Translations under genes and position numbers: made by a program
NCBI GenBank assembly: GCA_046290225.1
Contig: JBKAGE010000038.1
Span: forward strand, 224,001 to 288,000
DNA from: Bradymonadia bacterium
Lineage (GTDB): Bacteria; Myxococcota_A; Bradymonadia; UBA7976; UBA1532
DNA length: 64,000 bases
Direction: 5' to 3'
Notes under the pieces: model-generated
What the model saw: only the letters and a program-made list of their open reading frames with translations
Told to the model about the DNA's origin: nothing
Database searches by the model: none
Part shown: piece by piece, positions 1 to 64,000 of the stretch
Position numbering within the stretch: the first letter of the stretch is position 1
Layout of the letters: every line of letters starts with the position of its first letter

Positions 1-1
1 C

Positions 2-1141
2 AGCGCCCCGAATCTGTTCGACGTCTACCTCGACGGGCGCCCCACCGATCGCCTGCGGGTCTACTTTCGAGGGCGGATCCTCTACACACCCACTGCAGGT
101 GGTGGCAACCAGTCCACCAGCGATGGCAGCACTGATCCGCTGGCAGGCTTGAGCGGCCAGCAAGTCACCCGACAGCTCGACCAGCTGTGGATGAAGTTCG
201 ATGTCGACCGCACATACTTCTTCACCATTGGGGCCCAGCCGATTCGCTGGAGCACTGGCCGTGTATGGACCCCCACCGACTTCGTGAATCAGAACCTGCT
301 CGATCCCCTGGCCCTGGCAGATCTGCGGACCGGCGTCGGTGCCGCCCGTATGCACGTGCCCCTCTTCGACGGCACGGTGAACCTCTACACGCTGTTGCTC
401 TTCGACGGCGCCAACACCCTCGGCGATGTCGGCGGGGCCTTCCGCCTCGAGGGTGCAGTCGACACAGCGGAGGTGGCCCTCTCTGCGGCGACGGGTCGCG
501 GACAGCCTGCTCGTGTGGGCGTCGATCTTTCTGCAGGTGTGGGCCCCATCGAGCTGCGGGGCGAGGTGGCCCTTTCCTCAGAGCAGCAACGGCTCACCCC
601 CGACGGGCTCACCTCGGCCACCGTACAGCCGTGGCTCGATACGCTGCCTGAGGCTCCGGCCCCTGTGGATCACCCCTTCGTGCAGGCCATGACCGGCTTC
701 GAATGGGAGATCAGCTATGGCGAGGACGACAGCGAGACGCTGTTCCTCGGCGCGGAGTACTATTACAACCAGGCGGGCATCACGAACCCCGAGGTCTACC
801 CGGCGCTGCTGCTCACGGGGAACTATCGACCCTTCTATGTGGGCGAACACTATGGCGCCGTCTTTTTGCTGCTCCCCTCCCCTGGTGATTGGGATGCCAG
901 CAGCTTCATCCTCACCGCCATCAGCAACTTGAGCGATCGCTCCGGGGTGGTCCGGCTCAACACCTCGTTCACAGTCCTCGACAAGCTCTCGGTGCAGCCC
1001 TTCGTCTCTGGGCGCTTTGGTCCCAAGGGCAGCGAGTTCAGACTGGCCCTCGATCTGCCTGCGGTGGGTGATCTCACCCCTGAGGTCTCGGTGCCCGCCC
1101 CCATCGCCGATGTGGGCATCTGGCTGAGCCTCGGGTTTTGA
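2..1141 (+). CDS. 5'-truncated putative outer-membrane beta-barrel protein, of the type that often accompanies LolA-like/ABC operons
   Basis: Frame is open from the window edge (SAPNLFDVYLDGRPTDRLRVYF...). It contains LDQLWMKFD and GAQPIRWSTGRVWTPTD, alternating beta-strand patterns and a C-terminal Phe (IWLSLGF). Confidence 0.6.
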   Translation, partial: SAPNLFDVYLDGRPTDRLRVYFRGRILYTPTAGGGNQSTSDGSTDPLAGLSGQQVTRQLDQLWMKFDVDRTYFFTIGAQPIRWSTGRVWTPTDFVNQNLLDPLALADLRTGVGAARMHVPLFDGTVNLYTLLLFDGANTLGDVGGAFRLEGAVDTAEVALSAATGRGQPARVGVDLSAGVGPIELRGEVALSSEQQRLTPDGLTSATVQPWLDTLPEAPAPVDHPFVQAMTGFEWEISYGEDDSETLFLGAEYYYNQAGITNPEVYPALLLTGNYRPFYVGEHYGAVFLLLPSPGDWDASSFILTAISNLSDRSGVVRLNTSFTVLDKLSVQPFVSGRFGPKGSEFRLALDLPAVGDLTPEVSVPAPIADVGIWLSLGF

Positions 1142-1247
1142 GGCATGCCTGAATGGCTGTGTTCTGTGAATGGCTGTGCTCTATGAATGGCAGTGCGGCA
1201 GGCGCGTCCTGCCAGGCCAGCGCTTCAGCGGTTCGAGAGGAGAAGAG

Positions 1248-1625
1248 ATGATGCGGGCAGCGCCCACCATGGGTTTGATGATGCTTCTCAGCGCAGGATG
1301 GCTCTGTGCGGGCTGTGGGGGCACCCAGCTCAACCCCGAGCAAACTCAGGAGTACGAGAAGCTCACCGCTGAGCGGGCTCAAATGCAGCAGAAGCTCGGT
1401 CAGGCTAGGCGTAAAGCCGACGCCGCCTTCGACAAGGCAGGCAGCCTCGAAAAACGCAAGAAGGGCATCTTCAAGCAAGTGGTGCTCTGTGGCGCCAAAG
1501 CCGATGGCCAGGCCTTTGGCCCCATGCCCTTCACGGGCAAGAAGAAAGCGCGTCTCAAGAAGAGCGGCACCCGCAAGCTCGGCAACCAAAGCTGTACTGC
1601 CTACACCTTGGAGGTGAAGAAATGA
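1248..1625 (+). CDS. small Lys-rich putative lipoprotein
   Basis: RBS GAGGAG before the ATG, hydrophobic N-terminus ending CAGC, coiled-coil-like segment; ATGA overlap with the next gene. Confidence 0.7.
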   Translation: MMRAAPTMGLMMLLSAGWLCAGCGGTQLNPEQTQEYEKLTAERAQMQQKLGQARRKADAAFDKAGSLEKRKKGIFKQVVLCGAKADGQAFGPMPFTGKKKARLKKSGTRKLGNQSCTAYTLEVKK

Positions 1626-2308
1626 GAGTGGCCCTCTTCATCTCCCTCATGCTCTTCACGCTCGCAGGCTGCGCCACCACCGAAGCCGATCTCAAGCGCC
1701 TGCGCGGCGAAGTGGGTACTCAACGCACCGAGCTGCGCTCGGTGGAGTCCGCCGGTGACTCCGTGACGCGCTACACCAATATGCTCAACGGCAAGAGCAA
1801 GGGCCGGCGCATGCTCATCGGTAGAGATGCGCTGCTGCGGGTGTTCAAAGGGCACATGCCCTACCAGTTCAAGGGCGACCGGCTCAGCAAACGCATCAAA
1901 GGCAACTTCACGCTGTCGAACGTCCGCGACTTCAAGCTGTTGTCCCGAAACCGCGCCCAGTGGCGATGGGACTTCAAGGGCAAAGGGGTGTCCGTGAACC
2001 TCAAAGGCGTCTTCGGCGCCTCTAAAAAAGACGCCACCAAGGCCAAAGAAGCCCTCGAGGGTGGCGGCACCCTGCTCATGGAGGGCTGGCTGTGGGTGGA
2101 TGGCCCCAAAGGCGTGCTTCGGGTGAACGCCCGATGCCGGAAAGCCAGCCTCAAACGCCACAACAGTAGCCGAAACCAGGGTTTCGTCTGCGACGGCTCC
2201 AACAACAAGCTGTTCCGTCATCAGCAGGCAGTGCCGCTCCCCAAGGCCATGCGGGGCAAGAAGGTCAAGGCCATGACCACGGCCAATCATCTCATCTTGC
2301 TCGACTGA
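1622..2308 (+). CDS. Lys/Arg-rich lipoprotein, function unknown
   Basis: Lipobox LAGC, RBS GGAGG, translational coupling to the upstream ORF. Confidence 0.8.
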   Translation: MRVALFISLMLFTLAGCATTEADLKRLRGEVGTQRTELRSVESAGDSVTRYTNMLNGKSKGRRMLIGRDALLRVFKGHMPYQFKGDRLSKRIKGNFTLSNVRDFKLLSRNRAQWRWDFKGKGVSVNLKGVFGASKKDATKAKEALEGGGTLLMEGWLWVDGPKGVLRVNARCRKASLKRHNSSRNQGFVCDGSNNKLFRHQQAVPLPKAMRGKKVKAMTTANHLILLD

Positions 2309-2363
2309 CCCACAGGGGGGTGACCAGCCATGCTAGGCTGAGCTCCGGAGAGAGGAGCGCCCC

Positions 2364-3770
2364 TTGACCCTACCCCCCCTCGACGGCCCTGCCAGGGCGT
2401 TGATGTTGTTGACCGCGTGCAGCCTCGGCGGCTGCCTCGCCGAGTTCCCTGCCGAAGGCACCTCGAGTGCTGAAGCAGGTTCTGGCGATGTGAGCGTCGC
2501 CGGTGACAGCTTCACCCCTGACTTTGCCCTTGGGGGTGCAGGCGGTGCAGATGCCACACGCGCTGACAGCGCCCTCCCCTCCGCTGACGAGGGCATGCCT
2601 GATCTCGACGTCTCCGATGCAGAGACTGACGATATGGGTGCGCCAGATCTCGACGTGCCCGATCTCGATCTGCCTGACCTCAACCTCCCCGATGCCGAGG
2701 CACCCGACATCGGCCTGCTCGATGCAGAGGTTGCCGACCTGGGCCCCTCTGATCTCGGCCTCGACGACGCACAACTCCCCGACATGGCCCCCATCGACGC
2801 AGGTCCTGCGGACATGGGTCTGCCCGACGCTGACGTCGCCGACATGGATCCGCCTGATCTCGACGTACCGGATCTCGCTCTGCCCGACGCCAACATCCCC
2901 GACGCCGCCCTCGCCGACGCTGGCCCCCAGGTAGAAGCATGCACGGGCCTCGACGACGATCTCGACGGGCTCGTCGACGAAGGCAGAGTCTGTGGGCCCT
3001 TCATCGCCTCTCGCTGTCAGGTGATCCTGGGCTGGTCCGACAGCGACAACGGTCCCAGCGGCGACTGGGATGGCGGCCCGGCGGACTTCTGGTCCACCTG
3101 CCCTCCTGACGCCCGCAACAACGACGGCGCCCGCCGATGCGTGGCCACTCGGGGTCAGAGCCTGTTCCGAGGGATGGAGATCGGCGGCGGCATGGACGCC
3201 AACGATCAGATGGGCGTGGCTTTTCTCTGTGACGACGAGGATCGCCCCGACATCGCCGCCTGGATCCAGAGCCGCTGCGCCGTTTACCTGGCCCACGCCG
3301 ACTTCAACCGCGGACCAGGAGAAGGCAGCCCCACCTGGGGTCCGTGCCCTGAGGAAGAAGAAGGCGTAGGCCCCGAGGGGCTCATTCGATGCACATCCTC
3401 GGGCTACGACGGCCGTTTCCGCCCCATCTACCTCACCGGGGTGGTGAACCAGGATGATCGCTTTGGCGTAGCCTTCATCTGTGATGATCTCGTCCAGCCT
3501 CAGCGGGCTGAGGCCGTGCAGGCCTCTGCAGAGGTGTTCCTCGGTTGGGCCAACGATGATCGCGATGTCGGTGACAACGCCCTCGATCGGGACAGCTTCG
3601 GCGGGTGTCCGGGTGAGCTGAGAGACAATGGCGGTGACGTACGCTGTGTCAGCTCTCAAGGTGATGGCGGGTTCCACCTGTTCAACATCGGCGCTGACTC
3701 AGTTGGAGACCGGCCGGGCTTCTTCACCCGGATCATCTCGATCTTCTCCATCGCGCTGCGGGCTCGGTGA
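2364..3770 (+). CDS. lipoprotein with an Asp/Pro-rich (DLDVPD) stalk, one CxGxDDDxDG motif and three tandem Cys-containing modules
   Basis: Lipobox LGGC, low-complexity PD repeats, three ~85-aa repeats (xxxxLGW/LAH...CP...RCxxx...GVAFxC). Confidence 0.75.
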   Translation: MTLPPLDGPARALMLLTACSLGGCLAEFPAEGTSSAEAGSGDVSVAGDSFTPDFALGGAGGADATRADSALPSADEGMPDLDVSDAETDDMGAPDLDVPDLDLPDLNLPDAEAPDIGLLDAEVADLGPSDLGLDDAQLPDMAPIDAGPADMGLPDADVADMDPPDLDVPDLALPDANIPDAALADAGPQVEACTGLDDDLDGLVDEGRVCGPFIASRCQVILGWSDSDNGPSGDWDGGPADFWSTCPPDARNNDGARRCVATRGQSLFRGMEIGGGMDANDQMGVAFLCDDEDRPDIAAWIQSRCAVYLAHADFNRGPGEGSPTWGPCPEEEEGVGPEGLIRCTSSGYDGRFRPIYLTGVVNQDDRFGVAFICDDLVQPQRAEAVQASAEVFLGWANDDRDVGDNALDRDSFGGCPGELRDNGGDVRCVSSQGDGGFHLFNIGADSVGDRPGFFTRIISIFSIALRAR

Positions 3771-3910
3771 GCCTGCGTCACTCGATGGAGTGATGCTCGA
3801 TGCAGTGATGACCTGCGCCATCAGGCGAATACGTCAGCAGAATGAGATGGGGAAGGTTCGAGCGGTGAGATGCTCAGGTGGGGGCCGAGTGCATGACTCG
3901 GCAGCTGGAC

Positions 3911-4438
3911 TCAGTTGCCGTTGAAGAAGGCAGCGGCGTCCTTGGCGCAGGCGGGGCCGGCCTTGGCGATGGTCTTGCCGATGGCCTTCCAGAAGGCCTG
4001 GCGGGCGCTGCGGCAAGCCTGGTCACGGTAGGCGTTGCGGCACTCGGTCTTGCAGTTACGGGCGGCCTGGCGGTTGCCCCTCTTGGCACCCTTGGCGGCG
4101 GCGTTGCAGCTCTTCTTGCACTGGCGCTTGGCCTTGCCCTTCTTGCCCTTGCACTCGGACTTGCAGTCGCGGCGATCGGCGCGGACGTCCTTGTTGGCGC
4201 CACGCTTGGCCTGACGGCAGGTCTTCTTGCAGTTGCGCAGCTGGGCGCATCCCTGACGCATGGTCTGCCAGGCGTTGCCGACGTCACCAGCGTTGGCGCC
4301 GATCTTCTGGGCGCAATCGGTCTTGATGGCGTCCTCGCCCATCTCGATGAGCTCACCCACGTTGACCTTGCCGGCGAAGGCAGGGCTGGCAACCATGAAC
4401 ATGCTGGCGCTGATCAGGGCAAACAGGATCTTCTTCAT
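3911..4438 (-). CDS. secreted cationic Cys-rich protein with four CxxxC motifs
   Basis: Signal peptide ending AFA, RBS GGGGAGAG, motifs CKKTC, CKSEC, CKKSC and CKTEC, strong GC3 codon bias. Confidence 0.85.
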   Translation of the reverse strand: MKKILFALISASMFMVASPAFAGKVNVGELIEMGEDAIKTDCAQKIGANAGDVGNAWQTMRQGCAQLRNCKKTCRQAKRGANKDVRADRRDCKSECKGKKGKAKRQCKKSCNAAAKGAKRGNRQAARNCKTECRNAYRDQACRSARQAFWKAIGKTIAKAGPACAKDAAAFFNGN

Positions 4439-4684
4439 GAGTCTCTCCCCCAGACCGTTCGTGCGGTCTGATTTGGTGCCGGGCTCCCCCCCGACAGTAG
4501 GTTGGGTGGACAGCCAACAGGCCGCCCGAAGTAATCGATGCTTTACGTCAGGAACTTGAGGCCACCGTTCTCCCTGGCTCTACACGAATTGGGTGGACCA
4601 TTTTTTCTGACATGAGCATGTGTCGTGTGAAGACTTTCGACGTGGCCACGACGGGCCTGACGAACTTTCTTATTCAACGTGGGC

Positions 4685-5488
4685 TCATTTTTTTCCATTT
4701 TTTTGCCACTCGCCCTGTAACGGGTCGAGATATCTGCCAAACCGCCACCTGCCCTCAGGGGCGAACATGGCTGATTCCCCTGCGCGGCGTTTGAAAAAAA
4801 ATGTCGGGTCGCGTGTCCAATGACCTCCGCGCAATGTTTTGGGCAGGTCTGGATGCAGGTAGGTGCTCAACATCAACTCGTTCACGAGGGCCGGCGTGTC
4901 ATAGAGCGCCGTGGTCGTCGAGGGCCCTGCTTCCACCACCACGACCTGTGGCTGCGCAGCGAGAAGCTGTACGACACCCCGAGCAGTGAGCTCTGCGTGG
5001 CCGACGATCTCCACAGATGATGGCGCCCTTGTTTTGAGTGCGGTGATGACTTCTGAAGGCACATGCAGTTGCACCCGCTGCCCGGTGTGAAACGCCGGAT
5101 GGTGGAAATCCAGAGCATGACCAGACGTCAACACAGCCAATGTCGGCGCCCCAGGGCCCATGCGCGCGTGCCTCCACAGCCTCAGCCCTTCGGGCAGCAG
5201 CCCCGGGCCCTGAAGCGTGTAGCGCACCTCTGGCTCCGCCCGAAGAATGGCCCCCGTCGTCAAGATCACCCCCGCTCGAGCCCGAGCGAGGTTGAGGGCG
5301 AAAGCATCCCAGGGAGATCGAGGGCTCTCTTCGGTGATGCGGATGACCTGCAGGCTGCCTGCGGGGCTCTGCCACATGGCCGCGACGTGAATCACCGAGG
5401 GTAGGTCGAGTTCGAGGGGGCCGCCGTACAGCGCAGCGACGAGGGCGTCGACCTCATCTGCGGTGCCTGCGGAGTGGGGACTGATCAC
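4685..5488 (-). CDS. RibD C-terminal / dihydrofolate reductase-like pyrimidine reductase family protein
   Basis: LARARAGVILTTGAILRAEP, AVLTSG and VVVEAGPSTTTALY...VNELMLS match RibD_C patterns. Confidence 0.7.
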   Translation of the reverse strand: MISPHSAGTADEVDALVAALYGGPLELDLPSVIHVAAMWQSPAGSLQVIRITEESPRSPWDAFALNLARARAGVILTTGAILRAEPEVRYTLQGPGLLPEGLRLWRHARMGPGAPTLAVLTSGHALDFHHPAFHTGQRVQLHVPSEVITALKTRAPSSVEIVGHAELTARGVVQLLAAQPQVVVVEAGPSTTTALYDTPALVNELMLSTYLHPDLPKTLRGGHWTRDPTFFFKRRAGESAMFAPEGRWRFGRYLDPLQGEWQKNGKK

Positions 5489-5491
5489 GCC

Positions 5492-7747
5492 TCAGCGCAT
5501 CAGCGCTTCAAAGGTGGCCGAGAGCACCAGCCAGCCATTGCGGATCAGAGGATCTTGAGGGAACACCGGCACGATGCGGATGGCGTTGAGATCCGGAGCC
5601 ACGGCGCCAAAGGCATCGGCGCCCAGCTCGATGGGGTCGAGCGTGAACGACAACCCTTCGCCGAGGGCCCCCTGAATCTCGGGCCAGATCAAAGTCTCCA
5701 GCAACCGCGCCAGCGCGTCGGTGGGCAGCAAGGGTCGGTTGCCCCCCTGGGAGATGAGCGCCACGCGGATGTCGGGGGTCTCGGCGATCTCGAAGCGTAC
5801 AGTGCCCTGCTCACCAGCATCGTCGAGATCCAGGATGAGTCCTGCCCTCAAGCTGATCACGTAGTGGTCCGGCTCTTCTTCTCGGATCTTCTGGATGAAC
5901 AGGTCGAGCTCGCCCACCTGGAGTTCGAAGAAGAACGGGCTGCCCGGATCGGTGCCCACCACCACCGGGGGCAAGCGCCCATCGGCGCTCGCGGAGTCGA
6001 CGAGGGCGGCGAACTGTGCGGGCAGCTGCTCGCTCACGTCGAGGCTGAGCACGCCCTGACGCCAGATCTCGTGCAACACGGCATTGATGGCCGAGAGCTG
6101 AATGGCCACCGCCACCCCTGCGGTCGCTGGCCAGGGGGGTGCATCTTCGAGGCCGGCGGCGGGGACCCCAGGATCAGGGTGAGGTGCCATCACAGGCGCA
6201 GGCTGATCGACACGACCAGAGAGCAGGATCTCCAACGCCTGCCCTTGTTGGACCGAGGGCGTCTCGGCGGTGAAACCCGCAGTGATGGAAATGGCCGGCA
6301 GGCCACCACCAGCAGGGACCTCAAGGGGGATCTCCGCCAGAGGCGCAAGCACATCGCCAAGCCCGAGCTCGAGGAACTCGGGGATTTGGGTGCGCACGAG
6401 ATCGTCGACCACCTCTACGGCGAAGTCTTCGAGCACGGTACGCAGCAGGCTGCCGAAGGTGTCGAGGATCGCCTGGGCGGTGGAGTCGTTGAGCACCCCG
6501 CCAATGGCTTCGATGGCCACCCCGACGTCGCTCACGCTCAAGCGCAGATCGCCGTTGGGGGTCGACTCGATGGTCAGGCGCCCAAAGGCCGCCGCCGAGG
6601 CGCGGATGACGCCGTCGAGGCTGATGCGCTCCCCCTCGAAGGTCAGGTTGCCCATGGTCTGGGCCTCGAGATCTTCGATGCGCAGGAACACCTCGATGCC
6701 CTCAGGGGTGAAGACCAGGGTGGCGTCGGGGCGACCTGGGCCGATGTCCACCACCCGCAGGCTCAGGGGCTCCCCAGCGGAGAGCACGGGATCCCTGAGC
6801 AGACCCAGGGGCTCCGCGCGGCTGATGAGGGCCTCGATGATGCCCGCCACATTGTCCACGGACTGGCTGCCGTCTTCTGCTGGAGGGTTCGGGGGGAGCC
6901 CGGTGTCGAGCTGCCGCTGTGAGAGCCTGAGGATCCCCGCTCGGGGGATCTCCACGCCCTCGGGGCTCGCCTCGAGGACCTCTGGGGCCCACATGACCTC
7001 CATGACCACGCGGCTCGCCGGTCGGCGCACCCCGTCGTCGGCCACCACGTCGACCCGGTTGAGGCCGAAGCGCGGCCGCAGAGTGTGGCTGAAGCGACCG
7101 TTCTCGTCGATCTCTACTGGGGCGTCGTTGACGAAGACCCGCACATCCCCCGTGTCTTCGGCGGTGCCCGTGACCTCGATGGTGTTCGCCCCCACGAGCA
7201 GCTCGCCGGGGGTGGGGCTCTCCACGGTGAGCGTGGGCGCCTTGTTGTCGACGAAGAAGCTCACTCGACCACAGAGATCGATCTCCTCGCGCACGCAGGC
7301 CTTCACCGCTCCGGCTCCCTCGCGGAGGAAGGTGAGCGTGCCGCCGTCGCCATCTCGATTGAAGGTGGCCGCCTCGTCGGAGATGACCGACCACACCATG
7401 TCCACCCCTTCGAGCAGCTCAGCGTTGCGATCGAAGACCTGCAGCTGCACCTGGGGCGTCTCGTCGAGGGTGTAGAACTGACGCCTCGGGCTCAGGGCGA
7501 TCTCAACATAGGCGGGGGTGCCCGGCGGCGGCCCGCCATCTTGCAAATACCCGGGCAATGCGTCGGTCCTGGGGAACAACAGCTCCGCATCGACAAAGGC
7601 ATCAGGCACCTCGGCGTCGGCCATGGGCCCCGCCATCATGTCGGGATCAGCGCCGCCACCAGAAGAGGTGCTGTCTTCACACCCCCACGCGGTCAACGCC
7701 AGCAACGCGATCATGGGCAAGTACGTCGTGGATCGCATCGGCATCAC
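5492..7747 (-). CDS. lipoprotein with Ig-like domains and a BPI/LBP (TULIP)-like C-terminal region
   Basis: Lipobox AWGC; Ig-like segment VTGTAED...FGLNRVDVVADD; GILRLSQRQLD and AIQLSAINAVLHEIWRQGVL resemble BPI N- and C-domain signatures. Confidence 0.6.
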   Translation of the reverse strand: MMPMRSTTYLPMIALLALTAWGCEDSTSSGGGADPDMMAGPMADAEVPDAFVDAELLFPRTDALPGYLQDGGPPPGTPAYVEIALSPRRQFYTLDETPQVQLQVFDRNAELLEGVDMVWSVISDEAATFNRDGDGGTLTFLREGAGAVKACVREEIDLCGRVSFFVDNKAPTLTVESPTPGELLVGANTIEVTGTAEDTGDVRVFVNDAPVEIDENGRFSHTLRPRFGLNRVDVVADDGVRRPASRVVMEVMWAPEVLEASPEGVEIPRAGILRLSQRQLDTGLPPNPPAEDGSQSVDNVAGIIEALISRAEPLGLLRDPVLSAGEPLSLRVVDIGPGRPDATLVFTPEGIEVFLRIEDLEAQTMGNLTFEGERISLDGVIRASAAAFGRLTIESTPNGDLRLSVSDVGVAIEAIGGVLNDSTAQAILDTFGSLLRTVLEDFAVEVVDDLVRTQIPEFLELGLGDVLAPLAEIPLEVPAGGGLPAISITAGFTAETPSVQQGQALEILLSGRVDQPAPVMAPHPDPGVPAAGLEDAPPWPATAGVAVAIQLSAINAVLHEIWRQGVLSLDVSEQLPAQFAALVDSASADGRLPPVVVGTDPGSPFFFELQVGELDLFIQKIREEEPDHYVISLRAGLILDLDDAGEQGTVRFEIAETPDIRVALISQGGNRPLLPTDALARLLETLIWPEIQGALGEGLSFTLDPIELGADAFGAVAPDLNAIRIVPVFPQDPLIRNGWLVLSATFEALMR

Positions 7748-10554
7748 TCCTGGAAGTTCCCGTCGAGGATCCAGTGGGCCTCGGTGCCGCTCAGGCGCGC
7801 GTTGCGCAACCCGAGGGCCCGGCCCGCTGGGAGCCCGAACTGGCCGAGGCTCTGGGGGATCTCGAACTCGGGCAGAGGCAACGTGGGCAGCCCGTCGTTG
7901 AGGGCCCGGTCGATGACGTTCTGGATGATGCGGGTGAGCGTCTGCTCCAGAATCTCGCGGCTGCGCTGCTGCACCGAAGCCCCACCGAGGCCGAGGTGCA
8001 GCTGCACCACCCGCACCCCGTCGAAGACGATGTCCTTCTCACCCACGAGGCGCACGTTCACCTGCACCTCGGCGGCGACGCTCAAGGGGAACGGCTCGGC
8101 GAAAATGCCCGGGTAGATGACCCCGGCATTCGCAGGGCCCAGGAACACCGTCAGCGTGGACTGTCCGTCGGATCCGATGACCGCCGGTGGCGCCGGCAAG
8201 TCGAAGAAGACCTCGGCACCATCGGGCAAATCAGCAGCGACCCCTTCCACAAGGCCCCCGGCCTCGGCGTCGAAGTAACCCGCTCGCCAGAGCTTGTGCA
8301 GGATCTGATTCAAGAGCGCCACAGCGACAGAGGCCCCCACGGTTCGATCGCCGGGCAGCTGAGGCTGGAAGCTGCCCGGAGGCAGCGGCACCCCAGGGTT
8401 GCGCCCAGCTTGACGGTTGGGCCCCTGCACCCGGGTCTGGATGCCGAAGAGGGCCCGGGCGGGGGTGAAGTCGATGGCAGAAAACTGCGGGGCGATGGTG
8501 AGCCGGACCGGCGCCCCACCGGTGAGGCTGGGCACGTCGAAGCCCTGGGCCAGATCGCCGATGTCGAGGCCGTTGAGCAGGCCCTCGAGGGCGGCGTCGA
8601 TGTTGTCGGTGAGGAAGCCCTCCAAGGCGTCGACCACCGTACGGCGAATCAACCCCTCGAAGGCCTCGAAGGCCAGCTCGAGGATGAAGCCCGTGATGAA
8701 GCCGCTGAAGTCCGCATCGAGATCGCCCACGTCGACCCGGTCCAGAGAGCGCAGGCTCACCGTGGGGTTGCCGTCGAAGCGGCGGCCGATGTCGAAGGTC
8801 AGGCCGATGGTGATACGTCGGGCGATGATGCGGGCGCGGTTGCCCAACGTGCCTCGCAGGCGGGCTCGGACCTCGAGGTTGATGACCGTGGCCTCGACCT
8901 GCAGACCGCCGTCTACCAGCGTGAGGCGCAGAGTGTTGGGGCCGCCGATGCCCAGGCCCTCATAGTCGACGCCGAAGCGGAAGAGGCACACCCCGAGCAC
9001 CCGGGTGCGACATTCGTTGCGCACGATGGGGTTCTGGGCCAGGGCCGCCTGATTCACCGTGTCGATCAGGCCCTGGCTATTGAGGATCCGCCTCAGCACG
9101 TCGGAGATGCTGCTGATGGGGTTGTCGGGGGCGCCGTCGTCGATGGCGCCCTGGCCCAGGCGCAGCACCAGGGCGTCCGCGAGGGGAGACTGCTCGGAGA
9201 GGAAGTCGTCAGAGGCGAAGTAGGCGCAGAGCTGGCTGTTCTCGTTGCCGTTCTCGTCGACGGCCACCACCTCGTGCACGTTGAGGCCCCAGCGCACCGG
9301 CCGGGCGATGGACCACTGCCCCTCGGCGCTCAGAGGCACCGGCTCGCCATCTACGGTGACCGAGTCGATGGCGGCGACGTCGGCCACCCGACCCTGGACC
9401 ACGAGCTGGCCATTCTCAGGGCGGTAGAGCACCTCACCTGGGGCGGGCCGATCACAGATGATGCCCGGGCCACCGAGATCCACGAGGATCTCCTCTTCGG
9501 CGGTGAGCTCCACGCCCCCTTGGGTCTCTCCCTCGACTGTGGCCGACAGAATGTAGCGACCTTCACGAGCAGCCTGATAGCGGCCAAAGCCGAAGTCGGG
9601 CAGCTGAGGCTCGGCGTCGTGCACGATGGGCACCCCGATGAGGGGGTTGTCGAAGCGATCGGTGACGATGGTGGTCAGCTCCACCACGTTGCCCACCTGA
9701 TAGACCGGCCGCTCGGGGAACGCCGCCACGCTCAAGCGCGCAGGCAGCCCAGGGCGCACCTGCAGGGCTACCCCCGGCGCCGACTCTGCCCCAGGGGAGA
9801 CACAGGTCACGTCGAACACACCGGCGCTGGTGATGCGGAAACGATCATTGGGTCGACCCTCGAGGCCTGCTGGCGGCGGGTCGATGCCGATGAGCGGATC
9901 GCCCATCAAGTCGTCGGCGTCGATCTCGTTGCCGTAGTCGTCGAAGACCCTGCACGTGATCTCGACTTCATCTCCAGCGTTGATGTCATCGTCGCTGATC
10001 TCGGCGACAGCCACCGCAGGGGCCGCAGAGGTCACCGTCCAGTCCGCGGGGGTCGGATCCCGCAACCCCAGCGCCGGTGCAGTACACACCAGCCGGTAGT
10101 CTCGGGCGATCTCGCCGACGAGGCCGTCTTCTGTAACCTCGAAGCCGTTGTCGGGGTGCACCTCCACGAGGGTCTCGTGACCTGTGATGGGCGCCCCCTG
10201 TTGATCGAGCACCTGACACGTGACCCGGTTCTCCAGGCCCGCCGGGGTGCGTCTCTCCCCCACCCGGGTCTCCACGGCGAAGGGCACCTGTTCGAAGTTC
10301 GCCGCGTCGGGCCAGGCGTCGGCGAGCTCGGCGTCGGCCATCTCTCCAGTACCGCCAGCATCGAACATGCCCGCGTCCTCGGGGCCCATCTGCTCGGGGC
10401 TCATGTCCGGACGTCGGAACTGGGGTCCGCCAGAGTTGTCCTCCGGGCGGGCCTGATCGTCCTGGCAGCCCATGAAGGCTGCCGTGAGCGCCAGCACACC
10501 CAACAGGGAGGGCCAGCGATGGATCAGCGGAGCAGATCGACCGGGGTGTTTCAT
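7744..10554 (-). CDS. lipoprotein with multiple Ig-like domains and a BPI/LBP (TULIP)-like C-terminal region; paralogue of the downstream gene
   Basis: Lipobox FMGC; WGLNVHEVVAVD, ALVLRLGQGAIDD and SVAVALLNQILHKLWRAGYF; 4-bp overlap with the paralogue. Confidence 0.6.
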   Translation of the reverse strand: MKHPGRSAPLIHRWPSLLGVLALTAAFMGCQDDQARPEDNSGGPQFRRPDMSPEQMGPEDAGMFDAGGTGEMADAELADAWPDAANFEQVPFAVETRVGERRTPAGLENRVTCQVLDQQGAPITGHETLVEVHPDNGFEVTEDGLVGEIARDYRLVCTAPALGLRDPTPADWTVTSAAPAVAVAEISDDDINAGDEVEITCRVFDDYGNEIDADDLMGDPLIGIDPPPAGLEGRPNDRFRITSAGVFDVTCVSPGAESAPGVALQVRPGLPARLSVAAFPERPVYQVGNVVELTTIVTDRFDNPLIGVPIVHDAEPQLPDFGFGRYQAAREGRYILSATVEGETQGGVELTAEEEILVDLGGPGIICDRPAPGEVLYRPENGQLVVQGRVADVAAIDSVTVDGEPVPLSAEGQWSIARPVRWGLNVHEVVAVDENGNENSQLCAYFASDDFLSEQSPLADALVLRLGQGAIDDGAPDNPISSISDVLRRILNSQGLIDTVNQAALAQNPIVRNECRTRVLGVCLFRFGVDYEGLGIGGPNTLRLTLVDGGLQVEATVINLEVRARLRGTLGNRARIIARRITIGLTFDIGRRFDGNPTVSLRSLDRVDVGDLDADFSGFITGFILELAFEAFEGLIRRTVVDALEGFLTDNIDAALEGLLNGLDIGDLAQGFDVPSLTGGAPVRLTIAPQFSAIDFTPARALFGIQTRVQGPNRQAGRNPGVPLPPGSFQPQLPGDRTVGASVAVALLNQILHKLWRAGYFDAEAGGLVEGVAADLPDGAEVFFDLPAPPAVIGSDGQSTLTVFLGPANAGVIYPGIFAEPFPLSVAAEVQVNVRLVGEKDIVFDGVRVVQLHLGLGGASVQQRSREILEQTLTRIIQNVIDRALNDGLPTLPLPEFEIPQSLGQFGLPAGRALGLRNARLSGTEAHWILDGNFQE

Positions 10555-10762
10555 GCAGTCACCACAAAGAAGAGGGTCAGTTCAGCGCGCCCAGCGGGGG
10601 CGGGCTCAGCGGTTCGCACCATAGCGCATCGGCCACAGATGGGGCGAGACGAGGCCCCCTCCAGGTAGACTTTACGCCCGGCACGCATTCCCCCTACCCC
10701 CCGAAAATGCCTCGTTATACTCGCCCGTGAACCCCTGGAGCACCCCCAAGAGGTCCTCATAG

Positions 10763-11146
10763 ATGCCGAGCGGATCGCAGTCAGATCGCACCCCTGAGCC
10801 CTCGCCAGCGTCGCCCATTCGGCGGGCGCCCATGGCAGTGGTGAAGGCTGTGGGCCCCTCAGGGCTGTGGCGGGTGCCGCGGAAGATGAAGCTCTTCTCG
10901 TGCACAGGGGGCGAGATCATCGATTTGCGCGAAGCGATCCTGCCGGCGGGGCCTGATCCCACGGTGATCCACTGCTTCTTGTTCATGGGGGTGGGGCACA
11001 TTCGCGTGCCGGATGGCATCTACGTCGAGGTCGAGCGCAAGGCGTTCTTCAAATCAGGCGCGCCGAACCGGCAGCCCCCTTCAGGCAAGGCCCCCTGGCT
11101 ACGCATCGTGGGCTGCAGCCTCTTTGGCCGCCTCAAGGTGAGCTGA
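10763..11146 (+). CDS. LiaF C-terminal / DUF2154-like beta-rich domain protein
   Basis: Pattern GLWRVP...IDLREAIL...FMGVGHIRVPDGIYVEV...PWLRIVGCSLFG. Start is uncertain. Confidence 0.55.
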   Translation: MPSGSQSDRTPEPSPASPIRRAPMAVVKAVGPSGLWRVPRKMKLFSCTGGEIIDLREAILPAGPDPTVIHCFLFMGVGHIRVPDGIYVEVERKAFFKSGAPNRQPPSGKAPWLRIVGCSLFGRLKVS

Positions 11147-11160
11147 GCGTCAGAGCGCCC

Positions 11161-12051
11161 TCAGAGGGTGTCGGAGTCAGGTCGCCCGAGCCGACCATAG
11201 AGCCCCTTCCGGCTCAGCACATATCCATGCTTGCGGAACAGGTAGGCCAGCCCCTTGGCGTGGCTGAAGGTGCTCTTCTTGATGGGCAGCCCACGAGAGA
11301 TCTCCTGAGCGTCGTGCACCACGGTGGCTGCAGGCTCGTAGACGATGCGATAGCCCGACTGCCAGACCCGCACGCAATAGTCGACGTCTTCGGGAGAATA
11401 GAAGATGGCCTCGTCGAAGACCCCCGTGGCCTCGACGGCCTCACGGCTGAGCATCCAAAAAGCAGAGATGGCGTAGTCGACAAGGTGGGCCTCGGTAGGG
11501 GGGGCGTTCTTGTCGTGGGCGCGCTCCATGGCTTTGAGGCCGAGGTAGCGCTGCACTTTGCGGGGCAACGTGGGGAACACGTCGGTGCTCAGCTGAAACC
11601 GCCCGTCGGGGTAGGTGAGCATGGGCACCACCATGCCGTTGCGGGGGTCCTCCTCGAGGCGGGCGATGAGGGTTTCGAAGGTGCCGGGGGGGATCGTCAC
11701 CACATCGGAGTCGATGACCACCACGTACTTCCCCGTGAGGGCCCGCAAGGCCACGTTCCTTGAGAAGGTGGTGCCCGTGTTGCCGCCGAAGAAGATGGGC
11801 CGCACGCGATCGGGCTCTTTCTCACGCCACGCCTTGAGCATCTCGACGCTGCCGTCTTTCGACCCGTTGTCGATGATCCAGATCTCGTCGTGATGACCGG
11901 GCCCACCCTCGGCGGCGCTGTGATCGAAGGCGGCGAGAAGCGCCCCGATGCTGTGGTCGAGGTATTTCGCGGAGTTGTAGGACAACATCACGCAGGAGAT
12001 GCGCGTCTCCCTGCTCTTCTCGGTCTGGGCCCCAGCGCTGGCCTTGCTCAT
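11161..12051 (-). CDS. glycosyltransferase family 2
   Basis: ISCVMLSYN, IIDNGSKDGS, DxD motif (IDSD), FDEAIFYSPEDVDYC. Confidence 0.92.
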   Translation of the reverse strand: MSKASAGAQTEKSRETRISCVMLSYNSAKYLDHSIGALLAAFDHSAAEGGPGHHDEIWIIDNGSKDGSVEMLKAWREKEPDRVRPIFFGGNTGTTFSRNVALRALTGKYVVVIDSDVVTIPPGTFETLIARLEEDPRNGMVVPMLTYPDGRFQLSTDVFPTLPRKVQRYLGLKAMERAHDKNAPPTEAHLVDYAISAFWMLSREAVEATGVFDEAIFYSPEDVDYCVRVWQSGYRIVYEPAATVVHDAQEISRGLPIKKSTFSHAKGLAYLFRKHGYVLSRKGLYGRLGRPDSDTL

Positions 12052-12162
12052 GAATGCTCCCTCAAGCGTATGCGGCGCTCAAACTGTCAGATCTGCCGCC
12101 TGAGGGCAATCGGATGGATCGCCAGAACACGTAAGGGCATTTGATGTGGAGACCGCAGGCCC

Positions 12163-13050
12163 TCAGAACTTACCGTTCTGGTTCTTCCAGGCCGACTGAG
12201 GCGGAATCGCCTCAATCGTGTCCCAGTGCTCGACGATTTTGCCGTTGTCGACGCGAAACAGATCATAGAAGGCCACGTGCTTGCCCATGAACTCGCCCTC
12301 GCTCACCGCAAGCACGAAGTGCCCCTCACCGAGGATCTTGTGATTCTGGGTGTACTTCATGGGGGTGCCTGCCTTGGCGAGGGCCTCAAGGGCCTTGCCC
12401 AGGCCTGAGAGCCCGTCAGCCACGCCAGGGTTGTGCTGCGTGTAGCGTTCGCCCTCGATGTACTTGGGCATGGTGTCCATCTTCCCGTTCATCAAGATGT
12501 CGTCGACAAAACCCTTCACCAGGGCCTTATTGGCCTCGGTCTTCTCTCGATCGACCACCTCGGTGGGTCCGTCGGTCATGGTGTGACCGCTGGGGTTGGG
12601 CCCCTTGGGGGCCTCTTGCAGGTTGTCCCAGTGCTCCACGATCTTGCCTTGCTCAAAGCGGAAGATGTCGAAGCCGATCTTGGGACCAAAGAAGTCATAC
12701 TCGGAATGAGCCACCACGTAGTCACCATCTTGGAACACCCGCACGGTGTTGACCCTTGCGGAGCCCTTGGGCAGCTGGGCCAAGACGGCGCCAAAGCCCT
12801 CGATGCCATCACCGACGGCGAGATTGTGCTGGATGTACTTCTTGGGATTGATCACCGCCGCCGGGCCTTGCTCACCGGTCTCGATCGACTTGAGCAGCGA
12901 CTTCACCTGGATCTTCTGATTCGACATTGCAGCCTCTTGGGTGTTCTGACTGTGGGCCGTTCCGGCGCAGCCTGTACTGAAGGCCAAGGTGGTACCCACA
13001 GCAAAGGCCAGAGCGGCGCGAGGGACGAAGGTCGTGTTGAGTGTGTACAT
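12163..13050 (-). CDS. SnoaL-like / NTF2-family lipoprotein with tandem domains
   Basis: Duplicated YxQHN...DG and FxxFRxxxGKIVEHWD motifs; lipobox-like STGC. Confidence 0.9.
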   Translation of the reverse strand: MYTLNTTFVPRAALAFAVGTTLAFSTGCAGTAHSQNTQEAAMSNQKIQVKSLLKSIETGEQGPAAVINPKKYIQHNLAVGDGIEGFGAVLAQLPKGSARVNTVRVFQDGDYVVAHSEYDFFGPKIGFDIFRFEQGKIVEHWDNLQEAPKGPNPSGHTMTDGPTEVVDREKTEANKALVKGFVDDILMNGKMDTMPKYIEGERYTQHNPGVADGLSGLGKALEALAKAGTPMKYTQNHKILGEGHFVLAVSEGEFMGKHVAFYDLFRVDNGKIVEHWDTIEAIPPQSAWKNQNGKF

Positions 13051-13164
13051 GGCGTAGTTCCTCTGGGTCGGACACGGCTCCAGAGGTAGACCTTGCCACC
13101 TCTGTTGTCACGCTCATGTACTTCAACCTAAAATGAGCAACGCTCAACTTACGTAAGTCTCCCC

Positions 13165-14106
13165 ATGCCGGACGATCGCAACCCCCTCGCGGGCATCAAT
13201 CTGAACCTGTTTCCAGTCCTCGACGCGCTGCTCAAACACCGCAGCGGTGCCCAAGCGGCGGCGGCCCTCGGGGTCACCCCCTCGGCCATCAGCCATTCGC
13301 TCAGAGAGCTGCGCGCGATCTTCGACGATCCACTGTTCCTCAGGATGAAGGGTGGGCTGGTGCCTACGGCCCGGGCTCTCGATCTCGAGCCTGCGATCAG
13401 GGCGAGCCTCGGCGCCCTCGGTGGCACGCTGCAGGGTCATTCGACCTTCGAGCCTGCGCAGTCAGGCAAGCGCTGTACTCTGGCCATGGGCGACTCGCTC
13501 GGGCCCACGGTGGTGCCCGCCTTCACCAGACGGGTCATGCGTCAAGCCCCAGGCATGGTGCTCGACTTTCGCATGCAAGAGTCACCGGCAGAGGCACTGC
13601 TCGCCAACAACACAGCCGATCTGGTGGTGCATCTCTCTCAAGATCGACCGAGCTGGGTCGGCAGAGCGGTGCTCTACACAGATCACATGATGTGTCTCGT
13701 CAGGTCGGATCACCCCACCCTGCACGGGCACCTCACCCTCGATGACTACCTCTCACATGTTCACGTGCGTGTCTCTCCAGACGGTTTTGGGCCCAGCGCC
13801 GTGGATCACTACCTGGCAGAGCAGGGTCTGAGGCGTCGCATCTCAGCCTTCACTGGCTCGTTCACCATGGCCCCGGAGATCGTGGCGGTCACCGACGCGA
13901 TTCTCACCTTGCCGAGTCGGCTGGCCCAGGCGATGGCCTCTCGTCTCGACCTTCAGCAGCTGCCGCCTCCCCTTGAGTTCCCAAGCTTCACCATCGAAGT
14001 CATCTGGCACCGTGGCTACACGGACGACGCCCTGGAATGGATACGCGCTCAGCTTCATCAGGCTGCGGATGAGGTGTTCGGCGAGGGTCGGGTCACCACT
14101 CAGTGA
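13165..14106 (+). CDS. LysR family transcriptional regulator, divergent from the SnoaL gene
   Basis: HTH NLNLFPVLDALL...AAAALGVTPSAISHSLRELRAIFDDPLF and a C-terminal effector domain. Confidence 0.95.
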   Translation: MPDDRNPLAGINLNLFPVLDALLKHRSGAQAAAALGVTPSAISHSLRELRAIFDDPLFLRMKGGLVPTARALDLEPAIRASLGALGGTLQGHSTFEPAQSGKRCTLAMGDSLGPTVVPAFTRRVMRQAPGMVLDFRMQESPAEALLANNTADLVVHLSQDRPSWVGRAVLYTDHMMCLVRSDHPTLHGHLTLDDYLSHVHVRVSPDGFGPSAVDHYLAEQGLRRRISAFTGSFTMAPEIVAVTDAILTLPSRLAQAMASRLDLQQLPPPLEFPSFTIEVIWHRGYTDDALEWIRAQLHQAADEVFGEGRVTTQ

Positions 14107-14167
14107 TTGAAGCAGTGATGTGAAGACCTCTTCCTGAATGGACACATGAGTCATATCGGCATCACAG

Positions 14168-14992
14168 TCAGCGACTCTTGGACTCCAGCCAGGCCTTGGT
14201 GAACATGTTCGCAGGCAGGGGCTTGAGGGCCACCTGTTTGAAGGCGATGGTGGTGCGGTTCCCCTTCTCCACCTCGTCGTAGATCCTGATCTCGAGGGGG
14301 TAGTGCACCTCGGCCCCCTTGGTCTCGCTGAAGACCTTGGACCATTTGGGGTAGTAGAGCGTGCGCATCAACCGACCGCTCAACGCCCGTTCCTGTTGCT
14401 TGAGCGTGTTCTCGCTCTCGGCGTCGACCCACACCTCGATCACCGGATAGGCCACATCGACACCCGCTTTGGCCTCGAGCTTGATGTGCCATGTCTTGAA
14501 GCGGCCCAGGGTCTCGGTGCCCATATAGGTGGCGTTGAAGTCCTTCGACAGATCGACCACGTCGAAGTCAGCCCGGCGAGAGTCGGTGCCGCCGATGCGC
14601 TCACGCTCGGTTCTACGCTCCCACTTGCCGGTGTTCGGATCGTACATCCAGAGGTTGCGCTCGATGCGCAGGTAGCCCTTGCCTGCTTCCGCCCGAGGGT
14701 TGGTGAAGAGGATCATGAACCGCTCGTCCTCGTCACGGCGGTAGATCATGGCCTCGTAGACCAGGTCGTTCTTGTTCTTCTCTTTTTGCTCAATGAAGGC
14801 CAGCGAGGCGTAGTCCCCCACTGAGCGACGTCGCTCGTCCATCCGGACAAGCAACGCTTGGAGCTGCTCTGCGCCAAGGGCCTCGTCCTGTGCAGGGGCC
14901 TGGCCATCGGCCTTCGCTGGGGCAGGGTCCTGGGCCATAGAAGCAACAGGCATCGCGGCGAGCATCATCAAGGCGAGCGTCAATGAGCGCAT
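14168..14992 (-). CDS. outer membrane lipoprotein-sorting protein (LolA-like)
   Basis: Signal peptide; FTNPRAEAGKGYLRIERNLWMYDP...RIGGTDSRRADF; last gene of the ABC operon. Confidence 0.88.
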   Translation of the reverse strand: MRSLTLALMMLAAMPVASMAQDPAPAKADGQAPAQDEALGAEQLQALLVRMDERRRSVGDYASLAFIEQKEKNKNDLVYEAMIYRRDEDERFMILFTNPRAEAGKGYLRIERNLWMYDPNTGKWERRTERERIGGTDSRRADFDVVDLSKDFNATYMGTETLGRFKTWHIKLEAKAGVDVAYPVIEVWVDAESENTLKQQERALSGRLMRTLYYPKWSKVFSETKGAEVHYPLEIRIYDEVEKGNRTTIAFKQVALKPLPANMFTKAWLESKSR

Positions 14993-15027
14993 AAATCCTC
15001 CTCAGCCGAGCACACCGGCCGACGACT

Positions 15028-16353
15028 TCAGCCGATGTGATGGATGGCGGTGATGGGGCGCATACGAGCGGCCCGGCGAGCGGGCAGCAGCGCCGCGAGC
15101 GCGGTGATGGTGGTGACCCCGAGGATGGTGGACAGCACATCGCCCGGACCCACGGCGAAGAACAGCCGATCGCTCATCAGCACCACCTGAAAGGCCTCCA
15201 TGGGGATGTGCACCCCTGCGGAATTCACCGCGGACCCCACGGCCCAGGCGAGCAAGGCTCCGGCCCCAGAGGCCAGGGCGCCGAGCATGCAGGCCTCGAG
15301 CATGAACATCGTCAGCACCCGACCACGGCCCATGCCGATGGCCCGCAGCGTGCCCACCTCACGGGTCCGCTCCCGAATGGCCATGAGCATGGTGTTCAAG
15401 ATGCCCACGATGACGATGGCGGCGAGCACGCTCAAAATCAGCACCCTCAGGGTCTCGAGGCCGGTGACGATCCACAACAGGAAGACGATCTCGTCTCGCC
15501 AGATACTCAAATCCAACCGCTGCCCGGAGAAATCCATGCCCGAGACGGTGCCGAACTTGGTGAAGAAGGGCTGCGGCGAGTAGTCGAGCATGTCGTGGCC
15601 CTTCGCCTTGAGGGCTTCTCTCAGGCGCCCCATGACCGCTGTGGCCTGCTCGGGATCATCGAGATAGATCTGGATCGCCCCAGTGGTGTCGTCCTTGATT
15701 TGATACAGGGTGCGCACCGCGGGCTTGGCGGTGAAGATGTTGAGGTTGGACAACGCCCCGAGATCACGACAGATGGCCACCACGGTGAGGTCGACGGTGT
15801 TGTTCACCCCCTTGAGGGTGGGCGACGACAGCGTCACCCCGTCCCCCACCTTCACCTTGAGGCGCTCCGCCTGGCCGGCGAAGAGCACGGCGGCGCTGGG
15901 CTGCACGAGATCTTCGAGGCGGCCCATGGGCTTGCCATCGGCGTCGGTGGCCAGCTCGAGGACCTCCATGAGGCCCCGCTCCTCTCCGACGTCGACACCG
16001 TTCACCCCCACGAAGAAGCCACCGTCGGCGCTGATGAGCCGTCCGAAGCCCCGCAGCCGGTCGATGACATAGGTGGCCTCGGGCACCTCGGCCTTCACGA
16101 GCTCACGGATCCCCCCCACCCCGGTCACCAGAGGCAAGGCGCCGCCGCCGCTCAGGCGATAGAAGCCGCCAACGTTCACGTGGCCGCTCATCAGCGTGGA
16201 GGCGGCCCGGACCAGGGTCTGCTCCACACCTCGGGTGAGGCCGCCGAGCAACAAGGCCAGCGACGTGAGGATCATGAGGGCCACGGACAACAGCAGAGTG
16301 CGGCGACCGCCCTGAATCAGATTGCGCCACGCGACGCGGATCAGCATGCCCAT
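15028..16353 (-). CDS. ABC transporter permease (FtsX/LolC-E/MacB type)
   Basis: AWRNL, ILNTMLMAIRERTREVGTLRAIGM, PARRAARMRPITAI. Confidence 0.93.
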   Translation of the reverse strand: MGMLIRVAWRNLIQGGRRTLLLSVALMILTSLALLLGGLTRGVEQTLVRAASTLMSGHVNVGGFYRLSGGGALPLVTGVGGIRELVKAEVPEATYVIDRLRGFGRLISADGGFFVGVNGVDVGEERGLMEVLELATDADGKPMGRLEDLVQPSAAVLFAGQAERLKVKVGDGVTLSSPTLKGVNNTVDLTVVAICRDLGALSNLNIFTAKPAVRTLYQIKDDTTGAIQIYLDDPEQATAVMGRLREALKAKGHDMLDYSPQPFFTKFGTVSGMDFSGQRLDLSIWRDEIVFLLWIVTGLETLRVLILSVLAAIVIVGILNTMLMAIRERTREVGTLRAIGMGRGRVLTMFMLEACMLGALASGAGALLAWAVGSAVNSAGVHIPMEAFQVVLMSDRLFFAVGPGDVLSTILGVTTITALAALLPARRAARMRPITAIHHIG

Positions 16354-16356
16354 GAC

Positions 16357-18432
16357 TTATCCTTCTGCCATGGCCTGCACCGGAGAGATCCGGGCGGCGA
16401 TCCGAGCGGGATAGAAAGTCGACAGCAGGGCGAAGATGAAGACCAGGGTGAGGGCGCCAGTGATGTGCCCGCTGGTGAGCTCCGGGAACAGCGCAGGGCC
16501 GCTGTAAAGCAGATCGGTGAAGGGGCTCGTCGAGGGGATGCCGCTGCTGTTGAGCCACAGGATGATGCCGGCGCCGATGCCGGCCCCCACGAGGCCCGAT
16601 ATGAGGGCCAGGGCGCAGGTCTCGGCGAGGAACAGCCGGGTGATGAAGCTGCGCTGAGCGCCGATGGCCCGCATGGTGCCGATCTCGTGCACCCGCTCCA
16701 TGGTGGCCATGACCATGGAGTTGTTGATGATGACCAGGGCCACGATGAGCAGGATGAAGACGGTGGCGTACAAGATCACCCGGATGACCCGCACCGCCTG
16801 CCCCATGAGCCCCGCGGCCTCCTGCCAGCCCACGACGGTGAGCTCCAGACCTGCGTCTCTGAAGGCCTGTTGCAATGCCAGGGCGGTCTCGAACTGCTTC
16901 TCGGGATCTTCGAGCACCACGGCGGCGTGGGGGGTGACCCCTCGGGTGACCTCTGCAGGGTCGAACCCCTGATCGCCCACAGCGCGCTCGAACTGCGGCA
17001 GCTCAGCTTGTACATCCGCGCCCATCGCCTCAGGTGCGGGCTCCACCACCAGCTCGGAGTTGTCACCGAAGAGGGCGTCTTCGATGTCGTCTCGGGCGAC
17101 ATCTTCGACCTTGTTCTTCACCCGCAGCGCCTCGATCTCCGCCCGGCGCGCCTCGGTCATCATGCCGAAGAGGTCTCGGAAGGTGACCAGATCAGAGAGG
17201 CTGTACACCCCGGCGATACGGCTGCGCTCCAGGCCGGACAGCGTGAAGGTGCCATACACCTTCACCGTGACCGAGCGGGTGTAGCCGCTCTTGGTGGCGG
17301 TCTTCAGGGTGGCCATGGTGCCCACGGGCACCCGGTACAGCTCGATGTGAGGGGCGATGTGCTCGTAGAAGAAGGCGTGGCGGGCCTTGATGGTGTCGTC
17401 GTCGACGGCGAGGAAGGCCTTGAGCAGCTCTGACAGCTCACCGGTCTCGCCGAGCAGGGTCTCGATCTCACCTTTGATCAGCTCTGCCTGATCAGGCGGC
17501 AGTTGATAGAGCACTCGGGGGAACTGCTGGGGCAACTGTTCGGCCTTGGCCTTGAGCTGGGCGTCGTCGGCGATGCGCTCTCCCTGCTCCACTTTCTCGA
17601 GCAGGCGATCGAGCTCCCGGGCCACGCGATGTTTGACGAAGCGCTCGTAGTAGCCGTCGTTGAACATGAAGCCCCGCTGGCCCTCGGGGATCGCCTCGCC
17701 CTTGGCCACGGCGAACCGATCGAACTGCTGGGCGAACTTGGTGGTGTCCGTGCCCAGGAACCTCAGGCCCAGCATCTGCCCCGCGGTCTGCCTCGGGGCC
17801 ACCTTGTTCTCCAGGAACTCCAGCGTGCCGAGGGGATCACCCTCGAAACGTGCCCAGAACGCGTCTTCCGCTGCTTTGATGACGTCCTCAGCACCGGCAA
17901 TGAGCACGCTGTCGTCGGCGGCGATGCCCTGCATCTCCTGCATCTGCGCCGCCATCTGCTTCAAGATGTGCTTCACCCGGGCGATCTGCACCTTCTGCCC
18001 TTCGGCGTCGCCCTGCCGCACGGCCTGGCGCAACGCCTCGAGGCGCCGGTCGAGATCGTTGCCGGTGTAGATCATCGCCACATTGGTGCCCATGGGCACG
18101 ACGTCGGCGACGTTGGGCACCGACCGGATCACCTCGGCCACTTTGGCGAAGTCTTGCATCACGCCAAGGTCGGGCACGCCAGCGAAGGTGTCGCCGAAGA
18201 GGGCGAGCTGCTCTTTTGCGTCGGCCCGGTGCACTTGCAGGTGGCCGGTGATGCTCTGGGTGATGCTGCGGCGCATGCCGACGTCCACGGCGTCGACGAG
18301 GGCAGAGCCCACGACGACGAGGCAGGTGCCGAAGGCGAGGATGAAGCCCACCACCAGAGACTTGCCCCGGTGGCGCCCCACATTGCCCAGGGCAATGCGC
18401 CACAGCACCCGAAACCGGTCGAGGGCGTTCAC
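16357..18432 (-). CDS. ABC transporter permease (FtsX/LolC-E type) with a large periplasmic insertion
   Basis: INNSMVMATMERVHEIGTMRAIGA, YPARIAARISPVQAM. Confidence 0.92.
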   Translation of the reverse strand: MNALDRFRVLWRIALGNVGRHRGKSLVVGFILAFGTCLVVVGSALVDAVDVGMRRSITQSITGHLQVHRADAKEQLALFGDTFAGVPDLGVMQDFAKVAEVIRSVPNVADVVPMGTNVAMIYTGNDLDRRLEALRQAVRQGDAEGQKVQIARVKHILKQMAAQMQEMQGIAADDSVLIAGAEDVIKAAEDAFWARFEGDPLGTLEFLENKVAPRQTAGQMLGLRFLGTDTTKFAQQFDRFAVAKGEAIPEGQRGFMFNDGYYERFVKHRVARELDRLLEKVEQGERIADDAQLKAKAEQLPQQFPRVLYQLPPDQAELIKGEIETLLGETGELSELLKAFLAVDDDTIKARHAFFYEHIAPHIELYRVPVGTMATLKTATKSGYTRSVTVKVYGTFTLSGLERSRIAGVYSLSDLVTFRDLFGMMTEARRAEIEALRVKNKVEDVARDDIEDALFGDNSELVVEPAPEAMGADVQAELPQFERAVGDQGFDPAEVTRGVTPHAAVVLEDPEKQFETALALQQAFRDAGLELTVVGWQEAAGLMGQAVRVIRVILYATVFILLIVALVIINNSMVMATMERVHEIGTMRAIGAQRSFITRLFLAETCALALISGLVGAGIGAGIILWLNSSGIPSTSPFTDLLYSGPALFPELTSGHITGALTLVFIFALLSTFYPARIAARISPVQAMAEG

Positions 18433-19157
18433 GGGTGGGCCACCTCGGCGCCGGTCTTCACGCCGGACAGACGGCCGTCCTCGAGCATGATCAGCCGGCC
18501 GGCCATCTCCATCACCTTGGGATCGTGGGTGCTGAAGAGGAAGGTGGTGCCCTTCCGGGCGTTGAGATCCCGCATCAGCTCGATGATGCGCTGCCCGGTC
18601 CCGGAGTCGAGGTTCGCCGTAGGCTCGTCGGCGAGCACGAGGGCGGGCTCGGTGACCAACGCCCGGGCGATGGCCACGCGCTGGCGCTGACCACCGGAGA
18701 GCTCAGTGGGTCGATGCCGCTTGTGTTCACCAAGGCCCACGGCCTCGATGATGGTGTTCACCTTGTCGGCCCGCTCTTTTCGGCTGAGTTTGCTCTGAAG
18801 CAGCAGAGGGAACTCGACGTTCTGGAACACGTCGAGCACGGCGACGAGGTTGAAGCTCTGGAAGATGAAGCCCAGCCGCTCGAGGCGCAGCCGAGTGAGC
18901 TCTTTCTCTTTGAGTGCGGCGGTGTCGCGACCATCGACCCGCACGGTGCCCTCGGTGGCAGTGTCGACGCAGCCAATGAGGTTGAGCGCCGTGGTCTTGC
19001 CGCTCCCCGAGGGGCCGGCGATGGCGGCGAACTCACCCCGTTCCAGCCGCAGGCTGATGCCCCTCAGCGCCACCACCGAGGTGCGGCCGAGGGGATAGAC
19101 CTTGTGCACGTCGACGAGTTCCACGATGGGGCCGGCGTCTCCGGCAGGGTTGTTCAT
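18429..19157 (-). CDS. ABC transporter ATP-binding protein (LolD-like)
   Basis: Walker A GPSGSGKT, signature LSGGQ, Walker B VLADEPTANLD, H-loop STHD. Confidence 0.96.
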   Translation of the reverse strand: MNNPAGDAGPIVELVDVHKVYPLGRTSVVALRGISLRLERGEFAAIAGPSGSGKTTALNLIGCVDTATEGTVRVDGRDTAALKEKELTRLRLERLGFIFQSFNLVAVLDVFQNVEFPLLLQSKLSRKERADKVNTIIEAVGLGEHKRHRPTELSGGQRQRVAIARALVTEPALVLADEPTANLDSGTGQRIIELMRDLNARKGTTFLFSTHDPKVMEMAGRLIMLEDGRLSGVKTGAEVAHP

Positions 19158-19267
19158 CCAGGGCTCCCGCTCTCTGGCCGCGTGTGATGTGGCCAGTTCA
19201 ACGGGTGCAGACTGGCGACTGTTCCCTGTAGATGCAATAGGTCGGACACCGCCGCAGAGGAGAACGC

Positions 19268-19933
19268 ATGCTCACCTTCTACTTCGACTTCATCTCACCG
19301 TATGCCTGGCTCGCCTGGACGCAGATCCACGATCTCGCCGCCCGTCACGGGGTCGAGGTGGATCCGGCGCCGATTCTCTTCGCGGCGCTGCTGAACCACC
19401 ACGGTCAGCTGGGCCCCGCGGAGATCCCCGCCAAGCGCCTGTTCACCTTCAAAGACGTGGTGCGTAAGGCCGCTCGGCTGGGGCAGCCGCTGGTGCCGCC
19501 CCCTGCGCACCCCTTCAACCCTCTGCTGGGCCTGCGGCTGGCGAGCCTCGATCTCGACCCAGCGCCACGACGCCTGCTCATCGACACGCTCTTCCGTGCG
19601 GTCTGGGCTGATGGCCCGGGCATCACAGATCCCGTCATGGTGACCGCATTGCTCCAAGAAGTCGGGCTGGATGGCGAGGCCCTGGTGGCCCGCACCGCAG
19701 ATCCGGAGGTGAAGGCTCGGGTGAAAGCCCGTACCGCTGAGGCCATCGACCGCGAGGTCTTCGGCGTGCCCACGACGATGGTGGGCGACGAGCCTTTCTG
19801 GGGAGTGGAGACGCTGCCCGATGTGGAGCTGGCACTGCAGGGCGCAGATCCGGTGACGCCAGAGCTGATGGCCCGCTGGGCGAACCTGCCGGCCCAGTCT
19901 CATCGGCCCAAATCCCCGCAGAGCCAAAGGTGA
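19268..19933 (+). CDS. 2-hydroxychromene-2-carboxylate isomerase / DsbA (kappa GST) family protein
   Basis: FYFDFISPYAWL, VFGVPT...FWG. Confidence 0.92.
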   Translation: MLTFYFDFISPYAWLAWTQIHDLAARHGVEVDPAPILFAALLNHHGQLGPAEIPAKRLFTFKDVVRKAARLGQPLVPPPAHPFNPLLGLRLASLDLDPAPRRLLIDTLFRAVWADGPGITDPVMVTALLQEVGLDGEALVARTADPEVKARVKARTAEAIDREVFGVPTTMVGDEPFWGVETLPDVELALQGADPVTPELMARWANLPAQSHRPKSPQSQR

Positions 19934-19996
19934 AATCACCCCCGGCTTGACGTGTGCCCCATCAGAGACCACCGTTAGCCCCTTTTGTCGCCCAAT

Positions 19997-21688
19997 GTGA
20001 GTCTCCGACCGACGACCATGCTCCACGAACGTTATGAAATACTGGAACGGCTGGGGGCCGGGGGCATGGCCCGGGTCTACAAGGCCCGAGACACCCGGCT
20101 TGGCCGGATCGTGGCGCTCAAGAAGATTCACGAAGAGCTCGCCGAGCAGGACCAGGTCGTCACCCGGTTCCAGCGTGAGGCGCAGGTCGTCGCCCAGCTG
20201 CATCACCCCCACATCGTCGAGCTACACGACATCGTCGAGCTCGAGTCCGGGGGCATGGCCATGATCATGGAGTACGTCGAGGGGGTCGACCTCGCCGACG
20301 CCATCGAGAACCAGCGGCCCCTGCCGCCTGATCTGGCCCTCACCCTCATCCGCCCCATCGCCGACGCCCTTGCAGAAGCCCACAGCGCCGACATCGTGCA
20401 CCGCGACGTCAAGCCGGCGAACATCCTCATCGGCGTCGACGGTCGTTTGAAGCTGTCCGACTTCGGCATCGCCAAGATGCTCGAAGAGACCCAGCTCACC
20501 CGAACCGGCGGCTTCCTCGGCACTCCAGCGTACATCGCCCCTGAGCAAGCCAAGGGGGAGCCCGTGGGCCCCTCCTGCGATCAGTACGCGCTGGCCACCG
20601 TGCTCTACGAGCTGATCACTGGGCGACCGCCGTTCACCGGCGCCAACGCTCTGGCGTTGCTGAACAACATCCTCAAAGGGCACTACGACGATCCTCGGCG
20701 CCACAACCCCGAGGTCTCCGAAGCCTGCGCCGCCCTCATCGCCCGGGGTATGCACATCGATCCCGGCAGCCGCTACCCGTCTGTGGCCGCCTTCGGTGCC
20801 GCCATGGGCCGGCTGATGCCCCCTCTCGATCCGCCGCAGCAGCGACAGATCATCGCTCTGATGTGCGAAGGGCCTGATGCCGCCGCCGAGGCGCTGCGTG
20901 GGCTCACTCAAGATGGCCGGTCGCCCCGAGACGCACGCCCCGAGCCCCGCAAGTCAGCGACGCAACATCAGATCATCACCGCCCCTGGCGAAGACTCCGT
21001 GGAGATGGGGCCCAGCAAGCCCCCGGTGTGGCTCTGGGCCCTGCTCGGTCTCGCGGGCCTCGCCGCGGTCGTCGCCGTGGTCCTTTCTCTCGGCGATGCC
21101 GACACAGGCCAGCCCGCGGACGCCGCGGTGGTTACCACAGTGGAGAGCAGCGCCGGTGCGCGGCTCACTCAACCCGACGCCGCCCCATTGGAGATCGCCG
21201 AGGTGGTGCCCACCGGCCCTCTGGAGCGCCCGAGCAGGCCCGGACACACTGGCCGGCCTCGCGATCCTGCGCCCTCAGGGGCCCGCGATTCCGGCGTTCA
21301 GGTCGAAGACATGCCACCTGATGCAGGCAAGCCCACGACGCCAGACGCCTCGGTGAAGAAGACCCATGTCGGCCGGAAGCCTGCTCGCCGGAGCGGCCGC
21401 AGGCGGCAGAGCGACGCTGCGCCCACGCAAAAGCCCCCTGTGGCGGAGACGCCACCCAAGCCCGTGAAGGCTGTGCCAGGCACCCTGGCGCTCTTCACCT
21501 CTCCGTGGGCCAACGTCTATGTCGACGGCAAGCACAAGGGGCGCACCCCCTACCTCAAACAGTTGAAGCTCGGCGCCGGCAACCACACCCTCGAGTTGCG
21601 CAACCCCGGCAAGGGGACCTACACAGAGACCATCCGCATCAAGGCAGGCTCCACCCTCACCCGTCGGGTACGCCTGCCCGATCTCTGA
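19997..21688 (+). CDS. transmembrane Ser/Thr protein kinase with a C-terminal PEGA domain
   Basis: LGAGGMARVY, VALKK, HRDVKPAN, DFG, GTPAYIAPE; TM segment; PWANVYVDG...GRTP. Start lies between 19985 and 20018. Confidence 0.95.
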   Translation: MSLRPTTMLHERYEILERLGAGGMARVYKARDTRLGRIVALKKIHEELAEQDQVVTRFQREAQVVAQLHHPHIVELHDIVELESGGMAMIMEYVEGVDLADAIENQRPLPPDLALTLIRPIADALAEAHSADIVHRDVKPANILIGVDGRLKLSDFGIAKMLEETQLTRTGGFLGTPAYIAPEQAKGEPVGPSCDQYALATVLYELITGRPPFTGANALALLNNILKGHYDDPRRHNPEVSEACAALIARGMHIDPGSRYPSVAAFGAAMGRLMPPLDPPQQRQIIALMCEGPDAAAEALRGLTQDGRSPRDARPEPRKSATQHQIITAPGEDSVEMGPSKPPVWLWALLGLAGLAAVVAVVLSLGDADTGQPADAAVVTTVESSAGARLTQPDAAPLEIAEVVPTGPLERPSRPGHTGRPRDPAPSGARDSGVQVEDMPPDAGKPTTPDASVKKTHVGRKPARRSGRRRQSDAAPTQKPPVAETPPKPVKAVPGTLALFTSPWANVYVDGKHKGRTPYLKQLKLGAGNHTLELRNPGKGTYTETIRIKAGSTLTRRVRLPDL

Positions 21689-21720
21689 TCTTCGAGACGC
21701 GTACAGGAGCCCCCATCTCC

Positions 21721-22485
21721 ATGATCACCGCCCTCGCCCTCGTGACCGCTCTGCTGGCTCCGCCGGAGCTGCAGAAGGCCCTCGACCACTTCGACTTCGG
21801 TCAGTTCGCCGAGGCGTGCACGCTGCTCGAGCCGCTCAAGAGCCAGCCCGGGCTCACCCGGCAGGCGCGCATCACCGTGCTCAGCCGCCTCGGCGCCTGT
21901 CATCACTACCAGGGCGAGACCGCTCAAGCGCGGGTGGCGTTCCAAGCGCTGCTCGATGCGGATCCCAGCCACGCCCTGGATCCTGTGCAGCACCCTCCGG
22001 AGTTGCTGGCCTTCTTCAGAGACATCAAAGCTGGATATGCCCGCACCCCGCCGGCCAAGCCCACGCGCGAGGTGCCACCGAGCAAGACCGCCGCAGAGGG
22101 TGACGGCTCGAAGGCCACCGCCTCTGCGCCTGCTCAGAAGAGCCACTGGGTGGCCCTGTCACCCTTCGGCGCGGGGCAGTTCCAGAACCAGCAGGTCTCC
22201 AAGGGGGTCACCATGGCCAGCCTGCAGACCGTCTCCCTCGGGGTGGGCCTCGTGGGGCTGATGCTCTTCGAAGCGGAGAAGGACAGCGGCAGCTTCCTCG
22301 GCGGCGGCACCTTCAAGAACACAGAAAAAGCCAACACCTACCAGAGCCTCTACCTCGCCGGGTTCGTGGGTTTTGCCGGTGTATGGATCTACAGCATCGC
22401 CGACGCGTTCTATCACTTCGACTCGCCCCCGACGGTCACCGTGACGCCCACGGGCAACGGCTTGTCCATCAGCGGCCGCTTCTGA
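21721..22485 (+). CDS. TPR-containing exported/membrane protein
   Basis: Signal-like N-terminus, TPR-like helices, PFGAGQFQN followed by hydrophobic helices. Confidence 0.75.
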   Translation: MITALALVTALLAPPELQKALDHFDFGQFAEACTLLEPLKSQPGLTRQARITVLSRLGACHHYQGETAQARVAFQALLDADPSHALDPVQHPPELLAFFRDIKAGYARTPPAKPTREVPPSKTAAEGDGSKATASAPAQKSHWVALSPFGAGQFQNQQVSKGVTMASLQTVSLGVGLVGLMLFEAEKDSGSFLGGGTFKNTEKANTYQSLYLAGFVGFAGVWIYSIADAFYHFDSPPTVTVTPTGNGLSISGRF

Positions 22486-22506
22486 AGCTCGACTCCGAGG
22501 TTCCCC

Positions 22507-23904
22507 ATGGATCGATACACACTCTGTCTCGCCGTGCTCTGCAGCGCCCTGGGCTGCCAGTCTGTCGAAGAGGCCGACGAACACGACGCTGGTGCTCAAA
22601 ACCCCGGGGCAGACGCCGCAGTGGGTGAAGGCGGCGGTGGCGAAGGGGGGGCGCGCAATGCCGGCCCTGGAGGCGGTGGCGGCGCCGGTGGCGAGGCGGG
22701 CAATGGCGGCTTCAGCGGCCTGGGTGGGGGCACGGGCGAGGGCTGCCCCAACCCCGGGCAGATGACGCTGTCGCTCATCGACCCGACCCCCGAAGCCCCT
22801 CTGACCCGAGCCGACTGGATCACCGCGGCCTTCGAGATCGACGGCGGCGCCCCACCCATCACCTACACCGCGCAGGGTGATCCAGGAGGCCTCATCGACA
22901 TCGATGTCGAGGGCATGGCCCTGCGCTGGGCGCCCGGGCGTAACGAGGGCGAGGCCGTGCCCTCGCCATGGTGGACCGGGCCGGTGTCGATCACCTTGCG
23001 CGCCCGTGACGCTCTGGGCTGCACCGCCGACAGCACCATCTCCGTCGAGCTTGGTGGCGATGTCATCATCAGCGACGGCAGCGATGGCCGGCTGTTCCTC
23101 TTCGGCGGCGACGGCCAGTTCCTCGGCTTCGGCCCCCAGCCCGCTCAAGGTCGTGGCATCAGTTTGCTGCTCCCGCTCCCACGCAACGTCGACGGGGGTG
23201 GCCTCATCGCCCTCATGGCCCCCGATGGCGACACCCCCGCTCAGATGCGACGGCTCGATCTCGCCGGGATGGCCACTGGGGTAGACTTCGAGACCCAGGA
23301 TCCCAGCGGCACGCCGCTCTACGGCCGGGGCAAGATGCCTCGGAGCATCTTCTACCACCCCAGCCTCGGGGAGGTGCTCGCCGACGACGCCGTCGACAGC
23401 AAGATCCACCGTTGGCGCCTCTCTGATGGTCGCTACATGGGTGCATGGGAGGTGCCCTATGATGGTCAGGGGCCCTCAGAGGTACTGGGCTTCGCCTGGC
23501 TCGACGACGCCCTCGTCGTCGGCCATGAGCAACACAACCGTCTGTACCGCATCGATGACGCGGGTCAGCCCACGGAGATCGGCCCTGTAGGTGACGGCAT
23601 CGACGACATGTTCATGGTGCGCTCCGCCGCGAGCGGGGATCAGGTCTTCACGGTGATGCGTCGGGGGCAGGAATTCGCCGCCTATGCATATGACGACACC
23701 GGGCGTCAGTTGAGCAGCGCTCAGCTGTTCCTCTACCGTCCACATCAGATCACCCGATTCTTCGATGGTTACCTGAGCACCTACCCCTACAACATCGAGA
23801 CCCGCCTCCATCTCGGTGATCTCTCCTTCGAAGGTGTGGATCGCTGGCACCAGCAAGGCGAGTACGAATGGCGGAGCCCCTCAGGGATCGTCTGGCTCGA
23901 CTGA
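22507..23904 (+). CDS. lipoprotein with a Gly-rich linker and probable beta-propeller
   Basis: Lipobox ALGC, Gly-rich stalk, repeated blade-like beta segments. Confidence 0.7.
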   Translation: MDRYTLCLAVLCSALGCQSVEEADEHDAGAQNPGADAAVGEGGGGEGGARNAGPGGGGGAGGEAGNGGFSGLGGGTGEGCPNPGQMTLSLIDPTPEAPLTRADWITAAFEIDGGAPPITYTAQGDPGGLIDIDVEGMALRWAPGRNEGEAVPSPWWTGPVSITLRARDALGCTADSTISVELGGDVIISDGSDGRLFLFGGDGQFLGFGPQPAQGRGISLLLPLPRNVDGGGLIALMAPDGDTPAQMRRLDLAGMATGVDFETQDPSGTPLYGRGKMPRSIFYHPSLGEVLADDAVDSKIHRWRLSDGRYMGAWEVPYDGQGPSEVLGFAWLDDALVVGHEQHNRLYRIDDAGQPTEIGPVGDGIDDMFMVRSAASGDQVFTVMRRGQEFAAYAYDDTGRQLSSAQLFLYRPHQITRFFDGYLSTYPYNIETRLHLGDLSFEGVDRWHQQGEYEWRSPSGIVWLD

Positions 23905-24012
23905 GCACACTTGACTACACTGTCCACACTGTCACCCGCAGCCGGGCGGATCCTTTGTCCGGGGTGACGAGTGTGGTACACCCGGCTCCCCCGAAGACTG
24001 GAGAGACCCGCC

Positions 24013-24831
24013 GTGGATCAGATGCTCAACGCCGCCTTCCTCGGCTTGATCCAAGCCCTCACAGAGTTCCTGCCGGTCTCCTCGAGCGGACACCTCGTCC
24101 TGGGCAAGGTGATCCTCGGCATGGAGCTCGATGGCGGCGCCGCCACTGAGGTGGCCATGCACTTCGGCACCCTCATGAGCGTGATCGTGTTGTTCTTCAA
24201 GGACATCATTCGCCTGTTCAAGGCTACGGCGCGCCTCATGGGCAATCTGGGCCGGGTACGCTACCTCTGGCACGAAGATCCCGACATCAGACTGCTGGTG
24301 GCCATCATCATCGGCTGTATTCCCGCTGGAGTGATTGGGCTGCTGTTCAAAGATCAGCTCGAGAGCGCCTTCAATGATCCCCGAGGGGTCTGCGTGGCGC
24401 TGTTGTGCACAGGTGGTTTGTTGCTCACCACGGTGATGGCCCCCGTGGGCAAAGAGTCGATCCGCCCCCTCGACGCGCTGATCATCGGTGTGGCTCAGGC
24501 TGTGGCCATCATCCCCGGCATCTCCCGCTCAGGCTCGACGATCTCCGTGGCCCAGTTTCTGGGGATAGAGCGCGTGGATGCGGCCCGCTTCAGCTTCTTG
24601 ATGAGCTTGCCGGTCATCGCAGGGGCCACCTTGCTCAAGGGCAAGGACATGCTGGCCAACCCGCCCCCTGCAGATACGCTCGCTGCCCTCGGCGTCGGCG
24701 CGGCGGTCTCTTTCGTGGTGGGCCTCGGGGCGTTGTGGGCCCTGATGCAGCTGGTGCGCCAGGGCAAGTTCTCCATCTTCGGCTGGTACTGCCTCACCCT
24801 CGGTGTGGTGGGCTTGATCATGCTGCAGTAG
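24013..24831 (+). CDS. uppP: undecaprenyl-diphosphatase
   Basis: LGLIQALTEFLPVSSSGHL, HFGT, PGISRSGSTI, AARFSFLMSLP. Confidence 0.97.
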   Translation: MDQMLNAAFLGLIQALTEFLPVSSSGHLVLGKVILGMELDGGAATEVAMHFGTLMSVIVLFFKDIIRLFKATARLMGNLGRVRYLWHEDPDIRLLVAIIIGCIPAGVIGLLFKDQLESAFNDPRGVCVALLCTGGLLLTTVMAPVGKESIRPLDALIIGVAQAVAIIPGISRSGSTISVAQFLGIERVDAARFSFLMSLPVIAGATLLKGKDMLANPPPADTLAALGVGAAVSFVVGLGALWALMQLVRQGKFSIFGWYCLTLGVVGLIMLQ

Positions 24832-25200
24832 AGCGGACGGCCGTGCCTTTGGCACCGCCTGTAGCGGACGGCCGTGCTGCGCACCGCCTGTAGCGGACGC
24901 CGAGTCTGCCTTCGGCAGCCTGAGCTGTAGCTTTTTTAGAGAGTTATGGTGTGCTTGGTGGGCTTCTCGACCCAGGTTGGGGCTTACGCCGGAACTGGTA
25001 CGTCAACAGCCACTGCACTGCGCGGTAGATGAGCCCACGCCCCCAAAGTGATCTTCAAAAAGCTACAGGGAATTTGCCGTAGGCAAATGAGCGTCCGCTA
25101 CAGCTCTCGCCGAAGGCGAGGCGTCCGCTACAGACGCAGCGCAGCGAAAGCTTTTGCTGGGTCGTCCGCTACAGGCGGCCCGAAGGGCGGCCGTCCGCTC
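24829..25200. repeat. symmetric inverted-repeat ladder (REP/MITE-like) of CTGTAGCGGACG motifs separated by triloop hairpins
   Basis: Left arm: GAGCGGACG, 2x CTGTAGCGGACG, CTGTAGCTTTTT. Right arm: AAAAAGCTACAG, 3x CGTCCGCTACAG, CGTCCGCTC. Confidence 0.9.
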
Positions 25201-25288
25201 CCAGCCCACCCAGCCTTTCAGTCCCGACCCCCTTCTGCCGAAATCCAAGTCGATGTGCCCTCGGGCACCCATCTGCAGTGGGTTTCAC

Positions 25289-26827
25289 ATGTCTTCGGCG
25301 CCTTCGTTCCACTCCGCCTATGGTCGCCTCTGTCCGCGTTGCCGACGCCCCGCAGCGGGCGGCCGCCGCTGCCCCTATGACGGCGCGTTCTACGTCGAGC
25401 GGCAGGCTCTGGAGGCCGTGGGCCGTGACAGCCACCTCGGGGCCCTCGTGGGGGATCGCTATGTGGTCGAAGCCCGGTTGGGCTTTGGTGGCATGGGCAG
25501 CGTCTACCGCGGCCGGGACGAAGAATCTGGCGAGGCGGTCGCCGTGAAGTTCCTGCGGGAAGAGTACGCGAGTCACCCTGCCATTCGGCAGCGCTTCATC
25601 CGCGAGGCTGAGGCTGGGGCCTCTCTGGTACACCCCAACGTGGTGAGCCTGCTCGACTTCGGCGTCGACTCGAGTCACACCCTCTACATCGTCATGGATC
25701 TCGTCGAGGGGCACACGCTCAGAGATGAAGTGAACAAGAGCGGGGCCTTCAGTGTGGCCCACGCCCGCGATCTGGCGGTTCAGATCCTGAGAGGGCTCCA
25801 GGCTGCCCACGACGTCGGACTGGTGCATCGCGATCTCAAGCACGACAACATCATGCTCGTCGGCGATCGCAGCCGCCTGCAGGTGCGCCTGCTCGACTTC
25901 GGCGTCGTGAAAATCAACGGCCGCCCCAATGACGAGACCCTCGGCCTGGTGACGCAGACCGGGGTGCTGGTGGGCTCGCCGAGCTACATGAGCCCCGAGC
26001 AGGTTCGAGGCCTCGAGGTCGGGCCCCCTGCCGACGTCTATGCGCTGGCGGTGGTGCTCTATGAAGCCATGACCGCCCGCAGGCTCTTCAAGGTGGACAG
26101 CTACGATTCGCTGCTCCGTGAGGGTGCTCAGCGCGAGGCCCCACCGTTGACCCACACCGCTGAGGGAGAGGCGGTACCGCCGGCCTTCAACCGCATCATC
26201 CAGCGGGCCCTGGCCCATGATCCTGCGGAGCGTTTCCCTGATGCCCGCACCATGCGCCTCGCCCTGGAGCAAATGGATCCGAGGCCCCCAGGCCTGCCCA
26301 CGGAGCTGCTTGCCGATGCACCGGCGACGCCGCTGCCCACGCCTGTGCCGGCGGGATCTTTCCTCGAACCCACGCCCCTGCCTGATGTGCACCACGCCAT
26401 CCACGACACGATGCCGTCCACTCGGGCGCTCACCCGGACGCTGCTCGAAAATGCGAAGGCTGCCCAGGAAGCGCAGACTGCCGTTCGGACTGGCGCGCAG
26501 AGCCAAGCCCCGGACGCCCAAAGTGATCCGGACGCCTCCATCATGAAGGCCTTGTCGACGGATGCATCGCCCATCGCCCTGGACGGTACGCCCACTCGAG
26601 TGAACGCTGAGCCATCGAGCCTCGAAGGCGATCCACCTGCGTCAGAAGATCAGTCACCCCAGAATGCGGTGATGTCGAGCCGGCCAGCCCTCACGCCTCA
26701 ACCAAGCCCCGCTGGCGAGGAGGCGCTCCATGTCCCGCGCTCTGGTGGGGCAGTCTGGATGGCCGCCGGGGGTGCTCTGGCTGCCTTCGGGCTGGTGAAG
26801 CTCGGGGCTTTGCTCTTCGGTGGCTGA
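25289..26827 (+). CDS. Ser/Thr protein kinase with an N-terminal Zn-ribbon-like motif and C-terminal TM
   Basis: CPRC...CPYDG, LGFGGMGSVY, HRDLKHDN, DFG, GSPSYMSPE. Confidence 0.94.
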   Translation: MSSAPSFHSAYGRLCPRCRRPAAGGRRCPYDGAFYVERQALEAVGRDSHLGALVGDRYVVEARLGFGGMGSVYRGRDEESGEAVAVKFLREEYASHPAIRQRFIREAEAGASLVHPNVVSLLDFGVDSSHTLYIVMDLVEGHTLRDEVNKSGAFSVAHARDLAVQILRGLQAAHDVGLVHRDLKHDNIMLVGDRSRLQVRLLDFGVVKINGRPNDETLGLVTQTGVLVGSPSYMSPEQVRGLEVGPPADVYALAVVLYEAMTARRLFKVDSYDSLLREGAQREAPPLTHTAEGEAVPPAFNRIIQRALAHDPAERFPDARTMRLALEQMDPRPPGLPTELLADAPATPLPTPVPAGSFLEPTPLPDVHHAIHDTMPSTRALTRTLLENAKAAQEAQTAVRTGAQSQAPDAQSDPDASIMKALSTDASPIALDGTPTRVNAEPSSLEGDPPASEDQSPQNAVMSSRPALTPQPSPAGEEALHVPRSGGAVWMAAGGALAAFGLVKLGALLFGG

Positions 26828-26886
26828 GGCGTCGTTTACTCCGCCGGACCGGCGCGTTAACTTCGGCCCCTTGACGAAGGGCCGAG

Positions 26887-27339
26887 ATGACTTCACCGAC
26901 ACCCATCGAGCTGTTCACTGACGGCGCCTGTAGTGGGAATCCCGGCCCTGGCGGCTGGGGCGCTTTGCTCTGCTGGAAGGGCCACGAGCGCACACTGAGC
27001 GGCGGCGCTGATCACACCACCAACAACCGCATGGAGTTGCAGGCAGCCATCGAAGGGCTCAACGCGATCCACCGGCCCATGTCGGTGGTGGTCTACACCG
27101 ACTCCACCTACGTGAAGCAGGGCATCACCGCATGGGTGGACGGCTGGCGACGCCGTGGCTGGCGCACCGCCTCGGGGTCACCGGTGAAGAACGATGATTT
27201 GTGGCGCGCCCTCGTCGATGCCTGCACCCGCCACACCGTGGAGTGGCGCTGGGTGAAGGGCCATGCAGGTCACCCGGGCAATGAGCGAGCCGACGCCCTG
27301 GCCCGCGCCGCGGTGCCCCGCTCTGCTGTGTCGCGCTGA
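26887..27339 (+). CDS. rnhA: ribonuclease HI
   Basis: [43 protein letters not shown]. Confidence 0.98.
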
Positions 27340-27355
27340 GCGGGGCGCGCCAGCA

Positions 27356-29095
27356 TCAGGCGAGGCGCTCTTTCACCACACCCCAGGTCAGGTCGAAGCG
27401 CGCGAGATACTTGCGCAGCCGATCGGCGTCGTTCACTTGCTTCCGTTGAGTGCGGGAGTAAGCGAACAGCAAGCGTCCTGCCTCTGACAGCGTCTTGCAC
27501 TGACGACACACCGAGAGCACATCGAGCAACTGCACCCGGTCGAAGCGATCGAGTTGCTCCACCGCTTCTTTGCCGAGCACCTGCTCCAGCATGGCCTGTT
27601 GTGGCGCAGACTGAGCCTCTTCTGGGGTGCGCCAGGCCACGTTGAGGCGGCCGATCTCTTCTTCGACCTCCACCTCGGTGATGCGGCCCCCGTGGGCGAG
27701 GGTGGCCATGCGGGTGACCGCGGCGTTGAGATCGCGAAAGTTTGCCCGCCAGCGACCCTCAGGGCCTGCTCCGAATCGCAAGAACCTCGCTCGAGCCTCA
27801 GCGTTGAAGCGCACCTGCGCGCCGGTCCGCTCCGCGAAGCGATCGAGCTCGTAGTCGAGGTTGGGCGCCAGATCTTCGATGCGGGCCTTCAGCCCCGGCA
27901 GCTCGAAGGTCCAGAGGTTGATCCGGGCGAGCAGGTCTTCGCGGAACGTGCCCTTCATCACCGCCGCTCGCAGGTCGCGGTTGGTGCCGGCGATGAGCTG
28001 GAACCGGCTGAAGGCCGGGCGATCGGCCCCAACGGGGAGAAACTCGCCGCTCTCCAGAGCCCGCAGCAACATCGCCTGCTCATCGAGGCCCAGCTCGCCG
28101 ATCTCGTCGAGGAACAGCACCCCCTGATCAGCGGTCTTCAGCAGACCAGGCCTTGGGTTCTGAGCCCCGGTGAAGGCGCCTTTGATATGGCCGAACAGGG
28201 TGGACTGCGCCGTGTCGCCCCGGAGGGTGGCGCAGTTCACCTCGACATATTCTCCCGTAACCTGATTACGGCTCTTCTTGAGGGCGAAGATGCGTCGGGC
28301 CAACTGGGTCTTGCCAGCGCCCGTGGGCCCCGTGAGCAGCATCGGGGCCTCGCTCACGATGGCCACGCGCTCGATCTGCTCGATCATGTGGTTGAAGGCG
28401 GCGTTGCGGGTCTCGATGCCTGCCTTCAAGAACGACAGCGCCTCTTGTTGCTCGACGACGAAGCGCTGGGCGATGGCGTCGTACCGCGACAAGTCGAGAT
28501 CGATCACCCGCCAGCGGCCGATCCGCGCCCCGCGGCCGGGAGGCGACGTCTGCAGCAGCCGCCCGGGCAGGTGCCTGGACTCCGTGAGCAGGAACGTACA
28601 GATCTGCGCCACGTGGCTGCCGGTGGTGATGTGGATCAGGTAATCCTCAGCCTCAGGGTCGAAGTCGTAGCTGCGCGTAAAGCCGTAGAGTGCGTCGTAG
28701 ACCTCTTCGAAATCCCACGGATCGGAGAACGTCACCGGGTGCAGGTTCACCGTGGTCTCCGGCGACACACGCCCCAGGTCCTCAATGACCTCGTCGGCGA
28801 TGGACCGGAATTGGGGCGAGTGCAGCAGCTCGAACCGATCGACGATCAAATCAGCGTGCTGACAGATCGACACAGAGGGCCGCCATCGCTGCCATCGCTC
28901 GGGGTTGCCGCCGGCGTCGAGTTTGGGCCCCAGCAGACCGATGACCACCACGGGGCGCCCGGGGCGTGGGCGCCAGTGCCATCCCTGCGACGCCTTCCCT
29001 CTGGTGTGTGTCTGTTGCAGTGATTCTCGCTGTGACGCTTGAGGGCTCTCCCCTCGGGCGATCCCCCCGCGTGAGGGCGCCAATTCTCGCTCCAT
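27356..29095 (-). CDS. rtcR: sigma54-dependent RNA-repair transcriptional activator (CARF + AAA+)
   Basis: RWQRWRPSVSICQH, DPWDFEEVY, HITTGSHVAQIC, GPTGAGKT, GAFTGA, NDADRLRKYLARF. Start is either ATG 29095 (RBS AAGGTGGAG) or GTG 28951. Confidence 0.95.
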   Translation of the reverse strand: MERELAPSRGGIARGESPQASQRESLQQTHTRGKASQGWHWRPRPGRPVVVIGLLGPKLDAGGNPERWQRWRPSVSICQHADLIVDRFELLHSPQFRSIADEVIEDLGRVSPETTVNLHPVTFSDPWDFEEVYDALYGFTRSYDFDPEAEDYLIHITTGSHVAQICTFLLTESRHLPGRLLQTSPPGRGARIGRWRVIDLDLSRYDAIAQRFVVEQQEALSFLKAGIETRNAAFNHMIEQIERVAIVSEAPMLLTGPTGAGKTQLARRIFALKKSRNQVTGEYVEVNCATLRGDTAQSTLFGHIKGAFTGAQNPRPGLLKTADQGVLFLDEIGELGLDEQAMLLRALESGEFLPVGADRPAFSRFQLIAGTNRDLRAAVMKGTFREDLLARINLWTFELPGLKARIEDLAPNLDYELDRFAERTGAQVRFNAEARARFLRFGAGPEGRWRANFRDLNAAVTRMATLAHGGRITEVEVEEEIGRLNVAWRTPEEAQSAPQQAMLEQVLGKEAVEQLDRFDRVQLLDVLSVCRQCKTLSEAGRLLFAYSRTQRKQVNDADRLRKYLARFDLTWGVVKERLA

Positions 29096-29107
29096 CTGGG
29101 CTCCACC

Positions 29108-29124
29108 TTGGGGTATATCGTGCA
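29108..29124 (+). promoter_or_regulatory. candidate sigma54 (-24/-12) promoter for rtcA
   Basis: TTGGGGTATATCGTGCA gives GG-N10-GC, 28 bp upstream of the rtcA ATG and beside divergent rtcR. It lacks the consensus CAC after GG. Confidence 0.4.
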
Positions 29125-29151
29125 CAGCACGCAGTAGCACGGAGACCGGAC

Positions 29152-30222
29152 ATGGTCGAGCCTGAGATGATCGAGATCAACGGAGCCGAGGGTGAAGGCG
29201 GAGGCCAGATCATTCGCACGGCGCTGAGCCTTTCGCTGCTCACCGGGCGCCCCTTCACCATCGAGCAGGTGCGGGGCGGGCGCCGCAAACCCGGGCTGCT
29301 GCGACAACACCTCACCGCAGTCCGCGCCGCTGCCCGCATCGGCGCCGCCGAGGTGGAGGGTGATCACCTCGGGAGCGATCGGCTGGTGTTCCGACCCCAG
29401 GGGCTCGTTGCCGGGCACTACGATCTGGCCATCGGCAGCGCCGGCAGCGCCAACCTCGTGGTGCAGACCCTGCTCCCTGCCCTGCTCAACGCGGATCAGC
29501 CCTCTCACGTGTCGGTCTCCGGAGGCACTCACAACCCGGCCTCTCCGAGCTTCGACTACCTCGACCAGGTGTTCTTGCCTGTGGTGGAGCGGATGGGCGC
29601 TCAGGTGAAACGCACGATGCACGCCCCGGGCTTCTTCCCTGCTGGGGGCGGCCGGATCAGCTTCGACATCACCCCGGTGCCGCTGTCGCCCATCACCCTC
29701 GACACCCGACCCGAAGACATCACGTGGCACGCCCAGGTGCTCATCGCTCACCTGCCTGCCCACGTGGCCGAGCGCGAGGTGAGCCAGCTCGCCGAGGGCA
29801 TGAGCCTGCGGCCCGAGGCCGTGCAGGTGGTCAACCTCGACGCGCAGTCCGCCGGGCCGGGCAACGCGGTGATCCTCACCGCCAGGGCCGGCGACGTGGT
29901 GGAGCAGTTCACCGGCTTCGGGCGCAAGGGCGTCAAGGCCGAGGTGGTCGTCGACGAGGTGGTGGCCGAGGCCCGGGCGTGGCTCGGCAGCGGCGCACCC
30001 GTGGGGCCTCACCTCGCCGATCAGCTCATCTTGCCCATGGCCCTCGCAGGTGGAGGGCGGTTCGTCACCCAGGCCCCCCAGCAGCACACCCTCACCCAGG
30101 TGAAGACTGTGGGCCGGTTCCTCGACATCGCCATCGACCTGCAGCACAACGACGACGAGACGGCCGGGCGCACCTGGACCCTCACCGTCGGCGACGGTCG
30201 CGCTCTCGGAGATGCCTCTTGA
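29152..30222 (+). CDS. rtcA: RNA 3'-terminal phosphate cyclase
   Basis: GEGGGQIIRTALSLS, RRKPGLLRQHLTAV, GGTHNP, GFFPAGGG, HLADQLILPMALAG. Confidence 0.97.
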   Translation: MVEPEMIEINGAEGEGGGQIIRTALSLSLLTGRPFTIEQVRGGRRKPGLLRQHLTAVRAAARIGAAEVEGDHLGSDRLVFRPQGLVAGHYDLAIGSAGSANLVVQTLLPALLNADQPSHVSVSGGTHNPASPSFDYLDQVFLPVVERMGAQVKRTMHAPGFFPAGGGRISFDITPVPLSPITLDTRPEDITWHAQVLIAHLPAHVAEREVSQLAEGMSLRPEAVQVVNLDAQSAGPGNAVILTARAGDVVEQFTGFGRKGVKAEVVVDEVVAEARAWLGSGAPVGPHLADQLILPMALAGGGRFVTQAPQQHTLTQVKTVGRFLDIAIDLQHNDDETAGRTWTLTVGDGRALGDAS

Positions 30223-30785
30223 GCACATCGGGCCCAGCGGGGATCCGCGCCACGGCGACGTGGCGTCTGCCCCCGGACAGCAGCCGCGCAGTGCGGCGCA
30301 CCCTGGCCTTCGTGCTGCCTCAGATTCCGCTGTGTCTGCTGGGGTGGTGGCTCTTCGAGCGCACAGATCTGCGACTGATGTGGGTCTGCCTGATCTTCTT
30401 CGTCTGGTGGGGCATCTGGATCCGCATCTTCCTTACGGGGCGCAGCTTCCCCATGGTCTTCGATGGTCGCGCGCTGCTCGTGTACGATCCTCGGGGCAAG
30501 CGCACGTGGCCTCTCGCCGAAGATGCGTCTGTACCGATCCGTAGCGAGCTCGTGGGCACTCGACGACCTGTGGGCAGGGGCGGGCACCAGGTGCCCATGC
30601 AACAGCTGATGTTGCAGGCCATCGACGGCGAGCCGGTCCGACTCCTGCGCACAGTGCCTGAGGAAGATCTCGAAGGATTGACACTGGTCCCCTGGTCCGA
30701 CGACGCCGCCCTCGAAGTCTGGAACGGTGACGGGGCGCTCTTCGACGCTCTGTGCGCACAATCACATCTGAAATCATCCGTGTGA
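30219..30785 (+). CDS. hypothetical membrane protein (2 TM) coupled to rtcA
   Basis: TTG start overlapping the rtcA stop; two hydrophobic segments. Confidence 0.6.
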   Translation: MSTSGPAGIRATATWRLPPDSSRAVRRTLAFVLPQIPLCLLGWWLFERTDLRLMWVCLIFFVWWGIWIRIFLTGRSFPMVFDGRALLVYDPRGKRTWPLAEDASVPIRSELVGTRRPVGRGGHQVPMQQLMLQAIDGEPVRLLRTVPEEDLEGLTLVPWSDDAALEVWNGDGALFDALCAQSHLKSSV

Positions 30786-30920
30786 TTCCGGGCGGTCGCC
30801 ACATCGCCCTTGACGGGCCAACCTCTGACGGGCTACCGAACACACACACCAGTGCTCACATCAACGATGGCGTCTGATTAAGCGATCCGCCATCGCGCTC
30901 TTGTAAGGAAGGCGAAGACC

Positions 30921-31361
30921 ATGGGTTTGCTCTCCCGCTTGACCAAAGGGGTGACCCCTCAAAAGAAGGTCACCGACGACGTCCTGCTCCTCCACTCCAT
31001 GCTCCTGATGGCCGGCGCCGACGGGGTGTTCGACGACGAGGAGATCGACGCGGTGCGCGGGTACTTCGGCACCCTCCCCGAGTTCAAGGACAAGTCTTTC
31101 GAGGAGCTCTACCAGGCTTCTTTGAAGCTCTTGAAGCGCTACAACAACCTCGCTGAGTCCGTCGCCTCTCTCGGCGATCTGTCGACCCAGAACATGAAGG
31201 ACAAGTGCTTCCTCATCGCCGTCGACATCGCCATGTCGACAGGTGACGTGGACGAGACCGAGGACGCCATGCTCGAGTCGATGCAGCGCGTGCTTCAGGT
31301 GGACGACGGCACCGCCACCAAGATCATCGAGGTCATGAACATCAAGTACGCCAAGGCCTGA
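30921..31361 (+). CDS. TerB family (tellurite-resistance-like) protein
   Basis: MAGADGVFDDEE and IAMSTGDVDETEDAML match the paired ADG...E TerB motifs; strong RBS AAGGAAGG. Confidence 0.85.
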   Translation: MGLLSRLTKGVTPQKKVTDDVLLLHSMLLMAGADGVFDDEEIDAVRGYFGTLPEFKDKSFEELYQASLKLLKRYNNLAESVASLGDLSTQNMKDKCFLIAVDIAMSTGDVDETEDAMLESMQRVLQVDDGTATKIIEVMNIKYAKA

Positions 31362-31495
31362 TTCAGGTCTTCGCGACTCAGGCCAGCATGTGCACGACCG
31401 TGCATGTGCTGGTCCACCTCACGCCCCTTCCTCGGCGCGCTGCCTCTACAGTCTAGATTGCAGCGTTCAGGCCGCCCTTCATTCAGGAGACAGTC

Positions 31496-32749
31496 ATGTT
31501 GATTGACCCACGCACCATTCAGGTCCGGCGTGAGGCGGCCATGCGCCAGCAGCTCGCCGACAACTACGGCATCCGCAAGGGCCTCGAGTTCCTCAAGCAT
31601 CACCGGAACGGCCGGGGCTACGGCTACCGCCGCAGCCTGCTCACCCGAGCCCTGCGCCTCACCCGTGACATGGCACCGGAGATCGCCGACATCATCACGG
31701 AGTGCAAGCGCATCATCGGTTACGAGCGGCCCATCGAGGTCTTCGTCACTCCGGAGAACCACTTCAACGCCAGCTGTCAGCGTGAGCCAGGGCATGGCCC
31801 CACCATCCTCACGCTGTCGAGTCGGCTGCTCGAGGCCTTCACTGTGCCCGAGCTGCGCTTCGTCATCGGTCACGAGCTCGGCCACGCCAGCTTCGACCAC
31901 TACGAGCTGCCCATGCCCATCATCGCCACCCTCACCGATCGGGTGGGCGTCAAGTTCGTCGACCGCCACACCAGCATCGATCTCTACGCGTGGTGTCGTG
32001 CGGCAGAGCTCTCTGCCGATCGCGTGGGTCTCATCTGCGCAGGTGATCCCGAGGCGGCGGCCTCAGGCTTCTTCAAGCTCGCCAGCGGCATCGCCAGCGA
32101 CAAGCTCAAGCCCGATCTCGCCGCCTTCGCCCGTCAGGTGGAGAGCCTCGCCTCGGCCCCTGAGGCCCGGCAGAAGCCTCGCCCCGACGACGACACCCTC
32201 GACTGCTTCAGCACGCACCCCTACAACCCGGTTCGGGTCCGGGCGGTGTGGGCCTTCAGCCGCTCGAAGCCCTACCTCGATTATGTGGGCCGTTCGAGCC
32301 ACGATGCCCTGTCGATGGAGCAGGTCGAATCGATCATCGAGCGCGATCTCACCCTGATGGATCCGATCTACCTACAAGAGAAAGGCGACGACGCCGACGC
32401 CCTGCGCCGCTTGCTGTTCACTGCAGGCATCCTCGTGGCCGACGCCTATCAAGGGGTGACGCAGAGCGAGCTCGAGGCCCTGGGCCTACTTCTCGGTGAG
32501 GAGTACGCATCGGCCCCGGATGACATCGAGCTGGCCCGCAAGAACTTCCCCGGCCGCCTCGAGGCGGTGAAGGGGCTGCCCCTGGCGAACAAGGCCGCCC
32601 TGATCCAGCACCTGACCATCATCGCCGCAGCTGACGGCGTGGTACAGGAGGAAGAGCTCCGGGTCATGGAGGATGTCGCCCATCAGCTCGAGGTCGATAT
32701 TCGCATCATTCACGATACGCTTCGGGGATCGATGCACCCCCTCGATTAG
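31496..32749 (+). CDS. M48 (HtpX/Ste24-like) zinc metallopeptidase fused to a C-terminal TerB-like domain
   Basis: FNA, ELRFVIGHELGH, AELSADR, STHP; C-terminal IAAADGVVQEEE. Confidence 0.88.
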   Translation: MLIDPRTIQVRREAAMRQQLADNYGIRKGLEFLKHHRNGRGYGYRRSLLTRALRLTRDMAPEIADIITECKRIIGYERPIEVFVTPENHFNASCQREPGHGPTILTLSSRLLEAFTVPELRFVIGHELGHASFDHYELPMPIIATLTDRVGVKFVDRHTSIDLYAWCRAAELSADRVGLICAGDPEAAASGFFKLASGIASDKLKPDLAAFARQVESLASAPEARQKPRPDDDTLDCFSTHPYNPVRVRAVWAFSRSKPYLDYVGRSSHDALSMEQVESIIERDLTLMDPIYLQEKGDDADALRRLLFTAGILVADAYQGVTQSELEALGLLLGEEYASAPDDIELARKNFPGRLEAVKGLPLANKAALIQHLTIIAAADGVVQEEELRVMEDVAHQLEVDIRIIHDTLRGSMHPLD

Positions 32750-33160
32750 AGAGAGTTTCGGGCACGGGCACGGGCACGGGCACGGGCACGAGTTGATTCG
32801 GCTGTGGACAGTGCAGCCTGAGGCTGCATGTCTTGGAGCGAGTGTAGGCCTGCGTAGCCGGCCGGAGGGAGCGGAAAGACACCCGGAGGGCTGTCCACTG
32901 GTCAACCTGACCCGTAACCCTACATGACTCCGCTCGTGGGTGTGTGATGGTGGAGGCTCTACTCAGCCCCATGTGTCTCTCATTGGAGGCTTTGTCCTCC
33001 ATACACCCCAAGACTTGAAACCTCAGGTCGTTCTGAAGCGCACCATCTCAGCCTCAATGACAACCATCGCCCTGAACCCAGGATGGGTCACGGGTCCACA
33101 CCCGAATCAACTCGTGCCCGTGCCCGTGCCCGTGCCCGTGCCCGAAACTCTCTTTTCCAG
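32747..33160 (+). mobile_element. non-coding (GGGCAC)n inverted-repeat element, copy 1 (MITE-like or structured RNA)
   Basis: 60-bp inverted arms at 32750-32809 and 33094-33153 (one mismatch), each with five hexamers; core homologous to 62710-63018. Confidence 0.8.
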
Positions 33161-33290
33161 ACTGATCAGAAAGCGTTCACTTAAAGATCGGAACGCCCTT
33201 TGCTTATTCACCTCAGCAGGGTGTCAGAAAAGTGAACGTGCCCCACGGGACACCCTGACGAGACATCTGGCAATGAGAGGTGGTCTGATC

Positions 33291-33647
33291 ATGATTGAGT
33301 CTGCAGTGTTGACGATGTGCCCCGACCGTCATCGGTTTGTTCCTCCCCACGCAGAGGTGGAGGAATGGGTCGATCTCTCCCGTCGGGTCAGCCTGCGCCG
33401 CATCTTGCGCGCCCTGGTGATCCAGCACATCGACCACCCAGGTGAGACTCTCTCCTTTGATCAGCTCGTGAGCGTAGGCTGGCCCGGTGAGCGCATCATC
33501 CTCCGCGCCGCCCGCAACCGTCTGCACGTGGCTTTGAGCACCCTGCGTCGCTTTGGTGTGCAGATCGAGTTCCACGAGAGCGGCTGGCGACTGCCCCCTC
33601 ACATCAAGGTGACCTGGGCCGAGGAGGCCACCGAAGCTGCAGCCTGA
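33291..33647 (+). CDS. stand-alone winged-helix (OmpR/SARP-like) DNA-binding domain protein
   Basis: LRRILRALV...PGETLSFDQLVSVGWPGE...ARNRLHVALSTLRRFG; RBS GAGGTGG. Confidence 0.7.
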   Translation: MIESAVLTMCPDRHRFVPPHAEVEEWVDLSRRVSLRRILRALVIQHIDHPGETLSFDQLVSVGWPGERIILRAARNRLHVALSTLRRFGVQIEFHESGWRLPPHIKVTWAEEATEAAA

Positions 33648-33694
33648 GGCTCAGCATGTGTGCTCGCTCGACTCCGTGTTTGAGTGCACTTGAC

Positions 33695-35032
33695 CTATAA
33701 GTCGACCCGCGTCCAGCCATCTCCCCGCCAGAGGGTGGCAAAGACGCCGGCCTGTATCAGCCGGTACCCGAGCTGTACCGCCCAGATGGCCAACAGCCCC
33801 CACTGCAAGGTCGGGCCCACCAGATAGACCATGGGCAAGGCCAGCCCCCACTGCAATCCGATCGACCAGATCATGACCCGACGGCTGTCTCCCGCACCGA
33901 GCAGCGCGTTCTGAAACACCATGCCCATGGCGTCGAGGCCGATGGTGAGCCCCATCAAGCGCAGAGGCCATGCTGCGAGCACCTGAAGGTGGGGCTCTTT
34001 CAAGAACGCCGACAAGATCAGCTCGGGCATGATGATGGCGGGCAAGGCGATGAGCGACACCGCGATGGCGGCGAGCTTGGCTACGTCCTGCCCCCACATC
34101 CGTGCCCCTGATGCATCTTTCTGGCCGAGTGACTGGCCCACCAGCGAGGCCGCGGAGATGCCAAAGCCCAGCCCTGGCAGGATCGCCACCAACAGCAAAT
34201 CGGTGAGCACCTTGGTGGTGGCCAACTCGTCGATGCCCACCTTTTCTACCATCGTGTAGAAAGTGGTCATGCCCGCAGCGAAGAAGAATTGCTGCAGCCC
34301 TGCGGGCCCTGCAGTCCTCAAGATGGTGGCCAACGTGGCCCGGCTCGGCAGACCTCTGAGGAACCCACCCTCTCGGGCGTGCTGCCAGCCCAGATAGCAG
34401 TAGTACACCGTGCCGAGGAACAGCGAGGCCGAGGTGCCGATGCCTGCGCCTGCGACCCCCATAGCCGGCAAGCCCAGATGACCGAAGATGAGCACATAGC
34501 TGATGATGATGTTGGCGATGTGCATGTAGATGAGGGTGCGCATGTAGAGCCGCGACAAGTCGACGGCGTTCCAATACCCTCGGAAGGCGAAGTTGGCCCC
34601 CACGGCCACCATGGCCACCACACGGGCTCTGAAATACACCACGGCGTCGCCGATGAGCGCCTGATCGTCCGCGAGCAGATCGAACAGCTCGGGGGCCAGG
34701 GCATAAGCGACAATGCTGGCAGGCACGGCGATGATGCCCACGAGCACGAGGCCACCGTTGAGCGGGATGGCGGTCTCGTCGTGGCGCCCCTCCCCTTTTC
34801 GCCGTGCGGACATGGCCTGCACGCCCACCGACATCCCAGTGATGAACGCCACGCACATGAAGTTGGCGAAGCTTGCCAGCCCCACAGCAGCGAGGGCGGT
34901 CTTGCCGAGGGTGCCCACCATGGCGGCGTCCACCAGGTTGAGCACGTTCTGGGAGAACATGCCTCCGATGATGGGCAGGGCGAGGGTGAGAATGCGTCGA
35001 CGACGCTCGGCGGTCAGCATGGGGCGCACCAT
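33695..35032 (-). CDS. MATE family efflux transporter
   Basis: ILTLALPII...[13 protein letters not shown], two-fold TM repeat, ALLGAGDSR. Confidence 0.94.
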
Positions 35033-35075
35033 ATCAGCAATGGGCCCCCTCTGCCTGTTGTTCACACTCCGCCGT

Positions 35076-35960
35076 TCAACACCGCCGGATGGCCACCAAT
35101 GCGTCTTTTCGCACCTTGGCGCAGGTGGCGGGGGTGAGCGTGAGCGGGATGGCGTCTTCGATTTCAGCAGGGCAGCCTTCGGCGCCCTGTGATGCCGCTG
35201 GAGATGGTGCGGGTGCAGAAAGAGCCTCAAGCCAGGGCTTTTCGTCGATGAGGCGCTCGAGATCATCCACCCCGAAACGAGGGCTTCGGACCCGCATCAG
35301 TTCGAAGACCATGCGCTGAAACGTCAGCTGATCGGCCTCGCTCGCGGCCCACATCAGATGTGCGAGGGAGCGAGATCGGATCAACGGCCCTGGCGTGAGG
35401 CCGCTGGCCTTCGCATCGAGCATGTGCATCAAGGTCGACCCCTGAGCAGGAGGCGCATCGGCGTTCTGCCATGCCTCCACCACCGCCTCGAGCAAGGTCA
35501 CGGGACACACTTCGGCCACGAACCCCTGAGGCCAGCCACCCTCGGGTCCTGTGAAGGCCCAATCTACGTCGCCCTCGGCGAAACGGGCCACCACCTGGTC
35601 CACGGTGTCACCATCCATGAGGGGACAGCCACCAGGAATGCGCACCACTGTCGTGGCACTCACAGCCCGTGCCGCATCCAGAAGCCGCTCGAGAGACGAG
35701 GACGCGTTGCTCCGATGGCACGAGACCCCGGCAACGGCACACCAGTCGGCGATGCCGTCGTCGTAGAGCTGATCTGAAGTCGAGACCCATACCGCCCTGA
35801 TCCGCCGTGCTCGACGCACCCTTTCGACAGTATGAGCCAGCAGGGTGCGCTCGGCGATGCGACTCAGCGTGTTCTGGCTGGCGCCAGTGCTGTCCAGGCT
35901 GACACTGATGAAGGCAACAGGCCGTTGCCGACTGTCGAAGCTCCGATATGACACATCCAT
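35076..35960 (-). CDS. SpsF/FlmC-like cytidylyltransferase family protein with degenerate motifs
   Basis: [22 protein letters not shown]...DDGI and [12 protein letters not shown] match the family, but the canonical QARMGSTRLPGK and RxTxDCP motifs are altered. Confidence 0.7.
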
Positions 35961-36090
35961 CTCCTCAGTCTCTTGAGAGTCGTCATATCAGTGGTGTTGT
36001 CTTGAGGTTTGCACGATGAGACCGGCTGAGCACGTGTGACCATTCAACAGATGTTTCACGCTGACCCAACCTTCATCCCTCGACCGGGCG

Positions 36091-36100
36091 GTGCCGATGA
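36091..36100 (+). promoter_or_regulatory. candidate sigma28 (FliA/WhiG)-type -10 element
   Basis: GTGCCGATGA lies 30 bp upstream of the PilZ gene, and the identical 10-mer precedes the YjfB-like gene. The -35 element is not clear. Confidence 0.45.
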
Positions 36101-36130
36101 TTTGATCAAGACGGACAAGTGGCCAGCTGT

Positions 36131-37360
36131 ATGCTCGACGAAACCCTCGCATCGCACGCTCAAGATCTGGAGGCCGACGCCCTCCACGGTCGAAGGAGCT
36201 CGGAGGATGATGGTTTCGAGCGACGCGAGGGCATGACCATCAGCGATCCGATGGCCATGGCCCGCCACCTTGCGGGCCTGCCCAAGCCCCTCCCAATTCG
36301 CATTCTGAGAGAGCCGGACTGGCAGGCGATCCGCGGCCTGGTCCGCATCGACCGCCGCGTCGATCTCTCTGTTCTGCTCAAGCGTTTGCGCTATGCAGTG
36401 AACGAAGGCGCTGTGGACGAGAGCTGGGTGGGCACTTCGGTGATCATCTCCTACAACGCGCAGGGCAAGCCCTGGTCATATCGCTCGGTGGTCAGGAGCC
36501 TTCAGAGAGGGGGCTTCGTTGCAGACGCCCCCATCGAGCTTCGACAAGGGCAGCTCGCTCTCCCGGGCAACTCCTGGTTGTCACTGCCTGGAGACGAGCT
36601 CGCGGATCCACGGTTTACCCGCCTGCCCATCAAAACGGTGCACGATCTGCCCACGCGTATGGCCTTCATGAGCATGATCGGCGGTGACCTGCAACTCCGC
36701 AGTGGCCGCTGCTCGGAGATCAACCACCCCAAACGTGTGGGAGAGATCATCGAGCGCCTCATCATGAGCCCCTCGATGCTCCTGACAACTTCAGGGGATC
36801 ACGGGGCCTGTGAAGCTGTCCTGGAAGCCACTCAACCTGGGGTACCGGTGCTGATGTTGCGGTGCAACCACCGCGGCATGCTCCCGGTGCGCCGAGGTCG
36901 GGTGGTCTTCCTCACCGGCATGCTCGGTCGCGAGCAGTTCACCTTAAAGACTGTGGTGCTCAAGGTCGATGGGGAACGCCTCGCGCTCCGACGGCCCAAA
37001 GAGGTCTTCCGACTCCAACGGCGGAAGAAGGTGCGCTACGAGCTGCGCCACCAGTCTTTTACCGTCTCGCTCTGGGACGGGATGAACATGAACGCCGTCG
37101 AAGGTGTGGTGGACCTCTCCGAAGAAGGGATCGGGGTGCTCATCAACCCCGACTCCACCACCCGCGTCGGTGACGTCTACAAGCTGGTGCTCTCCATGGG
37201 CAAGAAGCAGACGATGGGCGTCACCGGCATCTGCGTCTCGTGCGGAGAGTCGGGCTGGCATTACCGTCGATGCGGCTTCGAATTCGTCGACATCGACGAC
37301 CGCTCGCGTCGTGTGATCCAGCACTGGCTCGACAAATTCGGCCGCCCTGTCGGGCGATAG
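36131..37360 (+). CDS. PilZ-domain c-di-GMP-binding protein (YcgR flagellar brake-like C-terminus)
   Basis: PKEVFRLQRRKKVR (RxxxR), DLSEEG (DxSxxG), CGFEF. Confidence 0.85.
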   Translation: MLDETLASHAQDLEADALHGRRSSEDDGFERREGMTISDPMAMARHLAGLPKPLPIRILREPDWQAIRGLVRIDRRVDLSVLLKRLRYAVNEGAVDESWVGTSVIISYNAQGKPWSYRSVVRSLQRGGFVADAPIELRQGQLALPGNSWLSLPGDELADPRFTRLPIKTVHDLPTRMAFMSMIGGDLQLRSGRCSEINHPKRVGEIIERLIMSPSMLLTTSGDHGACEAVLEATQPGVPVLMLRCNHRGMLPVRRGRVVFLTGMLGREQFTLKTVVLKVDGERLALRRPKEVFRLQRRKKVRYELRHQSFTVSLWDGMNMNAVEGVVDLSEEGIGVLINPDSTTRVGDVYKLVLSMGKKQTMGVTGICVSCGESGWHYRRCGFEFVDIDDRSRRVIQHWLDKFGRPVGR

Positions 37361-37452
37361 TCGAACTCACCAGAGCAGGCGTTCAACACTTCCCCACGCC
37401 CATGCTTTCAACGACGTGTACCTGATCTACAGTGTGATTTGAGCGGATGGAT

Positions 37453-37902
37453 CTAGGTGTGAACGCCTGCCTCGACGATGAGGCTGCCCGCTTCGCCATC
37501 GAAGGGCACACAGATCCGTCGGGCGGTCTGTCGCAGTGAAGGCACGGTGATGTCCCACCCCACGACCCCTCGGGGCATCTCGACGTCCACGGTGCCGGGG
37601 TCGAGGTGCTCGACGGCCTTTTTGGCAATGCTCTGTGCCAACTCGGCGAGGGCAGCGAGACGCTCACCCGGCGCGGCGTCGCTGTTGCCCACGAGGGCGT
37701 CGGCCATCATCGCCGGAGTACTCACCATGAATTCCAGAGGACGAGCACCCTCCTGCTTCAGGGTGACGAGCACGTTGTACTCGTAAGGGGTGAGGGCCGC
37801 TTCTCGAGAGAAGGGTCGCCCGGGCCTGCTGCCGGACTCCATGCGCTCAGCGAGGATCGCCCCCGTGCTCGACAGCAGCTTGTTGATCAGGTGAGCATCC
37901 AT
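37453..37902 (-). CDS. CheX-like chemotaxis protein
   Basis: MDAHLINKLLSST, ALAELAQSIA (ExxN changed to ExxQ), MPRGVVG, VPF...GSLIVE; TGATG coupling to the upstream gene. Confidence 0.55.
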   Translation of the reverse strand: MDAHLINKLLSSTGAILAERMESGSRPGRPFSREAALTPYEYNVLVTLKQEGARPLEFMVSTPAMMADALVGNSDAAPGERLAALAELAQSIAKKAVEHLDPGTVDVEMPRGVVGWDITVPSLRQTARRICVPFDGEAGSLIVEAGVHT

Positions 37903-38123
37903 CAGGCCACCACGTTGAGCTTGCCACCTACACCCGTGGCCAGCGTCTTGGCCAGCAGATCCATGGCTGCCCTGGGCTCGGCCTCGTTGGCTTGCTTGAA
38001 GATTTTGAGCGCCGCAGCCTGCTGGGCTTGCGAAGTCGCCTGGCCACTCTCGTCGGTGGGTGCCGCGAGATCCGGGGGGGGCAATGGTTGAGCCTGACCG
38101 GCGCCGCCAATGACCATGTGCAT
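37902..38123 (-). CDS. YjfB-like small motility-associated protein
   Basis: RBS AGGAGGT; AALKIFKQA...AMDLL...GVGGKLNVVA C-terminus. Confidence 0.6.
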   Translation of the reverse strand: MHMVIGGAGQAQPLPPPDLAAPTDESGQATSQAQQAAALKIFKQANEAEPRAAMDLLAKTLATGVGGKLNVVA

Positions 38124-38150
38124 ACCTCCTGTGACAGGTCCACCCCATGT

Positions 38151-38160
38151 TCATCGGCAC
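38151..38160 (-). promoter_or_regulatory. candidate sigma28-type -10 element
   Basis: GTGCCGATGA on the minus strand, 27 bp upstream of the YjfB-like ATG. Confidence 0.45.
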
Positions 38161-38242
38161 GATGCCTCTTCAGCCCAACTGGGCGGGTCAGGGCGATCAC
38201 CCTGTGATAGACTCCGCCGTCGCTTCAGTCCGCCGAGTTGTG

Positions 38243-39268
38243 ATGTCGCTTTATAGATGTCGATGGCACGTCATGTGGCTTCCCCTGGCCCTCATGCTCA
38301 CGGTGCTCAGCCCGTCGGCGCAGGGCCGCACGACATCTGATGATGCAACGCGAGGCCCCCGTGTGCCCATCGGCCCCACCCTCCCCCTCTGCCCAATGAG
38401 CACCGGAGGCCTCGATCTGCAGATGGGCCGTGAAGATGTACCTGATGCAGGGGAAGAGCTGGCCCCTCTGAGCGAAGAGGCCCGCACAGCTCTGAGGCAG
38501 AGCCTGCGAGCGGCCTTCGAGGGGGCGTGGCCCCAGGCAATGCAGGCGGCCCTTCGCTCAGAGCACCGCCTGTGCCGTGGCCTCGACGTGGTCATGTGGC
38601 GACCGGTGCACGCTCGACGAGGAGGTGTGCGCCTGCTCTGGCGCCCCAAGGCTCGACAGGCATTGATGCTGCAGGTCCCCCACCCGTTCTTCGATCGAGG
38701 CACCCTGCCCCAGGGCGTCGAAATCTTCGAGCAGCTCGGCGCCCGCCTCCTGCTCATCAGCGGACACCACCGATGTGCTGACAGCACCCCCTCGCGGTGT
38801 GATGGGCTGACGCACGTCTGCAGTGAAGATGCTCAGCCCTATGCGCGATCTGACGTGGCACACAACCCCAACAGCCTCTTCCATCTGCTCCACGAGGAGG
38901 CGCAACAGCATTGGCCCGACGATGTGGTGATCAGTCTGCACGGGATGGGGGGTGCAGGCTTCAGTGTCTCTGATGGCACCCGAGGGCCAGTCTCAGAGGA
39001 CAGCCTCGTGGCTCGCTTGGTGCGGGCCCTGCTTCGTCACGCACCCGATCTCCAAACCACGACGTGCAACCCGTTCCCCCTGAGCCCGCTCGTGCCCCGG
39101 CTCTGTGGCACCACCAACGTACAGGGCCGGGCCATGAACGGCTCGCCCAACCCCTGTACCGCTGCAGCCCAGGTGGCCTCTGGATATTTTCTGCATGTGG
39201 AGCAGGGCCGAAAAGCCCGGGCCCAGCCGGAGCTTCTGCTCGAGGCCCTGAGACAGGTGCTTCGATAG
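38243..39268 (+). CDS. secreted protein, possible zinc-dependent hydrolase
   Basis: Signal peptide; QVPHPFFD, SDVAH, ISLHG and FLHVEQ motifs. Start uncertain (38243 or 38273). Confidence 0.6.
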   Translation: MSLYRCRWHVMWLPLALMLTVLSPSAQGRTTSDDATRGPRVPIGPTLPLCPMSTGGLDLQMGREDVPDAGEELAPLSEEARTALRQSLRAAFEGAWPQAMQAALRSEHRLCRGLDVVMWRPVHARRGGVRLLWRPKARQALMLQVPHPFFDRGTLPQGVEIFEQLGARLLLISGHHRCADSTPSRCDGLTHVCSEDAQPYARSDVAHNPNSLFHLLHEEAQQHWPDDVVISLHGMGGAGFSVSDGTRGPVSEDSLVARLVRALLRHAPDLQTTTCNPFPLSPLVPRLCGTTNVQGRAMNGSPNPCTAAAQVASGYFLHVEQGRKARAQPELLLEALRQVLR

Positions 39269-39275
39269 AGCCCCT

Positions 39276-42200
39276 TTACTGAGTCTCGCGCACCAGGATC
39301 ATCCACTGACCTGTGGCGAGGTTCGACGTGCCACACACCCGAGCGGCGTTGTACTCGCCCCAGTCGGTACCGTCGCTGCGGTTGCCCCGGCTGCCACCGT
39401 CGTTGAAGTCGATGATGAAGTCACCGCCATCGGCGCAGCTGTCTTCGGCCACCAGCTGCCCCTGGCCCCAGTTCACCCCAGCGTCGATCTCCATCCCTGT
39501 GAGGTTGTTGCGCCGTGCGGGGGGCGGCCCCACAGGCTCGTCGGGGGTGAAGAAGCAGCTGTCGGCGTCGATGCCGCTGACGATCTCGGCGTACCAACCA
39601 TTGTCGTAGAAGCTCAGGTCGACGGTCATCGGATCAAAGGAGCTGCCCGCCCGATGATCTCGACAGGCGAAGCGGATGTCGAAGCGATCGCCAAGGGCCA
39701 GCATGCCACCCCAGACGCCTGTGCTGAGGCCACGGGGTGCCAGCGAGCTCAGGTAGTCACCACCATCGATGACCCGATCGTCCATCGTACCGCTCCCCCG
39801 ACCGTTCGAGGGCACCGCGCTCGAGGCCACAGTGGTCCAACCACCACCATCGGTGTTCTGATCACACCACACCTCGAATCCACGTGACCCGGGATCGGGC
39901 TGGATGATCTGGATGCCACTGTTGACCTCGCCGGCCTGACGTGCGGCGAGACAGCTCGGGTAGACCACACAGTTCTCCACACCTTCGTCGCTGATGCCGT
40001 CACAGTCGTCATCGAAGGCGTTGCACACCTCCTGACCTGGCGGCTCGGGCGTCGCGTCGCAGACCGCCTCTCCTGTCTGGAGATCACACTCGATCTCGCC
40101 TTCGGCCTGGCACGCGCCGACGCCGACAATACAGTCGCTCTCGAGGGCGAAGTCTTCATCGGTGCTGCCATCACAGTCGTCGTCGATGCCGTTGCACAGC
40201 TCATCTTCTGGTGGAGCAGCCTCGGCGCTGCAGGTGGCAGCGCCATCAAGACCGCAAATCACCTGACCGGGGGCGGCGCACCCGCCGATGCCGCTCACAC
40301 ATGCGGTGCCGAGGTCGAAGCCTTCGTCTACAGTGCCGTCGCAGTCGTCGTCGAAGGTGTTGCAGGCCTCGATCTCCGGGGGCAGCGGATCGGCACCACA
40401 CACCGCCACACCCACGGCGCCGTCAGTGGCCGTGCCGCTGCGATGGAAGATGAACCGCTCCCAGATGCCGCTGGCGTTGACGATCTCCTCACCACATCGG
40501 AAGCCCGGACGAACCTTGTCGTCGCTGGTGTACCAGCACACCCGCTGGTTGCTCGCCACGTTCTCCACCCGATCACAGGTGAAGACGTCGATCTCCACCC
40601 CGGCAGGGGCGAAGCCCCAGGCGTAGTCGATGTTGAAGTACCAGTTCACCCCGTTGTGCTCGTTCTCCGGCCGGCGCTCGGCGAACTCCGTGGGCTCCAG
40701 GATCTCCGCCCTGTCACCCATGGCCGCCACCGAGAGCGCCTCGGAGCCGATGCGACGACAGCCCATGAGCAAGACGTCTTCGTCGCACCGACCCAGGATG
40801 GGGGGGTTCCCCGTGACAGGATCAGCATTGTTGATGGTGGTCTGCCCTTCTTCGTAGACCTCGAGCCAGCACAGTTCGAAACCACCTGCCTCAGCCTCGG
40901 CCACGGTGAGATCGTTGCGCACCCCAGTGAAGGCGAGGGCTTCCTGCTCGGGGGTGCCGCTGCACACGTTGACGCCACCAGAGACGCAAATGCCGACGCC
41001 CACCTGACAGGCCTGGCCGATCGTGTCGAAGCCCTCGTCGATGTTGCCGTCGCAGTCGTCGTCGAAGTCGTTGCACGCTTCGGGCACGGGCACGCCACCC
41101 GGATCCGAGCACACGATCTCGCCTTGAGCGTTGCACACCGTAGCGCCGTCGAAGGCGCACCGCCCGATGCCGCCACTGCACGGGTCGCCGAGATCGAAGC
41201 CTTCGTCGGTGGTGCCGTCGCAGTCGTCGTCCACCCCATTGCACACCTCGGCTTGTGGATCTCCGGCCACTGCGTCGCACACCTGCTCGCCGTCGGGACC
41301 ACAGACTGTCGCCCCCTGCACCTCGCAGGCGCCGATGCCCACGCTGCAGGGCGCCCCGGCGATGGCGTCTTCGTCGATGTTGCCGTCGCAGTCGTCATCC
41401 TCACCGTCACAGGTCTCCACACCGGGCTCACCGGGGGTGGCATCGCAGAAGGACCGCTCGAAGATCTCGTCGCACTGCACCACCCCCTCCACGGCGCAGA
41501 TCCCAACGCCCGCGAAACAGGGCTGGCCCACATCCGTGGGGTTCTCGTCGGTGAAGCTGTCGCAGTCGTCGTCTTCCCCGTTGCACAACTCTGGCTGGGG
41601 CTGGCCGAGCTCGGCATCACAGACAACTCGATCCCCACCAGCGGAGCACGCGAAGGTGCCCTGAGCCAGACATGCACCGATGCCGCTCAAGCATGGCTGC
41701 CCGAGGTTGTTGAAGTTCTCGTCGGTGGCCCCATCGCAGTCATCGTCGAGGCCGTTGCACAGCTCCGCCACAGGTGAGGGCCCCTGGGCGCCGCCGCAGG
41801 TGGTGCCGATGCGCTCGACGTCGCAGACCAGCTGACCCTCCACAGCACAGAGTCCGAGGCCCCGAATACAGGCCGTGCCGAGGTCGAAGTCTTCGTCGAC
41901 GCTGCCATCGCAGTCGTTGTCAGCCTCGTCGCAGCGCTCGTTCCTCGGGGTGATCTCGTTCTGGCACTGGCCAAAGGCCCCACCCGCACAGGTGCGGTTG
42001 CCGGCGCGACACAAACCCTGGTCGAGAGTGCCCTCGGCGCCGGTGTAGCAGACTTCAGTGAGGGCACCTCCGTTGGGGCCCTCGTCGAAGCTGCCGTCAC
42101 AATCGTCGTCGAGGCCATTGCAGGTTTCATCCTGAGGCTCGCCGATGTCGGCGACGCACGCCACGCCGCCGTTGCCATTGCAGGCCAGGGTGCCTTCGTC

Positions 42201-45200
42201 CCGGCAAATGCCGAGACCGGCGAAGCACACATTGCCGACGCCGAAGCCTTCATCGATGCGGCCGTCACAGTCTTCATCGAGACCGTTGCACCGTTCGTTG
42301 GTGGGCAACACTTGACCATTGCACTGGCCCAGGCTGCCTTCGGCGCAGAGGGCCTCGCCCCCACGACACAGACCCACGCCCTCGGTGCCCGCGGGGCCTG
42401 TGTAGCACACCCCCACCAACGGCTGACCATTGCCACCTTCGTCGACATTGCCGTCACAGTCTTCATCAGCACCGTCACATGTCTCGCCTCGGGACTCGCC
42501 AGCGATGGCAGAGCACACCACTGCGCCACCCTCACCACACTGCAGCACGCCATCTGCGGCGCAGATGCCGAGGCCCTCGGTACAGGCGTCACCCAAGCCC
42601 AGGCCCTCGTCGGCCTGGCCGTCACAATCATCGTCGAGGCCGTTGCACGCCTCGTCCACCGACACACCCGGCGTCGCGTTGCAGCTCAGGCCGCCAGCGT
42701 CGGGGGCACAGACGACCTGCCCCCCGCGACGACACTGGCCGACACCGGTGCTGCAGTCTGCGCCGATGCCGTCGAGGTTCTCGTCGGCCTGACCGTCACA
42801 ATCATTGTCTTCGCCATCACACAGCTCGGCCTGGGGGGTGATCTGGGCCTCACAGGGGCCAAAACCGCCCTGGGGCTGACACACCTGAGTGCCTGCCTGA
42901 CAGAGGCCCACGCCCTCGGTGCCTTCGGGCCCTCCGTAACAGGCCCGACGCTCGCCCGGCTCGCAGTTGCAATCCACCCCGTCGTCGATCACGCCATTGC
43001 AGTCGTTGTCCACGCCATCGCAGATCTCCAACGAAGGCAGGACCTGCTCGATGCAGGCGCCCGGCACACCACCGGCGCATGCACGTACCCCGGGGGCGCA
43101 CTGGCCCACGCCCTCTGAGCCCTCAGGACCGTCGTAGCAAGGGGCCTGAGCCTCGTCGGTGGTGCCGTCGCAGTCGTTGTCCTCGCCATCACACACATCA
43201 TCCACGGGGCCCTGCTGACCCACGCACAGCCCAGGTGCACCTGCGACACATGCCTGTCGACCGTCGGCGCACAGGCCTACTCGGCGGGTACCTTCGGGGC
43301 CGTCGTAGCAAGCCACCTCCAACAGGGCTTCGTCCGCCTGACCATCACAGTCGTTGTCTTCGCCGTCACACAGCTCGGGGCTCGGCGCTGCAGGCACAGC
43401 GTCACACCGCAGGCCCTCGCCGTTGGGCTGGCACACCACCACCCCTTCGCGGCGACATTGCCCGATCCCGAGCTGGCAGGCGGCCCCTACCCCTTCGAAG
43501 CCTTCGTCGGTAACGCCGTCACAATCATCGTCGATGCCATTGCAGCGCTCCTGAATGGGCTCCCCGGGCTGAGCGGTACAAATCACGCCGCCCAGCTCAC
43601 TGCACAGGAACACCCCATCGGCGGCGCAGGCGCCGAGGCCCTCGGTGCAGGCGCTGCCGGGGCTGAAGTCCTCGTCGAAGCGGCCATCGCAGTCCTGGTC
43701 GAGACCATCACATGTCTCGTCGACGGGGATCACCTGCCCCTCACACACACCAAAGTCGCCATCGACACAGGCCTGGCTGCCTCCCTGACAGAGCCCCTGC
43801 CCCTCGGACCCCTCTGGGCCCTCGTAGCAAATGCGCCGGAGAGGCTGGCCGTTGCCCCCTTCGTCGGTGCGGCCGTCGCAGTCGTCGTCGATGCCATTGC
43901 ACGTCTCCAACCCGGGGAAGCCCGGTGAGACGTTGCAGCGCAGGTTGCCGTCGAGATCACACTGCGACATGCCGACGTTCTCGCACGCCCCCACGCCTAC
44001 GGTGCAGGCCCCGCCAATGTCGAAATCTTCGTCAGTGATGCCGTCGCAGTCGTCGTCCAGCTCGTTGCACAGTTCCATTTGAGGCGGCAGGGGCAGCGCG
44101 TCACAGCGTGTACCCTGACCGTTGGGATCACAGCTGATGAGCCCCTGGACTCTGCACTGCCCCACCCCCTGCTCACAGGCCTGCCCCAGTTCGGGGAAGC
44201 CTTCGTCAAGGCGGGTGTCGCAGTCGTTGTCCAGGCCATCGCACCGCTCGACGTCGGGCCTCTGCTCGCCGACGCACAGTCCGAAGATCCCTTCGTCGTC
44301 ACAAGTCTGCACGCCGCCACGACACACCCCGATGCCCTGGGTATCCTGAGGCCCCCCGTAGCAGGGCCGCTCTTCCCCGAGGGCACAACGGCACTGCACC
44401 CCTTCATCGATGTTGCCATCGCAGTCTTCATCGATGCCGGAGCACTGCTCTTCTCCAGGCGGCAGCGGGTTCCCTGCGCAGATGAGCGCCCCACGCATCT
44501 CATCGCAGGCGAGCTGGCCCATGGCCGTGCACTGGCCGAGGCCCACGACGCAGGCCTCTCCAATCTGCTCATAGCCTTCGTCGACGTTGCCGTCGCAGTC
44601 TTCGTCGCCCTCACCACACAGCTCGAGGCCAGGGATCACCTGCCCCTCACAGGCACCGTATGCACCCTCGGTGCACACCCGGCGGCCGCCTGCGCAGGTG
44701 CCGATCCCTTCGGACCCTTCAGGGCCCTCGTAGCAAGGCTCAGTCAGCGGGTTGCCGCCTTCACCCTCATCGGTGGTGCCATCGCAATCGTCGTCTTCGC
44801 CATTGCACAGCTCGACCGACGGCGCCCCTGCGGTGACGTTGCACTGCACGTCCTGACCATTGGGGCCACAGACCATGGAGCCTTCCTCAGCACACAGACC
44901 AAGGCCTTCGGTGCACGGGTTGCCCAGCTCGGGGAAGTCTTCGTCGGCCCGGCCGTCACAGTCATCGTCTTCGCCGTTGCACACGTCTTCGGGCCATTGG
45001 CATTCGCCCCATGTGCCGGCGTCGCAACTCTGCGTGCCGCCGCCACACGGATCATCCGGGCAATCGCGGACATCACCATCCCTGCACTCACCGGCAGCGC
45101 CGCCCATGCCGCCCGCTTCACCACCTGCACCACCAGGGGCACCACCCTCGGCGCCCGCTCCACCTTCACCGCCCGCACCAGCACCCCCATCGATCTCGAT

Positions 45201-45359
45201 GGGCTCTGCATCGGCGACGACCGCACCGTTGTTGTTGCCCCCACCATCGTCGCAGGCAATGGTGAGCGCGCAGAGGGCCAGCAACCATGTCCAGGTCAGC
45301 GCGGTGCGACTCAGCCCCTTTTGGCTCAGCGCGGTGGGGCGCGGCGCAATATAACGCAT
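39276..45359 (-). CDS. giant surface lipoprotein with ~26 Cys/Asp-rich (CNGxDDDCDG; MopE-related metal-binding) repeats and a fibrinogen-like C-terminus
   Basis: Lipobox TIAC; 26 repeats counted by eye; SCL...SG...VWCDQNTDGGGWT. Confidence 0.9.
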   Translation of the reverse strand: MRYIAPRPTALSQKGLSRTALTWTWLLALCALTIACDDGGGNNNGAVVADAEPIEIDGGAGAGGEGGAGAEGGAPGGAGGEAGGMGGAAGECRDGDVRDCPDDPCGGGTQSCDAGTWGECQWPEDVCNGEDDDCDGRADEDFPELGNPCTEGLGLCAEEGSMVCGPNGQDVQCNVTAGAPSVELCNGEDDDCDGTTDEGEGGNPLTEPCYEGPEGSEGIGTCAGGRRVCTEGAYGACEGQVIPGLELCGEGDEDCDGNVDEGYEQIGEACVVGLGQCTAMGQLACDEMRGALICAGNPLPPGEEQCSGIDEDCDGNIDEGVQCRCALGEERPCYGGPQDTQGIGVCRGGVQTCDDEGIFGLCVGEQRPDVERCDGLDNDCDTRLDEGFPELGQACEQGVGQCRVQGLISCDPNGQGTRCDALPLPPQMELCNELDDDCDGITDEDFDIGGACTVGVGACENVGMSQCDLDGNLRCNVSPGFPGLETCNGIDDDCDGRTDEGGNGQPLRRICYEGPEGSEGQGLCQGGSQACVDGDFGVCEGQVIPVDETCDGLDQDCDGRFDEDFSPGSACTEGLGACAADGVFLCSELGGVICTAQPGEPIQERCNGIDDDCDGVTDEGFEGVGAACQLGIGQCRREGVVVCQPNGEGLRCDAVPAAPSPELCDGEDNDCDGQADEALLEVACYDGPEGTRRVGLCADGRQACVAGAPGLCVGQQGPVDDVCDGEDNDCDGTTDEAQAPCYDGPEGSEGVGQCAPGVRACAGGVPGACIEQVLPSLEICDGVDNDCNGVIDDGVDCNCEPGERRACYGGPEGTEGVGLCQAGTQVCQPQGGFGPCEAQITPQAELCDGEDNDCDGQADENLDGIGADCSTGVGQCRRGGQVVCAPDAGGLSCNATPGVSVDEACNGLDDDCDGQADEGLGLGDACTEGLGICAADGVLQCGEGGAVVCSAIAGESRGETCDGADEDCDGNVDEGGNGQPLVGVCYTGPAGTEGVGLCRGGEALCAEGSLGQCNGQVLPTNERCNGLDEDCDGRIDEGFGVGNVCFAGLGICRDEGTLACNGNGGVACVADIGEPQDETCNGLDDDCDGSFDEGPNGGALTEVCYTGAEGTLDQGLCRAGNRTCAGGAFGQCQNEITPRNERCDEADNDCDGSVDEDFDLGTACIRGLGLCAVEGQLVCDVERIGTTCGGAQGPSPVAELCNGLDDDCDGATDENFNNLGQPCLSGIGACLAQGTFACSAGGDRVVCDAELGQPQPELCNGEDDDCDSFTDENPTDVGQPCFAGVGICAVEGVVQCDEIFERSFCDATPGEPGVETCDGEDDDCDGNIDEDAIAGAPCSVGIGACEVQGATVCGPDGEQVCDAVAGDPQAEVCNGVDDDCDGTTDEGFDLGDPCSGGIGRCAFDGATVCNAQGEIVCSDPGGVPVPEACNDFDDDCDGNIDEGFDTIGQACQVGVGICVSGGVNVCSGTPEQEALAFTGVRNDLTVAEAEAGGFELCWLEVYEEGQTTINNADPVTGNPPILGRCDEDVLLMGCRRIGSEALSVAAMGDRAEILEPTEFAERRPENEHNGVNWYFNIDYAWGFAPAGVEIDVFTCDRVENVASNQRVCWYTSDDKVRPGFRCGEEIVNASGIWERFIFHRSGTATDGAVGVAVCGADPLPPEIEACNTFDDDCDGTVDEGFDLGTACVSGIGGCAAPGQVICGLDGAATCSAEAAPPEDELCNGIDDDCDGSTDEDFALESDCIVGVGACQAEGEIECDLQTGEAVCDATPEPPGQEVCNAFDDDCDGISDEGVENCVVYPSCLAARQAGEVNSGIQIIQPDPGSRGFEVWCDQNTDGGGWTTVASSAVPSNGRGSGTMDDRVIDGGDYLSSLAPRGLSTGVWGGMLALGDRFDIRFACRDHRAGSSFDPMTVDLSFYDNGWYAEIVSGIDADSCFFTPDEPVGPPPARRNNLTGMEIDAGVNWGQGQLVAEDSCADGGDFIIDFNDGGSRGNRSDGTDWGEYNAARVCGTSNLATGQWMILVRETQ

Positions 45360-45506
45360 AGGTGATCTTTCGTGCGGGAGTGTCCGGTGAAGTGTGCTCA
45401 ATGATTCTGCCGGATAACGGGGGTCGACGCACTGTTGAATTTCCCAAGTGGATTCCAGTGGCCCCGATTGTGTAAACAAGGCCATCGAACCGCCTCAGGA
45501 GTTCCG

Positions 45507-48245
45507 ATGCATACTCTCCATCGCCGCCCTCTTCGGGGCTGGTCTCACGGCACCCTCGCCGTCCTCTTCGCCACCGGCATCACCCTCGCAGGGTGCGATG
45601 ACGACTCTGGTGAATCTACCCCCACCCCTGACGCCATGGCAGGTGCCGGCGGCGACACAGGAGGTGTCGGTGGTGAAGCCGGCGGCGCAGGTGGCGAAGC
45701 AGGCGCTGGGGGTGTTGTCGGCGGTGCTGGTGGCGAAGCGGGTATGGGTGGTGAGCCCGGTGGTGCCGGCGGCATGGGCGGAGATCCAGGCGGCGCAGGC
45801 GGCATGGGTGGAGATCCGGGCGGCGCAGGTGGCATGGGTGGCGACCCAGGCGGCATGGGCGGCATGGGCGGTGCTGGTGGCATGGGCGGAGATCCCGGTG
45901 GTGCCGGCGGCATGGGCGGAGACCCCGGTGGTATGGGCGGAATGGGCGGAATGGGCGGTATGCCCATGCCTGTGGAGTTCTCCACCGGGCCACTGCCAGA
46001 GACCCCATTCCCCCGTGGGCACATCGTCGCCCTCAGCGGCGAAGACGACGCGGCATACGTGGCCTGGATCCAGGACGGCATGCTGTGGGCGGCATGGTCC
46101 CCCGAGGCCGGCATGCTCGGCGAAGCGACACCCATCGTCGACGAAGTCATCGCCCCTGCCGAGCTGCAGGGCGCCTTTGTGAACGGCCGTTGGTGGGTGG
46201 TGGTGCCCACGGCCCCCGACGGCGCACTGGTGGCCATCGACCTCGCCGCTGATCCTGAAGATGTTGAGGGCCGCATCGAACTGGGCATGCTCGCTGACTT
46301 CGACGAGGGCGAGACCCCGCGCTATGCCCTCGCTCAGAGTGGCGAGACCGTGCTGGTGGTCGGTCGCGGGATCCCCCGTGACATCACCGAGCGCGTCGAC
46401 GGCGCCCCCCTGAACCTGCGCACGCTTCAAGGCAACCAGCGCGGCCCGCTGTTGAGCGACGGCCAGGGCCTGCCGTTCCCCATGACCATCGCCCCCGCTT
46501 TGGATGGTTGGGTCATGGGGGCTCTGGGCCACTGCGCCTGGTGGACCGACGAGCTGGTGTACCAGGGCCGTTGGCGCTGCCCCGATCTCGTGGCCGGTGG
46601 CCTCGTCGGCGAGGGTGAGCACCTGACCTTCGTGGGTGATCTGGCCGACGCCGCTGACCCCATGAGCGTGATGGGGGCCATGCAGGGGGCGACCCCGGGA
46701 GTGAGCCCCCTCGAGGCACCCTTCGTCGATCTCCCAGGCGCCCCCGATCTGGGCCACGCCTTGCTTCAACGCACTGGGGTGAGCGGCGATCAGCTGGCCC
46801 TCATCCAGGGTGTCAACGCTGAGGCTGGCGACGAGGTCTCGCTTGTCTTTGCCGACGCTGACGGCACCACCCGCGTGGCCATGCCTGGCGGTGAAGACGC
46901 CGCCCCAGTGATGGCGGTCATCTCCACGGAGAACCGACTTGAGCTTGTGGTCGTGGAAGACGAGAGCGTAGCGCTGATGGCCACCGCCGGCGAGGCCGGG
47001 CCGGAGACGCCCGCGTATGCGCGGCCCGACGAGGCCTGCCCACAGGCCCTGGTGGCACCGGAAGACTGCTCCCCACAGGACCGCGACTGCGATGGCAACC
47101 CCACCAACGGCCTCTGCTGTGCCGAAGAGCAGCCCCTCTTCGAGGGCTCGTTCTCTCGACGACTCCGCGTGGGCCAGCAAGGCTTGCCAGCGCCCACGGC
47201 GCTCACCCCCGACGGTGATGGGGTGTTCTTCGCCATCGATGTGGTCCCCACCCCCCTCGACCCCCGACGCAACGACGTGATCATGGGTCAGGTGAGCCTC
47301 GACGGTGAGCAGACCGAGATCCTGAACACCTTCAGCCTGATGCACGATCCCAGCATGTTCCGGGTCACCGACAACGCCGTGGTCTTCACCGCCCTGGCAG
47401 AAGACACCGACTTGCCGGTGCTGCTCTGGTACCTGCCTCAGATGGACGGTGAGTGGGTGACCTCTCAGAGCAACGCGCCTTGTGATCCCATCCTGGAGAT
47501 GGAGCTCGTGGAGGGTGATCGCCTTCGAGTGTACTGCCCTGATGGCATTCGTCAGGTGCCTCATGGTGGTGGGGGCTTCGCCGACATCGAGGTGGTCCGC
47601 TACCCCGATAACGTGCGCGATGTGCGCTGGATCCGGCGCCGCAGCTTCTCTGGCCCTGTGGAGAACGGCTCCGAAGAGTTGCTGGTGGCCACAGGCGTGG
47701 ACTATCAGCTGCGTCACTGGCGCAGCGACCTCTCTGGCGGCGCGGTCATCGTCGAAGACGAACTGCCTCACGAGGAGCTCGATCTCCTCGGCGCCGGCGA
47801 CTTCTTCGATCGTGAAGACGCAGTGTATGGCCCAGTGGCCCCAGGGGGTTACATGGTCCGCCGCACCCGCCGGCGCTGGCTCGAGGTCTTCGTGCCGGGG
47901 TATGGCTGGTCCCCGGTCCCCGGCTCGACCTGGCCCCTCGAGGCCCACGCCACCGCGGATTTGCCCTTCGCAGTGCAGTCCGTCTACCTCGGCCGTCGCC
48001 GCGATGCAGATCTGCGTATGCTCCCGGTGAGCTTCTTCGTGCACGATTTGCGGCCCGGTGGGGCCTGGTGGGGTCGCCCGCTGGTCTTCGAAGGGGGCCA
48101 GGTGGCCACCATCAACCACCGCAGCTTCGGCCTCACTGATTTCGCAGATGAAGAGGGATTGCCCCGGATGATGTTGCTGCGGGACAGCGATGAAGGCCGG
48201 GGCTATGTCACCGGCGTCTCGATCTCCTGCGGCGAGGCCCCTTGA
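45507..48245 (+). CDS. large acidic lipoprotein with a Gly-rich stalk and beta-rich domains
   Basis: RBS AGGAG, lipobox LAGC, GGAGGMGGDP repeats, one EDCSPQDRDCDG motif. Confidence 0.85.
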   Translation: MHTLHRRPLRGWSHGTLAVLFATGITLAGCDDDSGESTPTPDAMAGAGGDTGGVGGEAGGAGGEAGAGGVVGGAGGEAGMGGEPGGAGGMGGDPGGAGGMGGDPGGAGGMGGDPGGMGGMGGAGGMGGDPGGAGGMGGDPGGMGGMGGMGGMPMPVEFSTGPLPETPFPRGHIVALSGEDDAAYVAWIQDGMLWAAWSPEAGMLGEATPIVDEVIAPAELQGAFVNGRWWVVVPTAPDGALVAIDLAADPEDVEGRIELGMLADFDEGETPRYALAQSGETVLVVGRGIPRDITERVDGAPLNLRTLQGNQRGPLLSDGQGLPFPMTIAPALDGWVMGALGHCAWWTDELVYQGRWRCPDLVAGGLVGEGEHLTFVGDLADAADPMSVMGAMQGATPGVSPLEAPFVDLPGAPDLGHALLQRTGVSGDQLALIQGVNAEAGDEVSLVFADADGTTRVAMPGGEDAAPVMAVISTENRLELVVVEDESVALMATAGEAGPETPAYARPDEACPQALVAPEDCSPQDRDCDGNPTNGLCCAEEQPLFEGSFSRRLRVGQQGLPAPTALTPDGDGVFFAIDVVPTPLDPRRNDVIMGQVSLDGEQTEILNTFSLMHDPSMFRVTDNAVVFTALAEDTDLPVLLWYLPQMDGEWVTSQSNAPCDPILEMELVEGDRLRVYCPDGIRQVPHGGGGFADIEVVRYPDNVRDVRWIRRRSFSGPVENGSEELLVATGVDYQLRHWRSDLSGGAVIVEDELPHEELDLLGAGDFFDREDAVYGPVAPGGYMVRRTRRRWLEVFVPGYGWSPVPGSTWPLEAHATADLPFAVQSVYLGRRRDADLRMLPVSFFVHDLRPGGAWWGRPLVFEGGQVATINHRSFGLTDFADEEGLPRMMLLRDSDEGRGYVTGVSISCGEAP
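45722..45962 (+). repeat. coding tandem repeat with a ~30-nt unit (GGAGGMGGDP)
   Basis: Repeated ggcggcgcaggcggcatgggtggagatccg-like units with synonymous variation. Confidence 0.85.
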
Positions 48246-48281
48246 GGATCTACTGAGCACCCCATCGCAGCCTGCCGAGCC

Positions 48282-49064
48282 TCAGAACAGGTTGTACCCG
48301 CCGTCTACTCGAACCACCTGCCCAGTCATGTACGAGGCTTCGTCCGAGGCCAGGTACACCACAATGTCCGCAATCTCCGAAGGCTGGCCGTAGCGCTTCT
48401 GAGCAGCGCGGTCGGTGTACATTTTGGCGAACTCGGGGTTCTCGGTGAGGCCCGCGGCGAGGCGGGTCTCCACGAGGCCAGGAGCCACAGCGTTGACACG
48501 GATGCCCAAGGGGCCGAGTTCGAGAGCGAAGGTCTGCGTCATGCTGATCATGGCGGCCTTGCTCATGCCGTACACCCCCTGAAGCGGCGCCGCCCCGAGC
48601 CCGGCGACGCTGGAGATGTTGATGATGCTCCCGGGCTTCTTGGCAGCAACCAGGGCCCCAGCCACAGCCTGAATCAGCGAGAAGGGCCCCTTGAGGTTCA
48701 CCTCCATCGTCTTGTCCCAGGCGGTCTCGGGGGTGTTGATGATGGGCCCGTAATAGGGGTTGGTGGCAGCATTGTTCACCAGGATGTCAGGCAGGCCAGG
48801 CCCCGCCTCGCTCCCCATCCAGGACAACAGCTCGGTGATGTGCTCTTGCTGGCCCACGTGGCACACACGGCCGATGACCTGACCACCGGTCTCCGCGACG
48901 ATGGCCTCTGCGGCGGCCTCGATGGCGGGCTGCTTGCGAGAGACGATGACCACCGTGGCCCCCTCCTCGGCGAAGCGGGTGGCGATGGCGTGGCCGATGC
49001 CCCGGCTGGCGCCGGTGACGAGGGCGATGCGGCCGTGAAGACGGCCTGGGCGTTCAGTCTGCAT
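48282..49064 (-). CDS. short-chain dehydrogenase/reductase
   Basis: TGASRGIG, NNAA, YGMSK, VNAVAPG, VDGG. Confidence 0.96.
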   Translation of the reverse strand: MQTERPGRLHGRIALVTGASRGIGHAIATRFAEEGATVVIVSRKQPAIEAAAEAIVAETGGQVIGRVCHVGQQEHITELLSWMGSEAGPGLPDILVNNAATNPYYGPIINTPETAWDKTMEVNLKGPFSLIQAVAGALVAAKKPGSIINISSVAGLGAAPLQGVYGMSKAAMISMTQTFALELGPLGIRVNAVAPGLVETRLAAGLTENPEFAKMYTDRAAQKRYGQPSEIADIVVYLASDEASYMTGQVVRVDGGYNLF

Positions 49065-49154
49065 GGATTGCGTGCTCCGCGACCTCGTGGTCGCTGTCTC
49101 GGCTCGAAGAATGGCCGAGACACAGAGCACCTGACGTGAGTCGGTGGGGTGCGT

Positions 49155-49844
49155 CTACCTCTTGGCCATGGCGATGCCGTTGAGCATACGCCAGGCCCGG
49201 GACATTCGGCGAGACATCCGTGTGGCCCGCCGCAGACCGTTCTCCATGCGCAGCCGCGCCATCTTGGCTTGCTTCTTGGCGTAGCGGTGCTCTTTGCGCA
49301 TCGTCTTCATCTGCGCCCGCACCCCCTCCATGCCCATGGGCCGGGCAGCCTCGAGCCGTGGGGGCTCGGGGGTGTCGCTGATGTCGATCTCCAGGGTGGG
49401 CACCTTCACAGTGGACTGCCCCGAGCGCAGCTGGTCCCGGGCGGCCTTGAGGCGCTCGATCTGCTTCTCGATGGCGGTAAGGGTGGTGATGCGGTCCGCC
49501 GCCCACCGTGCATCTCGGATCACGTCGGGGTGGGTGGCGTCGAGGGCGAGGTACAGCACGTGATGAATCGCCTCGCGCATGTCCTGACCTGGAGAGATGG
49601 CCCGGCTGGCGCTGCGCCACACCTCTTCGGCCTTGCCGTGCTCGTCGCGCTCGAGGTGACCAGCCACCTTCCGCAGCGCGGTCTTCTTCAGGCCCTTGGG
49701 GGTCTTGTCGGCCTTGGCGATGCGCATGAGCATGCGAGCATCCTCGCTCACCCCCTCCGCGAGGGCAGGGGTCGCCCAGAGCAGAGATGCGACGGCCAGC
49801 AAGAGGCCTGAAGCGCCGAGCTTTCGGGAGTGTGTGCTCACCAT
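49155..49844 (-). CDS. secreted basic helical hypothetical protein
   Basis: RBS GGAGGGG, signal peptide ending ALA, GC3-biased frame. Confidence 0.75.
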   Translation of the reverse strand: MVSTHSRKLGASGLLLAVASLLWATPALAEGVSEDARMLMRIAKADKTPKGLKKTALRKVAGHLERDEHGKAEEVWRSASRAISPGQDMREAIHHVLYLALDATHPDVIRDARWAADRITTLTAIEKQIERLKAARDQLRSGQSTVKVPTLEIDISDTPEPPRLEAARPMGMEGVRAQMKTMRKEHRYAKKQAKMARLRMENGLRRATRMSRRMSRAWRMLNGIAMAKR

Positions 49845-50065
49845 GTTCCCCTCCAGAGGTCCGTACTGGGCCCCTATCGATTCGCCCGCCATCTGTCTCT
49901 CGCGACACGCTCTTCAGAAAGAGCGGGTCTCTTTTGTTTACCGAAAAATTCGGTATGAGACGAACGGTGGCTGCAGTTCTTTCATCAAATCTGAATTTTT
50001 CTGCGCGTATCCGTTGTTTTTATCCCTCGCCGCAGTGTGTACGCTCAGATTCACCTTTCGATCTC

Positions 50066-50225
50066 ATCGCACTCTGCAATCGGATTGAGTGTGAGTGCTT
50101 GCCTTGAGGGCAGATTTCGAGGTTGAAGATGCTCGACGATGCTTCGGCATCGCCTGCGCTCTTCGCCCCCGAACTCTGACCTCAATCCTGCGCCCTCCCG
50201 ACTCAATCCGATTGCAGAGCACGAT
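50066..50225. repeat. 160-bp long imperfect hairpin with 25-bp terminal inverted repeats
   Basis: ATCGCACTCTGCAATCGGATTGAGT ... ACTCAATCCGATTGCAGAGCACGAT (2 mismatches); internal CGATGC-TTCG-GCATCG hairpin. Confidence 0.8.
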
Positions 50226-50273
50226 CAGGCCTTCGCCGACAGTGCATGCTGTCACAATCCGAGGAGAGGCACC

Positions 50274-51548
50274 ATGCCTGCTCAGAGCGCCACCAGCGCG
50301 TCCATCCGCTGGGGCCGTACGCTCACCATCGCACTGATCGCTGCAGGGGCCGCTGCCACGGGCCTGTTTCTCTATCTGAGATCACCTGTGGAGCCGCCCA
50401 AAGGTCCTGCACAACCTGAGGGCGAATCTTTTTCTGCAGGTGTCACTGCGGCCTTCGATGGTGCAGATCGCCAGCGCCAACGGCTCGCCGTCGACCTGAC
50501 CCCTGTGGGGCAGTTCGAGCTGCCCACCGACATTCAGTTCGCCCCCAATGGACTGATGATCGTCCTGCAGAAGCAGGGCGGCGCTCGCTGGCATGACCTC
50601 GAGACCGGAGAGCAGGGCACATGGTTCGACACCAAAGTGCTCACCCGATCAGAGCAGGGGCTGTTGGGTCTTGCCTTCCACCCTGATTATTCGGCGAACG
50701 GCAAGATCTACCTGAACATGGTGGTCTCGAAGCGGGGCAAGCCCTTCACCCGCATTCAGGTCTGGCAGATGCCCCAGGGGGCCAGCATCAAGGACACAGC
50801 CCCAACCCCCGGGCCAGTGCTCATGGATGTATTGCAGCCCTACGCCAACCACAACGCCGGCCAGGTGGCCTTTGGCCCCGACGGGTTTCTATACGTGGGC
50901 CTTGGCGACGGCGGCCACGCCAATGATCCACACGATCATGGGCAGAACACTCGGAGCTTTCTGGGATCGATGTTGCGCCTCGACGTCGATCACCCAGCAC
51001 TAGGCAAGCCATATGGGATCCCGAAGGACAACCCCTTCGTCGGTCAGGACACCCACAAGCCGGAGATGTGGGCGGTGGGTCTGCGCAACCCCTGGCGATA
51101 CAGCTTTACCCCCGATGGCCGCCTCGTCACCGGCGACGTGGGCCAGAACAAGTGGGAGGAGATCACGTTCGTCCCCAAGGGTGGAAACCTGGGCTGGCGC
51201 CTCAGAGAAGCCGCGCACTGCTTCAAGCCTGCTCGGGACTGCGTCGTCGATGGGTTGACCGACCCGGTGTACACATACAGCCACGCTGAGGGGCGCTCGG
51301 TGACAGGAGGCTTTGTCGCCACAGGTGATCAGGTGCCTGCCCTGAAGGGCATGTACGTCTTCGGCGACTTTGTCTCGGGGCGCCTGTGGGCCATGAAGCT
51401 GCCCGCGGATGATGCTCAGGTGAAAGATGTGACCACCCTCGGTCGATGGCCGATCAGCCCCTCCTCTTTTGGTCGTGATGCCCAGGGTCAACTCTATGTG
51501 GCGGACTTCCGGGGCGGCCAGGTCTACCGTTTGACGGTGGTTCGATGA
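50274..51548 (+). CDS. PQQ-dependent soluble sugar (glucose/sorbosone) dehydrogenase family protein
   Basis: EQGLLGLAFHPDY, NHNAG..FGPDGFLYVGLGDGG, GLRNPWR, DVGQNKWEE. Confidence 0.94.
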   Translation: MPAQSATSASIRWGRTLTIALIAAGAAATGLFLYLRSPVEPPKGPAQPEGESFSAGVTAAFDGADRQRQRLAVDLTPVGQFELPTDIQFAPNGLMIVLQKQGGARWHDLETGEQGTWFDTKVLTRSEQGLLGLAFHPDYSANGKIYLNMVVSKRGKPFTRIQVWQMPQGASIKDTAPTPGPVLMDVLQPYANHNAGQVAFGPDGFLYVGLGDGGHANDPHDHGQNTRSFLGSMLRLDVDHPALGKPYGIPKDNPFVGQDTHKPEMWAVGLRNPWRYSFTPDGRLVTGDVGQNKWEEITFVPKGGNLGWRLREAAHCFKPARDCVVDGLTDPVYTYSHAEGRSVTGGFVATGDQVPALKGMYVFGDFVSGRLWAMKLPADDAQVKDVTTLGRWPISPSSFGRDAQGQLYVADFRGGQVYRLTVVR

Positions 51549-51561
51549 TCCCCTGCAACGC

Positions 51562-52023
51562 TCAGGCAAGCTCCCCAGAGACATAGGTTTCGAAGACCAC
51601 CAGATCCACAGAGGCCTGCTCACCCACTGCGGTCATCACCTCTTTGACTGAGAGCCACGACAACCCACCGAGCCCTGCGCCGATCCGCGGCAACCCAATG
51701 CGCTTGACCCCGCGCCGCTCTGCACCTCTCACCATCTGCTCCAGGGCCTGCTCCACGGCCCACAGTTCGGCTTTGGACCGCCAATGGGCCTGGGTGCCCA
51801 GATTGAAGATCGTCTCGCACGCAGTGGGCCACTCGAAGACATCACCGAGGGTGAATGTACCCTCGAGGCACCTCTGCCGATATGCGCGGTACATGGCCGG
51901 ATAGCGCCGCTTGAAGGGCACAGCGATGCCCTTGCCCATTGATCCCGCGCAATTGCATCCATGGGCGAGGCCGTCGAGGCCATCGAAGTGAAACAGGTCT
52001 CCGGAGATGTACTGAACCGACAT
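51562..52023 (-). CDS. macro domain protein (Poa1p/TARG1/DarG-like ADP-ribose hydrolase)
   Basis: GDLF, HGCNCAGSMGKGIAVPFK, IFNLGT, LPRIGAGLGGLSW. Confidence 0.92.
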   Translation of the reverse strand: MSVQYISGDLFHFDGLDGLAHGCNCAGSMGKGIAVPFKRRYPAMYRAYRQRCLEGTFTLGDVFEWPTACETIFNLGTQAHWRSKAELWAVEQALEQMVRGAERRGVKRIGLPRIGAGLGGLSWLSVKEVMTAVGEQASVDLVVFETYVSGELA

Positions 52024-52175
52024 GGGGAACCTCTGAACGTTTGGTCAGAGCACCATAGCGAGGCCCCACCTTAACGTAAACAGAACACGAACCAATTCTC
52101 TCGTCGCCCCGACCTTGATCCACGGCGGTGGATGTCGCACACTTCCCCATTCTCTTCTGCCCCTGGGAGTCCGAG

Positions 52176-53372
52176 ATGGTGCCCACCCGCATGCTCCGAG
52201 CGCCCATCATGCTGTATCTGGCCTGCGTCGGGGCGCTGTCCGCCTGCGCAGATAGCCTCCCCTCGGAGGCGCCAGCCCCTGAAGAGAGCGCCAACGCAGG
52301 TGAGGGTGCCTACCTCGGCCACGATGTCAGCGCCGACTTTGAAGAGTTCGCCGCAGACGGCAAGGCCGACGCGCTCCCAAAGCGGTTCGATCAGGCGTGG
52401 CTGATGTCCGACGCCTTCTTCACCCAAGCAGACGCGATCACGGCAGACGATCTGCAGGCCTTCCTCGAGGCCACCCCTTACGACAAACGATCCTGGCTCG
52501 CTGACGAGATGGTCGGCGACTTACGGGCCGCCGACGCCATTGTCGCCGCTGGCCAGCATCAGGGCATCAACCCCGTGGTGCTCCTCGCCCGCATGCAGGT
52601 GGAGATGGGGGCCATCAGCAAGAGCGATCGCCCCAGCCGCCGCGCTGTTGACTTCGCCTTCGGCTGTGGCTGCCCCGACAACCGCCAGTGCATCGAGAGC
52701 TTTCGAGGCCTCGACAAGCAGATGGAGTGTGCAGCCGAGGTCATGCGAGAGCACTTCGACGGCTCTGTCGCCGGCACGGGCCAGTGGCGAGTGGGCAAAT
52801 CGAAGCGCACCCTCGACCGCATCTCGGTGGCGCCTCAAAACCACGCCACGGCCGCCCTCTACAGCTACACCCCCTGGGTGCTCCGAGGCCGCGGTGGCAA
52901 CTGGCTGGTCTGGAACGTCACCCGTAAGTTCGAGCAGTTCTTCCGAGACAAGGGCGCGTTGAGCGTACCCGAGGGCTGCCTCGGGGCCGCTTCGAGCGGT
53001 CTGCCCCCCTTCGTCGGCGCCCCCTGCAGCTGTGAATCGGACTGCGGCTTCGTGGCTCAGGGTCAGAGCGGCTGGTGCCACCCTGCGGGCTTTTGCACCA
53101 TCGGCTGCGAGGGCACCTGCCCGGATCGCAGTGGTTACGCCTCAACTTTCTGCATCTCCAGCAGCAACGGCGCCCTCGGCGGCATCTGCGCCTCCCAGGC
53201 CAGCGACGTCAACGGCGACTGCGCCGATCTCCCTGGCACCCTCGATCGCCCTCGCGAGCGCTATGTCGGCAGCAGCGGCGCCTCACCGCGCAGCGCTGTG
53301 GTGTGTGTGCCTGCAGAGGACGCCTTCGAGGATGGCTCCGACAGCAATGGCTCTGGCAGCGATCACGAGTGA
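52176..53372 (+). CDS. lipoprotein with a lysozyme-like (putative peptidoglycan hydrolase) domain and Cys-rich C-terminus
   Basis: Lipobox LSAC, GKAD, INPVVLLARMQVEMG, FGCGCPD, PQNHATAALYSYTPW. Confidence 0.65.
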   Translation: MVPTRMLRAPIMLYLACVGALSACADSLPSEAPAPEESANAGEGAYLGHDVSADFEEFAADGKADALPKRFDQAWLMSDAFFTQADAITADDLQAFLEATPYDKRSWLADEMVGDLRAADAIVAAGQHQGINPVVLLARMQVEMGAISKSDRPSRRAVDFAFGCGCPDNRQCIESFRGLDKQMECAAEVMREHFDGSVAGTGQWRVGKSKRTLDRISVAPQNHATAALYSYTPWVLRGRGGNWLVWNVTRKFEQFFRDKGALSVPEGCLGAASSGLPPFVGAPCSCESDCGFVAQGQSGWCHPAGFCTIGCEGTCPDRSGYASTFCISSSNGALGGICASQASDVNGDCADLPGTLDRPRERYVGSSGASPRSAVVCVPAEDAFEDGSDSNGSGSDHE

Positions 53373-53384
53373 GGGAGTGAGCAG

Positions 53385-54413
53385 GTGACCGGACCGGGGG
53401 GGCCTCGCCTCAAGAGCGTCGAGTTTCGCCGGGAGCGAGAGGCCGCCTGGCAAGATCTCGAGTTCCTCGTCGATCGCATCGAAAAAAGCGGTACACAGAA
53501 GCTCAGCGCCTCTGAGCTTACCCGACTGCCCATGCTTTACCGCAGCGCGCTCTCTTCTTTGAGCGTGGCCCGGGCCATCAGCCTCGATCAGAACCTCGTG
53601 CGGTACCTCGAGGCTCTCACCGCGCGGGCCTACTTCTGCGTCTACGGTGCCCGTCGCCACTTCCGCGAGGTCATGGCCGAGTACTTCGGCCGCACCCTCC
53701 CCGAGGCCATGCGGGCCCATCGATGGCACCTCCTCCTGGCTTTTGCTTTCTTCATGCTCGGCGGCATCGCCGCCTTCATGATGACCCTCGCGGATCCAGA
53801 TCTGTTCCACAGCTTCGTGAGCCCCGGCATGGCCGGTGGTCGAGGGCCTGAGGCCTCGACGGAGACACTGCGGGCGGTGCTCTACAACTCGGACAGCACT
53901 GGCTCTGACGAGCTCACAGCCTTCGCCTCGTTCTTGTTCAATAACAACGCCCGCATCGGCATCATGTGCTTCGCACTGGGCTTTGTCGGCGGGCTGCCGG
54001 TCTTCTACTTGTTGTTCACCAACGGCCTAGTGCTCGGCGCCTTCGCCGCCCTCTATCACAGCCGCGGGCTGTCGGTGGATCTGTGGGGCTGGCTCCTGCC
54101 CCACGGTGTCACCGAGCTGGGTGCCATCTTTGTGTGTGGTGCAGCAGGGCTGGCCATCGGCCAGGCGGTGATCTTCCCCGGCCGATACAGCCGCCTGAAC
54201 AACCTGCGCCTCAAAGGGCCTCCTGCCGGCACGCTGGTGGTGGGCGCGGTGATCATGCTGTTCATCGCTGCCCTCATCGAGGGGCTGTTCCGGCAGCTGG
54301 TGGACGACATCGTCGTGCGATACAGCGTGGCCACCTTCACCACGGTCTTCTGGCTCTGGTACTTCGGCACCGTCGGCCGGCCCCGTGGCTTGCGTGAGGG
54401 TGCCCGAGCATGA
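53385..54413 (+). CDS. stage II sporulation protein M (SpoIIM/DUF95) family membrane protein
   Basis: [32 protein letters not shown]. Confidence 0.92.
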
Positions 54414-55339
54414 ACGAGAACCCGAACGCTGATCCGAACGCCCCTCACCGGGCCATCGTCACGCCCGAAGGCATCCCGCTCTTCTTCAGCATCGCTCAGA
54501 GCGGTGATCGCCTCGGCGCCTTCCTGCTCGACCTGACCGTGCTCTATGGCTCGGTGATCCTGTTCGCGCTCCTCACCATCGCCGCCCTCGACGAAGACGG
54601 TGGGTGGTTCCTGGCGTTCTTCTTGTTCGTCAGCTTCATCATCCGCAACGGCTACTTCATCTTCTTCGAGCTGCGTTGGAGAGGCAGCACGCCGGGCAAG
54701 CGAAAGCTGGGACTGCAGGTGGTCGACGCCCGAGGTGGGCCCCTCAAACCCCACTCGGTCATCGTCCGCAACCTCACCCGTGATCTCGAGGTGTTCCTGC
54801 CCCTGCAGTTGCTGCTGGCCCCCGACGCGGTCTGGCCCGGGGCGCCGCGCTGGGCCGCCCTCGCCTCGACGCTCTGGCTCCTGGTCTTTGCCTTGTTGCC
54901 TGCCTTCAACAAAGAGCGGCTCCGCGTGGGCGATCTGCTCGCAGGCACTCGGGTGGTGGTCTCGCCGAAGGCCATGCTCCTTGAAGACATCGGGGATCAA
55001 CGAGGTGGCTGGATCAAAGGCCCGGGGCACACCTTCACCGCAGAGCATCTCAGTCACTATGGCGAGTACGAGCTGAGCGTGCTGGAGCAGGTGATCCGCC
55101 AGGGCGTGGATGTCGATCCGCTCACCGTGGAAGAGGTCCGACGCAAAATCTGTAAACGCATTGGCTGGAAGACCCCGGTGAAGGACTCCATGGGCTTCCT
55201 CCGTGATTTCTATGCCGCTCAGCGGGCTCAGCTCGAGCGCGGCATGCTCTTCGGTGAGCGCCTCGCCGACAAGACCGCCGCCCGGCAACGAGCCCGTACC
55301 AAGAAAGGTCCACCGGGCTCGGGGCGCTCTGGGAGTTGA
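54410..55339 (+). CDS. RDD family membrane protein
   Basis: [36 protein letters not shown]. Confidence 0.92.
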
Positions 55340-55342
55340 ACC

Positions 55343-56980
55343 ATGAACGATCGATCGAGGCGACTGGCCTCGATGCTGGCCACAGCCACGCTGAGCGCCG
55401 GGGCAATGAGTGCCGGCTCTCCGGCAGAGGCCTCTCCGACGGCCCGTGCGGCGGGGGCCCTCTCGGCCCCTGCTGACGAGGGTGGCGCCGGCCACCTGCA
55501 CGTGGCCCTGGACACCTGGCACGACAGCCTGAGCACCTTCGACCTCAACGGCGACGGCGACACATATGCTTTTGGGCAGGTGGGGGCACTCCGCCTTCGA
55601 CTCGGCGGCGACGTCGAGCTGGGCAAGGGGCTGACGTTCCACGGAGAGCTCGATGCCTATGCAGGCCGTACCTATGGTGATCCCACTGAGCTGGGCACCG
55701 ATCGGGTAGAAGCCCCTTTCCGTGACGCGGTGCGGTTTCAGCGATTGCCCATTCTGCCCCGGCGCTTCTCGCTCTCCTGGGCCAGCCCGGTGGGGGTGGT
55801 GGAGTTGGGTCACACGACGAGCCACTGGGGCTTGGGTCTTTTGGCCAACAGCGGTCAACGAGACGGCCGCCTCTTCGCTGATCCGCAGCGCGGCAACCTC
55901 GTGGAGCGGCTCTCTTTTGCCACGGCGCCCCTCATCGGCCTCAGCGACGATCCGAACAGCTATGCTCAGAGGCTCACCATGGCCGTCGCAGGGGATCTGG
56001 TCTTCGCCGACGCTCAGGCAGAGCTGCTCGACGAAGATCTCAACCACAAGGACACGGCCTGGCAGGGCATCTTCGCTCTGTTTCTCAGGCCACCCTCCGA
56101 GCAGGGCGAGCGCCCTCGTCATGCGCTGAGTGGTGGCGGGTACGTCGTCTACCGCGACCAGGAGTACGCCGACGGCGACACCCTGCAGGCGCTGATCTTC
56201 GACGGCCATGTGCGCTATGTGCAGCGCCTCGGCGCGTCGAGCCAGCTGCGCTACGAGCTGGAGACCGCCTGGATTCAGGGCGAGACCAACCGCCTCGTCA
56301 CCGAGCTGGGCACCGAAGGCGTCGACGTGGAGTCTTCGGGCACGGCCTTCGAGCTGGCCTGGTCTTCGATGGTCTCTGGCCTGCCCTTCGAGCTTGTGGG
56401 CCTCGCAGGCACCGCCAGTGGTGATGGTGATCCCGACGACGGCGTGCTCAACCGCTTTACGTTCCATGCTGACTATGATGCGGGGATGATCTTGTTCGCC
56501 CACGTGATCCCGGCGTTACAGCGTCAGGCGGTCTCCGAGGTGGACGACCCCCTCCGCACGGCAGAGCCCCCCGAGGGTCTGGAGTCCCTCCCCGGCTGGG
56601 GCGGCATCTCGGGTGCGAGCTATGGTGGCCTGCGACTGGTGGTAGGTCCCTGGCGCGATCTTGAGCTGGGCCTGCAGTACATCGCCGCCACCACCACGGC
56701 CCCCCTCACTGATCCGTATGCGAGCTTCTCTGCTGGCGGCTCACCGACCAACCCTTTCGGGGGCAATGGCTCTGGCAGTCTGGGTCAGGAGTTCAACGTG
56801 GCCGCACGTTATGCCTTCGAGCTGCCCGTGCTCGATGGACTCGCCGGGCAGTTTCGGCTGACCTACGGCGCCTTCCTCCCTGGCGAGGTCCTCGAAGGTC
56901 CCGAGGGCAAGATGGGCACCGTGCACCTCGCTCAGGCGGCCCTGTCCTTCGATTGTGACTGCGTCGGAGGTGATCGATGA
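55343..56980 (+). CDS. putative outer-membrane beta-barrel (alginate-export-like)
   Basis: Signal peptide, SHWGLGLLANSG, ASGDGDPDDG..NRFTFHADY, LGQEFN. Confidence 0.7.
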   Translation: MNDRSRRLASMLATATLSAGAMSAGSPAEASPTARAAGALSAPADEGGAGHLHVALDTWHDSLSTFDLNGDGDTYAFGQVGALRLRLGGDVELGKGLTFHGELDAYAGRTYGDPTELGTDRVEAPFRDAVRFQRLPILPRRFSLSWASPVGVVELGHTTSHWGLGLLANSGQRDGRLFADPQRGNLVERLSFATAPLIGLSDDPNSYAQRLTMAVAGDLVFADAQAELLDEDLNHKDTAWQGIFALFLRPPSEQGERPRHALSGGGYVVYRDQEYADGDTLQALIFDGHVRYVQRLGASSQLRYELETAWIQGETNRLVTELGTEGVDVESSGTAFELAWSSMVSGLPFELVGLAGTASGDGDPDDGVLNRFTFHADYDAGMILFAHVIPALQRQAVSEVDDPLRTAEPPEGLESLPGWGGISGASYGGLRLVVGPWRDLELGLQYIAATTTAPLTDPYASFSAGGSPTNPFGGNGSGSLGQEFNVAARYAFELPVLDGLAGQFRLTYGAFLPGEVLEGPEGKMGTVHLAQAALSFDCDCVGGDR

Positions 56981-59900
56981 ACCGCACCGCACGACACGGC
57001 GCCCTCGCCCTGGCTCTGATCTGCGCCACGGCCTGCACCGAGACCTTCGACAACCGCCCCGAAGGGCTGCGCCTCACCTCCTCTGGTGGCGGCCCGAAGG
57101 TGATCTTCGATCCCGAGGCCCGGCCTCTGCCTGAGATCCCTTTTCCCAATGACGTGGCCACCCGCATCGATCCCACGAGCCCCACGGGGCGCCGGGTGAA
57201 CTTCCCGATCCTCGGGGAGACGCTCCGAGAGTCGGCCCTGCGGGAGAAAGCCAACAAGCTCGACGGCTTTGGCCTCTTCGCCCCCATCACGGTGCAGTTT
57301 GACGCCCCCATCGACGTGGTCGATTTGCAGGCCCGGCACAACAACCACGATCTCATCGACGACGCCATCTACCTGGTGAACGTCGACCCTGACAGCCCGG
57401 GCTTCGGGGAGCGCGTGCAGCTCGACATCGGGGCCAACGCGCCCCTGCCCGAGGCGATGCGGATCCACCCCGAGCAGCGCGCCCCCACCGCAGGCCGGTT
57501 CCCTGTGGCCCTCGATCGGCCCAGCCAGTACTTCGATCATGATCCTCGAACTGGATCCTCCACCCTCGTCTTCGAGACCCGATTCGAATTCGACGAGGAC
57601 AACGACGGGGTGCTCGACGACGCGGAAGACACGGACGGCGACGGGGTATTCGACCGCCCGAACACCATCGACGGCGAGGCCTACGCACCGGGCAGCATCG
57701 AAGAGGTGGACGCGGTGCTCTCGTTCTACGAGCGGGAGACCAACACCCTCATCATCCGCACGGTGATGCCCCTACGAGAGGCCACCACCTACGCCGTGGT
57801 GCTGTCGAAGTTCGTCACCGACGAGCAGGGCCGCCCCATCGAGTCCCCCTTCGACTTCATCAACCACACCCGCCAGAGCAAAGCCCTTGAGCCCCTGCCC
57901 GAGGTGCTGCCTCAGTACGGCCTGAACATGCGAGATGTGGCCTTCGCCTGGACCTTCACCACCCAGAGCGCCACCCTCGAGATGCAGATGATTCGCCGTG
58001 GCCTCTACGCTGATGGCCCCCTCAGCTGGCTGAGCGAGCGCTTCCCCGCTCGCCTCGACGCCCTCTGGAGTTGGACTGATGACGAGGCCCTCGCAGCCTG
58101 TGAGGAGGCGGCCAACGGCAACCCCGATCGCCTCGCCCGCTGCGAGCACCCCTACGGCGTGAAGGTGCTCACCGCGGAGAAGCTCAGGGCGATCGTGGGC
58201 CCGCTGGGATCTCAGCTCGTCGATGATCCCAGCCCCCTCGTCGACGCGTATCGCTATGTGGATTACATGATCGCGGGCACCTTCATCTCCCCCGACTTCC
58301 TCACGGATCGCGACGGCTACGCCGACGAGTTCCACCCCCAAAACGACGATGAGAGCTTCGAGATCGATCTCGCCAAGGGTGACGCCGTCGTCGGCGACGG
58401 CAAGGTGACTTTCTGGTGCACGATCCCCAAGAGCCTCGAGTACACCGATCTCGACGGCACCGTGCGCCGTCATGAGCCCCCCTTCCCCGTGGTGCTCTAC
58501 GGCCATGGGTACGGCGGCAGCCGCCTCGAGATGCTGGGCTTCGCCGGGCATCACGCCCGCTTCGGCCTGGCCACCTGCGCCACCGACGCTGTGGGCCACG
58601 GCCTCACGCTGCCTCAAGACCTGCTCGATCTCGCCACCAACCTGCTCCCGAACCTGGTGCAGCGCGACGGGATGGCGGTCGAGCCGGTGGTGCACAACAT
58701 CACCGAGGGCCGCCACCGCGATCTCAACAACGACGGCATCCGCGACTCCGGCGGCGATTTCTGGACAGAAGATGTGTTCCACACGCGGGACATGGTGCGT
58801 CAGAGCGCTGTGGACTGGCTGCAGCTGGTGCGGGTGCTGCGCAGCTTCGACGGCACCCGGGAGAGCGCCGTGGATCGGGACGGCGACGATGTGCCCGACG
58901 GCCTCGCTGGCGACTTCAATGGCGACGGCGTCGTCGATCTCGGCGGCCCCAGCAACGACTACTTCGCCTGGGGCCAGAGCCTCGGTGGCATCATGAGCGT
59001 GCTGGCCCCCGCCGTCGAGCCCTCCATGGTGGCCGTGGCCCCCACCGCCGGCGGCGCCGGTCTCATCGACATCGCCGTGCGATCCATCGACTCCGCGGTC
59101 CCCCGGGTGGTGGTCTTGCGGATGATGGGCCCCATGATCCTCGGCGATCCGATCAACGACGAAGAGGGCAACCCCACGGGCCGCTACCAGCTCAACTGGC
59201 TGGTCCCCAACACCTCGCCCCCGGCGAGCACGCCCAGGGCCCGTCGGATCCCCATCGCCGAGGTGCAGCTGAACCCTGGAGAGATCTTCTCAGCCCGCAA
59301 CCTGACCCGAGAGCGCCGAGCAGAGATCCCAGCGCCGGATCGCCACTTCGCCGTGGTGAAGCCCGAGGGCTTCCGCGTGCACTACGCCGCCGACGCCTGG
59401 AGCAGCTCCGACAAGCGCGCTCTGCTCGGCCTGAAGCCTGAAGAGGAAGGCTTCGAGCCGCTCCGCATGACTGAGGCGCAGGTCCTCGAATCAGGCGACG
59501 AGTTCATCTTCGAGGTCTACTCGCCCACCGAGCTCGATGTGCCCCGCCTCGTGGTGGACGCCTGGGGCGCCGACGCGGAGTGGCAAGGGGCCATCTACCC
59601 CGAGGGCAGCCCCATCGTGGCCACGGGCTCGGGCTATGGCCACGAGCGCCAGAGCTCTGATCTGAGGCGGTTCTTCAACATCGCCCAGGCCATCCTCGAC
59701 GCAGGAGATCCAGCGGCCTACGGGGTGCGCTACACCCGTGATCCCATCGACATGTCCGATCTCGAGCCCGACCGGCTCACGGAGACCCGGGCCCTGGTGG
59801 TGTCGACCACGGGTGATCAAAACGTGCCCATCAACACTGGCATTGCCCTGGCCCGGGTGATGGGCATCATCGACACCGAGAAGCCCCGTGGCGATCTGTT

Positions 59901-60342
59901 CGGCCTCACCGAGGACGAGTTCCTCATGGCAGTGGGCGCCTACGAGGGCACAGTGCAGTACCCCCGCTGGTGGGATGACGAGGGCCCGTACAACTTCGAC
60001 GTCGATGATCTCGACAACGGCCGCGACGGTTATGTGAACGACCCCCGGGGGAACTTCAAGCTGCGCCTCACTAAGCCCACACCTCAAGGGGGCCTCACGG
60101 CGCTGCGCATGCCATACATGGGCCGCTCCAACCGCGTGAGCGGCGTCGACGCCCACGGCATCGACGCCTCGACGCCGAGCCGCGACTTCGACATCAGCAC
60201 CTTCATGGCCAACCAGATCAGCTTGTACTTCTTGAAGCGCGGCCAGGGGCTCACCGCCCGACAGCTCGACGCCCCCTGTCTTCAGTTCCTGGGCAACGAT
60301 CCCCGTAGCTGCCCGATCGCCCCGCTGTATCCTGAGGACTGA
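56977..60342 (+). CDS. large lipoprotein alpha/beta hydrolase (Pla-1/cef-like lipase)
   Basis: Lipobox ATAC, PFPND, LDGFG, VLYGHG, DAVGHG, nucleophile elbow GQSLG, candidate catalytic Asp (GDQNVP) and His (DAHG). Confidence 0.85.
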   Translation: MNRTARHGALALALICATACTETFDNRPEGLRLTSSGGGPKVIFDPEARPLPEIPFPNDVATRIDPTSPTGRRVNFPILGETLRESALREKANKLDGFGLFAPITVQFDAPIDVVDLQARHNNHDLIDDAIYLVNVDPDSPGFGERVQLDIGANAPLPEAMRIHPEQRAPTAGRFPVALDRPSQYFDHDPRTGSSTLVFETRFEFDEDNDGVLDDAEDTDGDGVFDRPNTIDGEAYAPGSIEEVDAVLSFYERETNTLIIRTVMPLREATTYAVVLSKFVTDEQGRPIESPFDFINHTRQSKALEPLPEVLPQYGLNMRDVAFAWTFTTQSATLEMQMIRRGLYADGPLSWLSERFPARLDALWSWTDDEALAACEEAANGNPDRLARCEHPYGVKVLTAEKLRAIVGPLGSQLVDDPSPLVDAYRYVDYMIAGTFISPDFLTDRDGYADEFHPQNDDESFEIDLAKGDAVVGDGKVTFWCTIPKSLEYTDLDGTVRRHEPPFPVVLYGHGYGGSRLEMLGFAGHHARFGLATCATDAVGHGLTLPQDLLDLATNLLPNLVQRDGMAVEPVVHNITEGRHRDLNNDGIRDSGGDFWTEDVFHTRDMVRQSAVDWLQLVRVLRSFDGTRESAVDRDGDDVPDGLAGDFNGDGVVDLGGPSNDYFAWGQSLGGIMSVLAPAVEPSMVAVAPTAGGAGLIDIAVRSIDSAVPRVVVLRMMGPMILGDPINDEEGNPTGRYQLNWLVPNTSPPASTPRARRIPIAEVQLNPGEIFSARNLTRERRAEIPAPDRHFAVVKPEGFRVHYAADAWSSSDKRALLGLKPEEEGFEPLRMTEAQVLESGDEFIFEVYSPTELDVPRLVVDAWGADAEWQGAIYPEGSPIVATGSGYGHERQSSDLRRFFNIAQAILDAGDPAAYGVRYTRDPIDMSDLEPDRLTETRALVVSTTGDQNVPINTGIALARVMGIIDTEKPRGDLFGLTEDEFLMAVGAYEGTVQYPRWWDDEGPYNFDVDDLDNGRDGYVNDPRGNFKLRLTKPTPQGGLTALRMPYMGRSNRVSGVDAHGIDASTPSRDFDISTFMANQISLYFLKRGQGLTARQLDAPCLQFLGNDPRSCPIAPLYPED

Positions 60343-60386
60343 TTCCAACCCCTCAGTAAAAAACACGGAATACATGGCCCGCCTCG

Positions 60387-61010
60387 ATGGTGGTCCAGCT
60401 CGGCATCAAACCTCAGAAACGCGCCTCCTGGCCCTGTTATCACATCCTGGCGTGGAGGCGGCATGACGTGCCCGCGGCAGTGTTGGTTTTCACTCCCAGT
60501 CAGGCTGTGGCCGATTGGGCTGCGGAGCCGGTCAAGATGGGCTTTGGTCAGACTTACTGCCCGATCGTGGTGGGACCTGACGGCATACCGCGCATCGAGG
60601 CGCCAGATGTGGCCATTCAAGTACCACAGCTTGCATTGCTCTCGGCTCTGGCTCATGGGAACCGAAAACACAGTCGACCAGTGCTCGAAGCGTGTATCGA
60701 GTCGTGGGCGAGCCTCGACGAGGGCCAGGTGACCGACTACCATGATCTATTGTTGATGCAGCTCAATGCAGCAGTTCGAAAGGTGCTCCACACCATGCTC
60801 AAAGAACGCAAGCGTGCATACCTGTCCGATACGTTCAACGATCTCGTTGACCAAGGCAAAAGGCAGACACTGCTCAAACTGGCACAGCTCAAGTTCGGCG
60901 AATTGACAGCGGAGCAAGAAACACGCGTTCGGCAGGCGGACGGTGAAATGCTCGAACGCTGGACCGAGAGCATCCTCACCGCCGAGACCGCTGACGACCT
61001 CTTCAACTGA
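60387..61010 (+). pseudogene. N-terminally truncated Rpn/YhgA-like PD-(D/E)XK protein with a DUF4351-like tail
   Basis: Begins at VVQL...KRASWPCY, a mid-domain motif with the usual EVQ degenerate; LALLSALAHG; QLKFGEL...LERWTESILTAET. Confidence 0.6.
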
Positions 61011-61016
61011 GCCTGC

Positions 61017-61688
61017 TCACCCGAAGTCTCGAGCCAACCCACGAATTTTGTGCTGCCAGTTGTAGACCACCTGTGTGTTTACCCCGAGGGCCTTCGCGGC
61101 ATCTGCCGGTGAGCACCCATCGACGTAGAGCGCTCTCAGAACGAGACGACCACGCTCGGGCAGTTGGGCGTCCAGATGGGCGAAGAGTGCCTTAGCTTCA
61201 GAGCGAGCAGCCACCTGACGCTCTGGATCTACCTGCTCGTCGGCGATTTGGCCCATGACCTCGGGGTTCACCGCCTTCTGGTCCCCTCCGCGCTTTTGAG
61301 CCAGGCGTTTGCGCAAGATGCTCACCACCGTGCGCTCGGTCACCACCCCAACATAGCCCTCAAAGCTGGCCCCACGATCAGGCTCGAAGGCCATCAGGCG
61401 CTTCCCGCTCTCTTCGAGCAAAGCCAGCCAGACCTCCTGGGCATACTCGTCTCTCACGTCAGAGGCTACAGGTCGACGCCAATGACGCCGTAGGGTGTAA
61501 CCCACCTGCGCCCGAACCACCGGCAACAGACGGCGGACCAGGCGGCGCATGGCCAGGGTGTTGCCCGAGAGGGCATCCCGCACCAGCGCAGCGTCGGCTT
61601 CGGGGTCTGAGGTTTGGCGTTCGTCGCGGCCTGCAGCCCCCACTGCCGCGGCGAACAACCCCAATATCCAGGAGAAGATGAGGGTCAT
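61017..61688 (-). CDS. ECF-type RNA polymerase sigma factor
   Basis: Region 2 (DEYAQEVWLALL...FEPDRGASFEGY) and region 4 (LPERGRLVLRALYVDG...AAKALG...VYNW). Confidence 0.9.
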   Translation of the reverse strand: MTLIFSWILGLFAAAVGAAGRDERQTSDPEADAALVRDALSGNTLAMRRLVRRLLPVVRAQVGYTLRRHWRRPVASDVRDEYAQEVWLALLEESGKRLMAFEPDRGASFEGYVGVVTERTVVSILRKRLAQKRGGDQKAVNPEVMGQIADEQVDPERQVAARSEAKALFAHLDAQLPERGRLVLRALYVDGCSPADAAKALGVNTQVVYNWQHKIRGLARDFG

Positions 61689-62593
61689 CAGGGCGGCTGC
61701 TCTCCTCGATAGGTGACGGGGATCTCGATCCAGCGCAGGGCGCTGTTCTCTCGGGCATTTTTGGCGGTGGTGCCTGCGAGCCCCTCGAGGCCCTTCGCTT
61801 CTTTGGCCAGGGCGACATACACGAAGCGCTTGCCGGTGCGCGTACCGAAGATCGCACCGGCTTTGGCCTTGAGCAAGAAGGCGCCCTTGCGCTCCTTGAT
61901 CTCGGTGGTGACGGCCTTCAGGCCCTCAGGGGTGTCAACAAAGACCTGCAGCGCGGGTGCCTTCCCGTCTGGGGCTTGCTCGGGCTTCAGGGTGATACGG
62001 ATCTCGCTCACAGCGTCGAAGATGCGCTTGGCGTGGGGGTCCTCCTCGCCACGGATCTCTTGAATCATGCCCTGAACGGCGGCGACCTGGTAAGGCGAAG
62101 GCGGGGGCAGGCTGTCGGGGCGCATCAGCACCAGCACCAGGGCAGCAGCGGCGGCGATCACCCCGCTCCCGGCCCACGTGGTCCACCTTTTGGGAAACGG
62201 CACCACATTGCTGGGGCCCTCCTTGATGTTGGACGCTTCGCTGGAAGAAACAGCCTTTGCGATTCCGGCGCCTTCACCTTCGAGGAGGGTGTCGGAGTTG
62301 ACCTGTTTCTCGATCTCGCCCACGGCCCACTGCTCCATGTCGCCAAGGGGCGCATCGAGGTCGTAGAGCATGGCTCTGGCGGCAGGATCTTCGACGAGCG
62401 CCTGCTCCACCTCGGCGGCCTCTTCGTCGCTGAGCGTGCCAGCCCGTAGAGCGAGGATGGTCTCGAGGGGTACCCCCTCGCCCTCTGGCTCAGCCGCTTC
62501 TTCATCTGGTGACGATGGCAAGTCTTCGAGCACGCCACCGAGGGCCCGGAGTCGGGCGTCGAGGGCTTCGTCGTTGGGTGTGTGCTCGGTCAT
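61688..62593 (-). CDS. putative membrane-anchored anti-sigma factor
   Basis: GTLSDEEAAEVEQAL (ZAS-like, without Cys/His), NVVPFP, one TM segment, extracytoplasmic domain; TGATG coupling to the sigma gene. Confidence 0.75.
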   Translation of the reverse strand: MTEHTPNDEALDARLRALGGVLEDLPSSPDEEAAEPEGEGVPLETILALRAGTLSDEEAAEVEQALVEDPAARAMLYDLDAPLGDMEQWAVGEIEKQVNSDTLLEGEGAGIAKAVSSSEASNIKEGPSNVVPFPKRWTTWAGSGVIAAAAALVLVLMRPDSLPPPSPYQVAAVQGMIQEIRGEEDPHAKRIFDAVSEIRITLKPEQAPDGKAPALQVFVDTPEGLKAVTTEIKERKGAFLLKAKAGAIFGTRTGKRFVYVALAKEAKGLEGLAGTTAKNARENSALRWIEIPVTYRGEQPP

Positions 62594-62709
62594 GGCGCGT
62601 TCCTTTTGGACCCTGCACGGGCCCACCGGCAGTCTGACACATTCTGACGATGGGCTCACCTTCTGTGGGTGAGCTCACTGGGATCTACGTGAAATGGGGT
62701 GGTGCTCTT

Positions 62710-63018
62710 TTGGTAAGAGAGAGTTTGTCGGGCACGGGCACGGGCACGGGCACGAGTTGATACATATTCTGACCCGTGGCCCTTCCTGAACTCAGGGCGA
62801 AGGTTACAACTGAAGCTGAGATGATGTGTTGTTGAACGACCTGAGAGTTCAGGTCTTGGGGTGTATGGAGGCCAAAAGTCGCACTGAGCAAAGCGTGGGG
62901 CTGGATGAAGGCTCCACCATCACAAACCCATGAGCGGAGTCATATAGGACAACGGGTCCAGATATGTATCAACTCGTGCCCGTGCCCGTGCCCGTGCCCG
63001 TGCCCGAAAAACTCTCTA
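62710..63018 (-). mobile_element. non-coding (GGGCAC)n inverted-repeat element, copy 2
   Basis: Arms with 4 and 5 hexamers plus GAGTTGATACATAT/ATATGTATCAACTC; core homologous to 32747-33160 in reverse orientation. Confidence 0.8.
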
Positions 63019-63999
63019 TTTAAGCTGCATTGCCGAGGTATCCACAGCCCACGCCTTACCGAACTGAGTAATGGTGGCCACGAGCTGGGCTTTCTCGATG
63101 TTCACGATGCCCTTGGGCACCGCGAGATACTTGAAGAAGGCGCTGTCACCGGGGCGATAACCCTGACCATTGCTGGGCACAGCCAGGGGGAGGTAGGCCT
63201 GCTTGCCGTATTTGTCGGTGAGGAGCAGGTAAGGGCTGGTGAAGCGGGTGGTGGCGATGTCGTACTTGCTGCTGAAGTTGATGCTCACATTGAGGTAGGG
63301 GAAGAGGTTGAGTACGGCGCAATCTGGACAGAGGGGCACTCGAGGCTGCGGGCCCACAGCACCAAGCGCATCACGACGCAGTCGGTCAGGCGGCTCACCC
63401 ACAATCTGTGCAGGGCCAAAGCGCACATCATCATTGTTGGTGCAGTCCGTCCAGTCTACGCATGCATCATCACTCGTACCTGGCGCGTTGGCGGTGCACT
63501 GAGGTGCCGGCTCGGCCCCCTCCGGATCATACCCTGGCGGATTCCCGGGGAACGCATCACACACCTCCAGCCACTCCGCACATCGATCGATGACATCAGG
63601 GCCTTGGCCTTGAGCCAGGCACCCAATGGCGGAGAGCAGCTCCCCACACTGCACCAGGTCATCAGCCGCCCCGACATTGAGAGCCCGCACTGGATATCCC
63701 TGCCATGTTGAACGGTTGAGGTCATATGCGGTCAGGTAGAGCAGATCGCTCAGCTGGGCCCCACTCAACCGGGGTACTAGAGGGTCTGCGCTCCGCGCAG
63801 CGCCCAGATATGCCAACGCCCGTGCGAGGGCGCCCGTGGTCAGGGCAGCAGACACCGAAGTGCCCGTGTATGCTTCTGGGGCACCCGCGAGCGCACCTTG
63901 GGGTGTGAACACGTGCGCCCCTGGTGCGACGAGGCGGGGCTCTGCCAAGGCTCGGGGGATCGACACACCTGTCGGGGTGCCACGGGCATTGATCGCGCC
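63016..63999 (-). CDS. 5'-truncated S8 (subtilisin-like) serine peptidase, C-terminal part
   Basis: Frame is open to the window edge: GAINARG...PRLVAPG...YTGTSVSAALTTGALA (catalytic Ser motif), followed by a Cys-rich tail. Confidence 0.8.
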   Translation of the reverse strand, partial: GAINARGTPTGVSIPRALAEPRLVAPGAHVFTPQGALAGAPEAYTGTSVSAALTTGALARALAYLGAARSADPLVPRLSGAQLSDLLYLTAYDLNRSTWQGYPVRALNVGAADDLVQCGELLSAIGCLAQGQGPDVIDRCAEWLEVCDAFPGNPPGYDPEGAEPAPQCTANAPGTSDDACVDWTDCTNNDDVRFGPAQIVGEPPDRLRRDALGAVGPQPRVPLCPDCAVLNLFPYLNVSINFSSKYDIATTRFTSPYLLLTDKYGKQAYLPLAVPSNGQGYRPGDSAFFKYLAVPKGIVNIEKAQLVATITQFGKAWAVDTSAMQLK

Positions 64000-64000
64000 G

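Follow-up and report, generated by a model that had tools for sequence, protein, structure and literature searches.

The closest described relatives of the repeat studied here are the GTAG REPs and BIMEs. According to PMC3733652 and PMC8266576, they combine a GTAG foot with GC-rich imperfect hairpins and a conserved mismatch, have short T-Y loops on the GTAG strand, lie outside genes at gene 3' ends, and occur as several families per genome in mosaic higher-order arrays, without target duplication. These features recur in the repeat family of this study, which we call family A, where the GTAG foot is seen in the internal units. It departs from the described GTAG REPs in its head-to-tail units, which lack the 3' half of the basal stem, in module classes that keep a fixed positional order, in a 130-bp core common to a second arm type, in termini that read TGAG or GGAG more often than GTAG, and in having no RAYT. 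As in REPs, defined as many-copy extragenic imperfect palindromes of 20–40 bp, numerous such units were present (17 hairpins of 18–35 bp; 197 linkers). Since no RAYT was found and most termini are not GTAG, we did not file family A as a member of the REP/BIME class. For the 24 described GTAG families, four supplements of PMC3733652 gave no match to it.

Other described systems resemble family A in part. In REPINs (PMC3116915), two inverted ends and a spacer likewise form a hairpin, and singlets resemble doublet remnants; family A differs in having two to five different hairpins per arm, a length of ~400 bp and copies that are all unique, with no RAYT-adjacent cluster. Its 27 paired inner ends suggest an inverted doublet with spacer as the replicating unit, and neither excision nor an empty site was seen. 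TIRtrons, TIR repeats and MITEs (PMC3733652) have long inverted ends, are dispersed and lack coding capacity, as does family A, which unlike them shows no target duplication, no autonomous IS or flanked transposase, and arms that are modular and shuffled. The intervening sequence of the Coxiella 23S rRNA gene with its S23p gene (PMC4990558) places a small four-helix-bundle gene in the loop between inverted arms, without a transposase, as do two further families of the present genome, B and G. Location in an rRNA helix and excision by RNase III define such intervening sequences. Family A, in contrast, lies between protein genes, has ladders of GTAG hairpins instead of a plain stem, and encloses no gene; its ladders also differ from the 6–8-base tandem arrays that form the arms of other four-helix-bundle cassettes. 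According to the same source, the S23p/IVP family has no known catalytic activity. Finally, the targets of DGRs employ GRNA-loop hairpins (PMC3240598).

Family A bears on how small palindromic repeats originate and spread without a RAYT, and on the S23p/IVP proteins, which have no known function. A literature search, mostly of papers outside subscription, returned no description of family A or of a link between REP-like repeats and PF05635. Family A is a real, apparently undescribed variant of the REP/BIME type with strict module order, and it ties, indirectly but testably, to an orphan protein family. The family as described is secure, the mechanism is not.

Architecture of the element downstream of uppP

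The window (the whole 64,000-nucleotide stretch that was analysed) contains a family A element, and the kinase gene that follows begins 89 nt past it (Table 1).

Table 1. Parts of the family A element and its neighbours, in window positions.
Feature	Position	Strand	Remark
Whole family A element: left arm, core, right arm (368 bp)	24832..25199	.	One of 28 core-bearing loci
uppP native TAG stop	24829..24831	+	Immediately abuts the element; 12 codons past GWYC
Left terminal half-linker AGCGGAC	24832..24838	+	
Outer module O1: GTGCC-TTT-GGCAC	24839..24859	+	C.C mismatch and basal stem
Constant linker TGTAGCGGAC	24860..24869	+	GTAG foot
Outer module O2: GTGC-TGC-GCAC	24870..24888	+	
Constant linker, left arm, second	24889..24898	+	
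Innermost left module L: CTGCC-TTC-GGCAG	24899..24925	+	
Non-coding core	24931..25062	+	Homologous to the family B core; without covarying structure
Box AGAGAGTT	24938..24945	+	Common to families A, B and G and the gene-bearing B copy
Core box GGGGCTTACGCC	24979..24990	+	Conserved in A and B; forms the mini-hairpin GGC-TTAC-GCC, whose loop reads GTAA on the opposite strand
Core box ending in GCGGTAG	25020..25028	+	Conserved in A and B
Box AGATCACTT	25046..25054	-	Mirror-image counterpart of the left box
Innermost right module R: ATTTGCC-GTA-GGCAAAT	25068..25092	-	
Constant linker, right arm, innermost	25093..25102	-	
Inner module I1: CTCGCC-GAA-GGCGAG	25103..25122	-	
Constant linker, right arm, middle	25123..25132	-	
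Outer module O4: imperfect stem, C-GAAA-G loop	25133..25163	-	
Constant linker, right arm, outermost	25164..25173	-	
Outer module O3: GCCC-GAA-GGGC	25174..25192	-	14-mers recur in family B arms
Right terminal half-linker	25193..25199	-	
Ser/Thr kinase gene, downstream neighbour outside the element	25289..26827	+	Start from the analysis's own gene caller

A sequence-only reading of the window had described a symmetric ladder of 12-bp motifs and hairpins that starts at the uppP stop codon. The quoted motifs and the six perfect hairpins were found where that reading had placed them, and the element does start directly after the stop. In the 19 relatives listed, the uppP stop also lies 10–12 codons after GWYC, so that it stands here at its ancestral place. 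The left arm carries a truncated AGCGGACG at 24832 and the full CTGTAGCGGACG at 24859 and 24888; the right arm carries CGTCCGCTACAG at 25092, 25122 and 25163 and a terminal GTCCGCT that ends at 25199, and the core bounds CTGTAGCTTTTT and AAAAAGCTACAG are spaced by 120 nt. The 12-bp motif matches the window exactly five times, where 0.23 matches would be expected when up to one mismatch is tolerated. The C-GNA-G loops that had been pointed out were confirmed for five of the six hairpins (AAA, GCA, GAA, GTA, GAA and GAA on the strand on which the arm is 3'), with C-G closure in all. The symmetry held for the inverted arms but not fully, with three modules on the left and four on the right. The stems quoted for the outer hairpins are present, but each hairpin reaches further: a 3-bp basal stem follows beyond a conserved C.C mismatch.

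The element folds strongly (z-scores −12.0 and −10.8), with a long, imperfect rod as the structure predicted at equilibrium. The stacked four-way junctions that had been imagined for it were not supported as its stable fold: across 23 strand folds, calculated with nearest-neighbour DNA parameters and no coaxial stacking term, such a ladder came out 31–83 kcal/mol higher than the rod. Nothing in Rfam scored above the gathering threshold; the best match, Guanidine-II (18.3 vs 32 bits, E 0.29), was weak and at chance level. The single RNA run contained one uppP piece only, which is uninformative either way on transcription of the element.

Distribution, arm grammar and core variation of family A

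The CTGTAGCGGACG-type 12-mer occurs in 197 exact copies in the 8.58-Mb genome (64% GC), against zero to four in each of 40 relatives, in line with the over-representation that had been expected. Family A comprises 28 core-bearing copies and 17 collapsed single hairpins, besides one-armed and core-less copies. The core profile gave 29 matches at 28 loci, one copy being split by a nested insert, and an independent count of facing inner-end pairs gave 27. The 17 stand-alone hairpins (none in the reversed genome) are REP-shaped, which supports the likeness to GTAG REPs noticed earlier. The assembly is 99.4% complete by markers and breaks at repeats, and gene positions across the genome come from our own hexamer-trained caller (6289 genes). 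Pieces of the element were also present in contigs of three public DNA runs, reaching in run X2 a depth of 78.7 vs ~2.5 for a nearby uppP piece (~30-fold); the family is thus not an assembly artefact.

The element and core pattern was absent from 112 other genomes of the class. The tandem-linker pattern had 179 matches here and at most two apiece across 400 further genomes from the phylum; neither set holds a second genome of the genus. Family A is therefore a multi-copy, lineage-restricted family. Pattern scans of GTDB (at least 113 stretches listed), of metagenomes (at least 120 listed) and of viruses (83) gave coding sequence or simple tandem repeats, except for L297 and perhaps L078. On a metagenome contig of another organism, the former (L297:301–560) repeats the CTGTAGCGGACG linker in tandem, but its hairpins are different; it begins on a TAG stop and seems to lie between two convergent genes. 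The latter, in a Polyangiaceae genome (L078:2987–3050), is a short tandem array of AGCGGACGGTCATCG, which matches the start of module M; this short motif is not over-represented in its own genome.

Read inward, an arm passes from AGCGGAC through two to five hairpin modules, split by TGTAGCGGAC, to TGTAG and the core. The innermost module of the 56 core-reaching arms belongs to class L in 32 cases, R in 20, X in three and another class in one, while the second module is of the inner (I) class in 55, the window's left arm being the sole exception. The positions beyond are taken by the middle and outer classes, save for a single module of the inner class. All 56 arms are distinct in sequence and follow 48 class paths; arms of fixed order that all differ imply that copies recombine. 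Module order is fixed, and module choice is shuffled. An avoidance of identical modules between the two arms, significant at first, was gone after control for left/right preference (p 0.22–0.25).

The stems of the outer modules covary. The basal pair is G:C in 54 and A:T in 29, and broken in none; a further pair is T:A in 43, C:G in nine and broken in one, and the C.C mismatch is kept in 82 of 83 outer modules. Such covariation indicates that local hairpins matter at some stage. Among 229 predicted family A loops, read on the arm-3' strand, 142 are GNA, 36 GNNA and 30 AAA, compared with 56 GNA and 56 TNC among 1003 background intergenic triloop hairpins. That 178 of the 229 are GNA or GNNA on one strand points to single-stranded DNA, as the sequence-only reading had suspected. 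Mini-hairpins of GCGNAGC or GCGNNAGC have exceptional stability as DNA, far above that of the RNA counterpart tested (PMC13037366). The local hairpins may perhaps be fast-folding forms in newly exposed single strands.

The 25 A cores are all distinct (65–95% identity). With distance between sites, r2 declines from 0.24 to 0.11, and the fraction of site pairs with four gametes climbs from 0.48 to 0.82, counts that recurrent mutation also inflates (0.48 is already reached at ≤5 nt). Their mutation spectrum shows an ordinary transition bias and no adenine-specific mutation of the DGR kind. No covarying or conserved RNA structure was found in the core, nor any replication-strand bias (12/28; 21/42). 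We also observed an insert of ~160–175 bp with its own inverted ends at two places alone (four ends), each within an A or B core (G000:C78:372745–372904 and C34:360962–361135); similar words were also seen flanking a PF05635 gene of a different genome (L448).

Termini and insertion sites

The 52 clusters of family A, counting one element that is split into two, lie in 35 convergent, 16 tandem and one divergent gap, whereas 498 of 4019 background gaps are convergent. The 98 outer ends have G at −1 in 84 cases, T at −2 in 55 and T at −3 in 50; AG (CT on the other strand) is found at 88 of them and GTAG at six. GTAG is carried by the internal units, 5 nt from their own stem, and CT follows every linker on the complementary strand.

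Many ends overlap stop codons: of the 81 outer ends with a same-strand stop in range, 34 fall between −2 and +1 nt from that stop. At another copy, the native stop is confirmed by a paralogue pair on C40. A stop-codon targeting rule had been suggested on the strength of the uppP end and proved unnecessary. The stop itself accounts for 22 of the 44 TG|A ends that face a gene end, vs 61–65% expected from the TGAG words at gene ends. In the genome as a whole, 2337 of the 6289 called genes have TGAG as their stop tetranucleotide. Because that share of TGAG words are stops, a preference for TGAG/TAG words together with avoidance of coding DNA suffices for the overlap. The termini dock to (T)GAG/TAG words located at the 3' ends of genes. 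The same reading had linked the ladder through this rule to the GGGCAC elements, our family G. The kinship survives in a shared ~9-nt box and a four-helix-bundle link, but is loose only; family G arm seeds lie at a median distance of ~45 nt from stops.

No excess of target duplications of 2–8 nt over shuffles was found in 34 elements, in a test that covers DNA outside the conserved ends and in which a GC duplication within them would be masked. When the flanks of convergent junctions were rejoined, the gap had a median of 13 nt, vs 90 nt expected for AGCT sites (a length-weighted baseline that may include missed genes). Gaps this short suggest independent docking of the two ends, with the element taking the place of whatever DNA lay between them. 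A joint across the element was found neither in the low-coverage contigs of four runs nor as a paralogous empty site in the genome, and the empty uppP–kinase junction that had been looked for in relatives did not turn up, the kinase standing directly after uppP in none of 19; we thus infer mobility from dispersal alone. Transfer of flanking DNA was not above the null (21 pairs vs 14–24).

The indirect PF05635 link and the explanations weighed

Family B comprises ~55 motif clusters with 45 core matches. Its arms are built from different GTAG hairpins, whose loops keep the polarity seen in family A (GNA in 135 and GNNA in 81 of 315), and its core aligns with that of family A. Arm-free core profiles of the two families detect each other, and 37 of the 38 off-family matches of the A profile fall in B elements or in a hybrid copy that joins an A arm, the core and a B arm (G000:C82:48339–48700). 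A and B arms have nine 12-mers and three 14-mers in common on the same strand and none on the opposite strand, and A-arm 12- and 14-mers common with family G number zero. The box AG(AGA/ATCA/TCA)STT has 229 genomic matches, 127 of them within families A, B and G. Several one-armed A/B copies run into a fourth repeat family (G000:C34:562058, C43:16509, C46:37911, C47:50774 and C81:48133), which suggests hybrids among more than two families. Within the window itself, family G arms occur at 32759–33144, 41081 and 62729–63006 and share the AGAGAGTT/AGATCAGTT box with family A.

A PF05635 search of the genome identified two genes, both inside arms. Family G arms enclose an intact gene (G000:C72:82618–82929), whose protein matches TIGR02436 and has 2GSC as its sole structure match, and full family B arms enclose one with a single frameshift (G000:C77:107176–107687; L402). 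Gene-less B copies have a ~140-bp core in the gene's place. The gene-bearing B copy carries the box AGAGACTT, also found in eight of the 25 A cores, and its interior shows no homology to the B core beyond the end boxes. No four-helix-bundle gene was found within A arms in the genome; the gene-less copies related to a gene-bearing one are in this case related indirectly, via B. Inverted flanks surround eight of 12 PF05635 loci in relatives (E 0.01; one match is both distant and doubtful, and one locus has no upstream flank) and 11 of 15 further loci in other genomes (E 0.001), vs none of 150 control genes. The arms in those other genomes are mostly short tandem arrays, not GTAG ladders. The tie of family A to the four-helix-bundle cassettes is indirect and runs through family B.

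Given the homologous A and B cores, the hybrid copy and the PF05635 gene between B arms, we tentatively prefer to read family A as a non-autonomous fold-back repeat with REP-shaped hairpin units, a gene-less sister of the PF05635 cassette class that may move as single-stranded DNA. Copies would spread in that form: every module would snap shut as a GNA-capped hairpin, and linkers would pair between the two arms. Both ends would join host DNA at AG (CT on the opposite strand) with no duplication, and insertion would often replace the short DNA between two convergent gene ends. Recombination between identical linkers would then reshuffle arms and core halves, and stand-alone hairpins would arise by deletion between arms. 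Least certain is that a four-helix-bundle protein would bind or anneal the hairpins in trans, and that a host or HUH-type nuclease would cut. As the protein family has no known catalytic activity, it may instead be a passenger that settles in hairpin loops.

A bolder version, which we regard as unlikely, holds that REP/BIME-like elements can spread without a transposase by means of an S23p/IVP four-helix-bundle system that acts on GNA-capped single-stranded hairpins and docks at TGAG/TAG, with arms and cargo interchangeable. If it were true, family A would represent a hairpin code of that system, combinatorial and ordered by position; the arms of the system would be hairpin ladders or hexamer arrays, and its cargo would be its own gene or the 130-bp core. 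In any case, the genome ties a REP-shaped GTAG-hairpin family to S23p/IVP through the core, arm words and the hybrid, and it offers exact substrates for binding and mobility tests (the 10-nt linker, the C.C mismatch, the GNA loops and the 9-nt box). Should the PF05635 link reflect hitch-hiking only, family A would still be a well-defined, undescribed BIME-like family of unusually strict order.

Possible, though we rate it as rather unlikely, is that family A consists of REPs, BIMEs or REPINs in the strict sense. A lost or unassembled RAYT-type Y1 HUH transposase would then recognise GTAG and a mismatched single-stranded hairpin, cut between C and T, and move and recombine units, with the four-helix-bundle gene as cargo. 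TnpA-REP cleaves at CT and requires GTAG and a bulge (PMC8266576), and family A has the GTAG foot, stand-alone hairpins with the conserved mismatch and CT directly after the stem, AG/CT at its outer ends and no target duplication. Y1-domain genes are present in 12 of 31 genomes of the order, and many contigs of this assembly stop at unassembled IS-like repeats, so a true transposase may be missing from it. Against this stands the scarcity of GTAG at the outer ends, as the E. coli enzyme tolerates no GTAG change (PMC8266576), and the head-to-tail order of the units, reportedly rare in GTAG families (PMC3733652). The enzyme search also speaks against it. The genome holds no PF01797 or NF047646 match, and the RAYT partner that the sequence-only reading had anticipated was not detected in the assembly, flanked by the motif or otherwise; a six-frame scan for HUH motifs gave unrelated matches only. 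In tblastn, 29 Y1-locus proteins of relatives gave a single match in the genome, which is confined to residues 1–58 of one long stop-to-stop frame and lies outside the HUH part, and no family A-like ladders were found in the downstream flanks of the relatives' Y1 genes.

The search for other enzymes gave similar results. No IS110 transposase is assembled, and a search that took in repeated contig ends and arm pairs spaced by at most 3 kb revealed no autonomous IS with A ends; an IS91 search had zero matches, with its control queries also silent. Relatives (L170–L198) carry many long Y1 HUH transposase-like genes with weak PF01797 scores, mostly in frames of ~300–450 aa and up to 18 per genome. 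An unassembled element of ~10–14 copies sits precisely within GGGCAC arrays (contig ends C29_L, C35_L, C13_R and C17_L), and others, with group II intron-like and IS-like ends, lie inside the fourth repeat family.

We consider it very improbable that family A is a domesticated RNA-level element, a bidirectional terminator or mRNA 3' stabiliser that spread passively by recombination and was kept between convergent genes. Its convergent placement fits this, as does the T run that closes each A arm, with two terminator-like matches vs 0.5 expected. The T run lies several bases off the strong stem, however, family B has an A run instead, the loops are mostly GNA triloops of a kind far more stable in DNA than RNA (PMC13037366), and neither the chance-level Rfam match nor a core without covarying fold points to RNA.

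A classical MITE is likewise a poor candidate. A DDE transposase would have to recognise the terminal inverted repeat and insert it in a palindromic target such as TGAGCTCA, duplicating the central GC. The inverted termini are indeed precise, unassembled IS-like ends exist, and the flank consensus fades from −1 to −3 as a target preference does. No duplication was detected outside the conserved ends, though, and AGC belongs to every internal linker as well; the reconstructed pre-insertion gaps are far shorter than those of AGCT sites, and A arms are absent among the repeated contig ends.

A SINE-like retro-element, copied via RNA by a reverse transcriptase in trans with a DGR-like helper (PF05635 presumably resembles the four-helix-bundle protein Avd), is very improbable: the patchwork copies, the parallel with the GRNA-loop hairpins of DGR targets, two retron-like reverse transcriptase genes and group II intron-like contig ends would suit it, but the transition-biased spectrum free of adenine-specific change, and two equally precise ends with no 5' truncation pattern, do not. 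The two reverse transcriptase genes are adjacent and convergent (G000:C79:178718–180977). Finally, downstream of the element the window holds a divergent gene pair (27356–30222) that looks like RtcR, a sigma-54 activator, and RtcA, an RNA cyclase.

Follow-up and report, generated by a model that had tools for sequence, protein, structure and literature searches.

The two inverted-arm hairpins of the window, the 64,000-nt stretch of Bradymonadia DNA analyzed here, belong to a family of about 50 dispersed copies in the same genome (G000), one of which is filled by an intact gene for an Avd-like four-helix-bundle protein. The arms are homogenized within copies, the copies prefer the 3' ends of genes and lack target duplications, and the clade to which the protein belongs is tied to the period of the repeats around its gene. 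Judged from these sequences, we give about an even chance to the reading that the elements are REPIN-like hairpin DNAs, likely copied in single-stranded form, with the Avd-like protein as a putative recognition factor. The protein likely recognizes the hexamer arms and helps to spread the repeats in trans, because the gene and such arms co-occur in many bacterial phyla.

Paired hexamer arms in the window and the genome

The G000 assembly comprises 83 contigs (8.58 Mb, 64% G+C, 99% complete), which are denoted below by C-numbers, with gene loci denoted by L-numbers. The parts of the two window copies and the gene that precedes copy 1 are as follows.

31496..32749, plus strand: host gene 5' of copy 1, an M48 peptidase with a TerB-like domain (context)
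32750..32809, plus strand: copy 1 left arm, comprising the AGAGAGTTTC linker, (GGGCAC)5 at 32760-32789 and then the variable inner arm
32809..32910, plus strand: optional 102-nt module of copy 1, with three GNA-loop mini-hairpins
32908..33113, plus strand: copy 1 core together with the inner ends of its arms; it is non-coding and asymmetric, a mosaic among copies and without significant structure
33094..33153, minus strand: copy 1 right arm, with its array at 33114-33143
62718..63017, minus strand: copy 2, of standard form, with arrays at 62730-62753 (4 units) and 62976-63005 (5 units)

The arms of copy 1 are 60 nt each and 98% complementary, with (GGGCAC)5 on both sides. The left arm starts immediately 3' of the stop codon of the upstream gene, and the 102-nt module, which the sequence-only reading does not mention, sits between this arm and the core. 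Copy 2 has 222 nt between its arrays, and at one end it shares bases with the stop codon of the open reading frame (ORF) at 63016-63966. These measurements bear out the arm layout, with hexamer arrays on each side, that an earlier sequence-only reading had described for both copies. Each whole element folds strongly relative to shuffled sequences (z of -13.1 for copy 1 and -11.8 for copy 2), which is due to the arms, and the window has no Rfam match at gathering scores. Elsewhere in the window, at 39276-45485 on the minus strand, lies a 2069-aa ORF with about 27 cysteine/aspartate-rich repeats of 56 to 67 aa.

The family extends far beyond the two copies first noticed: the 136 arrays in the scan of G000 resolve into 49 paired elements and 38 lone arms. 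The inner part measures 203 to 225 nt in 35 of the 49 pairs (the standard length), and longer pairs carry one to three extra modules. Standard inner parts share 76% identity on average and 94% at most. Five units make up 97 of the 125 intact arrays in G000; outside this genome, arrays run to 5 to 8 units or more, and five is not fixed. A short junction word is common to 119 of 126 arms, and 76 of the 126 run on into outer extensions.

Copies favor convergent gene gaps (17 of 38 copies, as opposed to 177 of 1227 comparable gaps) over divergent ones (3 of 38, as opposed to 468 of 1227), with genes called by a simple custom gene caller. Stop codons often adjoin them, as is true of both window copies. 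Among 39 copies, the outer ends are ragged and flanking repeats of 3 bp or more are no commoner than in shuffled pairs, in agreement with the earlier view that target-site duplications are absent. At the site of copy 1, a relative's contig from run X3, whose flanking genes are about 85% alike to those of the window, bridges in 391 nt what spans 685 nt in the window and leaves the element unaligned; this one contig, the intervening letters of which are not shown, is likely an empty site. The roughly 50 dispersed copies, the gene-bearing copy and the likely empty site all support the non-autonomous mobile unit that the sequence-only reading had offered as one of its options. The exact 26-nt array occurs in 0 of 85 other genomes of the class (each at least 85% complete), genomes G019 and G026 have arrays and no core, and pattern scans of metagenomes for the element returned 0 matches.

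Multicopy elements are missing from the G000 assembly, which could therefore conceal a transposase. One such element, the two ends of which are unlike, is marked by 14 contig ends (e.g., C6, C7, C8, C13, and C17) and 10 others (e.g., C4, C5, C29, C35, and C37), where it is inserted inside the GGGCAC array in a constant register; it resembles a target-specific insertion sequence (IS) of the IS110 kind, for which the arms would serve as a landing site. At C50:55564-57122, the core of one copy is interrupted by a gene for a DDE-like transposase (about 390 aa) that is bordered on each side by a short direct repeat. The ends of C5, C23, C62, C65, C66, and C72 are identical and resemble the 3' end of a group II intron, from an element that is itself unassembled. 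Many lone arms have a member of a fourth repeat family at a distance of a few hundred bases (e.g., C75:41890-42070); this family has 59 matches, among which no inverted pairs were found, and 19 contig ends mark sites of IS insertion in it.

Variation and folding of arms, modules, and core

The variable inner 15-mer is identical in both arms of 14 of the 35 standard copies; 5000 shuffles gave 2.1 such copies on average and never more than 8. Left and right arms are correlated (Mantel 0.27, P = 0.0003), and there is no correlation between arm and core (-0.06 and 0.02, with one divergent copy dropped). The earlier claim that the arms of a copy match each other best thus stands as a tendency only, since the 15-mers differ in 21 of the 35 copies. 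The 5'-type end is present at both sides in 11 of 34 copies, and two alleles are each private to a single element, where they occur in both of its arms. The arm correlation, the private alleles and the 5'-type ends indicate that one arm is copied onto the other, as opposed to changing by stepwise compensation; the arm-to-arm conversion once proposed from two copies is supported, with arm alleles following each other and not the core. Two-sided, compensatory changes between arms are present, and covariation is limited to the terminal stem. Mismatches in the arms are A-C in 44 cases and G-T in 43, hence there is no G-U bias.

The core alone folds no better than shuffled sequences (z of -0.4 to -0.8 in the 20 of 35 copies tested). 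A structured noncoding RNA under selection for pairing, as the sequence-only reading had also suggested, is therefore unsupported for the core, given that covariation occurs only in the terminal stem and that Rfam yields no match. One of the internal stems it proposed, GACCCGT/ACGGGTC, actually belongs to the terminal stem; another, GACYTGA/TCAGGTC, shows no two-sided change, and one of its pairs is A-C in 16 of 35 copies. Cores are mosaic, with r2 declining from 0.145 to 0.042 with distance, and two copies cut by contig ends have cores that are identical over 99 of 99 nt, yet their arms and flanks differ. The spectrum of core substitutions is symmetric and transition-rich, without an adenine bias, and the ratio of core orientations relative to the neighboring gene is 22:11.

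Several identities for the core or arms were considered and rejected. A coding function does not fit the stops in all six frames of most of 43 copies or the single-base changes in length, and no ORF is conserved in the core, as had been surmised. Structured RNA fails on the lack of internal covariation and on folding that resembles that of shuffled sequences, and descent of the core from the insert of the C72 element fails on a best match with an E value of 0.46. A G-quadruplex is not a conserved trait: the pattern is matched by (GGGCAC)5, yet GGG is often absent from the units of relatives.

The 102-nt module occurs in 36 copies in G000, with two per arm in the C72 element. At its three hairpin sites, 82 of 83 loops read G-N-A, with only the N free to vary. 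These mini-hairpins are bound to one strand (86 versus 0 on the other), and the G-N-A hairpins of the outer extensions are likewise one-stranded (68 versus 0). GNA triloops have special stability in single-stranded DNA and are a DNA feature, and we count their restriction to one strand, along with the lack of a G-U bias, in favor of a single-stranded DNA form.

Four-helix-bundle genes within the arms

G000 has two PF05635 genes in all (on C72 and C77), both inside the arms of abundant repeat families. The search for arms that enclose a four-helix-bundle ORF, which the sequence-only reading had named as a check, was positive on C72: family arms of 288 nt, 96% complementary, surround an intact PF05635/TIGR02436 ORF (76.3 bits against a cut-off of 33.8, and 70.2 against 24; frame intact). 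The C72 protein aligns over its length with 48 relatives and matches by sequence the structure of the pentameric XCC0516 (PDB 2GSC; E = 9.4e-11). This is the single gene-bearing copy of the hexamer-arm family, and the core of the other copies is unlike its inside, so that the empty elements are not plain deletions of it. Two other families have the following members.

C77:107005-107860: L019, the other four-helix-bundle gene, which has a frameshift close to its 5' end and lies between 190-nt arms of a family with 39 pairs
24855..25200 of the window, no strand assigned: member of a third doublet family, with other arms, which shares the AGAGAGTT / GATCAGTT junction words with the studied family

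The second family has 90 arms in 39 pairs, of which 36 have a spacer of 116 to 127 nt and one has the gene; together with the hexamer-arm family, it makes up the top two intergenic repeats of G000 by frequency. The third has 57 arm ends and 22 pairs, none of them gene bearing, and its spacer (118 to 127 nt in 21 pairs) is similar to the spacer of the second family and includes a GNRA-like loop. The AGAGAGTT / GATCAGTT junction words are common to all three families. Profile searches of G000 (99% complete, with multicopy elements unassembled) returned 0 matches for the RAYT and Y1 transposase models PF01797 and NF047646, and there were likewise 0 matches to DDE_Tnp_4. The genome has two reverse transcriptase genes, both on C79 and away from the C72 gene; they are convergent and lie by a SWIM/WGR-like ORF (L021/L022, C79:178718-180977), and we liken them to myxobacterial retrons.

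The survey of other bacteria covered the best 80 of 380 confirmed relatives of the C72 protein, which come from Chlamydiae, Planctomycetes, Verrucomicrobia, Gammaproteobacteria, Acidobacteria, and Myxococcota. An inverted repeat flanks the gene at 48 of the 78 scorable loci among these best 80 of 380, as opposed to 1 of 139 shifted controls, and at 47 of 57 once the 21 loci of one Chlamydiae metagenome-assembled genome (MAG) are removed. Among loci found by Pfam, for which the scored flanks had other limits and some repeats scored lower, the count is 40 of 67. The array units are mostly variants of one hexamer, across G+C contents of 37 to 75%; a period of 6 was detected in 13 of 400 random windows. 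The neighboring genes differ from locus to locus (the 90 ORFs that flank 45 loci include 2 related pairs), and no reverse transcriptase lies beside the C72 gene or is conserved beside its relatives at these 45 loci.

The period of the arms follows the phylogeny of the protein. A single clade of 83 rows (SH-aLRT 100) takes in all 65 hexamer-array (period-6) loci, and 22 of 23 period-7/8 loci lie outside it, in counts that include kin and so are not independent observations; the split holds within single genomes too. Among 71 Pfam-found loci, the clade holds 20 of period 6 and 1 of period 7/8, and the corresponding numbers beyond it are 0 and 22; given the dependence among kin, the Fisher value for this association is an overstatement. 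The tree, of 131 proteins, was built by a quick method with no bootstrap and carries a long-branch warning; 60 of its rows were chosen for likeness to the C72 protein, and it leaves out L206, L207, and L212 (no tblastn match) and 20 near-copies from one MAG. Part of the linkage of clade and period could come from gene and arms being transferred together.

Alongside the gene, G096, G097, G098, G019, and G026 have doublets of the local arms that lack an ORF. G096 has at least 10 of them among 43 matches, and those of G097 correspond to the outer part of the arm, which is not made of hexamers. G007, from the genus of G019 and G026 and 92% complete, has neither gene nor arm. PF05635 proteins occur in 41 of the 86 genomes of the class.

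The Chlamydiae MAG (contigs CAWCVY01, L036-L084) holds a composite that has been amplified to at least 21 sites and that places hexamer arms, a broken transposase-like ORF and the four-helix-bundle gene inside fixed ends. Its flanks read A-N-T in 42 of 44 cases, and the 3-bp flanks are identical in 13 of 22 end pairs. Most loci have the transposase-like ORF, and gene-only and ORF-less (186-nt) forms occur as well. A DDE enzyme is the simplest mover for these loci; the transposase is probably of the IS5 family (ISL2-like).

Explanations for the spread of the elements

The elements share with REPIN-RAYT systems, as described by Bertels and Rainey in 2011 (PMC3116915), their extragenic inverted doublets, conserved spacer length, compensatory arm changes, predicted single-stranded hairpin and single-copy gene flanked by its own repeats. 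They differ in that no RAYT or other Y1 transposase was found in G000, in that the flanked gene belongs to PF05635, and in their tandem-hexamer arms and their unit, which measures about 300 nt and has a core that is long and asymmetric. In the REPIN-like reading that we favor, the window hairpins would be gene-less members on which the C72 protein acts in trans. The element would fold back into a hairpin, its working form, when its DNA is single stranded, and the Avd-like protein, probably pentameric like XCC0516 and Avd, would read five 6-nt units. Cutting and joining may fall to a host or partner enzyme, near gene ends and without duplication. Template switching across the hairpin would copy one arm onto the other, and switching between copies would reshuffle the cores. 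We know of no catalytic activity in the PF05635 family, and its only characterized relative to our knowledge is Avd, an RNA binder, which counts against this reading, as do the Chlamydiae MAG cassette with its DDE-like transposase and the third family without a gene copy. In its favor, the dominance of five units in G000 stands beside the Avd pentamer, all five protomers of which contact a stem-loop of about 30 nt (bioRxiv 10.1101/2023.10.23.563531, in part). Avd by itself has no cDNA synthesis activity, according to the portion of PMC6182149 available to us.

The Chlamydiae MAG, with 21 loci that have fixed terminal repeats, A-N-T flanks, a transposase-like ORF and a 186-nt ORF-less form, speaks for regarding the elements as MITEs moved by a DDE transposase that reads the short AGAGAGTT / GATCAGTT ends, with the four-helix-bundle gene as a passenger. 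The terminal inverted repeats and ORF-less copies are shared with IS5-family MITEs, which fits the Chlamydiae MAG loci, and both the junction words shared by three G000 families and the absence of multicopy ISs from the assembly would accord with such movement. Against this, the ends of the G000 elements are ragged, target duplication does not exceed that of shuffles, and G000 has neither a DDE_Tnp_4 match nor a tblastn match to the Chlamydiae MAG transposase. Moreover, arm pairs within 4 kb enclose no transposase save the IS inserted in the C50 core. An autonomous IS with the same ends is absent from the assembly; multicopy ISs are missing from it. A passenger gene would also leave unexplained the tracking of period by clade across G+C contents of 37 to 75% and the lack of a transposase neighbor, and we consider this explanation, the main rival, unlikely.

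The elements might also act as RNA, with the long stem in the 3' region of transcripts cut by RNase III or bound by protein, and spread by recombination or gene conversion. The preference for convergent gaps (17/38 versus 177/1227) and the frequent abutment on stop codons suit this explanation, as do the mosaic cores and the two that are identical at 99/99 nt in different arms. Against it stand the absence of both G-U bias and core covariation, a core orientation of merely 22:11, the GNA triloops, which are a DNA feature, and the point that conversion alone does not create new sites; we think it quite improbable. Its model is the intervening sequence (IVS) of 23S rRNA, for example that of Coxiella, in which, per the available part of PMC4990558, an inverted-repeat stem cut by RNase III surrounds an S23p ORF; the same source records the old and open idea that this ORF serves mobility. 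The C72 and C77 elements have the same terminal inverted repeats round a four-helix-bundle ORF, but the G000 cassette is intergenic and at unrelated sites, with the window copies and the C72 copy between protein genes and not in an rRNA gene, and its family has tandem-repeat arms and dozens of ORF-less copies. Retrotransposition is a third alternative: the transcript would be bound by an Avd-like pentamer, which would bring in a reverse transcriptase acting in trans, after the manner of Avd in diversity-generating retroelements (DGRs). This explanation would draw on the resemblance of the protein family to Avd (PMC10053308, in part). It would draw as well on the two reverse transcriptase genes of G000, on the group II intron-like ends at 6 contig ends, and on the fact that cDNA too is single-stranded DNA in which GNA loops could form. 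Unlike in DGRs, the G000 gene has no adjacent reverse transcriptase and core variation is not adenine specific: both reverse transcriptases are on another contig, none is conserved beside the relatives, and the substitutions are symmetric and transition-rich without adenine bias. We regard retrotransposition as very unlikely.

PF05635 genes have been recorded in cas loci, strain-specific gene sets and rRNA insertions, and arms go unmentioned in the available parts of these accounts (PMC3936711, PMC8700078, and bioRxiv 10.1101/2024.02.27.582315). A literature search, with subscription papers mostly outside its coverage and supplements excluded, returned no link of PF05635 genes to dispersed repeat families.

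Proteins of PF05635 abound and still lack a function, and whether the ORF has a role in mobility is a question as old as the first rRNA intervening sequences. The present finding offers a candidate substrate, the tandem-repeat arm, and a specificity rule, in that the repeat period follows the protein clade. G000, which combines a single intact gene with about 50 satellites, makes the question of mobility directly approachable. The finding would further account for the origin of many unexplained intergenic hairpins where a genome lacks RAYTs. More broadly, we put forward tentatively, as a joint proposal that may prove wrong somewhat more readily than right, that stand-alone S23p/Avd-like genes define a class of mobile hairpin elements that is widespread and has no transposase of its own; that each clade reads its own tandem period (6, 7, or 8 nt, with about five units per pentamer) and spreads its cassette and ORF-less satellites in a RAYT-like manner; and that rRNA intervening sequences and the Avd of DGRs are offshoots of this class.

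Follow-up and report, generated by a model that had tools for sequence, protein, structure and literature searches.

The two GGGCAC arrays that follow the TAG stop codons of an M48 peptidase-TerB gene and an S8 peptidase gene in the stretch of DNA analyzed here (64,000 nt, hereafter the window; positions 224001–288000 of contig C38 of the source genome, G000) are, on balance, probably the termini of a fold-back repeat, dispersed and gene-less, which clusters close to the 3′ ends of genes and in five cases overlaps a TAG stop through its own AG. On the same reading, the repeat likely represents a non-coding version of a cassette carrying a gene for a four-helix-bundle protein, and it likely lands and survives where it breaks neither a gene nor a promoter.

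Both junctions reported in the initial annotation were confirmed. The M48-TerB gene (31496–32749, plus strand; Pfam M48 and TerB) ends in GAT-TAG, with its stop at 32747–32749, and is followed after a 10-nt spacer, AGAGAGTTTC, by (GGGCAC)5 (32747–32789 from stop to array end). The S8 gene, whose 3′ part occupies 63016–64000 on the minus strand (Pfam S8; 731 aa, start beyond the window), ends in AAA-TAG (63018–63016), and reading the minus strand from 63018 its stop is followed by the 10-nt spacer AGAGTTTTTC and (GGGCAC)5. GGGCAC arrays in the window far exceed chance (11 matches vs. a mean of 0.02 in shuffles). One arm of each copy lies at a stop codon; its inverted partner points toward the start of a gene. 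Copy 1 (32748–33153) is bounded on either side by a short (AG)n end and has a near-perfect terminal inverted repeat of ~58 bp; the AG of the M48 TAG can double as the element’s first AG. Its left array, (GGGCAC)5 at 32760–32789 on the plus strand, begins 10 nt past the M48 stop, while its right array, (GGGCAC)5 at 33114–33143 on the minus strand, has a gene start 213 nt away and no stop codon. An optional module of ~100 bp (32807–32906, approximate limits) is present in copy 1 and absent in copy 2; other elements carry 0–3 copies of it per arm, and the contig of a related copy skips 32797–32907. In copy 2 (62716–63017), likewise with short ends on both sides, the inverted arms flank a ~190-nt core. 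The left array has only four hexamers (62730–62753, plus strand) and faces, at 136 nt, the start of a gene without a Pfam match (61688–62593, minus strand); the right array has five (62976–63005, minus strand), 10 nt past the S8 stop. Copy 2 is predicted to form a single long stem beginning within the S8 stop codon (−160 kcal/mol, z −13.9), and no intrinsic terminator was found in it. The same side of the core lies toward the gene at the M48-TerB and S8 sites. An empty site was sought at copy 1, where contigs from three sequencing runs, each with a small share of matches, covered only fragments of window positions 29500–37500 and none spans either junction.

A pattern search of G000 gave 139 hits, of which four inside genes were judged false and dropped. 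The remaining 135 arm ends form 40 intact pairs and leave 55 without a partner, many of the latter broken by contig ends or by an insertion sequence (IS). Each end consists of an optional CGCT-type motif followed by (AG)n-T(3–5)-C-(GGGCAC)4–5-GAGT around the ~190-nt core, and the outer ends are not fixed, ranging from 8 to over 40 nt. Core identity between copies averages 0.74 and reaches at most 0.94, no two copies being identical, and the arms of one element resemble each other more than shuffled pairs do (0/1000). Direct repeats at the outer limits of the 40 pairs were at shuffle level for 5–8-mers, the range covered by the test. Terminal inverted repeats without coding capacity are the form of the element, as in MITEs, the exception being one pair that contains the four-helix-bundle gene. 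That gene and a DDE transposase IS (PF01609) inserted in the core of one copy (L195:262–1470, on C50) are the only genes found between arms, and no autonomous IS shares the element’s ends. The exact arm was present in two of 41 genomes including G000, at one other locus in a GTDB scan (with a different repeat mix), and at none in a metagenome scan. No description of the family or of family-specific stop spectra was found in the open-access literature.

Placement relative to genes is strongly biased. Using gene calls made for this analysis with a self-trained hexamer model (6238 genes, 88% coding), 133 of the 135 ends face protein-coding genes, 78 of them toward the 3′ end and 55 toward the start, with 2 toward nothing; 78/133 compares with 35–38% expected (p < 2e-6). 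Intact elements lie in convergent, tandem, and divergent gaps in 17, 18, and 3 cases (n = 38), vs. 6.6, 57, and 36.5% per base. The outer end overlaps or touches the stop at 12/78 (strict definition) or 23/78 (loose) 3′-facing ends, vs. 1.1% expected, and lies within 15 nt of it at 41/78 (strict) or 45/78 (loose), vs. 15% expected. Among short ends toward a 3′ end, 13/18 are ≤4 nt from the stop, five of them as T+AG. Much of this proximity is due to the choice of short, 3′-rich gaps. Given each gap’s own size, flush positions (≤1 nt) were still in excess (8/34 vs. 3.3–3.7 expected, p 0.002–0.006), the excess being weaker at thresholds of 3–6 nt (p 0.013–0.08). The genome-wide tabulation upholds the suggestion that the elements hug stop codons insofar as placement is non-random and TAG is enriched, but a fixed rule is absent. 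TAG plus 10 nt occurs at just 4/135 arm ends, stop-to-first-hexamer distances running from 7 to 289 nt (≤16 nt in 14 ends), and the fixed orientation to transcription proposed from the two window sites did not hold (10 vs. 6, p = 0.45), the split among flush ends in intact pairs being 6 vs. 1. One copy between convergent genes (C37:145566–145849) is flush with both stops, TAG and TGA, at 8 nt each.

Stop codons facing the 78 ends are 51 TGA, 22 TAG, and 5 TAA, in a genome whose 6238 called genes use TGA in 80%, TAG in 11%, and TAA in 9%. With one 3′-facing end left out of the TAG and skew tests because it lies over 160 nt away (n = 77), TAG is about two-fold enriched: 22/77 vs. 11.1 expected once the bases on either side of the stop are matched (p = 4e-4), and the expectation for gaps over 150 nt is 13.6% (p = 5e-4). 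Two confounders were ruled out, namely gene GC (8.0 expected when matched for GC3 vs. 22 seen) and avoidance of CTAG or YTA (10.4–11.1 expected vs. 22). Over the whole genome, CTAG stands at 0.16 of expectation, and TAG ends 3–5% of genes after C or T and 21–24% after G or A. Five of the TAGs have their AG in common with the terminal AG of the arm. If the first AG of an end completes the TAG, the modal spacing is 10 nt (39/112 ends); the “exactly 10 nt” and “same phase” of the initial annotation follow from end length once the arm’s AG plays this role. Removal of the five overlaps leaves 17/72 vs. 9.8 expected (p = 0.01), so the excess is not fully explained by them. The proposal that the element targets or supplies TAG stops is in keeping with the proximity to stops and the roughly two-fold TAG excess, but there is no TAG-specific rule, TGA being the stop at 51/78 ends.

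C-terminal ends of the host proteins appear unchanged. For M48-TerB, the end residue is the same in 9/9 readable relatives, all ending in TGA (nine of ten loci used, L035 being unreadable), and in 24/25 readable metagenome loci (6/31 ran off their contig), where TGA, TAG, and TAA occur 20, 4, and 1 times; these metagenome homologues are 46–65% identical and none has the element at its stop. The S8 C-terminus lies within one residue of those of two full-length homologues (2/9 non-self loci used), and PmbA, Lpd, and the epimerase also match their homologues, while the VWA (8/9 non-self loci used), Aldedh, and GluRS tails are of variable length with no clear truncation. Creation of the TAGs as premature stops, from TAC or CAG by loss of C, was ruled out for the seven of the 22 TAG genes that were checked, whose ends match homologues. 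In homologues, a comparison put forward in the initial annotation, the stops are near background, with TAG in 5/32 (seven TAG genes, 44–70% identity), a tally that leaves out the Lpd hits (48–49%), which may be paralogues. Since no empty site was found and distant homologues are near background, these data do not separate supply of a TAG from landing on an existing one. A link to proteases finds no support: among the 14 genes closest to an arm (≤16 nt), two encode a protease; the other 12 encode VWA, ECF sigma, symporter, CydB, KptA, DUF1552, Lpd, MMPL, and ABC-2 proteins and three unknowns.

Three further repeat families in this genome, B, C, and D, also hug stop codons, and each of the four has a TAG excess beside it (22/77 for the GGGCAC family; 50/209 for the other three pooled vs. 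19.4 expected). The stop spectrum differs with the family: flush stops are TGA, TAG, and TAA in 10, 6, and 2 cases for the GGGCAC family, 37, 11, and 0 for B, and 4, 16, and 11 for C (p = 1.7e-7). In family B the stop goes with register, TGA falling at one offset in 29/29 and TAG at two neighboring offsets in 8/8, and a TGA stands at the repeat’s end in 20 of 51 ends without a gene stop; here the repeat supplies the stop. A family B repeat also follows a TAG stop in the window (24013–24910; C38:248013), with 29-bp tandem units at 24832–24909. Families B and D carry TGTAG, and GGGCAC-family ends are without a GTAG/CGTC tag. If any family truly targets stops, the best candidate is family C, a polar repeat (e.g., C21:12690, C80:103541, C38:159725). 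It lies ≤8 nt from a stop in 43/46 cases, its stops are TAG in 20, TAA in 17–18, and TGA in 9, and CTAG occurs at 15/47 of them although CTAG is so scarce in this genome. Proteins of its host genes end in Phe in 13/43 cases vs. 4.7% genome-wide. The coding strand beside family C gains C. Codon bias is stronger in the host genes of this family, and this may be a separate cause of more TAA.

Neighboring genes carry a strand-specific base skew. Over the final 20 codons of genes facing GGGCAC arms, C, G, T, and A at fourfold sites stand at 0.17, 0.55, 0.22, and 0.06, vs. 0.45, 0.32, 0.13, and 0.10. The skew fades over ~300 nt and is mirrored in genes whose starts face an arm, which ties it to the DNA strand and not to the mRNA. 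The two window genes have almost none beyond 60 nt. In the relative G019, with genes called on the fetched stretches only, 35 arrays in 32 stretches (L163–L194) read outward, C is gained in the genes that they face, and the stop is TAA in 5/18 vs. 1/166 (p = 3e-5). GGGCAC arrays in G019 are mixed with GGTCAA, GGGCAA, and CTCGAC arrays, and on its 3′ side the strand reading GGGCAC is rich in G and T. TAA tracks the skew from family to family, at 5/77, 2/99, and 6/61 where the coding strand gains G and 18/47 where it gains C. Loss of C was no different in TAG and TGA genes (0.353 vs. 0.325, p = 0.64). A gain of G is by itself unable to convert TGA to TAG, and strand drift therefore explains the fall in TAA better than the rise in TAG. 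Flushness is uncorrelated with skew (rho −0.13, p = 0.30), and slow erosion with age finds no support, as flushness does not rise with skew. Break-and-resection as the cause of the skew is disfavored, since in G019, despite the reversed geometry, it is still the strand reading GGGCAC that the skew follows.

The pair that encloses a gene, one of the 40 intact pairs and neither of the window copies, encodes a 117-aa four-helix-bundle protein (TIGR02436, 71 bits; PF05635, 77 bits) with a solved relative in the PDB, 2GSC. Homologues occur in 13/113 genomes of the class including G000, and at 21/23 non-self loci inverted repeats flank the gene, mostly as arrays of other hexamers (of the 21 outer limits, two seem spurious). 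The genome’s second PF05635 gene (L103, C77:107013–107851) lies between the inverted arms of another repeat family, of the GTAGGCAG type. A search for a mover gave no Y1 (RAYT) transposase match with PF01797, which matched 6/14 controls, in the 99%-complete assembly, in which multi-copy elements may be unassembled, and no assembled gene for an IS110 transposase (PF02371). The only two reverse transcriptases in the genome, with RVT_1 matches, are adjacent and tail to tail (L105/L106, C79:178718–180977), and no link to the repeats was seen; they are presumably retron-like. An unassembled IS occurs only inside GGGCAC arrays (14/14 left and 10/10 right ends; 24 contig ends, e.g., C7, C8, C13, C4, C5, C29). 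Near its ends, at 7 and 3 nt, it has short subterminal inverted repeats, which we take to suggest the IS1111 group of IS110. An IS110 element is reportedly found in REPs.

Several known systems share features with the GGGCAC family. REP/BIME/REPIN-RAYT systems are likewise high-copy extragenic palindromes in inverted pairs that favor convergent and tandem gaps (PMC3733652, PMC2817692), and in GTAG REPs the ends frequently supply the neighboring gene’s TAG stop (PMC3733652). As with REPs, GGGCAC termini overlap stops, the copies are extragenic near 3′ ends, and a dedicated IS targets the repeats. Unlike REPs, GGGCAC ends have neither the GTAG/CGTC tag nor a local hairpin of 20–40 bp, the arms being hexamer arrays that pair over 220–330 nt; moreover, the genome has no Y1 transposase, the enclosed gene encodes a four-helix bundle, and the stops are mostly TGA. 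Intervening sequences of 23S rRNA that bear an ORF (S23p/PF05635/TIGR02436), as described in PMC4990558, resemble the single gene-bearing copy here in having a PF05635 gene in the loop of long terminal inverted repeats, but GGGCAC copies lie between protein genes and not in rRNA, and nearly all are without an ORF. MITEs such as Correia/NEMIS, RUP, and YPAL are also non-autonomous, bounded by terminal inverted repeats, able to fold back, and co-transcribed with their neighbors (PMC2229807), whereas the GGGCAC family lacks fixed ends, target duplication, identical copies, and a transposase sharing its ends.

Three other accounts of the stop-proximal arms deserve consideration. In one, machinery of the cassette, an Avd-like protein with a putative partner, would recognize stops either as DNA words (TAG or CTAG) or via terminating ribosomes or mRNA 3′ ends, and insert there. 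We consider this rather unlikely, even though differing end sequences all come to lie flush with stops, all four families have the TAG excess, family C keeps so close to stops and uses CTAG despite its scarcity, skew is slight at the two window copies, as though they had arrived recently, and PF05635 resembles the Avd protein of DGRs (PMC10053308). Against it, 55/133 ends face gene starts and 46–53 of the 78 3′-facing ends are >5 nt from the stop; CTAG accounts for just 1/22 of the GGGCAC-family TAGs; target duplication was absent among 5–8-mers in the 40 pairs; the skew follows the DNA strand, in start-facing genes too, and not the mRNA; and the reverse transcriptases sit together on C79 with no visible tie to the repeats.

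Less probable still, and in our judgment unlikely, is that the stem is a selected mRNA 3′ module that would stabilize the transcript, be cut by RNase III, or stall ribosomes at the stop. The stem of copy 2 does start inside a stop codon, and the 41–45 of 78 ends within 15 nt of a stop, about half of those facing 3′ ends, recall E. coli REPs, which stall ribosomes when within 15 nt of the stop (PMC12306157, citing an earlier study); RNase III acts on the stems of NEMIS and IVS (PMC2229807, PMC4990558). However, the GGGCAC arm has no local hairpin, unlike the E. coli REP, and its pairing partner lies 300–400 nt downstream, which must be transcribed beforehand for the stem to form. The orientation of the core is not fixed, though flush ends in intact pairs present one side in 6/7 cases, copy 2 offers no intrinsic terminator, the host genes have no common function, and the exact arm is confined to this lineage. 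Side effects of the element on mRNA are likely, yet they need not explain its presence. Programmed readthrough, in which the stem would promote UAG recoding and add an R-E/V-F-(RA)5-R-V-D tail, strikes us as highly improbable. The predicted tails are REF(RA)5RVDSAVDSAA* for M48 and RVF(RA)5RVDTYLDPLSYMTPLMGL* for S8, and the RA frame is indeed used in 5/6 TAG genes within 16 nt and in 12/22 TAG genes overall (p = 0.03). However, all three frames occur over the 78 ends (31/26/21, p = 0.14), contrary to the fixed phase first proposed; end length accounts for the RA frame at flush TAGs (39/112 ends; 4/5 observed, p = 0.05), and TAG genes without the five overlaps are spread 8/6/3. A conserved (RA)n peptide is also contradicted by homologous cassettes, whose other hexamers encode other dipeptides, by the reversed array in G019, and by the lack of the tail in homologous proteins.

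If the window sites are instead the ends of a dispersed fold-back repeat, as we favor, copies would spread by recombination or by copying through a hairpin intermediate, and not by cut-and-paste with target duplication. An element end could then reach, but not pass, a stop codon, and junctions leaving T+AG, TG+A, or TA+A would be tolerated, in which case the last letters of the arm would set the stop in flush copies. The 10-nt spacing would be just the length of an (AG)n-T(3–5)-C end, and stop codons would be reached without any need for recoding. Drift would act in addition: the strand that reads GGGCAC would lose C and A and gain G and T, shifting the stops beside arms, away from TAA in G000 and toward TAA where the geometry is reversed.

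That repeats donate a TAG to a neighboring gene is already known, and in this narrow sense the finding is ordinary. Less ordinary are the presence of four families in one genome, each with its own stop-codon spectrum, and the flip of that spectrum to TAA in G019, where the hexamer array points the opposite way, together with a strong strand-specific skew. A bolder proposal, which we hold to be possible but doubtful, is that the Avd-like four-helix-bundle cassettes, together with copies lacking the gene, make up a mobile system that has no RAYT or DDE transposase, homes to stop codons, and rewrites neighboring DNA strand-specifically over ~300 nt, each family imposing its own stop (TAG, TGA, or TAA). 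If the family-specific spectra and their flip in G019 hold, local repeat activity would be an unrecognized force on bacterial stop-codon choice, and the long-unexplained PF05635/TIGR02436 cassettes would gain testable footprints, namely the place where they land and the strand that they change.
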